Assembly: GCF_030222135.1 (NCBI RefSeq) | Contig: NW_026988463.1 | Location: 27,048,907-27,112,906 of the forward strand | Direction: 5' to 3' | DNA from: Aotus nancymaae | Lineage: Eukaryota | DNA: 64,000 nt | Shown here: positions 1-64,000 of the stretch, piece by piece | Position numbering within the stretch: the stretch's first letter is position 1 | Layout of the letters: each line of letters begins with the position of its first letter | The notes under the pieces: model-generated | Database searches by the model: none | Told to the model about the DNA's origin: nothing | Seen by the model: only the letters and a program-made list of their open reading frames with translations | Position numbers and translations under genes: made by a program

Positions 1-128
1 CTCCAGAACTGTAAGCCAAATAAACGTCTATTGTTTCTAAATTACGCAGACTGTGATATTCTGTGATAGCAACATGAAATGGACGCAGAGTGTTTGAAGC
101 TTGTTTTGAGTCAACTTTTTAAGAATCA

Positions 129-862
<734 letters not shown>

Positions 863-1012
863 AGGTAACTGACACAATAATAAAACTTGTTTGTTGATCC
901 TTGGATTCACATTTCCCAAATGAAAAGACATGTGTCACCTCTTGCAGAATACAACAGAACAAGATTAGTTATTTGATTATTCGGTATTTTTTTTTCTTCC
1001 TTTTTTCTTCTG

Positions 1013-1335
1013 CTTTTTTTTTTTTTTTTTTGGCAGGGGGATAGTGGGCAATGGGTTCATCTCACTCTGTCACCCAGTTTGGAGTGCAGTGGTGATCATA
1101 GCTCTCTGTAGCTTCAACCTCCTGGGCTCAAGCGATTTTCTCCCACCTCAGCCTCCTGAGTAGTTAGGACTACAGGCACACATCACCACACCTAACCCAT
1201 TAAAAAATTTTTTTTTGAGAGACAGAGTCTTGCTGTATTGCCTGGGCTGGTCTTGAACTCCTGGCCTCAAGCAGTTTTCCTGCCTCAGCCTCCCAAATTG
1301 CTGGGATCACAGATGTGAGCCACCACACCTGGCCC
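1013..1335 (-). repeat. Alu SINE
   Basis: poly-T followed by the reverse complement of the Alu consensus (gagacagagtcttgctgt...cctggcc). Confidence 0.9.
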
Positions 1336-1439
1336 TTATCCTTTTTTTCAATTTAATTTAATTTTAGATAAAGGGGTTACCAGGGCATGTTGTATGATGC
1401 TAAGGATTGGGCTTGTGTTGATCACATCGACCAAGTAGA

Positions 1440-1700
1440 AAACAATAGGCAGTTTTTCAGCCCTTTCTCCTCCCTCCCTCCTCTCTACAGTCCCCAGCAT
1501 CTATTGTTCTCATCTTTATGTCTGTGTGTACCCAATGTTCAGCTCCTACTTACAAGTGAGAACATATGATATTAGGGTTTCTGTTTCTGTGTTAATTCAC
1601 TTAGGATAATGGCCTCCAGCTGCATCCCCGTTGCTGCAAAGGACATGGTTTCCTTCATTTCTATGGCTGTGCATTATCCGTTTTCCTACCCTTTGTTCTG
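1440..1700 (+). mobile_element. LINE-1 fragment (ORF2 3'/3'UTR-like region)
   Basis: ctcctacttacaagtgagaacatatgatattagggtttctgtttctgtgttaattcacttaggataatggcctccagctgcatccccgttgctgcaaaggacatg resembles the L1 consensus. Confidence 0.6.
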
Positions 1701-1824
1701 TTATTCATATTGCCTGTTATTGTCTTTAATGGCCTCTTTAACTAAGGTTTTCTTTGCCTGATCTTCTTTATCTTCATCCTGTTACCTTTGACTCTCTATC
1801 GTCTTTTGTTACTCAAGAAAAAAT

Positions 1825-2050
1825 TTGGCTCATGCCTCTAATCCCAACACTTTAGGAGGCCAAGCTGGGCTGATCACCTGAGGTCAGGAGTTCAAGACAT
1901 CCTGGCCAACATGGTGAAACCCCGTCTCTACTAAAAATACAAAAACTAGCCAGGCATGGTGGCAGGCACCTGTAATCCCTGCTGCTCAGGAGGCTGAGGC
2001 ATAAGTATCTCTTGAACCTGGGAGGTAGAGGTTGCAGTGAACCAAGATGG
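1825..2050 (+). repeat. Alu SINE (3' truncated, abuts the LTR)
   Basis: Alu consensus ending at gtgaaccaagatgg. Confidence 0.85.
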
Positions 2051-2300
2051 CCCCGGCTGTTCTCATGATAGTGAATAAGTCTCACAAGATCTGATGGTTT
2101 TATAAAGGGCAGTTCTCCTGCACAAGCTCTTTTGCCTGCCGCCATGTAACACGTGTCTTGGCTCCTCCTTTGCCTTCCGCCATGATCGTGAGGCCTCCCC
2201 AGCCATGTGGAACTTTGAGTCTATTAAACCTCTTTTTCTTTATAAATTACCCAGTCTTGTGTAATTCATCATACCAGTATAAAAATGGACTAATACACCC
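2051..2300 (+). mobile_element. MaLR LTR fragment (THE1/MST-type 3' portion)
   Basis: ctgttctcatgatagtgaataagtctcacaagatctgatggttttataaagggcag...ccatgtggaactttgagtctattaaacctctttttctttataaattacccagtc...ggactaatacaccc matches the THE1/MST consensus. Confidence 0.7.
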
Positions 2301-2818
2301 ATAACAATTTAAAATAAAAAAATTAAAGAATTTGTTAAAGTGCAGCAGAAAAAATAATTTTTAAAAATGCCACCTGATGCTAATCATCTCCACATGAGCA
2401 GTTTATCTCTCCAGTGAATTATGTATCACAGTAAAAAGTGATATCTTGTGGTTCTTATGTGTTCTTCATTCTGTTTAATGCAATACTGCAAGCCTTGTAT
2501 AACACCATGGGACCCATGTGAAGTGCCACTAGTAATGCTGGAAGTGCTTCCAAGAAGCAGGGAAAAGTCATGACATTACAAGAAAAAGTTGAACTGCTTG
2601 ATATGGAATGTGGATTGAGGTCTGCAGCTGTGGCTGCCCCCCATTTACACAGATGATTTTCATCTTATAAACATATGATGTAAACTTATGGTATTCATAA
2701 TACAGTACAGTTCTGTAAATATATTTTCTTTTCCTATGATTTTCCTAATAACATTTTCCTTTCTCTAGTTTACTTTGTAGTAAGACTAAATATATAATAT
2801 ATATATCATGTAGAATGC

Positions 2819-3120
2819 CAGGCGCGGTGGCTCATGCCTGTAATCTCAGCACTTTGGGAGGCTGAGGAGGGCGGATTATGAGGTCAGGAGTTTGACAACA
2901 GCCTGACCAATATGGTGAAACTCTGTCTCTACTAAAAATACAAACATTAGTCGGTGTGGTGGCATGCGCATGTAGTCCCAGCTACTCAGGAGGCTGAGGC
3001 AGAAGAAGAATCGCTTGAACCCGGGAGGCGGAGACTGCAGTGAGCAAAAATCGAGCCACTACACTCTAGCCTGGGTGACAGAGTGAGATGCCATCTCAAA
3101 AAAATAAATAAATAAAAATA
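2819..3120 (+). repeat. Alu SINE
   Basis: Alu consensus with an (AAAT)n/A tail. Confidence 0.9.
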
Positions 3121-3229
3121 ACAGGCAGAATATGTGTTAACTGACTGTTTGTGTTATCGGTAAGGCTTCTGATTAACATTAGGCTATTAGTAGTTAAGTT
3201 TGGGGGCAGTCAAAAGTTATATGAGGCCA

Positions 3230-3520
3230 AGGCCAGGCACAGTGGCTCCTGCCTGTAATCCCAGAACTTTGAAAGATGGAGGTGGGCAGATCACTTGAAG
3301 TCAGGAGTTCAAGACTAGCCTTGTCAACATGGTGAAACCCCATCTCTACTAAAAATACAAAAATTAGCCAGATGTGGTGATGTGCACCTGTAATCCCAGC
3401 TATTCAGGAGGCTGGAGCAGGGGAATCACTTCAACCCAGGAGGTGGAGGTTGCAGTGAGCTGAAATAGAGCCATTGCACTCCAGCCTGGGTGACAGAGCA
3501 AGACTCAGTCAAAAAAAAGT
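3230..3520 (+). repeat. Alu SINE
   Basis: Alu consensus; flanked by the repeated aaaagttatatgagg (TSD). Confidence 0.88.
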
Positions 3521-3526
3521 TATATG

Positions 3527-3655
3527 AGGCTGGGTATGGTGGCTCATACATATAATCCTAGTACTTTGAGAGGCTGAGGTGGGAGGACTGCTTGAGGCCA
3601 GAAGTACAAGACCAGCCCAGGCAACATATTAAGACCCTATCTCTACCAAAAAAAA
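3527..3655 (+). repeat. Alu monomer (FLAM-like)
   Basis: Left-monomer consensus only, A tail, same aaaagttata flank. Confidence 0.75.
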
Positions 3656-4497
3656 GTTATACATGGATTTTCAACTGTGTTAGGCTTGGCATCCCTAACC
3701 CCCACAATGTTCAAGAGTCAACTGCAGGAAGACTTGAAAATTGAAATTACTCAGGCTCATGGGCTGAAGAACAGATATTGTGTTAGTAGGCATGAAAACA
3801 ATATTAATTTCCTTGTACATCTCCATTAGAGCTCTTGAGTGACCAGAAAAACTGTCATAATGTTTTGAAAGGAATCTCTTTCTGAGCAGTAGGTCTCAAC
3901 AGTAGACTTAAAATATTCCATGAACCATGCCATAAACAGACATATGGCCATTCAGGCTTTCTTGTTCCATTAATAGGGCAGAGGCAGAATGGATTTAGCA
4001 TAATTTTTCAGGGCCCTAGGATTTTCAGAATGGTTAATGAGCATTGGTTGCAACTTAAAGTCACGAGCTGCATTAGTCCCTAACAAGAGAGTCAACCTGT
4101 CCTTCAAAGCGTTGAAGCCAGGCATTGACTTCTCCTTGCTAGCTATGAAAGTCCTAGATGGCATCTTCTTCCAATAGAAGGCTGTTTTGTCTACGTTGGA
4201 AATCTGTTGTTTCATAAGCCAGTTTCATCAGTTATCTTAGCTAGATCTTCTGGATAACTTGCTGCAGCTTCTACACAGCACTTGCTGCTTCATCTGGCAC
4301 TTTTATGTTCTGCAGATGGCTTATTTCCTTAAACCTCATGAACTAGCCTCTGCTAACCTCAAATTTTTCTTCTGCAACTTCCTCATCCCTCTAAGTCTTC
4401 ATAGCAGTGAAGAGATTTAGGGCTGTTGTGGCTGTTTTGGTCTTTTCAGACCACTAAAACTTTCTCCATATCAGCAATAAAGCTGTTTCACTTTCCT

Positions 4498-4785
4498 CTT
4501 TTTTTTTTTTTTTTTTTGAGATGGAATTTCCCTCTGTCACCCAGGCTGGAGTGCAGTGTCACGAATTCAAGTGATTCTCCTGTCTCAGCCTCCTGAGTAG
4601 CTGGGATTACAGGTTTGTGCCACAATGTCCCACTACTTTGTGTATTTTTAGTAGAGATGGGTTTCCACCATGTTGACCAGGCTGGTCTCGAACTCCTGAC
4701 CTCAGGTGATCCACACACCTCAGTCTCCCAAAGTGCTGCGATTACAGGCATGAGCCACTCACTACACTTGGCCACTTTTTTATTA
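4498..4785 (-). repeat. Alu SINE (inserted in the Tigger element)
   Basis: poly-T followed by the reverse complement of the Alu consensus. Confidence 0.9.
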
Positions 4786-5088
4786 TTCATGTCTTCACTG
4801 GAGTAGCACTTTTAACTTCCTTCAAAAACTTTTCCACTGGATTAATAAGTTGGCTAACTGGTACAAGCAGGCTATCTTGGCTTTTGACATGCCTTTTTCA
4901 CTAAGATTAATCATTTCTAGCTTTGGACTTAAAGTGAGAGCCCATTGTAGGCTTATTAATTGGCCTAACTTCAATATCATTGCATCTCAGGGAATAAGGA
5001 GGCCTGAAGAAAGAGAGAGAGACAAAGGAACAGCTGGTTGGCAGAGCAGTCAAACCACACAACATTTGTCAATTAAGTTTGCTATCTT

Positions 5089-5402
5089 AGGCCAGGTGCA
5101 GTGCTCACACCTGTAATCCCAGAATTTTGAGAGGCTGAGGCGGGCAGATCACCTGAGGCTAGGAGTTTGAAACCAGCCTGGCCAACATGGTGAAACCCTG
5201 TCTCTACTAAAAATACAAAAATTAGCTGGGCATGGTGGTGCATGCCTGTAGTCCCATCTACTAGGGAGGCTGAGGCAGGAGAATCACTTGAACACGGGAG
5301 GCAGAGAGGTTGCAGTGAGCCGAGATCATGCCACTGTGCTCCAGCCTTGGTGACAGAGCAAGACTCTGTCTCAAAAAAAAAGAAAGAAAGAAAGAAAGAA
5401 AA
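5089..5402 (+). repeat. Alu SINE (inserted in the Tigger element)
   Basis: Alu consensus with an (GAAA)n tail. Confidence 0.9.
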
Positions 5403-5793
5403 AGCTTGCTGTCTTATATGGGTGAGGTTTACAGTGTCCCAAAACAATTATGGTAGTAACATCAAAGATCACTGATCACAGGTCACCATAAGAGATAAAA
5501 TAATAATGAAAAAGTTTGAAATATTGTGAGAATTACCAAAATGTCACACAGAGACATTAAGAGAGCACATGCAGTTGGAAAATTGACACCGATAAACTTG
5601 CTCAACACAGGGTTGCCACACACCTTCCATTTGTAAGAAATACAATATTTGTGAAGGGCAATAAAGCAAGGTGTAATAAAACAAGGAGTGCCTGTGTATA
5701 TTTTTCATTTAACTTAAACAATTTCTGAAAACCATCACAATTTACTTAACTCATAAGATCAACATAAACACATTGAGAAGGCTTAAATCATGA

Positions 5794-6095
<302 letters not shown>

Positions 6096-6217
6096 TTAAC
6101 CCTATTCTTGTACAAATCAAAATATGCTGGCATCATTTTTACATGGGTGAGTAAAAATTTAAACTGAGTCATGCCAAAACCTCTTCTTTTATCTTGGAAC
6201 TAAGATGACTTCTGTTT

Positions 6218-6485
6218 TTTTGTTTTTGAGATGGAGTTTTTGCTCTTGTTGCTCAGGCTGGGGTGCAGTGGCACAATCTCAGCTCACGGCAACCTCCACC
6301 TCCTGCTTCAGCCTCCTGAGTGGCTGGGATTACAGGTGCCTGACCCCACACTCAGCTAATTTTTTTTTTTTTTTAATAGAGACAGGGTTTCACCATGTAG
6401 GCCAGGATGGTCTTGAACTCCTGATCTTATGTGATCCACCCTCCTCGGTGTCCCAAAGTGCTGGGATTACAGGCATGATAGACCT
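6218..6485 (-). repeat. Alu SINE
   Basis: Reverse complement of the Alu consensus. Confidence 0.88.
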
Positions 6486-6804
6486 TTTCTTATAGCTGGA
6501 ATACCAAAGGCTATTACATTAAATATACTTTTCAGTGATTATATAGACAGACACTATATATATATGACTTTATGTTTCTTTTAGACATTCCTATTTCTTT
6601 TAGGACTAGCTTTCCCTAGAATTTGCACATGCAACTGAACAATTTTTTGATTAGTTAATCTTTAAAGCTTTCTGAAAGAGGTGGGGAAAAAGAGTGAAAT
6701 GGAACAGCAAGAAAATATGAGAAGAAGCTTCTTCAGACAAACATGAAATTATCACTCCAAAAGGCTCAGGTTATACTCCCTCTGCAAGGAGAAGGTAGAT
6801 AGTT

Positions 6805-7145
<341 letters not shown>

Positions 7146-7591
7146 TAAATGAAATATTGCCTATGTTAAACAAAATAATCTCTGTTTTTAACAAACAAGG
7201 CAAACAATCTCATGAAGGTTTTTTCCCTTTGTGTTCTGAGGCACCTCCCAAATGAACAATCTTGTTACTATCAAAAGTTCCACCAAACGGCTACTGCAAT
7301 TACAAACTGTCCCTGAGGAAACTGTGTCAGTTAGAGATGTATGGGTACAAGTTATTGAAATCATGAGAAAACATAAGGAAGCAGGTCTTTGGCTCGGTTT
7401 TAGTTGAGACTGGGGTCTAAAAGAAAGATGCTTGTACAATTTTGTATCTCTAGAATGTGGCCAAACACCATCGCTGATCAGAGGCCAGAGAAAGCCTCCT
7501 GATTCTGAGCAGAAGAAATGAAACAAAGCAGTTTGTAAAGACATAGGCAAAACCAAAGAAATCCTTATCAAGGTTTTGAAATGGTGACCTG

Positions 7592-8222
<631 letters not shown>

Positions 8223-8472
8223 AAATGGTGACCTGGGCAAAGTTTATCCAAAGGACTTTAGTCTGAGAACAGCTTCTGAATTGTACAGTTTCTGTGGCTG
8301 GTTGTAGGACAGATTTACTGGCTCTTGGTTGCTGGAGTGATTTCTCTAGTTAATTCTGATAACAAATAAGACTCCGGGATGCTAACTAGTTGCACAACCC
8401 CTCAACAGTTGGCATCCCTACATTTCTAGAGGGACAAGTTGTGTTTAGTCACCAGAGATTCAGCAATAATAG

Positions 8473-9520
<1,048 letters not shown>

Positions 9521-9656
9521 TAGGAATGAGTGTAGAAGGACAGAAAACAATTGCACCAAGGACAAAATAAAAATCTGATCAGATAACTAAAAATCCAGGG
9601 TGGGGACCTTATTACAGGAGTGAAAAAACTGAAAAACAAAATATACTCAATGTTTA

Positions 9657-9955
9657 GCAGGGTGTGGTGGTTCACACCTATAATCCCAGCACTTTGGGAA
9701 ACCGACATGGGAGGACCACATTGAGCTCAGGAGTTTGAAACCAGCCTGGGCAACATGACAAAACCTCATCTCTACCAAAAAAAAAAAAAAATAACTGACA
9801 TTGGTTAATTTTAGTGTCAGCTACTCAGGAGGCTGAGACTGGAGAATCACTGGAGCTGGGAAGCAGACGTTGCAGTGAGCTGAGATGGTACCACTGCATT
9901 CCAGCCTGGGCAACAGAGACCTTGTCTCTAAATAAATAAATAAATAAATAAACCC
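9657..9955 (+). repeat. Alu SINE with about 25 bp of foreign sequence in the middle A-rich linker
   Basis: Left monomer 9657-9795 and right monomer 9815-9955 with an (AAAT)n tail. Confidence 0.75.
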
Positions 9956-10427
9956 AATGCTTAAGGCTATCAACAAAATATCAGAACTCCATTCATTGAG
10001 CATTTATCTCCCAGCCATCAGCAGGATGGCACCTCAGAGATATAAGTGGTGTCAGGTGTGCATACAATGATGTGTCAAAGGTCTCAGTCCAAGGCGGTGA
10101 GGGCTTCAGCTGAATCTTTGTTGCTCCTCCATTTCTGATAGTACCCTCCAACCAAGGACCACCAGGAAGCACCTACAGTTGAACAAGGGAGGCCAAACAC
10201 CATGGGCATCTCAGTAAGAGCATGTGTGAAAGGACTTACTACAAGATTGGGGCTTGTGTTAGGCAAATTCCTAGGTGGGTTAAAAAAAAAGGGGGGGGCG
10301 TTTGCTCTGGGTTGGATGCTATCAGGAAGTAGGGATCATTCTTTTTGATTATCTTCATAATTCTCATCTAGACAATAGGAGGAATGAATCAAGCTAAAAC
10401 TGTACTTGGTAAAGACACTGCAGTGAC

Positions 10428-10750
10428 TGGGTGCAGTGGGTCACACCTGTAATCCCAGCATTTTGGGAGGCTGAGTCGGACAGATCACCGGAGGTCAGAA
10501 GTTCGAGACCAGCCTGGGAAACATGGTGAAACCCCATCTCTACTAAAAATACAGAAATGATCCAGGCACGATGGTATGCGCCTGCAATCCCAGCTACTCT
10601 GGAGGCTGAGGCAGGAGAATCGCTTGAACCTGGAGGCGGAAGTTGCAGTGAGCCGAGACCACATCACTGCACTCCAGCTTGAGTAACAGAGCAAGACTTT
10701 GTTTCAAAAACAAAACAAAATAAACAACAACAACAACAACAACAAAAAGC
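10428..10750 (+). repeat. Alu SINE
   Basis: Alu consensus with a (CAA)n/A tail. Confidence 0.9.
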
Positions 10751-11542
10751 AGCAGTGACTTATGCTGCAGGAGAGGGGGTTGTGTTTGGTGGGGGTTGTG
10801 CTTAGTCATTTTTGTGGTTTGGAGAATGTTCTTGTTTCTGTGTTGAGGCTTAATTATGGTCTTTTCTCGATCCATCAGTCAGAGTGACCTTGTCCGATGT
10901 TTTTTGTGAAACTATTATGCTCAACAGGACACCACCATAGCGTCGCTGTTGATGCCAGGCCAGCTCCTAGCAACACCAAGGCTTCTGGAGTGAGGGTGCA
11001 AACCAGCTCCTGGCTGGCAGCAGGTGCTGTTCTCCTTTTCACCGCCACTGAAATCAGAACTGGCAACCCCTTTGGTAGAACATGAGCTCCCGGTCACTAC
11101 AGTCTCATTTATCTCCAGTAACAGGCCCATGTCACTCATTTACACTCTGCACTCTCCTGCATGTGCAGCCCTGACACCAACCACGCCCAGAGAAAAGTCA
11201 TTCGTCTAGCATCTTCCAGTGACCTGCTGGCAGGGCTGAAGGAAAGACTTTGACTCTGTGTTTTCCCTCCAGCAACCCCCCTTGCTAGACATTAAGGCAG
11301 ATTGTTAAATCCCTGATGTGTCAGCGTCTAAACTGGATGCAGATTGGGTCAGATAAAAACACTTCTCAGTGCACTTTCTTGTCAACAGTGGGTTCCTATC
11401 TTTTCTTCCTTCTTTTGGGGTTGGGTGCTAGGTCCCATGACATTAGCTGGCATTCTAAGACGTTTGTTCAGGTGCTGCGGCCACCCCTGACACGCCCTCT
11501 GCTCTCAAATACGGAGAGCGTGTTCCTGCCTGCCTGAAGATT

Positions 11543-11830
11543 TTTTTTTTTTTTTTAAAGATGGAGTCTCACTCTGTTGCCCAGGCTGGAGTGAAGTGGC
11601 ACTATCTTGGCTCACTGCAACCTCCACCTCCTGGGTTCAAGCGATACTCCGGCCTCAGCCTCTGAGTAGCTGGGTCTACAGGTGTGCACCACCACGCCTG
11701 GCTAATTTTTCTATTTTTTAGTAGAAACGGGATTTCATCATATTGGACAGGCTGGTCTCGAACTCCTGACCTAGTGATCCACCCGCGTCGGCCTCCCAAA
11801 GTGCTGGGATTACAACCATGAGCCACCGCA
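11543..11830 (-). repeat. Alu SINE
   Basis: Reverse complement of the Alu consensus. Confidence 0.9.
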
Positions 11831-11984
11831 CACTGAGGATCTTTGGATTTGCCTTCTCTCTGCCTGGAACCCTTCCCTCACATCTCCACATAGCCGCTTC
11901 CCAGCTTCAACTCGGCATCACCTCCTCTGGGAGGCCTTCCATCCTTGGTGCCTGCGCAACACTGCTACCCCTTTGGCCTCTGTT

Positions 11985-12145
11985 TTTGTTTTTTTTTTTT
12001 AGGACACTATGTTGCCCACGTGGAGTCGTCCGATCACAGCTTACTGCAGCCTCCAACTCCTGGCCTCAAGCAATCCTCCTGCCTCGGCCTCCTGAGTAGC
12101 TGGGCTTAGAGGCTGGGGTTATAGGCGTCAGCTACCGCGCCCAGC
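11985..12145 (-). repeat. Partial Alu (monomer-like)
   Basis: Partial reverse complement of the Alu consensus. Confidence 0.7.
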
Positions 12146-12149
12146 CGCT

Positions 12150-12699
12150 TTGGCCTCTTTTAAGAGCTTCCCTGCGTGCTTTGTTCGCAGTTCTCGTCAC
12201 GGTCTGTTCAGTGCGCAGGGCCGGGAGGCGGGAAACTGCCCAACGCTCAGTTTCCCCTCAAGCTCGTGAAGCTCTCTGAGAACAGAGACCCAATCACGAG
12301 ATGGAGACTTCGCTTTCCACACTGGGCAGGGGTCGGCAGCATCCTCGATCTGGTCTTGGATACTACAGACCAGAGGGGAGCGCACGTCGACCCGCCCCGA
12401 GACCCTCAGGCCTCAAGCCACTCTTCCACCGGCTCCCCCTGCAAGCCCACTGCGCATGCTTCGTACTCGCAGCCCCGCCCCCCTCGGGGGCGGAGCCGCG
12501 CCTGCGCAGTTGCCCGGCGCCGGCTTCCGGGTGGTGCGAGCGCGATGGGGCGGAGGGCAGGTGTCGCCGAGTAGCGGCGGCGAGTGGGCGTGTACGCCGA
12601 GTGGTCTGGCCCGAGGGCTGGGGGCGGCCGTGGGTCTTCGGGAGCAGGCCAGAGGGCGCGGAGAGAGCCTGGGATCGCCGTCCGCCGCTGCTACCCGGC
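12150..12699 (+). promoter_or_regulatory. KCTD13: CpG-island promoter / 5'UTR region of KCTD13
   Basis: Very high GC and CpG density; GC boxes (gggggcggagcc at about 12486); lies directly upstream of the KCTD13 ATG at 12700; TSS not determinable from sequence. Confidence 0.6.
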
Positions 12700-12943
12700 A
12701 TGTCGGCGGAGGCCTCGGGCCCGGCGGCCGCCTCGGCCCCGTCCCTGGAAACCCCTAAGCCCTCGGGTCTAGAGCCTGGCCCCGCCGCCTATGGTCTCAA
12801 GCCGCTGACCCCGAACAGCAAGTACGTGAAACTGAACGTGGGCGGCTCGCTGCACTACACCACGCTGCGCACCCTCACGGGACAGGACACCATGCTCAAG
12901 GCCATGTTCAGCGGCCGCGTGGAGGTGCTAACCGACGCCGGAG
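12700..12943 (+). CDS. KCTD13: KCTD13 coding exon 1 (start codon; N-terminal part of BTB domain)
   Basis: ATG at 12700. Translation [81 protein letters not shown] matches the KCTD13 (BACURD1/PDIP1) N-terminus. Donor GT at 12944. Frame checked against the ORF track. Confidence 0.9.
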
Positions 12944-13713
12944 GTACGAGCGGCATCCCCACGGTGCCTCCATCCCCAGACCCCCAGCTCCCGTTCCTCA
13001 CAGTCTCTCACCACCGGGGCTCTTCATGCCCCTTCTCTCTGCTCACTACTGTCCGGTCAACTCATTCTCAGCTCCCTCCAGCGCCCACATCCCATCTCCT
13101 CCCCTTTCTCATAATTTTCCCTTCACCAGTCCTTTACCCCCAGCAATAACCAACATTTACGGAACCCCTAACTCTTCCAGGCGCTGTGGTAAGTGATTGA
13201 ACGTGTCATTTCATAATCCTCATGACACTTCTCCCATCCTTCACCCCTCAGCTCAAGACTTGGGTACTAGCCCTGCTGCCTGCAATTCTGCTCCTGGCAG
13301 CCTTCATCAGTTTCTTCCAACTGCCCAGCCTTTTGTTTCCCTCTCTGCCTCAGAACTGCTCAGCCAACCTGGAGAGGTGGGAGATCTTGTCTGCCTCTGT
13401 GTTCTCCCGACACAGGTCCCTGTACACTCTAGGAATCCACCTGTAGATACACATTACAAAAGGAGGATGCTTTGGGTTTGCCAGGGACACCAGAGTGGAG
13501 GGGTAGACAGGTCTCCTTGGCAGGTGAACCTTACCTTCTTGGAGTGTCGCATTCAAGTTTGGACCCTACATGCCCAAGTGAGACCTTAAAGTTTTGGAGT
13601 TTGGAACTGGGAGATTCTTAAGGGAGGAGTTAACAAGGACTATGAGAACAGGAGAATAAAAATTTGGGAGGCGGACATCTGCCTTCAAGTATCAAAGGTG
13701 AAGAATTTGACTG

Positions 13714-13975
<262 letters not shown>

Positions 13976-14469
13976 ATTCCATCAAAAGAAAAAAAGGTGA
14001 AGAATTCATTTGTTCAATAAGTATTTGTAAAATATCAGTTAGTGGTGGAGATACATAGGTAAATGAACGTGACAAAATTATGGAAAGTCCCCTTTTTTAA
14101 GGAGATGGGAGATTAGATCAATAAGCAAGTAAAAATGTATATGCACATGCAGTTGCAGATGGTAGTAAGTTCTTTTTTTTTTGATAAGTTCTATGAAGAA
14201 TATAAAAGTTAAAATAGTAGTGAACTGGAGGGAGGAGGTAGACATTTTAAATAGATGGTCAGAATTAACATGGGGGTTAGAGGTTTATTGATAAGGTCAT
14301 TCTGCAAGAACTTCCATGGTAAGAGCCTTCTGACCGTAGATCAGATATGGAAGAATTAATTCTCTGGCTGGATAAAACTTATGGGAGAACTCACTAGAGA
14401 TATTTTAAAGAGATTTTTTGGCTGTGGCACAGATTAGTATTCAGTCTTTTTTGTGACTTTGGAAATCCT

Positions 14470-14808
<339 letters not shown>

Positions 14809-14831
14809 AATCCTTTTTTTCTTATAATTTA

Positions 14832-14960
14832 GGCCAGGTGTGGTGACTCACACCTATAATTCAAGTACTTTGCGAGGCTGAGATGGGAAGATCACTTGAG
14901 CCCAGGAGTTTGAGACCAGCCTGGGCAACATAGTGAGACTCCATCTCTATGAAAAAATTT
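14832..14960 (+). repeat. Alu monomer (FLAM-like), about 70 bp upstream of KCTD13 exon 2
   Basis: Left-monomer consensus. Confidence 0.75.
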
Positions 14961-15029
14961 TTTTTAATTTAGTATCTTCAGGTCCCCCAGCAAAGCCATC
15001 TTTCCTTCTGCCTTTCCCCACCCTACTAG

Positions 15030-15199
15030 GTTGGGTGCTGATTGACCGGAGCGGTCGTCATTTTGGTACAATCCTCAACTACCTGCGGGACGGGTCTGTG
15101 CCACTGCCGGAGAGTACCAGAGAACTGGGAGAGCTGCTGGGCGAAGCACGCTACTACCTGGTTCAGGGCCTGATTGACGACTGCCAGCTGGCACTGCAG
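15030..15199 (+). CDS. KCTD13: KCTD13 coding exon 2 (BTB domain C-part)
   Basis: Acceptor AG at 15028-15029. Encodes (G)[56 protein letters not shown]. Donor GTGAGG at 15200. Confidence 0.9.
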
Positions 15200-16025
15200 G
15201 TGAGGGCCTTCTGAGTCCCTGTGCCTATGTTCCTGAGAGAGCTGCCCAAGCAGGTATTAGGACAGAAAAAAGGAGATATGGGGTATGGCCTAGAGAGCCA
15301 GCCTCTGGCCATAACCCCAGAGAATTTGGGATGCTATCTTCTGCATCCCTGCTGCCTCAGGCAGCACCCCCACCCCAACCTCATGCCAGGACCATTAGTG
15401 GTTAAATAGCTGCTCTCTGCTTCCCACTGTTCCTATGCAGCCAGTCCAGCTGTTACACTCGCACCTGAGTAATTATCCTTAACCACAACTCCCATCTATT
15501 CTCTCTCTTGCTCAGAAATCCTAAATAGCTCTCTCATGTCACCTGGGAAAAACATCTAAATTTAAATTGAAATATAATAACCTCTGCGATCTGGTCCTAT
15601 CCTGGGAGGCAGCGTTCTCCCTTGGCGTCCACCCCCCAGGGGCTTTCTAATTGTTTTTTTTTTTTTTTTTAAGCGGTTAAATTCTTTATTCTAATGAAAT
15701 CTCAAAGAAGCAGGGCCACTCGCAGTAAAACAGGATTGGGGATTCTAGAGGCCCCACCTGCTGGGCTCCACTTCTGTGGACCCCTTAGGGTTCTGAAGAT
15801 CAGAGCTTGGAAAGTGAAGCCAGGACATAGGAGTTCTGTGTCATCTGTCACAGCTGACTCAGTGACCTTCAGTGAGTCCACTCCTACCTCTGGCATTCTG
15901 TCACGTTCCGAAAGATAGTGAAGGGAGAAAAATAAGTACAAAGTAGTGAGTTTTACATAAAGCCTGTTATTCTGCTCTATTTTTACGATGTTAAAAATGT
16001 CCTTTCTTTTATGATACAATAATAA

Positions 16026-16360
<335 letters not shown>

Positions 16361-16703
16361 TCATACAAGTTTCTTTTCGAATGCCCTTTGTAGATTAAAC
16401 AGTGGCCTGTCTGAACAACTTTCTCTTGTCTCAGGGAATACTTACTGGTTCTTGAAACCCAAAGGTGTAGAACTCCTCTGGACAGGAGTGTTTTCAAACT
16501 TTTCATTGCGTCCCATAGGGGAAAAAATGCATTTTAATACTCATATATAACCGAAATAACAGGTCTATAAAAAGATACTTTTAGTGAAATGTACTCTGAT
16601 AATCTTCTTTCTTTTTATGCTGTTTGGGATCCATTACTTATTTCATGACCCATTAATAAATTACCACTTGCATTTGAGAAACACTCATTGAACTAGATCT
16701 TAG

Positions 16704-17032
<329 letters not shown>

Positions 17033-17869
17033 GTAGTTTTAAATTTACTAATTTTATCACGTATCTGCTGTGTGTCAAGAGCGATTCTGCTATCTGCTTG
17101 TGTATATATCTCGTACCCTTGTTTGAAATAAGAAGAAACACGAGGGAGCTTGGGTGATGCATCCAAGGTCAAAGAGCTTGGAAGCAGCAGAGCTCAGATT
17201 TGACCCCAGGTTACCTGGCTATCTGACCATCAGCCTCCCAAGTGCAATGCTTTTCTGTACTCCTGCTGTCTCCTTTCCAAGCTCCCTCCCCACCCCACAC
17301 AGCTCGGCACTCCTCAGTGTGGCATTTCATCATCATTATTGGTCTGTGCAAACCTTTTCTCTTTCATTTTATTTCCTTCCCTTCATTCCCAATCCCCTGC
17401 CTACTTTCCTTTTGCCCAGGGGCACCCATCCAATTCTAATGTTTTGATACATTGTTCTGCATATGTGTGCATTTGAAATGTCCATAAATGGCATTGAAGC
17501 TGTGAATCAGTTTCTGTTGCATTGTGTTTTTTTAATTCAGCACTTTTTTCAAGATCTATTCATGCTGCTCCAAGTACATCTAGTTCTTTGCCTCTGACAG
17601 CTGCAGAGGAATCTATGGTGTTCATTCACCATATTTTGTTCATATATTCCCCTGAGGTTGGAGACCTAGATTGCCTCCCAGTTCCTGGCCCTACAAACCG
17701 TGTCACCATGAGCATCCTGGTGCGTGTTCCCTTCTGGCTCTGTGCCAGAGTCTCCTGTGATTGTAGCTGGGAGTAGAATTGCTGGATAACAGGACACCTG
17801 CAAACTGGGTTTTAGTAAATATCACCAAATTGCTCCCCGAATGGTTATAGCACTTTATCCTCATAATGA

Positions 17870-18140
17870 GCAGTGCATAAGAGATCCCATTTCTGCACGT
17901 CCTCATCAAAACATGGCATCATCCAGCTTTCTAATTTTGCCAATCCGATGAGTGTAGAGTGATCTCATTTTCATTTGCATGCCTCCGATTACTAATGAGG
18001 TTCAGCATCTTTTCATATACTCACTAGCATTTTTTTGTTTCCGTTTCTGTGAATTGCTTATTCATGTTCTTTACCAGATTTTTTGTTTTCTTTTTCATGT
18101 GGCTTAGCAGGAGATCCTTGCATATTTTAGTTTAGTTCCT
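17870..18140 (+). mobile_element. Old LINE-1 (L1M-like) fragment
   Basis: ccgatgagtgtagagtgatctcattttcatttgcatgcctccgattactaatgaggttcagcatcttttcatatactcactagcattttt resembles the mammalian L1 consensus segment. Confidence 0.5.
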
Positions 18141-18281
18141 AGGGATAATTAAGCCCTATTACATATGAGCATGTCTTATCCATGCCCCGGGGCATGGATT
18201 GTACATAACAGATTAACCTCTAAGCCTGTAAAATGGGACTGTTTACCTACCCTCCTCATCAGATTTCAGAAAATACTCTAA

Positions 18282-18597
<316 letters not shown>

Positions 18598-18840
18598 TTG
18601 CTGGTTTTTGAGATTCAGATGAGGAACTCCAGTTGAAAAAGTCTGTTTTAGATAAAAATATCTAGTCAATGTAGATATTACCAATATTTTCTCTTAGAAT
18701 GTTACCTGCTTATGGCATCTAGCGTTGAATGGAAATCTTTGATTTTTTAAAGCTACAAATAACCATTTATTATTTTGAAGCAGTATTTATTAACTGTAGA
18801 AATTTCAGAAACACAAGTAATCTAAAAAATAAAAGCACCG

Positions 18841-19251
<411 letters not shown>

Positions 19252-19427
19252 TTATAATCTGCTTTTTTGTTGTTGTTAATAATTGCTATCTTTACATGTC
19301 AATAAATATTTAATGTCCAGTCCAGGGCATACTCCAGTTTCTCCAGTTGTTCCAGAAATGTGTTTTTATACCTGGTTCATCAAACCAGGGACCAGTCTAG
19401 ATCTTCACGTTGCATCTGGTTATCTGC

Positions 19428-19580
19428 AAGTTGACAATGGAGAGCATGACTTAAAATCTCATGTAATGATGTTAAAGAGATGATAAAAGTTAGAGGTATT
19501 CTGTGGCGCAAATGTCATTACTGGATCAGGTAAGGATTATCAATTGGTGCGTCATTGATAGGTAACTGCCTTAATACAGT
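19428..19580 (+). repeat. Inverted-repeat arm A (pairs with 20296-20448)
   Basis: The reverse complement of this arm matches arm B at roughly 90% identity over about 150 bp. Confidence 0.8.
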
Positions 19581-19794
19581 GGCCAAATAATACCATATGC
19601 GTTACTTTATTACAATCCAAGGGTCCCTTTTTCCTCACGATGCTGGCTTGTTAAAGAGACTGCCAGTTGTCCTGCACAGTGACCTCTTTCCAAATGGGCC
19701 TGGTTGTTTACTCCCTGTATCATTTGGTTTGTTACCCAACCTACCCTTAATTTCCTACAAACCAGACTGTAGATTTAAACTGACTGATATTGGC

Positions 19795-20100
<306 letters not shown>

Positions 20101-20295
20101 AAATTACTGATATTAAACATTTTGGTTAGAATACATTTTAGGTAATGTTATGTATGTATTTCACATTAGGTCACATCGAACAACCTGTAATATTGTTAAT
20201 ATGATTCGTCATTAATGACGTTCATAATTGGCCCCTGGATATAGGGGATGGTGGTTTGATCCCTCTATCATTGTTACATTTCCCTGTTGCCAACT

Positions 20296-20448
20296 GTGAA
20301 GTAATGCATATGGTATTATTTGGCCACTGAATTAAGGCAGTTACCTATCAATGACACATCAATTGATAATCCTTACCTGAACCAGTAATTACATTTGTGC
20401 CATAGAATACCTATTACTCTTATCATCTCTTCAACATTATTACATGAG
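20296..20448 (-). repeat. Inverted-repeat arm B
   Basis: gcatatggtattatttggccactgaattaaggcagttacctatcaatgac... is the reverse complement of arm A. Confidence 0.8.
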
Positions 20449-20612
20449 ATTATTTGTAAAGTCATGCTTTCCATTGTCAACTTGAAAAACTTTTGATTTT
20501 GATGTAGTCCAATTCCTCACCATTTTTTGCCTAATGGCATATCCTTATGGCCTTGTTTAAAAATTTTTTTCTGATTCTCCATTTCTTGTTAGCTTTATAG
20601 TTTTATTTTATT

Positions 20613-21242
<630 letters not shown>

Positions 21243-21249
21243 TAATCTA

Positions 21250-22050
<801 letters not shown>

Positions 22051-22181
22051 CTGGAATGGGGGTCTGCCATAACAGAAACCTCAAATGTAGAAGTAACTTT
22101 ACAACTGAGAAGTAGGAAGAAGTTGGCAGGTCTTTGAGGAGAGTGTTACTAACAAAGCTTAAGGACTGTTAAAGAGTATTG

Positions 22182-22310
22182 GCGGGGCACAGTGGCTCAC
22201 GCTTGTAATCATTACTTTTGGTGGCTGAGGTGGGAGGATTACTTGAGCTCAGGAGTTCGAGACCAGCCTGGGCAATATAGTAAGACTTTGTCTCTAAGAA
22301 ATATTTTTTT
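22182..22310 (+). repeat. Alu monomer (FLAM-like)
   Basis: Left-monomer consensus. Confidence 0.7.
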
Positions 22311-22919
22311 AAAGTTTAAGAGTCTGTTAATAAGAGTCCAGTGACCTTTAAGGAGGCTGCAATGAAGTCTTAAAGAACAGTTAGGAAAATGCTTTTGGAA
22401 ACTGATGGAAAGGAGATCCTTGTGTAGCGGCAGAAAGTTTAGCAACACTATCTCCTGCAGTAATGTGGAGGGTAGGAAATACATCTAATGAATGGATGGT
22501 CTAGCTAAGGAGCTTCCCAGACAGAATGTTGAAGGTGCCACCTGCCTTCTTGTTACTATTAGTAAAATTGAAGAGGAGAGGGTAAGTTAAAGAAAAAACC
22601 ATTTGAATGAAAAGGAGCCTGAAGTTGATGGGTGTGAAAATTCCCAGCCTTTCCAGATAACAAGTGATGTTAAAATTAACAAATGGCTTCCATGCAAAGA
22701 TTAAATACAAGGCATTAAATACAGGAAAATGTGGTCTAAAGGTGAAGCTGAGGATGTGATGAAAATCCTTTGTTAAGACCTCTGAAATACCAAGAAGATG
22801 CTTCAGAGGGACCTTCCAGTCAAATCAAATAATAATAGCACTTCTGAGAGCCTTAAAGGTGTTGTGTCTTAGCATCTCAGCATAAGCCCAAACTAGAGAA
22901 GGGCTTACCTTACAGATTT

Positions 22920-23168
22920 TTTTTTTCTTTTGAAAAGGCTCACTGCAACCTCTGCTCCCAGGTTCAAGCAATTCTGCTGCCTCGGCCTCCCGAGTAGCTG
23001 GGATTACAGGCACCCGGCACCATGCCTGGCTAATTTTTGTATTTTTAGTAGAGACAGGGTTTCACCATGTTGGTCAGGCTACTCTCAAACTCTCGACCTC
23101 AGGTGATCCATCCGCCTCGGTCTCCCAATGTGCTGGGAGTACAAGGGTGAGCCACCACACCTGACCAC
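22920..23168 (-). repeat. Alu SINE (truncated)
   Basis: Reverse complement of the Alu consensus, lacking part of the right arm. Confidence 0.85.
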
Positions 23169-23536
23169 TTGCAGAGATTTTTAGGTGTGGCTTTTTCTAG
23201 TGTAGTGAACCCTAAGACATGCAAGATACCCAATAAGTTATGAAGAGAATTATATTGGCAGAAACACTGCCAGCTTGGAATGAAAGGGACAGAACCAGTG
23301 CAAAAGGACAAGAGGCCTTTGCACCGAGGCCTTTGCACCCCCAAACTTCTATAGGAAGCAGGCAGATGAAACTGTGGAGCTGCAAACATCTTTCATGGAA
23401 GAGGTGGAATGACTCAGGCAGATCCATGGAGAATCATTCCTGAACAGGAGTAGGCATCAGAGTTTCCAGCATTTCTCCAACTGGATTATAGAATTGATAC
23501 AGACTTATATGTGCCTCCTGTCCCTTGCCCCATTTT

Positions 23537-23660
23537 TCTTTTTTTTTTTTCTTTTGAAACAGTCTTGCTATGTTGCCCAGGCTGGTCTAGAACTCATGGG
23601 CTCAAGTGATCCTCCCACCTTGGCCTCCCGAGTAGCTGGGATGACAGGCACATGGTACCA
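23537..23660 (-). repeat. Partial Alu
   Basis: Reverse complement of the Alu consensus, partial. Confidence 0.7.
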
Positions 23661-23769
23661 TGCCTAGCTTCCCCTGCTTTTGAACAAGAATGTCCTACCT
23701 TACTGGTTATCCTGTGCCTGCCTCTTCCACTGCACTCTGGGTGTGTGGAGGAGATAACCTTTCTCTTTA

Positions 23770-24117
<348 letters not shown>

Positions 24118-24399
24118 TTAAGGAACTGCTCACTAGAGCCACATCCCCACCTTGACCTGATTGAGATGACGAGATTCTGTATTTTGAGCTGATGCTGTAA
24201 TGGGATGATGGGGGATCCTGGGAGCAGGTGAATGTATTTGGCATGTGGGAGGGAGGAAATCACTGAGGGCCAGCAGTGGCCTGTGGAGCGAGTCACCAAG
24301 GCAGCCTGATGGTTCTCATACCCTGGGGCTCGTTCCCATGTGTAATCTCCTTCCACACTGGATAGGGCCGACAGACCTAGGTGGTAAAAGACAATGAGG

Positions 24400-25085
<686 letters not shown>

Positions 25086-25289
25086 TTGCTCATTTGTGGT
25101 GTCTTTTAAAAAATCCTAGTCCTCATATACACAGCGGTCTGTTTCTGAGCGCTCTGTTGTGTTTCTCGGGTGTTTTTGTTTCTGTTCCGGAACTGACACT
25201 GTTCTCACTGTTGCGGCTTTGCAGCCTATCTTAATATCTGGCAGGGTCAGCCTTTCCTCTGCTCTTCTTTTTAAAAACTGACATAAGTA

Positions 25290-25396
25290 TGGGAGGATAG
25301 CTTGAGCCCAGGAGGTCAAGGCTGCTGTGAGCTCTGATCACGTCACTGCACCCAGCCTGGGTGACAGCAAGACCCTCTTAAAAAAAAAAAAAAAAT
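25290..25396 (+). repeat. Alu 3' fragment
   Basis: Right-arm consensus with an A tail. Confidence 0.7.
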
Positions 25397-26173
25397 TGAC
25401 CTAAGTAATAGTAGACTTTTATTCTTCTGTGTTAATTTTAGAGAGTCTTATGAGTTTCTTAAAAAAAAAAAAAAAAAAAATCTGGAATTTGCATTAGAAT
25501 TGCACATTGAATTTTCAAGTTTGGGAGAAGTGAGAGAGATTTTGGCATGAAGATTCTAGAAGACAGAAGAGAAAGAAGCCCATGCATTTGCTTCTGATTT
25601 CTTTCTCCAACCTCACCCCACCCAGTGAGGTTCATTCACTCAACAAATATGTTCATTCATCCAACAAATACTCACAGAGCATCACCTGTTTACTAGGTAG
25701 TTATTGATAGGTGGGAAGAGACAGATCATAAACAAATATATAAAAATTTTAGAAAAAGTCAAGCACTAAGTGCTGTGTAGAAAATGAACTGATAAAAGGC
25801 AGATGTAGAGGAGGGTGTTTTAGCCAGGGGACCTGGGGAGGGCTGGCCCTGAGGAGGCACTGTGGGAGCTGCGATCTGAATGGCATGACAGACCCGCCAC
25901 TCTCACAGCTGAGCAAAGAAGCATCCCTGGCAGGGGCACAGCCAGCGGCCGTGGTGGGCACAAGCTGGATGTGTGAAGCAGTAAAGCGTCTGTGGGACCA
26001 AAGCCCAGCAAACAAAGGGAGAGTGGCAGAGAGGTTGGCGGAGCCCAGAGCCTGCAGAGCCCTGCAGACCACTGAGGAGTCTGCAATTGTTCCCAAGCAG
26101 CTTTTGAAGGCTTTTAAATGGAGAGTATGTGGCCTTTGGTCATGCTGTTAACCACCTTCCGCTTCTTCCCCAG

Positions 26174-26263
26174 CAAAAAAGGGAGACGCTGCCCCCGCTG
26201 TGCCTCATCCCCACGGTGACATCTCCCCGGGAGGAGCAGCAGCTCCTGGCCGGCACCTCCAAG
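26174..26263 (+). CDS. KCTD13: KCTD13 coding exon 3
   Basis: Acceptor cccag at 26169-26173. Encodes QKRETLPPLCLIPTVTSPREEQQLLAGTSK. Donor GTGAGG at 26264. Confidence 0.9.
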
Positions 26264-26353
26264 GTGAGGCCCCTGAGCCCTGTAGGGTGGAGGCTCACTG
26301 GAGTCCTCTCCCTGCAGTCTCACCCCTTTCCTCCATCCTCTCTCCCCCACCAG

Positions 26354-26406
26354 CCCGTGGTGAAGCTCCTGCACAACCGCAGTAACAACAAGTACTCCTA
26401 TACCAG
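26354..26406 (+). CDS. KCTD13: KCTD13 coding exon 4
   Basis: Acceptor ccaccag. Encodes PVVKLLHNRSNNKYSYT(S). Donor GTGACC at 26407. The exon ends in phase 2 and the frame is restored by exon 5. Confidence 0.88.
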
Positions 26407-26796
26407 GTGACCGCGGGGGTGCGGGGTACTGGGCGGGACCCTGAGATGCGGCACAGCCCTGCTTCTGCCCAAGGCAAGGGCCCTGGCCACACGGGGGGCC
26501 TACAAGAACATCTGCCTGCCTGCTCGCAGATTCAGCTCTGCCTCTTACCCCTGGCACCCTGGGCAGGTCCTTTCCACTTCTCAGCTTCAGCTCAGTCATC
26601 AGTAACCTGGGATTTGGGTGAGCACAAAATGATAATGGTGAGCCTGTCCAAGTGCTCTCTCTAGGAACTGGCATAGTCCTCCCCCTTGAGGTCAGGACTG
26701 TTGTGAGCTCCATTCTACAGATGAGGAGGTCAAGGCACCAAGAGGTGAAGTAACTTGCCTACTGTCACCCAGTTTAAAAGGTGGGGGTGCCAGCTG

Positions 26797-27124
<328 letters not shown>

Positions 27125-27351
27125 CTAGGGCCCCCACGGGAGCCACTGTGCTGTGCTGGGATTTGCTCAGCGCATGTGGCTTCCCTTCGGAGGCCCACTT
27201 AGCCTGGCCCCAGGGGCAGAGGAGGCTCCCTGTTGGGCACCAAAATCCTGGGCAGGAGCAGAGGGCTGGGGATGCATCCAGGCCCTGGTCCTGGGGGTAC
27301 AGAGGGAGGGGCGCCAGCTGCGCTGAGGCCTCCTGGTCCCCTGGTCCTCAG

Positions 27352-27547
27352 CACCTCAGACGACAACCTACTTAAGAACATCGAGCTGTTCGACAAGCTG
27401 GCCCTGCGCTTCCACGGGCGGCTGCTCTTCCTCAAGGATGTCCTGGGGGACGAGATCTGCTGCTGGTCTTTCTACGGGCAGGGCCGCAAAATCGCCGAGG
27501 TGTGCTGCACCTCCATTGTCTATGCCACGGAGAAGAAGCAGACCAAG
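27352..27547 (+). CDS. KCTD13: KCTD13 coding exon 5
   Basis: Acceptor cctcag at 27346-27351. Encodes (S)[65 protein letters not shown]. Donor GTCAGA at 27548. Confidence 0.9.
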
Positions 27548-27857
27548 GTCAGAGGGGCTTCAGAGCCTGCACGAGGGGCTGGGGGTGGGCAGGACCAGGA
27601 CCCTGGACAAAAGCAGGAGGCAGGAACCAGATCCTGGGGTCTGGGTGTGCAACATTGGGCAAGCCATCTTATCCCTGTGGGTCTGTGTTTCTCGGTGAAG
27701 TCAGGGTCATGGGTTAGAGCAGGGTGCTTAGCCTAGGCCTGTTGGATGGGTTTCAAGGCTGTCTGCAACTCCTGAATTAGTGTGCAGGTTATGGGGGTGT
27801 ATGCATTTTTCTGTATAGGAGGTCTGTAGTTGTCATTAGAAACTTAGAAGGGACCAG

Positions 27858-28480
<623 letters not shown>

Positions 28481-29186
28481 GAAAGAAAGAAACTCAGAAA
28501 GGTCCACTGCCAAAAATAGATTCTTAAAACCTCAGGACCAGATGTCTCTTAGAACATCCTCTGAGTTTGTAGATCCTGAGTTATCAACGTGGCAATCATC
28601 AGCAGATATTCCCCAAGCCCCTGCTCTGTGCTATGTACTGCACCAGGCTGGAAATCAAGGTGAATGAAGTGCTGAGCAAAGTACCAGCCCTTCCTCACGT
28701 GGTCTCTTCCAAGCTTACTGTGAGCCGTGTGCCTCAGGTACACCAGTCACCGCAAGCCTCTAAGCACCCAGTGCTGTTTCACCCCTCTTAACCTCTGCAC
28801 ACACTGTTGCCTCTTCTTGGAATTCTTTCCTTCTATCTGCCTAATGAACTTGTACTTAACGTTAACACTCAAGCTAAGCATCACTTTCTTTGGGTCACCT
28901 TCACTCATGAACTTTCAACCCAACAACCTCAAAGTTGGTCACACTCCCTTCATAGCTAAAGACAGTGTTTATTATCCTGTGTGGGTGGAGGGGAGGGGGT
29001 TGCGTCAGCAGTTGGGTGTTAGTTTCTTGAGGGCAGTGCCATGTCCTTTCTCCCTAGAATTAGCTAGGCCCTTGTCACACAGTGGAAGCTAGGAAACATT
29101 TATTGAATAAATGAATGAATCAGTGACCCAGCTTCCAAGAAACATCCTCTGTAATTGGGAAGATAGGAAGATAAACCAATAATTAG

Positions 29187-29475
29187 AGTGCATGGCTCAC
29201 GCCTGTAATCCCAACACTTTGGGAGGCTGAGGCAGGGGATAACTTGAGTCCAGGAGTTTGAGGCCAGCCTGGGCAACACAGCAAGGCCCCCATCTCTACA
29301 AAATAAAAATAAAAAAATTGGTTGGGCATAGTGGCACACCCAGGTACTCAGGAGGCTGAGGTGGGAGGATCACTTGAGCCCAGGAGGTTGAGGCTGCAAG
29401 GATCCATGATCACACCACTGCACCCCAGCCTACTAAACAAGAGTGAGATCCTGTCTCAGAAACAAACGAACAAAA
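29187..29475 (+). repeat. Alu SINE
   Basis: Alu consensus. Confidence 0.88.
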
Positions 29476-29810
29476 ACAGTTTGCTAAGAGCTGTGTTAGA
29501 TGCTTCCAAGACCACACAAGGGAATGCCTCAGTCACCTCTTCGACTTCATCCCCTTCCACTCGCTCTCATCTCTGCCTCAATTGCATTGATCTTCCGGTG
29601 ATATATTCCAGTAAGACGCTGGGTACACTCCTGACCCACAGCTCTCACGCTGGCTCTGGCCCTTCCCAGGCTGCCCTTTCTAGCTGTGTGCCTAGTCCCC
29701 AGCCCCATTCCTTTGGTCAAATGTCACCTTCTCAGTGAGGCCTTCCCTGGAGTCCCTCTTAAAAGTTCTAACACTCCTGGCTCTGGCCATCACATCTTCT
29801 TTTCCTGCTC

Positions 29811-29832
29811 TGTCTCTCTCTCTCTCTCTCTC
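29811..29832. repeat. (TC)n microsatellite followed by C- and T-homopolymers
   Basis: tctctctctctctctctctctc ccgcacgcgtccccccccttttttttt. Confidence 0.9.
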
Positions 29833-29859
29833 TCCGCACGCGTCCCCCCCCTTTTTTTT

Positions 29860-29990
29860 TAAATAGATGAGATCTCGCTACATTGCCCTTGCTGGCTTTG
29901 AACTCCTGGGCTCCAACAATCCTCCTGCCTTAGCCTCCCAAATTGCTGGGTTTGCAGTCAGGAGATACCATACCCGGCTTATATCTTTTC
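29860..29990 (-). repeat. Partial Alu / FLAM
   Basis: Reverse complement of the Alu consensus, partial. Confidence 0.7.
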
Positions 29991-30019
29991 CTAAACATCA
30001 TCATCTGACTTCATTTATA

Positions 30020-30300
30020 TTTTATTTATTTATTTATTTATTTATTGAGATGGGGTCTCACTCTGTCACCCAGGTTGGAGTGCAGTGGTACAATCTCTGC
30101 TTACAGCAACCTCTGCCTCCCATGCCCAAGTGATCCTCCCAACTCGGCCTCCCAAGTAGCTGGGAACACAGCTAGTTAATTTTTTGTATTTTTGGTAGTT
30201 ATGGGGTTTCCCCATGTTGCCCAGGCTGGACTCAAACTCCTGGCCTCAAGCTATCCCTCCCAAAGTGCTGGGATTACAGGCATGAGCCACCATGACCAGC
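30020..30300 (-). repeat. Alu SINE, preceded by a (TTTA)n tract at 30021-30046
   Basis: Reverse complement of the Alu consensus; about 400 bp upstream of KCTD13 exon 6. Confidence 0.85.
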
Positions 30301-30694
30301 TTGTTTATATTTTCTGAAGTGTATGACGGAGTCCTCCCACCAGAATGTAACTTCCTGAGGACAGGACCCTTGTTTTGTTCACTGATGTTTTTGCAGTGCC
30401 TAAAACAATACCTGGTGCAGTGCACTTACTCAGTATTTGTCAAATGCAAACGTATACCAAGAGACTAGGCAGGGCAGGAGATGAAGGAGAGAAAACAAAT
30501 TCTGCCTGCCTGACATCAGAGCTGAGCCTTGAAGTATGACTTTGCCAAGTAAAGGAGTGGCAGAGAGGCCAGGCCAGGCCCAAGGACCTGATTGCAGGGC
30601 TAGGAGGTGCGTCTGTGCAGGAGCCCTAGGCAGGGGGATGGCCCTATGTGACTGCACCAGAGGGAAGGAGCTGGGGCTGGCTGGCCTTTTGCAG

Positions 30695-30931
30695 GTGGAA
30701 TTTCCAGAGGCCCGGATCTTTGAGGAGACCTTGAACATCCTGATCTACGAGACTCCCCGGGGCCCAGACCCAGCCCTCCTGGAGGCCACAGCGGGAGCAG
30801 CTGGAGCTGGTGGGGCCGGCCGCGGGGAGGATGAAGAGAACCGAGAGCACCGTGTCCGCAGGATCCATGTCCGGCGTCACATCACCCATGATGAGCGCCC
30901 TCATGGCCAACAAATTGTCTTCAAGGACTGA
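30695..30931 (+). CDS. KCTD13: KCTD13 coding exon 6 (terminal; stop TGA 30929-30931)
   Basis: Acceptor tttgcag at 30688-30694. Encodes VEFPEARIFEETLNILIYETPRGPDPALLEATAGAAGAGGAGRGEDEENREHRVRRIHVRRHITHDERPHGQQIVFKD*. The six exons total 990 nt, giving 329 aa. Confidence 0.92.
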   Translation: MEFPEARIFEETLNILIYETPRGPDPALLEATAGAAGAGGAGRGEDEENREHRVRRIHVRRHITHDERPHGQQIVFKD

Positions 30932-31411
30932 CCTCTGACCCTCCCCCTACCTTCCTCCTGCCTTGGGACCCAGTCTCCCTCTCTTTCCCTCCCCTTCCCA
31001 GACCTTTGCCCCGGCTCTGCTGGTCAAGTCGTGGGTCCTTCTCTGTCCCTTCATTGCATGGCACAGCTCACTTTGGCCCTTCTCCATCCATCTTGACCCC
31101 ATTGCTAACAACATGGTACGTTCCGGCCCCCGCCGCTCAGAGCCTTCCGAAGCCAACACTTGTCCCCATCCTGCGTCCTTCCCTCTCCAGCTGGTTGAGA
31201 GGGATTTAGAATTCTCTTTCTCTTTTCTCAGTGCATCTTCCATGCCAAAGTGTCCGGCCTGCCCTTCCTAACACCACCGCAGTCTGAGCCGCCTCCTGCG
31301 TTGTGCAGGGTAGTCCGCCCCGTCCTCCCCACCATCCTCCCTACCTCCTTAACTTTCTACTAGACTGGCCTGGGCCTGCCCAGCTCAGCGTTCTCAGTCT
31401 GTTTCATATTA

Positions 31412-31417
31412 TTTATT
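31412..31417 (-). terminator. ASPHD1: Polyadenylation signal (AATAAA on the - strand), candidate ASPHD1 3' end
   Basis: tttatt on the + strand equals AATAAA on the - strand, about 465 nt downstream of the ASPHD1 stop at 31882-31884 in the - sense. Confidence 0.45.
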
Positions 31418-31443
31418 ATTTTAATTTTCTATTAAATTATTGG

Positions 31444-31449
31444 AATAAA
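31444..31449 (+). terminator. KCTD13: Polyadenylation signal AATAAA, candidate KCTD13 3' end
   Basis: ggaataaagttgag about 510 nt downstream of the KCTD13 stop; no coding sequence beyond it. Confidence 0.55.
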
Positions 31450-31517
31450 GTTGAGTTGAGTTGAACTGGTGCTGGCTCCTGGAGAGAGGGACAGGGATAT
31501 TCCTGTGTCAGGAGGTA

Positions 31518-31650
31518 TCTAGCCAGCCGTGATGGCTCACACCTGTAATCCCAGCTACTCAGGAGGTTGAGGCAGAAGGATCACTTGAGCCCAGGAGTTC
31601 AAGACCAGCCTGAGCAACATAGCAAGACCCTGACTCTACAAAAAAAAAAA
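31518..31650 (+). repeat. Alu monomer (FLAM/FRAM-like)
   Basis: Monomer consensus with an A tail. Confidence 0.75.
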
Positions 31651-31881
31651 GAGGAGGTACTAGTTTGGTTGTACTGGGAGGACATGAGGCCTTGCCCCAG
31701 CCTATCCCTGGGAAGGAAGTAGTCAGGAGTTAGGAGAGGATTCAGAATTTATATTTCAGTGCTCGCTAGCCAGTGCCCACCCTCCGCCCCGCCCACCCCC
31801 CGCAGTATGGACTGGCTACCATGAAGCCGTCCCTGAGCGCAGCATCTCTCCAGCCCGGGAGTGTGAAGGGAACACCTTCCT

Positions 31882-31991
31882 TCAGGGGTCTGGTGCGAAG
31901 ACAAAGTCGAGGGCCTGGCGCTCGGCCCCTGCCACGTTGGGGTGCCAGAGGTCCACGATGAAGACCACTCGAGGCCCATCTTCAGGGGAGC
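31882..31991 (-). CDS. ASPHD1: ASPHD1 terminal coding exon (stop codon at 31882-31884 read on the - strand)
   Basis: The reverse complement encodes (G)[35 protein letters not shown]. The - strand acceptor AG is complementary to + strand 31992-31993. Confidence 0.85.
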
Positions 31992-32082
31992 CTAGGGCAC
32001 ATGGGACAGGAACAGCAGAGCCGCTGACGTTAGGTACTTCCACACCAGAGCACTCACGAAAGACCAGAAAAGCAAACAGTAA

Positions 32083-32415
<333 letters not shown>

Positions 32416-32786
32416 GATAGGTATCAACTCTTAATCATCAAAACAAACTATGTTGTATTACCATAACTAACCCCATTTTATACAAAACAACAGAGGCATA
32501 AGGAGATTAAGTCACTTGCCCAAGTGCAAGAGGTAGAACAGGAACCCAGAGTCTTGTGCTGGTAACCGCTTTTCTGTGCACTTAACATTATTTAATCCTT
32601 GCAGTCACTTGATGAAGGTGGGGGCCCTAGGGGATTGGAGAAGTTATGTGACTTGTTCAAGGTCATGCAGCCAGAAGATGGTGGTGGTAGGACAGGAAGT
32701 CCGCTGGGCCTGATTCTGCAGCCTAAGTCTACGCTCCTTTGCTCCTGAGACCCTCACCGCCCCCTGTAGAATGGGCACCCTGTTAC

Positions 32787-32900
32787 CATTGTGAGCCACT
32801 GTGTGCAGAAAAGAGTCGTCCACCAGTAGACAGTGCCCCTCAGCCCAGCACTGGGGCTCACCGCCAACCACCAGCTCACAGCCAGGAGGGATCTTCAGGC
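32787..32900 (-). CDS. ASPHD1: ASPHD1 coding exon 2
   Basis: The reverse complement encodes (G)[37 protein letters not shown](G). Acceptor ttacag and donor gtaaca are visible on the - strand. Confidence 0.85.
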
Positions 32901-33119
32901 CTGTAAGAAGAGACCCGGACATCCAGCACTCCTGCCTCCAACCCAGGGGCCCGTCCTGGCCAGTCAGCAGCTCTAAGGGTCTTAAATGCCAGGTTTTGTG
33001 GTCGTCCCTCCTTTCTTTCCAGAAAGTGGCCACAGTATAATTACAATACAGTCCTGGAGGAGGAAGTGCTAGGAGATTGGGGAAATGCTACTGTGAGTAG
33101 TGTGACCCCATCTGGTTGT

Positions 33120-33705
33120 TTTTTTTTGAGACAGAGTCTCACTCTGTCACCCAGGCTGGAGTGCGGTGGTGTGATCTCAGTTCGCTGCAACTTCTGCCTC
33201 CCAGATTCAAGTGATTCTTGTGCCTCAACCTCCTGTGCAAACTGCTGGAATTACAGGCGTGCGCCACAATACTGGGCTTTTTTTTTTTTTTTTTTTTTTT
33301 TTGAGATGAAGTCTCACTCTCACCAGGTTGGAATGCAGTGGCATAATCTCGGCTCAATGCAACCTCTGCCTCGGGTTCAAGCAATTCTCCTGCCTCAGCC
33401 TCCAGAGTAGCTGGGATTACAGGTGCGCACCACCACGCCTGGCTAATTTCTGTATTTTCAATAGAGACATGGGGTTTCGCCATGTTGGCTAGGCTGGTCT
33501 CAAACGCTTGAGCTCAAGTGATCTGCCCACCTCAACCCCCCAGAGTGCTGGAATTACAGGTGTGAGCCACTGCGCCTGGCCAGACCCATCATTTTATTTT
33601 ATTTTTATACAGACAGCACTGGTCTTGAACTCCTGACCTCAAGTAGTCCTCCTGCCTTGGCCTCCCAAAGTGCTGGTATTTGAGGAATGAGCTGTGGCAC
33701 CTGGC
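33120..33705 (-). repeat. Alu cluster: a partial Alu, a full Alu (33287-33592) and a partial Alu
   Basis: Three consecutive segments matching the reverse complement of the Alu consensus, with poly-T tracts. Confidence 0.85.
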
Positions 33706-34264
33706 TGCAACCCCTCATTTTAGAGAAAAGAGAAGGCTTCCTGGAGGAAATGGTGTTTCCTCCTGGGCTTTCTGACAGTTTGACTCAACAGCTTACTGTG
33801 TGATAGTAAGCTATTACTGTCTCCCCACAAGGTATAAGATTAAAGATGATCCTGGCCCAAGGACCACATGGCTGAGTGTGGTGAGGAAAGTGAGCAGCCA
33901 ACTCAAATGATGGGGCAATAGGAAGGCATCCCAGAGGAGGTGTGGCACTTGAACATTTGAATCCTGGCGACTGAATAGGAGTTTGTCAAGAGGTGGTAAG
34001 GGGGAAGGGGATTCTAGGTTGAAAAGAACAGCACGTGTGGCATCTGCCAGGATTAGCCAGAAGGCTTTCATGATTTAGAGCACAGAGAGAGGGGAGGAGA
34101 GGAAGGATCTGGAACTGATTCTGAGGTCAGTGTGCCCTGAAGTGTAGGACACATCCAGCTGGCAGCACAGGGGATTATTTGGGGCAAAACAAGGTCATGG
34201 CATCGAATAACAGAAAATTATTTCCTTTGCCATTTTCTTCCAGTCTTTAAGGCATCAAAAAGTG

Positions 34265-34545
34265 CCAGGTACAGTGGCTCACAGCTGTGATCTCAGCACT
34301 TTGGGAGCCCAGGGCAGGAGGATCACTTGAGCCCAGGAGTTTGGGTCCAGCCTGTCTTTACACAAATTTTTTAAAAATTAGCTGAGCATGGTGGTGGGCA
34401 CCTGTGGTCCCAGCTACTCAGGAGGCTGAGGCGAGAGGATCACTTGAACCCAGGAGGTCAAGGCTGTAGTGAGCCACGTCTGTGCCACCACACATTCCAG
34501 CCTGAGTGACAGAGTGAGACCGTGTCTCAAAAAAAAAAAAACAAC
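34265..34545 (+). repeat. Alu SINE (older, AluJ-like)
   Basis: Diverged Alu consensus. Confidence 0.85.
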
Positions 34546-34649
34546 AACAACTCAGTTTGGTGCTACTATAACTTCGACACCCCACTAACATTGCTCCCTT
34601 TTAAAATATAAAGTGTAGGCTTCAGGCTTAGAGAGACTAGAGCACTTGA

Positions 34650-34978
<329 letters not shown>

Positions 34979-35008
<30 letters not shown>

Positions 35009-35302
35009 AGACAAAGTTTCACTCTTGTTGCCCAGGCTGGAGTGCAATGGCCCGATCTCACTCAGCTCACTGAAACCTCTGCCTCCTGGGTTCAGGCAAT
35101 TCTCCTGCCTCAGCCTCCGAAGTAGCTGGGATTGCAGGCATGCACCACTATGCCTGGCTATTTTTTTTTTTTTTTTTTTTTCAGTGGAGACGGGGTTTCT
35201 CCATGTTGGTCAGGCTGTTCTCGAACTCCCCACCTCAGATGATCTGCCAGCCTCAGCCTCGCAAAGTGCTGGGATTACAGGCATGAGCCACCTCGCTGGG
35301 CC
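34979..35302 (-). repeat. Alu SINE
   Basis: A 30-nt poly-T followed by the reverse complement of the Alu consensus. Confidence 0.9.
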
Positions 35303-35344
35303 TGTCCAGGCTTTTTATGAGTACTTCTATTCAATTTCTTTTAG

Positions 35345-35622
35345 GCCAGGCGCAGTGGCTCACACCTGTGTAATCCCAGCACTGTGAGAGGCCAAGGCGG
35401 GTGCATGATGAGGTCAGGAGTTCGAGATCAGCTTACCCAACATGGTGAAACCCCATCTCTATGAAAAACACAAAATTAGCTGAGCGTGGTGGCACGCGCC
35501 TGTAATCCCAGCTACTCAGGAGGCTGAGGCAGGAGAATCGCTTAAACCCGGGAGGCTGAGGTTGTAGTGAGCCAAGATGGCACACTACACTCCAGCATGG
35601 GTGACAGAGCAAGACTCTGTCT

Positions 35623-35653
<31 letters not shown>
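35345..35653 (+). repeat. Alu SINE, about 260 bp from the ASPHD1 exon 1 donor
   Basis: Alu consensus with a 30-nt A tail. Confidence 0.9.
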
Positions 35654-35655
<2 letters not shown>

Positions 35656-35914
35656 CTTTCAAATAAATAAGTAAAACAAAAGGTCGGGGGATAGCCAAGG
35701 TGAAGAAATGTAGGACAGGTGGCAAAGACCACGGCAAAGATTATGAAGATGGTGTGCAGATAACGGAGGCTCAGGAAATGCTGCTGTGGGCGGCAACGGG
35801 GAGCCATGGAAGAAGAGAGTGAGAACCAGAGAGCAAACAGCTCTGTGCGGAGAGGAGGGTCTGGGGGGAAAATCATGGAGGCAAGGAGGTGGTCAGTAGG
35901 TGGCAGCTACTTAC

Positions 35915-36791
35915 CCAGATGGCATCTGACCCGGGCATTGGTGGGCCCGCAGCGGCCCTCAAGCCGGGCCCCAGGCAGGAGGACGGAAAAGCCGGCATTG
36001 CCGAAGGTGTTGGCACTCATAAAGCTTCGAAGTCCCCTCAGTGCCCGATAGGCCCCCGGGCACCGGCGGCAGTTGCTGGGTTGGCACCGGCCTGCTTGGT
36101 ACAGCAGGAGCTGGTAGCACCCGGGGGCCAGAGGTGGGGACCAGCCCCGAGGCGGGGGGGTAGTCCCTGAGAAGTCCCAGCTCACAACCCCGAAGTCCCG
36201 CAAAATGGCAGGGAAGCTGCTCTCCAGGAGCTCCACGTCGTGCCGCTGGGCGTCCCGCGGCACAAAGGGGGCTGAAGGCAGGTCTGGTAGGAAAAGCAGG
36301 CCTGGGCGCTGAATGCCTAGGACCCCTGGCCCTCCCCCGGGGCCTGGGCCACCCTGAGCCGCCCGCCTCACTCTACCCATCCCAGCCCAGGAGTAGCGCC
36401 GGGCGTAGGCCCGAAGCCGCCGGCTCACTAGGCCTTCTGTCCTAGGTCCTTCCCCGGGCTCCCCAGGACCCCTTGAGCTTGGCCCGCCAGCCTCCGAGCA
36501 TCCCACAGGCCCACCACGAACACCCCCAGCCCGACTCCCAGCCCCCAGGGCCTGCATGTCTTGGGAACCCAGGCGGTAGCAGTACCAGAGGAACAGAGAA
36601 GTGAGGGCCCCAAGGAGCAAGGTGAGGGCCGAGGAGGCCAGAGGCAGTGGCCATGGGAGCATTGTCAGGGAGGCCCTGGCCAAGAGGCCTGGAGCGTCCT
36701 CCGGACCCCAGTTCCTCTGTCCTCCCAGGTCCCCACCTGTCCCTTCCATGGCTGTCCCCTGGCTCCCCGATGGGCTGTTTCCCTTCCACAT
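35915..36791 (-). CDS. ASPHD1: ASPHD1 coding exon 1 (first in-frame ATG at 36791; true start uncertain)
   Basis: The 294-aa - strand ORF MWKGNSPSGSQGTAMEGTGGDL...MLPWPLPLASSALTLLLGALTSLFLWYCY (TM)...GRCGPTNARVRCHLG ends at donor ctgg|gtaagt. An in-frame stop 24 codons upstream (complement of 36861-36863) bounds the possible start. Confidence 0.75.
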
Positions 36792-36829
36792 TCCACTCTG
36801 GGCTCTCTCCTTCCGCGGTCCTCTCTCCT

Positions 36830-37260
36830 CTCTCCACGCTGAAGCTCCTTCTCCCCTCCTTCATGCACCTCCTAACCCTCCTCTCCCTTTCTCTCCTCTC
36901 TTCTCTCTCCTTCTGCCTTTTCCTCCTCTCCCTCTGTCGCCTCCTCTCCCTCTTCTTTCTCCTTTCAGCAGCCTCCTCTCTGTCCCTCTGCTTCTCTCTC
37001 CCCCCCTTGGTCTCCCCCTTTCCTTCTCCCCCCACCCACCCCCGCTTTTCGCTCGCTCTCTCCCTCCCCGCTTCCTCCTAGCTCCCCTGGGCAGCAGTTC
37101 CTACCCCTCCTGGACCTGCAGCCCCGAAAACCCGCAGCCTGTCTTCCTCCGTGGCAGCTTCTTTCTCTCCTGCTCTTTCCTTGCCCTCGCTCCTCACTCG
37201 CCCCGACCCTGCGGTCCTGCCTGGCTCTGGCTCCCTCTCTCCTACTCGCTCCTTCCTTGG
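36830..37260 (-). repeat. Homopurine (GA-rich, - strand) / homopyrimidine (CT-rich, + strand) tract of about 420 bp in the ASPHD1 5' region
   Basis: The + strand is almost pure C/T (ctcctctccctttctctcctctcttctctc...). It generates artefactual Pro/Ser-rich + strand ORFs and Arg/Glu-rich - strand ORFs. Confidence 0.85.
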
Positions 37261-37467
37261 CTCCCACTCACCCTGACGTCACTCCTTCCCGGAGCCCTCT
37301 CAGCTCAGCCACCCCCGACCCCTCCCAGTGGCGCTGCAAGTCAGCCGGGGGCCGGGGGAGGGGGAGAGTCGTCTCAGGTTGTGTCTCCCGCCCCCCAGCC
37401 CGGAAAGGGCGCCACGTGGGGCGCAGGGGCCAAGGTGCCAGCCTCCAGCCGCCCCGCAGTGCGAAAG

Positions 37468-37515
37468 AAGGGGCGGGGCCTGAGGGGGGCGGGGCCTGTG
37501 GGGCGGGGCGGGGCG
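37468..37515. promoter_or_regulatory. Cluster of four Sp1-type GC boxes (GGGGCGGGG)
   Basis: aaggggcggggcctgaggggggcggggcctgtggggcggggcggggcgagc. Confidence 0.6.
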
Positions 37516-37676
37516 AGCTCGGGCTGACAGCCGGGCAAACTCCCGGGACTGCGGGCAAGGACGCCAAGGCCAGTCCGTCGGGCGGCCGGTCCCTCGGTCG
37601 GTCGGCCTGTGACTCCCGCTGGCCCTGGGCCAGTCCGGGAGCCCGCGAGCCCGGCGGACACCTAAAGCGGCCTCAG

Positions 37677-37690
37677 CCAATCGTGGGCGG
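37677..37690 (+). promoter_or_regulatory. CCAAT box followed by a GC box
   Basis: cagCCAATcgtGGGCGGcg. Confidence 0.4.
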
Positions 37691-37935
37691 CGCCAGGCCG
37701 GACCAGCCCCGGCTGGGCGAGGGGAGCTGTCCGCGCGCCACTGGTGCTGAAAAGAGCGCTCGGGAGGGAAAATCAGGGCCGAGGCCGCCTGTTAGCTGGC
37801 CCGGGTCATGGTGTATGGAAGAGGAGGGGTCTATCTCTCCTTCCCAAACCCCGGACCGTCACCCACGAGACTTCTCACAATCGTGGAAGCTGGCCATTCT
37901 CCTGGGGGAGGGAGAGCCCATTCCACCCGAACTGC

Positions 37936-37943
37936 TATAAAAG
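37936..37943 (+). promoter_or_regulatory. TATA-like element (TATAAAAG) within the CpG island
   Basis: ctgcTATAAAAGgcgaagg on the + strand, about 860 nt upstream of the SEZ6L2 ATG. Confidence 0.3.
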
Positions 37944-38790
37944 GCGAAGGGAAGCCCCGTGGGGAGTCTGGATGTGTACAGGGGGCATAATGGGGGGCCG
38001 AGCAGGCGTGAACCAAGCTGTGCAGCCCCTCGGCGCCCTGGGAAAAAGAGATTCAGATTCCAGATGTGCTGGAATGGCAGGGGGAGGGGGCTAATTACTG
38101 CTGGGACCAGAGAGTTTCCTTTGCCTCCCCTAGGGGCCGCGGGAGTAAGGATTACAGCCCTGGCTCGTATGATCCCTCCCTCCTCCATCTGCACTTCCTC
38201 CTCCTCCCTCCCCGTCAAATAAATCCCAGGCCCCTCCCTTCGCCCGTCCCCAGGATCTGACGTGGGCTCGATACCTTTCTCAGCTTCTCCCTCCCTCAGC
38301 TCCAGTGTCCGAGCTTCGGCTCTCCCAGTTCCCCAACCCACCCCTTCCCTTCCCCGACAAGCCCCGCTAGAGTCCAGAGGGGACCCCCCCATCCTCGACC
38401 CCACCCTAGGCCCCCAGAAGCTGCCTTCCTCCTCCTCAGTCCCCTAGCTTGTGGTTCAGCCAGCCCGGTGGATCCAGGCGCCTGAGCAGGAGGGTAACCC
38501 AGGCCACCCGGCCCCTTCGGCCCTCTCGGCCCCACCCCCTGCAGCCGGAGCCGCGCCCCCTCTACCACAGAGCCTGGAGCAGAGGACAGAGGAGACTGAG
38601 CAAAGAGGGGTGGGCTCCAGGCGACCCCTGCCCAATTCGGCCCCTCCATCCCAAGGGGCAGAGAAATTGTCTTTCTTTGCTGACTCCTGCGGGGGGGTGG
38701 AAAAAGATTTAAAGGGAAAGATAAAAGGAAACGGAGAAAAGGTGGCAGCCAGATTACTTAGAGAGGCACAGAGGAGAGAGATCGGGGTGA

Positions 38791-39042
<252 letters not shown>

Positions 39043-39750
39043 TAACCCTCAATAGTGAGAAGCCAGGGAAATTAATGAGATAAGCTTTTAGCAGTGTCTC
39101 AGGGGCTAGATCCATGAAGGAGGGCTGGGAAAGTTGGGGGGATGTCTGCGGAGGCGGCAGAAGCATGGAGGGACCTGAGTGGGAGATGGAGGTGCTGAGA
39201 GAGATGCCAGGCTCTGCACACACAGATGTTCTTGGATGTACGGACAAAGACAGATGAGCAGAGGCAGGGCTCAGAGACCAGATATTGAGTCCTCCACTCT
39301 GAACCCCAGCGAGACTCCAGGGAAGGAGGCAGAGACTGCAGAGGACCAGAGAGAGACAGAGTGAGGGGGTGGGGTGGGAGAGAGAAAAGACAGCCACACT
39401 GCAGAGACAGAAGCCCAGAGAGAAAGCCGGGCACTGCGGAAGCCAGGGCTGGGAGGTGCAGCCAGACCCTCTGCAGAGCCCCAGGGCTTGGGGAAGATCA
39501 CCACTGAGGTGAAAGGGAAGGCAGTACCAGCACCCCTTCTGCCTTGCTGGCGCTGTCCAGGGTTCATAAGCGCTAAGGTGTTCACTGAAGGCCCACCCAG
39601 CCCCGGGAGAGGGGAGGGGAAAGAAGAGGTGTGGGAGTGGGAGTGTGAGGGCAGCTGGGAGCCCTTCCTCCGATCTTGGCTCTCAGCTGAGCCTGGGACC
39701 CTCTGAGCCCCTGCAGGCCCAGTTGATGGAGGAGGGAGGGAGAGTTCTAG

Positions 39751-39978
<228 letters not shown>

Positions 39979-40620
39979 TAGAGGTGGAGGGAGGGACATG
40001 GGCTCAGGGAGATGGGGAGCCAGGCTGGAGAAGAGCAGGCAGAGAGAGATGCAGAGGAGGCAAGAGCCTGCAGGAAGGCCGGTGAGATTCAGGGGACACA
40101 GAACAAGACCGTCAGAGAAAGTCAAAGCTGGGCACAGACAGAACCAGAGAAAGAGATAGAATGATCTGGAGATGGTCAGACAGAAAAACAGACACATAGA
40201 AAGAGAGATGGAAAATGAGAACCAGAGTCAAAGTAATGGTGGAAGACAGAGGGAGAGAGAATGAAACACAAAAACTAGTGGATCTTGAATCAAGACATCA
40301 GACTGCAATCAGAATACTAAACAGGGAAACGAGGAAATAAAGAGTTCCAGAGAGAGGGAGACAGAGGAGAGAGGAGATAACCAGAGAGAGAGCCCGATCT
40401 GAACGATCTGACCAGGAGGCAGAGAGAGGCTTACGGAGAGAAGCATCAGGGTGGAAGGGGCTGGGTGGAGAGAAGGGATGGAAATAGAAACAGGGGGAAC
40501 TCAGGCTGTGAAAGTCTTGGGAGGATGTGAGGGGTTGGGGTGGGGAAGGGAAAAGTGGGGTGCTGTACCTTGTAGGGCAGGCTTTGGGGGTACAGCAGGG
40601 GAACCCCTAGTTTCCCCTAG

Positions 40621-41007
<387 letters not shown>

Positions 41008-41234
41008 TAGGGGTGGGAGCACCAGCAAGGTACATGCTAGGGAAGGATGGGAGAGAGGCTGCTGGGAACTGTGGAAGGAGTCCTGGATACAGATGGGAGG
41101 ACTTCTGATATTAGTAATAACAAAGGAAGCATTTCTGTATCCTTACTACGTAGCAGGCAGCGTTCCATGTGTTTCAGCTATATTACAGTTGGGGAAGGGA
41201 GTTCTGGCTCAGGTGAGAGAAGGACCATTGCTTA

Positions 41235-41540
41235 AAAGATGGTGAGGGGGTGCAGCAGCACACACCTGTAATCCCAGTGCTTTGGGAGGCCGAGGCAGGA
41301 GGATTGCTTGAGGCAGGTGTGAGTCCAGCCTGGGAAACATGGCAAGACCCCATCTCTACAAAAAATTTTAAAAATTGGCTCAGCATGGTAACGCGCAATT
41401 GTGGTCCCAGCTACTCAGGAGGCTGAGGCGGGAGGGTCAGTTGAGCTCAGGAGTTTGAGACTGCAATGAGCCATGATTGCCCCACTGCACTCTAGCCTGG
41501 GTGACAGAACAAGACCCTGTCTCAAAACAAAAGAAAAAAT
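41235..41540 (+). repeat. Alu SINE (AluJ-like; SEZ6L2 intron 3)
   Basis: Diverged Alu consensus; TSD aaaagatggtgag. Confidence 0.85.
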
Positions 41541-41571
41541 GGTGAGAGATGCTGAGGGGCAGCATCTCTGA

Positions 41572-41862
<291 letters not shown>

Positions 41863-42050
41863 TGACCTGGGAGCCAAAGAACCTGTTTGATGATTCAGGT
41901 GACCTCAGAAACTCTTCGAGATTTCTACAACTTGGGCAGCAGCACGGTGCCGTTTGGCTGCTACACACAGGGCAAAGGCACAGGAGAGGGACTTTGGAGG
42001 TCAAACCCCTGGCTGACTTGCCCTGGCGGGTCTGTGTCTGGCTTCTCTAG

Positions 42051-42338
<288 letters not shown>

Positions 42339-43021
42339 TGAGGGGAGCTTTTCCTCCTTTCTGCAACCCTGGGGGGCAGGGCCCTCAGAGGAGACCCAGG
42401 CACATTTATCTCACACACTCACAGATCCATGCACATGTCCAAGGGGCAGTTCATCCATTGAACCCAACAAATGTTTATCAACTGCTGGCTTCATACCAGC
42501 CCCTGTGTTAGGCTTGGAGGAGGAATGAATACACCAGGTATAAATCTGGCTTCAATGAGCTCAGAATCTAGGTAGGAAGACAGAAGAGTCAGCGGGATGG
42601 TTATAATTCAAGGAGATAAGGAGTATGATGGAGGAAACGCCAGCGGGGGCAGCGCATAGCTAAGGGACCTAAATTTCTCCCAAGGAATATGGGGACATCT
42701 TCTTGGAGGAGATGATGACTAAGCTGAGACCCAAAGGATAAATTCGCCAGAGAAAGGGTGTGAGGGAGGGAGAGAAGGAGGGAGGCAGATGGCTAGGTGG
42801 ATGAAAAAGCACACTCCAAGACCCAGCAAGAGAAGTTGTGACCCCCAGATGAGGTGAAGGAATTCAGCATGAAAGATAGAATTGTCCTAGCTGTGTGATC
42901 TGGGACAAGTTACTTAACTTTTCTGTGCCTCATGATCTCATCTGAAAAATAGGGATCACAATACTTGGCATTATGGGGAAGATCAAATGAATTAATACAT
43001 GTCAAGTGTTTAAAACAGTGT

Positions 43022-43320
43022 GTGGCCTGGTGTGGTGGCTCATGCCTGTAATCTCAGCACTTTGGGAGGCTGAGGCGGATGGATCACCTGAGGTCAGGAG
43101 TTCAAGACCAGCCTGGCCAACATGGCAAAACCCCATCTCTACTAAATATGCAAAAATTAGCCGGGCATTGTGGCTGGCACCTGTAATCCCAGTTACTTGG
43201 GAGGCTGAGGCAGGAGAATCATTTGAACCCAGGAGGTGGAGGTTGCAGTGAGCAAGAGATTGTGCCATTGCACTCCAGCTTAGGCAACAAGAGTGAAACT
43301 CCGTCTCAAAAACAAAACAA
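43022..43320 (+). repeat. Alu SINE (SEZ6L2 intron 5)
   Basis: Alu consensus; TSD aaaacagtgtgtgg. Confidence 0.9.
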
Positions 43321-43522
43321 AACAGTATGTGGTACACAGAGAGACTTCAAAACTGTCAGTCACTGCTATTACCGTCAAAGCACAGAAAGAGATGAAGGAG
43401 AAACAGGCCAGAGACCAGGTCGGGAGACAGGTCAGCTTCAGACCATAAAGAGCCTTATCTGCTTCAGTAAGGAGTTCAATTACTTCAGCCTGCAGGTGTG
43501 ACAGGGAGACATTTGAATTTTT

Positions 43523-43812
43523 TTTTTTTTTTGAGACAGTCTTACTCTGTCACCCAGGCTAAAGTGCAGTGGTGATGATCTTGGCTCACCGCAACCTCCG
43601 CCTCCCGGGTTCAAGTGATTCTCCTGCCTCAGCCTCCCGAGTAGCTGGAATTACAGGCACCTGCTACCACACCTGGCTAATTTTTATATTTTTAGTAGAG
43701 ACAGGGTTTCACTATATGGGCCAGCTGGTCTTGAACTCATTACCTCAAGTGATCCACCTGCATCACCCTCCCAAAGTGCTGGGATTACAGGTGTGAGCCA
43801 CTGCGCCAGGCC
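43523..43812 (-). repeat. Alu SINE
   Basis: Reverse complement of the Alu consensus. Confidence 0.9.
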
Positions 43813-44937
43813 TAATTTGAAATGTTTTAAGCAGGAAAGTGAGAGCCTCAGATTTGCAACTTGGGTATGTTCTAGCATACGTGTGTGCATGAGACTGCTG
43901 TCTTCCTATGCTTCATGGAGACAGAGCGAGAACAGTGTGTCGGATCAGTGTCCCCTTCACATCACTGCGTGGCCTTGGCTGCTGTCATGCACTCTGCCCT
44001 CCTTGCAAGCTCTGCTGACTGCAGATGCCTTGTGTGCCTCATCCGGGATACACCCTGAATCCTGTTCTCACGTCCTCTCCAGCCTCTCCTGAGGCCTCTG
44101 CTTAGGACCTGCCCCAGGGGCTCATGTGTGTGTGTGTGCGCGTAGCAAAGGTGCCTATTCGTGACTGGGGTAGGGGAGGGCAGTTAGCTGGGGCATGTAT
44201 TTGGCAGTAGGGACCTGGTTATTGCGGAGCAAGAGCTTGCCTGGAGGGCCGGGGCAAGTGCTGGACTTCAGCTATTGCGATATCTGAAGATATGGCTCCC
44301 CACTGGCTCCTTTAAGCAGCCTCTTCCCCAGGGCATTGAAAATAGGACTCCTTAGGCTAAGTGGAACATTTGGGGAAGCAGGGCTATTGCATAAATTGGC
44401 CTTCATTGCTCAGTCTTTCCTGCTTTGCAGCTGCGCCGGGCACCTTTGGGACCGAGGCCCTGTTTCAGCCCTTTCCAACTTGCACTAGCTGGGGCCTCTG
44501 GTCCAGAGTGGCCTCATTAGCTTCTCTGAAAAGCCAAAGGCTCCCTCACCCCTCACCCCAAGTGCAGCAAACTTTCCCATTCCACAGCCCTTTCACCAGC
44601 CGTTGTTTCATTTGTTTCTCACAGCAACCCCGAGAGTGGCCATTGTTGGTTCCATCTCTCAAAGGAAGAAAAAGACTCAAAGGTTATGTAGATTGCTCAG
44701 CCACCTGCACGTTTATTGCAGCCAGACACCAGATCCCCGAGTCCCTGGCTCCCAGTCATTCATTAATTGAGGCTGAGGGGCGGGTGATTAACATTTTCTC
44801 AGCAGCTTCTATGTGCCAGGTGCTTTGCGTGTTTCTTTTATTTAATTTTCAGGCCAATCCTCGCTGATAGGAATTATTATTGCTGTTAATAGGTGAGAGG
44901 CCCCTAGAGATGAAGTCACCTGCTCAAAGTCATGTAG

Positions 44938-45288
<351 letters not shown>

Positions 45289-45344
45289 GCCTTTTAGGAC
45301 GCAAAATAAATAAGGCTTGGGCCAGTGGTAAAAGACCATGGTTA

Positions 45345-45640
45345 GGCCAGGCACAGTGGCTCATGCCTGTAATCCCAGCACTTTGGGACGCCGAGGCGGG
45401 TGGATCACCTGAGGTCAGGAGTTCGAGACCAGCCTGGCCAACATGGTGAAACTCCATCTCTACCAAAAATACAAAAATTATCCAGGCATGGTGGCGCACG
45501 CCTGTAATCTCAGCTACTCAGGAGGCTGAGGCAGGAGAATCACTTGAACCCAAGAGACAAAAGTTGCAGTGAGCCGAGATCGAGCCCCTGCACTCCAGAC
45601 TGGGTGACAGAGTGAGACTCTGTTTCAAAACAACAGCAAC
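45345..45640 (+). repeat. Alu SINE
   Basis: Alu consensus. Confidence 0.9.
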
Positions 45641-46582
45641 AAAAAACAATGATTAATGTGATGACAAAATCACGCGTGCAGGATTGTATATAGGTAAGAG
45701 AGCAAATAACTGTTGGAGAGATGTAGAGTCAGGCAGGCTTCCTGGAAGAGATGGTACGTAAGCCCCCCAGTCTGATCTCTTAAAAGATGAGAAAGTAGGA
45801 GGAGGAGGGGACAAGCAAAAATATGGAGGTGGAAATTTGAGGAGTCACAAAACTGTGTTGTGTAGGCTATATTGGTCTTGGGAGCTCAACCCTGAAGCTA
45901 GAATGTGCTGCGCTGCATTTAACTGTGGAAGGGGCTTGAATGTCAAACTAAAGCATTCAGACTTGATTCTGTTGACCATGGGCAGCCATTTCAGAGGCTA
46001 CCATGTATTGAAACCACTGTGTTCTAGAAGGTTGTTCTTATGTCTGTCTCAGTAGACGATGGACTCCTGAGGACAAGGCCTGGATCTTTTTCATCTCTTT
46101 GTCCTCAGGGCCCAACCAAGGAAATATTTGTTGAATTTTGACATAGGGAGAAACCAGGTCTCTTACAGAATCACTGAGGGCCAGAGAGACAGAAAAAGCA
46201 AAGGCCCAGCCAAGCCGGTGTCTCCAGAGCCCTCTGCTAACCAGAGCCTGCCCCTCCTACAAGACACAGCTTAGCTGTAGTTCGTAGTTCATTTATTTGC
46301 CTGAGGTCACGCAGCAAATGAGTAGTGGGGTCCAGAATAACTTGTTTGAACCTCAGATACCTCATCTATAAAATGGGGGCCAAAAAGGGTAAATTACAAA
46401 GAGTAGGGGAGATACAGGATGCTGGAATCTCCTCTTCGTGAGGCAAGATGCCGGTGTGAGGAGCTCCTATTCCTCAGTACGTGTGCCAGTATGGAGCCAG
46501 CGTGTGCCTCTGGCGGGCTGGCCTGGAAGGAGAGTGGGGAAGTGCTGGGGGGTTGGTACGAGAGGGTGGCATGGGAAAGTGA

Positions 46583-47400
<818 letters not shown>

Positions 47401-47473
47401 AGTGGGATACAACAGCTCTGAAAACGGGCCGAGGCACCGAGGAGAAGGATGAGTCACCTCAGGCTGGCCTTAA

Positions 47474-47665
<192 letters not shown>

Positions 47666-47926
47666 TGAGGGTCTGGGTCTTGGGTCAGAAGTCCCCACCT
47701 CAGGGAAGTAGGGAGGCTAAGTGGGGACTCAGACACAGCGGGGGTGTGGTTGAGATATGCATCACAGTTTAGTCCTAAGCCTTTCTTGGGAAGTGTAGCT
47801 GTGCAACCTTAGACAAATCACTTAACTTCTCTGTGCTTCAGTTTTCTCGACTGTAAAATGGAGATAACAGTACCACCCTCTTCAGGTTTCTGTGAGGATA
47901 AAATGCATGAAGTTATGTAAAGTAAG

Positions 47927-48215
47927 GCCAGACTTGGTGGCTCATGCCTATAATCCCAGCACTTTGGGAGACCGAGGCCTGTGGATCACGAGGTCAGGAG
48001 TTCGAGACCAGTCTGGCCAGCATGGTGAAACCCCATTTCTACTAAAAAATACAAAAATTAGCTGGGCACAGTGGCAGGTGCTTGTAATCCCAGCTACTCA
48101 GGAGGCTGAGGAAGGAGAATGGTTTGTACTCAGGAGGCGGAGGTTGCAGTGAGCCGAGATCGCACCATTGCACTGTGGCCTGGTGACAGTGTGAGACTCC
48201 ACTAGAAAAAAAAAT
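47927..48215 (+). repeat. Alu SINE (SEZ6L2 intron 7)
   Basis: Alu consensus. Confidence 0.9.
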
Positions 48216-48260
48216 TATGTGAAGTCCTTAGAATGGTGCCTAGGACAATAAGCACTATAA

Positions 48261-48575
<315 letters not shown>

Positions 48576-48772
48576 AGCGTCTGCTATCTTCATCGTCATT
48601 ATCACCCTTTACCTAGCAACCTGGTATCCCAGCCTTGACACTACTTGCTCTGTGACCTTGGGGAGGTTACTTGATCCTCCTGTGTCCCAGTGTCCTCATC
48701 TATAAAATAAGGGATAATAATAGTATCTGACTCAAGAGTTCTTGTGAAAATTACATGAGACAGAATGTGTAA

Positions 48773-49075
<303 letters not shown>

Positions 49076-49233
49076 TGACTCACGCCCCCACCGGACCCCA
49101 GCTCCCAAACCTTCCCCTCTTCCTGACACCAAGCATAGTTGGAAGCACAAACTCCATGCCTGCTCGCCTCCGTGCTTGGATTCCTGAAACCTGACTCGCC
49201 TCCCTGCCCCAAAACTGCAAGGATCTCTTGTAA

Positions 49234-49633
<400 letters not shown>

Positions 49634-49751
49634 AGTATCTCGGTTCTTTCCTCTGTGTTGGCTTCATTCTCAGGCAGGCTTTCCCTGTGTGATGGACATG
49701 GCTGCTAACTTACATACCACCAACTTATTTTTTATTTTTTATTTATTTTAA

Positions 49752-50040
49752 TTTTTTTTTGAGATAGAGTCCCCCTCTGTTGCCCAGGCTGGAGCGTAGT
49801 GGCGTGATCTTGGCTCACTGCAGCCCCTTCCTCCAGGTTCAAGCGATTCTCATGCCTTGGCCACCTGAGTAGCTGGGACTGCAGGCACGCGCCACCATGC
49901 CCAGCTAATTTTTGGGTTTTTAGTAGAGACAGGGTTTCACCATGTTGCCCAGCTGGTCTTGAACTCCTGGACTCAAGTGATCCGCCCCCTGGGCCTCCCA
50001 AAGTGCCAGGATTACAAGAGTGAGCCACCTCACCCAGCCC
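49752..50040 (-). repeat. Alu SINE
   Basis: Reverse complement of the Alu consensus; TSD cataccaccaactta. Confidence 0.9.
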
Positions 50041-50409
50041 ATACCACCAACTTAATAACCTCATCTGAGAGTACACTCACGTATTTCCTGACAGCTCAGC
50101 AGAAATGCCAGGATAGGTGCTCACTGACCTGGCTAAGGTCCTGGTTAGCCTTAGCCTGAGCCAATCACTGAGCTAGGAGAAGGCAGTATTGGGATTGGCT
50201 GATCTGCCTCACGTGGCCTTCCCTGGTGGGCTCCAACTCAACCTCGTGGACTGCGAGTGGGGAAGGCATGCGTCCCAAAATTGAAATCAGGGTGCCGTTA
50301 CCAGAAGAAGGGGACATGAATGTGGATAGGTAGAAACAAGGAAGTCAGTGATCATGGAGGAAGAGGCATTTAAGCTTGGCCTTAAAGGACAGAGGGTATT
50401 TTAATATTA

Positions 50410-50695
50410 TTATTTTTGAAACAGGTCTTGCTTTGTTGCTCAGGCTGTAGTGCAGTAGCCCGATCATGGCTCACTGCAACCTCAACCTCCTGGGCTCAAG
50501 TGATCCTCCTGCCTCAGCCTGCCTAGTAGCTGGGACCACAAGTATGCACCACCATGCATAGCTAATTTTTATTTTTGTAGAGACAGCATCTCACTATGTT
50601 GCCCAGGCTCGTCTCCAACTGCAAGCTGAAGTGATCCTCCTGCCTCGGCCTCCCAAAGTGCTAGAATTATGGCCATGAGCCACCCTGCCTGGCCA
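50410..50695 (-). repeat. Alu SINE (AluJ-like)
   Basis: Diverged reverse complement of the Alu consensus. Confidence 0.85.
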
Positions 50696-50726
50696 ACAGA
50701 GGATATTTTAAAAGAGGAAGATTGAG

Positions 50727-51000
50727 GCCAGTTGTGTGACTCATGTCTCTAATCCCAATATTTTGGGAGGCCAAGGTGGGATGAGTTTTTGAGGCCAGGA
50801 GTTTCAGAACCAGTCTGAGCAACATAGTAAGATCCTGTGTCTATAAATTAAAAATTTAGCCAGGTATGGTGACACACACCTCTAGTCGTGGAAGGTTGAG
50901 GTGGGAGGATCACTTGAACCCAGGAGGTTGCAATGAGCTATGATTGCACTGCTGCACTCCAGCCTGGGCAACAGAGCATGACCCTGTCTCAAAAAAAGAA
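50727..51000 (+). repeat. Alu SINE (AluJ-like)
   Basis: Diverged Alu consensus. Confidence 0.85.
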
Positions 51001-51467
51001 AAGAAAATAAGAAAAGGAAAGGAAGGGAAAGAGAAGAGGGGAACTTTGAGAAAGAGCATCTCAGGCAAAAGGGAGGGTGTGAGCAAAGGTGAGGAAGTAG
51101 AGAAATGCCTGGTATGTTTGGGAAATGGAATTTCATTATGGCTGAAACAGAGGAGTCGTATAAATAGTTGCTAGAGAGAGACCAAAAAGGTGAAATGCTC
51201 AGAGATGAGAGGGTCTAGTGTTTGATATGAATCACGGGAGAAATGGAAATGGCACTGGGCCCTGATGGATGGGTAGGATTTGGACATGATACCTTGCATG
51301 TTAAGTAACGGTGAAATAGAACAGTGGATCTGCAAAAACCAATTGTGGAATAGATTCTGGAAGTGTTAAAGTGCAAACAGCACAGGTCTTTTAGTGAAAA
51401 TGGCAAGTTTTGAGACCTGGTTCCATAGTTGTAGGCCAATGCTGTTTTATGAGCTTAAGGTTCTTCA

Positions 51468-51760
<293 letters not shown>

Positions 51761-51767
51761 AAATATT

Positions 51768-52028
51768 TTTGAGATGGAATCTTGCTTTTGTCACCCATGC
51801 GGGAGTATAATGGCATGATCTTGGCTCACTGCAAACTTCACCTCCTGAGTTCAAGCGATTCTCCTGCCTCAGCCTCCTGAGTAGCTGGGATTACAGGCTT
51901 GCACCATCAAGCCTGGCTAATTTTTGCATTTTTAGTAAAGACAGTCTCGAACTCCTGACCTCAGTGATCCACCTACCTTGGCCTCCCAAAGTGCTGGGAT
52001 TACAGGCATAAGCAACTGCGCCTGGCCT
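51768..52028 (-). repeat. Alu SINE with an internal deletion
   Basis: Reverse complement of the Alu consensus. Confidence 0.8.
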
Positions 52029-52035
52029 CACTTTA

Positions 52036-52360
<325 letters not shown>

Positions 52361-52939
52361 TTTAAAAATCTAAGGGAAAAAAAAGGATTCCTCATTGGTA
52401 TCATAGGCACCTAAATCTTACCTCACAGGGAGTTTTGCAGCTAAGATACGATCAAGTGGGCAGAAACTCAAATGCTCTACAAATGTTCACTTTTGCTGAC
52501 TTAGACTGAAGTAAAAACTGAGTAACTTTTGCATTAGCTGCAATTTTGGGTTCTAGCAACAGCAAGGAGTGATCAGAATCCAACTGTTATTTCTGAGGAG
52601 AGAATACACCGACACCAGTCAGTTCTCCAAAGGCACCCCTCCCCTTACCCGCCCATCTCTGCTGTTTTCAGAGCCAAGTATCTGTGACTGGGAATCAAGC
52701 CATCTGGGCAAACCTGCTTCTGCTATTGTCTTCTGGGTGACCTTGAGCAAGTGGCATTTTGGTCTGTGGACCTCCTATCTGTAGAATGGTGGCTGGGATT
52801 TGGCTAGCTCAGGGGGTTCCCTCCAGAGGCCAGGGAGGCAAAACAAATACGTGAAAAAGGAGTGTTAGAATTGTTTTGACAATCTGGAGAGAGAGTGCTA
52901 AACCTGATGGCATTCAGTTTTTAAAAGCCCATCAAGGCC

Positions 52940-53260
52940 AGGGCAGTGGCTCACGCCTGTAATCCCAGCACTTTGGGAGGCCGAGGCGGACAGATGACCT
53001 GAGGTCAGGAGTTTGAGACCAGCCTGAGAAACATGGTAAAACCCCATCTCTACAAAAAAAAAAAAAAAAAAAAAAAAAATCAGAAAATGAGCTGCTTGGT
53101 GGGGTTTGCGTGCTTGTAGTCCTAGCTACTGGAAAGGCTGAGGCGGGAGGATCGCTTGAGCCTAGGAGATCTAGGCTGCAATGAGCTGTGATCACACTAT
53201 TGCACTCCAGCCTCAGCAACAGAGTGAAACCTTGTCTCTAAAAAAATAAAAAATAAAAAA
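52940..53260 (+). repeat. Alu SINE with an expanded middle A-tract
   Basis: Alu consensus with a 28-nt internal poly-A. Confidence 0.88.
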
Positions 53261-53264
53261 ACCC

Positions 53265-53400
53265 AGGTCGGGCACAGTGATTCATGTCTGTAATCTCAGC
53301 ACTTTGGGAAGTTGAGGCAGGCAGATCACTTGAAGCCAGGAGTTCGAGACTCACTTAGCCAACATGGTGAAATCCCCGTCTCTACTAAAAATACAAAATT
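53265..53400 (+). repeat. Alu monomer (FLAM-like)
   Basis: Monomer consensus. Confidence 0.75.
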
Positions 53401-54046
<646 letters not shown>

Positions 54047-54355
54047 TGAACTGGGGATCCCAGCAAGGCCGTTCAGGAAGGAGGGCTACATATCCAGACT
54101 TAATTGACCTAAGCCTTGGGTAAATCCCTGTCCCTTCAGAGACTGTTTTCTTAGCAGAATAACTGGTGGGCTTGTTACTGAATACAGGGGTCACAACCCA
54201 CCTATCTTCAAGAGCAAGAACTGCTGTTGGGTTAAGTCACAGATTGGGCAGGCTGGAGAGTGGGTAGGGAGAGTGGGTAGCTCCTGCTTCGTTAGGAGTA
54301 GGACTGGATATTGAGCACAAAAGGACCTAGATGTGGCAAGAAACAGGTGGATCAT

Positions 54356-54660
54356 GGCCGGGCGCGGTGGCTCACGCCTGTAATCCCAGCACTTTGGGAG
54401 GCTGAGGTGGGCAGATCACCTGAGGTCAGGAGTTCCAGACCAGCCTGCACAACATGGAGAAACCCCGTATCTACTAAAAATACAAAATTAGTCAGACGTG
54501 GTGGCGCATGCCTGCAATCCCAGCTACTCGGGAGGCTGAGGCAGGAGAATCACCTGAACCTGGGAGGCAGAGGTTGGATGAGCCAAGATCGTGCCATTGC
54601 ACTCTACCCTGGGCAACAAAAGCGAAACTCCGTCTCAAAAAAGAAAGAAAGAAAGAAACA
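54356..54660 (+). repeat. Alu SINE (CpG-rich, young)
   Basis: ggccgggcgcggtggctcacgcctgtaatcccagcactttgggaggctgagg...; TSD gaaacagg. Confidence 0.9.
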
Positions 54661-54670
54661 GGCAGATCAG

Positions 54671-55453
<783 letters not shown>

Positions 55454-55982
55454 TAGGACAATGCAGCCTTCCTTAGGGGCTATTGTGAACAAGCAGCCCT
55501 GGCCTGGTGCTTCTCACTCTTTGGAGGTTTCTGAGGCTGCCCCTGGAGCGATTTTCAGGGACACAGACCCAAACTGCATTATCACCAGCAAGTTGGGGAG
55601 GTCTGGGGAGAATCCAGTGAGCTGAATCGGTAAGAGAGGGTCCTGAGACAGCACTGAAGCTGAGGTGGGCGTGGCTTCAAAGCTGGTACTCCGGCAGGGC
55701 CTAGAGTTGTGCAGGGTGGTAGCAAATGTGGTCTATGATTGGCCAGAGCTGGAGCTGGGCTAGTCTGGGGTTCCCATGGTGATGGAGGAGGACTGGACAG
55801 TGGGCGGAGTTAGTAATGAGCAAGGTTAGGGATTGGCTAGAAGGACATGGGAGGAGCCATAGAATGGGGGGAACCATGAGGCACTAGCATAGGAGAAACC
55901 ATGATTGGTCAAAACGGAGGCGGCCCCAGACCCGGATAGGAGGATATGGACGGGGCTGGAGAGTAAGAGGGGCTACCGATGA

Positions 55983-56270
<288 letters not shown>

Positions 56271-56340
56271 TAGAGTCCCGGGATGGGCAGGGGTCGGGCC
56301 CCGCCCCTGCCCTATGGGTCGGGCAGAGATCCCGGGAGGT

Positions 56341-57101
<761 letters not shown>

Positions 57102-57644
57102 TGACCCCGCCTCTGCGGCGTCTGAGTTTCGCCCCTGAAAGGGTTCTGCCGGAGTTCCCACTGGGCTCCGCCCCCTCCACGCTTGGCTCCACCCGTCCTG
57201 CCCCACGCCCCGCCCCAATTCCACAGTCCTCTCGGTTGAAATTCTGGGAAGCCACTTTGCCAGGACCAAGGCTTGTCAGAGCCCTTGGTTTATTTGAATG
57301 CCGTCACTGAAGCCCCGTGCTGGGTTGGGGTTAGGAGAAGGGGATTCGAGCCCCTCCATGCCCTGATGGAGCTCGCAATGTGGGAGGAATAGGCAGGTTG
57401 GTGATCAGTGGGTGATTTCGGGCGAGGCACTTAGCATCTCTGAGCCTTGGTTTCCCCATCGGTGGAGTAGGACTCAGGTTGTGAAGCGCAGATGGAAAGT
57501 TCACAGGGCGCATGCTGCCTGGGCGTGGAGAAGGGCCGTTGGGAGAGTAGTGGGCTCATTTTCGCAGGGCTGGGGCAGGAGATTTCACAGAGGAGGTAAC
57601 ATTTAAAGGAGCTGGGAGTGTGCATCTTTTAGAAGAGCAGAAAG

Positions 57645-58152
<508 letters not shown>

Positions 58153-58589
58153 TCACTTTCTCCAAATTTTGGGAAGCCAGCCGCAAGGACATGGGGCCGT
58201 AGTTCTATGTGGCATCTGGAAGCAATGGTGGGACCAAGGGGAGAAGCTTTAAGAAGCCAGATTTGGGCTGGACACTCCCCACCCCTGGAAGGATTCACAG
58301 GCTGCTATCAGGCCTGGATGGGGCTAAGAGTTCAGCTGGCCTTGCTGCCTTGGGCTCAGGAGGGAACCTGTCCAAGGCAGCAGATTGAGCCTGAAGATGT
58401 GCCAAGACCCACATCTCTGAGTCCCTGTCCAGTGCTCCATGGCTGTGACCTGTGCAGATTCCAGCTCTGCCATTCCTTGGCTGAGTGACCGTGGGCCTCA
58501 GTTCTTTGACTGCCCTGAGCCCTGGATTCCAAGGGAGATGACAGTGACATTGGCCTCTCAGGATAAACAGGATTAAATATTATGTTTGT

Positions 58590-59190
<601 letters not shown>

Positions 59191-59556
59191 ATATTTGTTT
59201 GTAAAACATTTAGCAGGATGCCTGGCTCAGATTTATATACAAGAAATGGCTATGATTATGATTCCTTCACAACAGGGTGGTAAACTAAAATGCCTGCAGG
59301 CAGGCAATGTACGTGTGTACTGGGCTGGGCATGATGAGAATGTGGGAGACAGGAGAGCTGGGCCCCTTCTAAAGAGGGCAGCTGCTGTTGTGCAAATGAC
59401 ATGCCATGCCTGGCTCATACTGCTGGGACTTGGCTGGTATGCTCTGGTACGGTGGTTAAATATTTTGAATTTCACCCCAGGATAGGGGCTTGGGATTGCC
59501 CCAAGCAACCTGTTTTCTAAAAGGAGCCTGAAATATAACTAAATTGAATTTTTTTA

Positions 59557-59875
<319 letters not shown>

Positions 59876-60049
59876 AGTCTGTCATTCTGGTCTGAAAATA
59901 AATGCACTGCATTGCATTTTAAGTTTTTCCAATTCATGCTCTCTTCCTTCTGAGGAAGTGCTGGGAAGTGCATGTGTGTGCAGAGATGTTCAGGGGAAAT
60001 GGCCTGAGGCTCAGGCCTCTTCCAGCCCTAGCATTCTGGGAGATTTTAT

Positions 60050-60531
<482 letters not shown>

Positions 60532-60568
60532 TAGCCCTGGGAGAGCCCGTCTGCCCCGTGCCCAGTAG

Positions 60569-60862
<294 letters not shown>

Positions 60863-61266
60863 TAGCACATTTGAGAGCTCCCGGTTCTCCTCCTGTGGCC
60901 TCGTGTCCTCACGGGTGTGTCCAGGAGCCCTGGGTCGTGTGAGGTCATGGGATTCGCTCAGGGGTGTCGTAGAGGGGGCCTTGGCTTGGAAGTTCCTTGC
61001 TGTCTCTGGATAGGCCTCAGTTTCCCTATCTCTGACAAATTCAGAGTGTCCAGGAACCCTGACTTTTTAGGGGTCTGGAGAAAGAGGACAAAGGCCCTGT
61101 GCTGGTCACTCCTCTCTCTTCCCCACCAAGGGAAAGAGAAAATTGAGGTTGAGCAGAGGGCAGAGAGAACCAGGCTGTCCAGCCCAGCCCCACTGGGCTC
61201 CAGGCCCTTCCAGCCTCCTCCCCTCCCTGGCTCAGACCCCATCCCCTCCCCCTCCTCTCCCTGCAG

Positions 61267-61305
61267 TTGCCTATGAGGAGCTCCTGGACAACCGAAAACT
61301 GGAAG
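61267..61305 (+). CDS. SEZ6L2: SEZ6L2 coding exon 15 (39-nt cassette exon, probably alternatively spliced)
   Basis: Acceptor ccctgcag. Encodes (V)AYEELLDNRKLE. Donor GTCAGT at 61306. Including it gives a 923-aa product. Confidence 0.8.
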
Positions 61306-61395
61306 GTCAGTGAGGGCACAGGTGGAGACCCAGGCTGGCCAGGACGGGAGGGCAAGGCAGAGACCGGGGCAGGAGGCCAGGCCTTGGAGGGGTAA

Positions 61396-61602
<207 letters not shown>

Positions 61603-61700
61603 TAAGTAGCCTGCTTGGGTGCTGCCGGCCAGGGCAGACGTCTTGCTGGCCTGGCACCGGAGCCTGGGTCAGGGGAGCTCAGGGGCTCACCTGTTAATAA

Positions 61701-61949
<249 letters not shown>

Positions 61950-62218
61950 TGAGCACAGCGAGCCACATGTGGACGACAGGGATCGATAGGACCGTGGCTA
62001 AGTGGAGGGCTTGTGCCCCATCTCAAGGATACGGCTCTACCCCATAGTGGAAACAGGCTTAATTGGCAGATCTTCCAGTTGTTCAAGACAAGCCAGAAAT
62101 TCAGATTCTTGTGTCATTTTACGATGCTGTAGGGTGAATCAAACATTCACTGGCCAGATTCAGCCCCTGTGGCCCCCACAGCCCCCAGTGGTCAATGTTA
62201 CTTTAAAACTCAGGGTTG

Positions 62219-62360
62219 GGCCGGGCACGGTGGCTCATGCCTGTAATCCCAGCACTTTGGGAGGCTGAGGCGGACGGATCACAAGGTTAGGAGTTCTATA
62301 CCAGCCTGACCAACATGGTGAAACCCCAACTCTAGAAATAAAAATAAAAATAATAAAAAT
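62219..62360 (+). repeat. Alu left monomer (FLAM-like) in the last SEZ6L2 intron
   Basis: ggccgggcacggtggctcatgcctgtaatcccagcactttgggaggctgagg...; TSD ttaaaactcagg. Confidence 0.8.
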
Positions 62361-62453
62361 TTAAAAACTCAGGCTTGTTCCCCCTCCTCCCATTTGGCTG
62401 CCTCTTCTACCCCCATCAGAATCCAGCAACTGACCTTATCTCTCTGTCTTCAG

Positions 62454-62483
62454 GATACTCGGGAATATGAAGTTTCCATCTGA
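62454..62483 (+). CDS. SEZ6L2: SEZ6L2 terminal coding exon (stop TGA 62481-62483)
   Basis: Acceptor ctgtcttcag. Encodes DTREYEVSI*. The 18 exons total 2772 nt, giving 923 aa. Confidence 0.88.
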   Translation, partial: DTREYEVSI

Positions 62484-62648
62484 ACCCCAAGACTACAGCT
62501 GCAGGACCCAGGACGACCCTCCCCTCCTCATTCCAGACAGGGAGAAGTATGGGACCAGTCTCTGCCTCCTGGCTGCCCTCCTCCCTGGCTGTGTAAATAG
62601 TCTCCCCGTCCCACGAGGGGGCTTTGATGGCCCTGGAGATCCTACAGT

Positions 62649-62654
62649 AAATAA
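62649..62654 (+). terminator. SEZ6L2: Polyadenylation signal AATAAA (proximal candidate for SEZ6L2)
   Basis: cagtaaataaaccagc 166 nt after the stop. Confidence 0.4.
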
Positions 62655-62998
62655 ACCAGCATCCTGCCGCCCAAAGCCGCCTCTTCTCAGTTGCCAAATG
62701 AGGGGCCTGCCCCCCACCCTACTGGCTTTTGGATCCTGGGAGGGGAACTCTGCCCCCCTGCAAACCTTGTGGCCCCTCTTGCCCAGGGCACCCCTCAATG
62801 ACTGCCCCCGATAGCTCTACTGTTCCCTTGGCCACGAATGCCCCCCGACTCCCCTATGCCCTGGCCCTGGGCCTGACTCCGGCCAGGAGGGTCAGAAGAA
62901 GGATGAAGGGGAGATCTGGGACAAGGCCCTGCCCCCTTCCTGCCATCTCCCCACCCCACAGTCTCTCCACCTTTGCTTCTGAATTCTTGTTTTTGAGC

Positions 62999-63004
62999 AA
63001 TAAA
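62999..63004 (+). terminator. SEZ6L2: Polyadenylation signal AATAAA (distal candidate for SEZ6L2)
   Basis: gagcaataaacagaaaatc about 515 nt after the stop. Confidence 0.45.
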
Positions 63005-63364
63005 CAGAAAATCACCACTTGTAATTGGGCCGGTGGGGTGTGGGAAAGTGGTCACCGAGCGCTCGGTGACCTCCTCTCTGGAGAGAGGGCTGGGGAAAGG
63101 GGAACAATTTGAAAAAAAGAGGGAAATGTAAAAGTGGGCAGAGGGCAGTGTCCGGGGGTGGGGGCCTGGCCTGGGGTCAAAAAGCCTGGCTGTAAGCTCA
63201 GCCTCTGTGAAGCCCTCCCTGCCACCAGCCCCACTCTGGGCCACAGCGGCCTCTCCACCAGGCCTTGACCTTGTCAGCCTCTTCCAGCTGGGAGAGAATT
63301 GACAGGAGCCACTCCTCTTCTCTTACTGCTGGGCAGGAGGCAAATAGCTTTCAATTTCTTTCTT

Positions 63365-63635
63365 TTTAGAAACAGGGCCTAGCTCTGCCAGCCAGGCTGC
63401 AGTGCAGTGGTGGGGTCACAGCTCACTGCACCCTCAAACTTATCCTCCCGCCTCAGTATCCTGAGTAGCTGGGACTACAGGTGCAAGCCACTGTGCCTGC
63501 CTAATTTTTAAATTTTTTGTAGAAATGAGATCTTGCTTTGTTGCCCAGGCTGCTCTCAAACCCCTAGCCTCAAGCAATCCTTCCTTGGCTTACCGAAGTT
63601 CTGGGATTACAGGCATTAGCCACCAAACCTGGCTT
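63365..63635 (-). repeat. Alu SINE (AluJ-like)
   Basis: Diverged reverse complement of the Alu consensus. Confidence 0.8.
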
Positions 63636-63739
63636 TTCAATTTGTTTTATGACCAGTTTGCTTAAAATTCAACCCCCTTTGAGAATTTTTGTATCCATTC
63701 AAGTACACCATTTCTTCCCCGCCACCCCAATCTTTTTAG

Positions 63740-64000
<261 letters not shown>

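What the first reader, a model, noticed from the sequence alone, without database searches (positions are those of the whole stretch)
36830..37260. A 420-bp homopurine/homopyrimidine mirror tract in the ASPHD1 5' region
The + strand is almost exclusively C/T and the - strand (the ASPHD1 sense strand) almost exclusively G/A. Tracts of this length and purity can adopt H-DNA or triplex structures and are mutational or recombination hotspots. If transcribed, the tract forms a long GA-rich ASPHD1 5'UTR leader that could bind polypurine-binding proteins and modulate translation. The same tract explains the long spurious ORFs on both strands (Pro/Ser/Leu-rich on the + strand, Arg/Glu/Lys-rich on the - strand)
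Basis: seen in the sequence. Interest (0 to 1): 0.5.

Follow-up and report, generated by a model that had tools for sequence, protein, structure and literature searches.

The report
Purine-rich 5' leader of ASPHD1
The flagged stretch is the GA-rich untranslated leader at the start of the ASPHD1 gene in a monkey genome; it is real, transcribed and kept purine-rich across placental mammals, but it is an ordinary interrupted low-complexity tract, not a mirror repeat able to form triplex DNA.

Summary
The strand asymmetry is real but overstated. Window 36830-37260 is 82% pyrimidine on + (purine on the ASPHD1 sense strand). Only a 205-235 bp core (36845/36876-37079) reaches 91-92%, and the longest uninterrupted run is 39 nt. 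It is the strongest R/Y segment in the window (score 125; simulations at most 25).

"Mirror" fails. The longest mirror arms are 8-9 nt, no better than shuffles, and no H-DNA motif by the published definition is present here or in five of six orthologues.

The tract is the exon-1 5' leader of ASPHD1. It lies between a conserved CRE (37274-37281) in the head-to-head SEZ6L2/ASPHD1 CpG-island promoter and the conserved start codon (36791). A spliced orthologous cDNA contig carries it, with its 5' end mapping to about 37235.

Eutherian leaders keep their length (390-447 nt) and purine content (79-83%). The dense core nevertheless diverges at intron rate with about twice the indels.

The leader is predicted to fold half as strongly as symmetric RNA of the same GC content.

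Best reading: an open, AG-rich scanning leader. R-loop-prone G-skew and neutral slippage are live rivals.

The window is probably Aotus, not human. This is a new member of a known kind, of low to moderate interest.

The parts
36792..37235 (-). Inferred ASPHD1 5' leader in exon 1. About 444 nt, 82% purine, sense GC skew +0.61, AT skew +0.69. The flagged tract is essentially this leader.
   Evidence: The spliced orthologous cDNA contig L012 aligns to exon 1, exon 2 and exon 3 of the window, and its 5'UTR aligns to 37214-37092. Its 5' end aligns to about 37235.
36845..37079 (-). Dense core of the tract. 235 bp at 90.6% purine on the sense strand; 204 bp at 91.7% from 36876. Cryptic 45- and 52-nt internal duplications.
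   Evidence: Maximal-segment analysis. TRF periods 9, 18, 45 and 52 with 65-80% matches. Aotus-Pan divergence is 10.4 substitutions and 2.5 gap openings per 100 bp.
36876..36914 (.). Longest uninterrupted pyrimidine (+) / purine (-) run, 39 nt.
37074..37125 (-). Conserved mixed-composition island inside the leader (GGGGCTGCAGGTCCAGG..GGTAGGAACTGCTG..GGGGAGCTAGGAGG). Present in all eutherians aligned, in the cDNA and, recognisably, in Sarcophilus.
   Evidence: Alignments; Sarcophilus sequence. RNAalifold gives only a weak hairpin with no covariation.
36949..36980 (-). Second conserved island (GAGAGGAGGCTGCTGAAAGGAGAAAGAAGAGG).
   Evidence: Alignment.
36862..36864 (-). Upstream ATG in weak Kozak context (AGGTGCATGA). 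It is the annotated start in apes (MKEGRG...). Here it is +1 out of frame and opens a 140-codon uORF that overlaps the main start. The in-frame stop TGA at 36863-36861 closes the main frame upstream.
   Evidence: Human reporter data show the downstream AUG initiates better than the annotated one (PMC7397870).
35917..36791 (-). ASPHD1 exon-1 coding sequence, from the conserved start MWKGNSP... to a GT splice donor.
   Evidence: ORF. 100% identity to Aotus nancymaae ASPHD1. tblastn exon map.
37262..37281 (-). Core-promoter block: palindromic CRE TGACGTCA (37274-37281) followed by GGGTGAGTGGG. It lies about 40 nt upstream of the inferred transcript 5' end.
   Evidence: Identical in Aotus, Pan, Budorcas, Cricetulus, Mastomys, L011 and Sarcophilus. 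The echidna keeps only the CRE.
37290..37800 (.). Shared CpG-island promoter between ASPHD1 (-) and SEZ6L2 (+). Contains an E-box (37413-37418), three GC boxes (37470-37508), a CCAAT box (37677-37681) and an RE1-like split site (37727-37750, minus strand).
   Evidence: GC 0.70-0.78 and CpG o/e 0.45-0.88. Motifs; conservation. The SEZ6L2 ATG is at 38797 on +.

Best explanation
Shown:
- The flagged interval is the 5' untranslated leader of ASPHD1 exon 1 on the minus strand.
- It begins about 40 nt downstream of a therian-conserved CRE in the head-to-head SEZ6L2/ASPHD1 CpG-island promoter and runs about 445 nt to the conserved start codon at 36791.
- It is an interrupted, cryptically repetitive, purine-rich low-complexity sequence, not a mirror repeat.
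- Across eutherians its length (390-447 nt) and strand composition (79-83% purine) are maintained. Most of its sequence turns over at intron-like rate with extra indels, and two short islands are conserved.

Inferred mechanism: the property that matters is the near absence of pyrimidines in the mRNA leader.
- With about 12% C and 6% U the leader cannot pair with itself, so it offers an open track for the scanning 43S complex despite 62% G+C.
- It is almost free of upstream AUGs and stop codons.
- It is made of the AG-rich single-stranded motifs that recruit and activate eIF4A1, and that rocaglates clamp.
- The single weak-context upstream AUG is bypassed by leaky scanning, and translation starts at the conserved AUG.

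The strong G/A skew of the non-template DNA strand just after the TSS is a necessary corollary. It may add R-loop-dependent effects on the promoter.
For: - Anatomy: ORF and orthology; SEZ6L2 head-to-head.
- Transcription: L012 is a spliced contig whose exons 1-3 map to window 36790-35913, 32901-32785 and 31992-31710. It has a 407-nt 5'UTR colinear with the tract, and its 5' end maps to about 37235.
- Conservation of composition and length: the best 200-nt purine window upstream of the ATG is 0.82-0.92 and at or above the 99.9th percentile of its locus in all seven eutherian loci and in Sarcophilus. Across the six eutherian leaders, purine is 0.79-0.83, GC skew 0.59-0.64, length 390-447 nt, with 0-1 uATG.
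- Sequence turnover: the core shows 10.4 substitutions per 100 bp against 10.4-10.9 in introns, and 2.5 against 1.1 gap openings.
- Open leader: MFE is -84.6 kcal/mol (-0.19 per nt). Strand-symmetric random RNA of the same GC gives -179 +/- 13; the adjacent CDS gives -219 and the CpG island -244.
- AG-rich 5'UTR motifs activate eIF4A1 (PMC9976904). RocA clamps eIF4A on polypurine 5'UTR motifs (PMC9891901 abstract).
- Leaky scanning: the uATG has T at -3 and A at +4. In human ASPHD1 reporters the downstream AUG outperforms the annotated one (PMC7397870).
Against: - No transcript, CAGE or ribosome data exist for this species or for human in the tools used. The TSS is inferred from one RNA-seq-assembled contig of an unidentified eutherian.
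- At short range the core evolves at the intron (neutral proxy) rate. The transition/transversion test for purine-preserving selection is not significant (14:3 against 147:66, p=0.41).
- Composition is weaker in the echidna (0.62 over the leader).
- The purine-rich sequences at the same position in a turtle (a G-rich 46-nt minisatellite) and a caecilian are not alignable, so they are analogous at best.
- Low predicted structure follows automatically from the composition (z = -1.18 against dinucleotide shuffles). It is therefore a property, not independent evidence of selection.
Confidence: 0.5

Rival explanations
1. R-loop / GC-skew element. The function lies in the DNA-RNA hybrid, not the mRNA. 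A G- and purine-rich nascent transcript re-anneals to the pyrimidine-rich template just downstream of the TSS. The resulting co-transcriptional R-loop keeps the CpG-island edge unmethylated, sets a Pol II pause and helps separate the two divergent transcription units.
For: Sense-strand GC skew is +0.56 to +0.70 in 200-nt windows and up to +0.79 in the core, starting at the inferred TSS at the edge of a CpG island. G-cluster initiation zones at 37043-37000 are followed by hundreds of nt with >=40% G (the rule is recalled from QmRLFS-finder, my own knowledge). GC skew predisposes to R-loops at unmethylated CGI promoters (PMC3787257) and marks Pol II pause sites (PMC4617957). The skew is conserved in all eutherians.
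Against: No R-loop data could be consulted. No paper links ASPHD1 to R-loops in a relevant way. R-loop models need G-richness, whereas here A is enriched over T as strongly as G over C (AT skew 0.5-0.7). That fits a 'no pyrimidines in the RNA' constraint better. The tract reaches right up to and past the start codon rather than tracking the TSS alone.
Confidence: 0.2
2. Neutral low-complexity DNA. A GA-rich microsatellite-like sequence arose in the leader of an early mammal and has been perpetuated by replication slippage and local duplication, without function of its own.
For: Cryptic tandem structure (periods 9, 18, 45 and 52). Intron-like substitution rate and doubled indel rate in the core. 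A block of A<->G differences at 36886-36900 looks like a register shift. Lineage-specific expansions occur: a 76-nt pure GA run in the hamster and a 46-nt G-rich minisatellite in the turtle. The ts/tv test is not significant.
Against: Purine fraction and total leader length stay within narrow limits (0.79-0.83; 390-447 nt) in primates, rodents and artiodactyls. This holds despite turnover that should randomise R/Y through transversions over roughly 90 Myr per lineage (the expectation is inference). The CRE-tract-island-tract-ATG architecture is recognisable in a marsupial.
Confidence: 0.25
3. H-DNA / intramolecular triplex. Under negative supercoiling the tract folds into a triplex that stalls polymerases and causes instability.
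For: The core is >=90% R/Y. Promoter-proximal homopurine/homopyrimidine tracts are classic S1-hypersensitive sites (PMC11667243). The indel rate is modestly elevated.
Against: Mirror symmetry is required, and a single symmetry-breaking transition abolishes H-DNA (PMC11667243). The best arms here are 8-9 nt, as expected by chance. No motif meets the arms >=10 / spacer <8 / >=90% R/Y definition. The same holds in five of six orthologues, so triplex potential is not the conserved property.
Confidence: 0.04
4. Downstream promoter platform for GA/GC-box zinc-finger proteins (MAZ, SP/KLF, ZNF148/281-type or vertebrate GAGA-like factors). These would bind duplex or single-stranded R/Y DNA and tune the bidirectional promoter.
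For: The tract abuts a conserved CRE, E-box and GC-box promoter and is full of GGGAGG/GGAGGGG-type words (sequence). This class of factors is known to bind such sequences (my own knowledge, not tested).
Against: No binding data are available. Individual motifs are not positionally conserved outside the two islands, and those islands are the least purine-pure parts.
Confidence: 0.1

Closest known systems
AG-rich / polypurine 5'UTR sequences that recruit and activate eIF4A1 and are clamped by rocaglates (Schmidt et al. 2023, PMC9976904; RocA literature, e.g. PMC9891901)
   Same: A single-stranded, AG-rich sequence in a transcribed 5' leader upstream of the start codon.
   Different: Here almost the whole ~445-nt leader is purine-rich, rather than short motifs sitting next to stable structures. 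eIF4A dependence or rocaglate sensitivity of ASPHD1 was not testable, and no paper reports it.
GC-skewed (Class I) CpG-island promoters that form co-transcriptional R-loops (Ginno et al. 2013, PMC3787257; PMC4617957)
   Same: Strong positive G-over-C skew co-oriented with transcription, starting at the TSS at the edge of an unmethylated-type CpG island.
   Different: The skew is far stronger than a typical promoter skew (my own knowledge). It is accompanied by an equal A-over-T skew, and the tract itself is CpG-poor. R-loop formation is untested.
H-DNA-forming homopurine/homopyrimidine mirror repeats (c-MYC promoter element, PKD1 intron 21; review PMC11667243)
   Same: Promoter-proximal R/Y strand asymmetry, with >=90% purity over about 200 bp.
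   Different: No mirror arms >=10 bp. Purine runs are interrupted at most every 39 nt. The motif definition is not met in this or most orthologous sequences.
GA-rich simple repeats / microsatellites
   Same: Low complexity, slippage-type indels, lineage-specific pure (GA)n expansion in the hamster.
   Different: Not a pure or regular repeat in primates (TRF matches 65-80%). The position, length and composition persist across eutherians and recognisably in a marsupial.
Weak-context annotated AUG with a stronger in-frame downstream AUG (Benitez-Cantos et al. 2020, PMC7397870; human ASPHD1 was one of the ten tested genes)
   Same: The same upstream AUG sits in the proximal edge of the tract in a weak context, and the same conserved downstream AUG follows 72-73 nt later.
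   Different: In this window the upstream AUG is +1 out of frame. It therefore gives an overlapping uORF rather than a longer proteoform.

Membership tests
H-DNA motif (intramolecular triplex-forming mirror repeat) | Homopurine/homopyrimidine content >=90% | tested here: inconclusive
   The core 36845-37079 is 90.6%, but the claimed span 36830-37260 is only 82%.
H-DNA motif (intramolecular triplex-forming mirror repeat) | Mirror-symmetric arms >=10 bp with spacer <8 bp (definition in PMC11879447; mirror symmetry is obligatory, PMC11667243) | tested here: not met
   Longest arms are 9 nt (spacers 7 and 9) and 8 nt (spacer 2), within shuffle expectation. A scan with the published definition finds none in the tract. 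The positive control (TC)n at 29813-29834 and the hamster (GA)n are found.
H-DNA motif (intramolecular triplex-forming mirror repeat) | S1 / chemical reactivity under negative supercoiling | not testable with these tools
   Needs plasmid probing or S1-END-seq/PDAL-seq.
5' untranslated leader of a protein-coding mRNA | Present in mature spliced mRNA, colinear with and upstream of the CDS on the sense strand | tested here: met
   Met in an orthologue. The spliced contig L012 (SRR22936722) carries a 407-nt 5'UTR that aligns to window 37235-36792. Not tested for this species itself.
5' untranslated leader of a protein-coding mRNA | Not under coding constraint; the main start codon lies downstream | tested here: met
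   In-frame stop at 36863. The uATG is out of frame. There is a 1-nt frame difference between Aotus and Pan, with 13.9% divergence in the uATG-ATG segment against 4.6% in the CDS. Most mammals start at MW[KR]G.
GC-skewed R-loop-forming CpG-island promoter (Class I) | CpG-island promoter with positive GC skew co-oriented with transcription just downstream of the TSS | tested here: met
   The island at 37300-37800 has GC 0.70-0.78 and CpG o/e up to 0.88. Sense skew over the leader is +0.6 to +0.8.
GC-skewed R-loop-forming CpG-island promoter (Class I) | RNA:DNA hybrid detected (DRIP, bisulfite footprint) | not testable with these tools
   No data accessible. The literature search was uninformative.
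eIF4A1-activating AG-rich 5'UTR | AG-rich single-stranded motifs in the 5'UTR | tested here: met
   82% A+G over 444 nt. MFE is about half that of symmetric RNA of equal GC.
eIF4A1-activating AG-rich 5'UTR | Translation depends on eIF4A1 or is rocaglate-sensitive | not testable with these tools
   No ASPHD1 entry was found in accessible texts or supplements.
Microsatellite / tandem repeat | Regular head-to-tail unit with high copy identity | tested here: not met
   TRF gives only weak overlapping periods (2, 9, 12, 18, 45, 52 nt) at 65-80% matches and scores of 30-120.
Known structured RNA family (Rfam) | Match to a covariance model at gathering score | tested here: not met
   Only two sub-threshold miRNA-model hits, with E of 0.27 and 0.81.

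The most novel reading that the evidence does not exclude
Selection acts on the strand composition itself: a leader nearly free of pyrimidines, and so of stop codons, upstream AUGs and self-pairing. That composition has been maintained in mammals for more than 100 Myr while the sequence turns over.

This stop-free 'runway' has repeatedly let new upstream AUGs change the ASPHD1 N-terminus or create overlapping uORFs. Marsupial and monotreme models start at MPPWPL/MPSWPL, some eutherians at MEGTGG, most at MWKG, and apes at MKEGRG. In Aotus and macaque the same AUG is out of frame.

The leader would then be a tunable, lineage-specific translational control module for a dosage-sensitive 16p11.2 gene.
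Probability: 0.2. Interest if true: 0.5.

Novelty: new member of a known kind. Interest (0 to 1): 0.25.

Why it matters
The practical value is mostly corrective.
- The tract should not be catalogued as an H-DNA or mirror element.
- It places the ASPHD1 transcription start about 40 nt downstream of a conserved CRE.
- It shows that the stop-free purine leader misleads gene prediction. Examples are the Aotus model patched with micro-introns, the sloth and Myotis models translated through the leader, and the ape start codon that reporter assays show to be the weaker one.

If the compositional constraint is real, ASPHD1 would be a clean natural example of a leader selected for "no pyrimidines" rather than for sequence. 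ASPHD1 lies in the 16p11.2 dosage-sensitive interval and has been proposed as a driver of reproductive-timing traits (bioRxiv 10.1101/716415, title listed). Such a leader would be a predicted rocaglate/eIF4A-sensitive and R-loop-prone locus. That would be testable, but not surprising to specialists.

Tried and rejected
1. Mirror-repeat and H-DNA scans, perfect and imperfect, with shuffles and the published motif definition: nothing beyond chance.
2. Rfam scan of 36000-38200 at permissive E-value: only two chance-level miRNA hits.
3. RNAalifold on the conserved island 37125-37074 in 8 species: a weak 9-pair hairpin, -6.3 kcal/mol, covariation term -0.09. No evidence for a conserved structure.
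4. Whole-leader fold against dinucleotide shuffles: z = -1.18, not significant.
5. Transition/transversion test for purine-preserving selection, Aotus against Pan: 14:3 in the core against 147:66 in introns, p=0.41, underpowered. I did not extend it to deeper pairs, because alignment in a 90%-purine region forces R-R mismatches.
6. I first took Logan contigs L010 and L011 for cDNAs. They are genomic, with exon 1 read through into the intron. Only L012 is spliced.
7. Canonical G-quadruplex (loops <=7): none. One long-loop candidate at 37043-37014 is partly deleted in Pan, so it is not conserved.
8. Literature: no paper combines ASPHD1 with polypurine, or with SEZ6L2 plus 'bidirectional promoter'. 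The '5' UTR' query was rejected as malformed. ASPHD1 with R-loop gave nothing relevant. No supplement was held for the MYCN/rocaglate paper.
9. Coding reading of the tract in this species is rejected: there is an in-frame stop at 36863 and a frameshift relative to apes.
10. The claim of amniote-wide orthology was scaled back. The turtle tract is a lineage-specific G-rich 46-nt minisatellite without the CRE, and the caecilian has only a ~100-nt patch.
11. The species of the cDNA run could not be identified from protein similarity.
Full report
**1. Observation**

Window 36830-37260 has C216, T138, G51 and A26 on the + strand, which is 82% pyrimidine. That is a marked asymmetry but not "almost exclusively C/T". 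Maximal-segment analysis puts the dense part at 36845-37079 (235 bp, 90.6%) or 36876-37079 (204 bp, 91.7%). A looser 80% segment spans 36712-37326. The longest uninterrupted run is 39 nt (36876-36914), then 27, 23 and 20 nt.

The tract is the top-ranked R/Y-asymmetric stretch of the 64-kb window at every scale tried. Its segment score of 125 compares with a mean of 20.9 and a maximum of 25 in Markov simulations, and a maximum of 24 in local shuffles. TRF finds only weak overlapping periodicities (9, 18, 45 and 52 nt at 65-80% matches). It is therefore cryptically repetitive low-complexity sequence, not a microsatellite.

**2. Gene anatomy and species**

The minus strand carries ASPHD1 exon 1. 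An ORF runs from ATG 36791 (MWKGNSP...) to a GT donor after 35917. Its translation is 100% identical to the UniRef Aotus nancymaae ASPHD1 entry and 96% identical to Pan and Macaca. The window is therefore most probably a New World monkey genome, not human.

Exons 2 and 3 lie at about 32901-32785 and 31992-31885. SEZ6L2 starts at 38797 on the + strand ([17 protein letters not shown]...). The SEZ6L2(-) / ASPHD1(+) / KCTD13-like BTB gene order, with a CDS-to-CDS gap of 1.9-2.2 kb, recurs in the chimpanzee, bonobo, takin, hamster, Mastomys, tenrec and Tasmanian devil loci. The tract thus lies between a head-to-head CpG-island promoter (GC 0.70-0.78, CpG o/e up to 0.88 at 37300-37800) and the ASPHD1 start codon.

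**3. Is it transcribed?**

Most Logan contigs recovered are genomic, with exon 1 read through into the intron. One is not. L012 (SRR22936722_35252, 2005 nt) encodes a full-length, correctly spliced ASPHD1 (P0018...[17 protein letters not shown]...FAPAP). By blastn it maps to the three window exons with both introns removed.

Upstream of its start codon it carries 407 nt (74% purine). This stretch is colinear with the tract, and its first base aligns to window position ~37235. That is about 40 nt downstream of a palindromic CRE (TGACGTCA, 37274-37281). The CRE is followed by GGGTGAGTGGG, and the block is identical in primates, takin, hamster, Mastomys, a murid-like contig and the Tasmanian devil. 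The echidna keeps only the CRE.

So in at least one eutherian the tract is part of the mature mRNA leader and is not spliced out. For this window the same is inferred from the conserved architecture. The species of L012 could not be identified.

**4. Comparative picture**

An alignment of seven eutherians shows a well-conserved promoter. It contains an RE1-like split site, a CCAAT box, GC boxes, an E-box and the CRE block. Downstream comes a purine-rich leader in which only two islands are conserved (37125-37074 and 36980-36949). The rest is indel-rich GA sequence.

Measured from 40 nt past the CRE to the conserved ATG, eutherian leaders are 390-447 nt long. They are 79-83% purine, with GC skew +0.59 to +0.64, AT skew +0.51 to +0.69 and 0-1 upstream ATG. 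The best 200-nt window is 0.82-0.92 purine and lies at or above the 99.9th percentile of its own 13-30 kb locus in all eutherians and in Sarcophilus.

The Tasmanian devil shows the same order of CRE, GGGTGAGTGGG, GA tract, island, GA tract and ATG. The echidna is weak, at 0.62 over the leader.

A turtle has 280 bp of 87% purine directly upstream of its ATG. However, this is a G-rich 46-nt minisatellite with no CRE nearby, and a caecilian has only a ~100-nt patch. I treat those two as analogous, not demonstrably homologous.

Between Aotus and Pan the figures per 100 bp are:

| Segment | Substitutions | Gap openings |
|---|---|---|
| Dense core (37079-36865) | 10.4 | 2.5 |
| Introns | 10.4-10.9 | 1.1 |
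| Upstream half of the leader (37261-37080) | 6.0 | 0.5 |
| CDS exon 1 | 4.6 | 0.0 |

The two Pan species are identical over 600 bp. A ts/tv test for purine-preserving selection is not significant.

The supported statement is this: composition and length are stable across eutherians while most of the sequence is not. Whether selection or self-perpetuating slippage explains that remains open.

**5. H-DNA**

H-DNA requires a homopurine/homopyrimidine mirror repeat, and a single symmetry-breaking transition abolishes it (PMC11667243). The working genomic definition is arms >=10 bp, spacer <8 bp and >=90% AG/CT (PMC11879447).

In the tract the longest perfect mirror arms are 9 nt (spacers 7 and 9) and 8 nt (spacer 2). 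They are reached by 65% of dinucleotide shuffles and 96% of mononucleotide shuffles. Global mirror identity is 0.40, against 0.43 expected.

A scan with the published definition finds nothing in the tract. It finds nothing in the orthologous regions of bonobo, takin, Mastomys, Tasmanian devil or turtle either. It does find a (TC)n at 29813-29834 in the window and the 76-nt (GA)n run in the hamster. The "mirror / H-DNA" reading is therefore not supported, and triplex potential is not the conserved property.

**6. RNA-level properties**

The 444-nt leader is A144, G225, C54 and T26. Its predicted MFE is -84.6 kcal/mol, or -0.19 per nt. Strand-symmetric random RNA of the same GC content gives -179 +/- 13. 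The adjacent CDS gives -219 and the adjacent CpG-island sequence -244.

This openness follows from the composition (z = -1.18 against dinucleotide shuffles). No Rfam family matches, and the conserved island shows no covarying structure.

AG-rich single-stranded 5'UTR motifs recruit and activate eIF4A1 (PMC9976904). Rocaglamide A clamps eIF4A on polypurine 5'UTR motifs (PMC9891901). I therefore predict, but cannot test, an eIF4A-loading, rocaglate-sensitive, easily scanned leader.

**7. DNA-level corollary**

The non-template strand just downstream of the inferred TSS is extremely G- and A-skewed. It contains G-cluster initiation zones (37043-37000) followed by hundreds of nt with >=40% G. GC skew at CpG-island promoters predisposes to R-loops and marks Pol II pause sites (PMC3787257 and PMC4617957). 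This is the main functional rival or complement. The equally strong A-over-T skew, and the extension of the tract to the start codon, fit an RNA-level constraint slightly better. That preference is inference.

**8. Start codons**

The leader has a single upstream ATG at 36864-36862, in weak context (T at -3, A at +4). In apes it is in frame and is the annotated start (MKEGRGSFSVERGARKERETAQSE-MWKG).

Here it is 73 nt from the main ATG, so it is +1 out of frame, and it opens a 140-codon overlapping uORF. A TGA at 36863 closes the main frame. The macaque partial model reads in the same frame as Aotus. The segment between the two ATGs diverges by 13.9% between Aotus and Pan.

Benitez-Cantos et al. 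2020 chose human ASPHD1 among ten genes with a conserved weak annotated AUG. They found in all ten that the first downstream AUG initiated better (PMC7397870; also cited in PMC8287933). This agrees with 36791 being the functional start.

The stop-free tract also explains several odd gene models. These include the Aotus UniRef model with micro-introns, the sloth and Myotis models translated through the leader, and N-terminally extended prokaryote-style ORF calls on Logan contigs.

**9. Comparison and verdict**

The tract works like, and can be filed with, purine-rich 5' leaders and GC-skewed CpG-island promoter-proximal regions. It fails the defining test for H-DNA motifs and is not a regular microsatellite.

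No paper in the searchable library describes it. It is a new member of a known kind. The anatomy is well supported. The mechanism, an open AG-rich scanning leader with possible R-loop effects, is inferred. A neutral slippage origin cannot be excluded.

Noticed in passing
window 37727-37750 (minus strand): RE1/NRSE-like split site, TCAGCACC-N10-GGACAG, in the shared promoter. It is conserved in all eutherians aligned. That would fit REST control of the neuronal genes SEZ6L2 and ASPHD1. The REST-motif identification is from my own knowledge of the consensus and was not tested.
   Followed up: partly
window 37262-37281 (minus strand): A palindromic CRE (TGACGTCA) is immediately followed by GGGTGAGTGGG, which contains a perfect 5' splice-site-like GGTGAGT. 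The block is identical from primates to the Tasmanian devil. The cDNA contig starts about 30 nt downstream and the tract is not spliced out, so the role of the 5'ss-like motif is unexplained (core promoter or TSS element? U1 site?).
   Followed up: partly
window 36862-36864 and 36791 (minus strand); P0001, P0002, P0003: The ape-annotated ASPHD1 start codon is in frame only in apes. In Aotus, and apparently in macaque, it is +1 out of frame and gives an overlapping uORF. The UniRef Aotus model rescues it with micro-introns. Published human reporter data favour the downstream AUG.
   Followed up: yes
P0034 (Choloepus), P0066 (Myotis), P0006/P0008/P0010 (Logan ORF calls): Several database protein models for ASPHD1 are translated through the stop-free purine leader, giving Arg/Glu/Lys/Gly-rich pseudo-N-termini. 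This is an annotation artefact caused by the tract.
   Followed up: partly
window 37470-37515: A tandem 16-nt GC-box repeat (GGGGCGGGGCCTGAGG, about 2-3 copies; three GGGGCGGGG boxes). Its copy number differs between Aotus, Pan, takin and rodents.
   Followed up: no
L004 5886-5961 (Cricetulus): The hamster orthologue of the tract contains a 76-nt uninterrupted purine run, largely (GA)n. It is the only orthologue that meets the H-DNA motif definition (arm 25).
   Followed up: partly
L009 5713-5991 (Pangshura turtle): A G-rich 46-nt minisatellite (5.9 copies, GC 80%, 87% purine) lies directly upstream of the turtle ASPHD1 start codon. It has the same strand bias and position as the mammalian tract, but it is not alignable and has no CRE nearby.
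   Followed up: partly
window 39961-40560 (+ strand): The second-ranked asymmetric stretch in the window: 600 bp, 75% purine on the SEZ6L2 sense strand. It is probably in SEZ6L2 intron 1, because it contains stop codons.
   Followed up: no
window 29813-29835: A (TC)n dinucleotide run of 23 nt. It is the only sequence in the 64-kb window that meets the published H-DNA motif definition.
   Followed up: no
window 37014-37043 (minus strand): A G-cluster, GGGGGTGGGTGGGGGGAGAAGGAAAGGGGG, is a long-loop G-quadruplex or R-loop-initiation candidate in the leader. About 9 nt of it are deleted in Pan, so it is not conserved.
   Followed up: partly
window 34977-35007 and 35624-35653: T30 and A30 homopolymer runs in ASPHD1 intron 1, consistent with Alu-type insertions. 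This part of the intron aligns poorly with Pan (25.6% mismatches, 667 gap columns).
   Followed up: no
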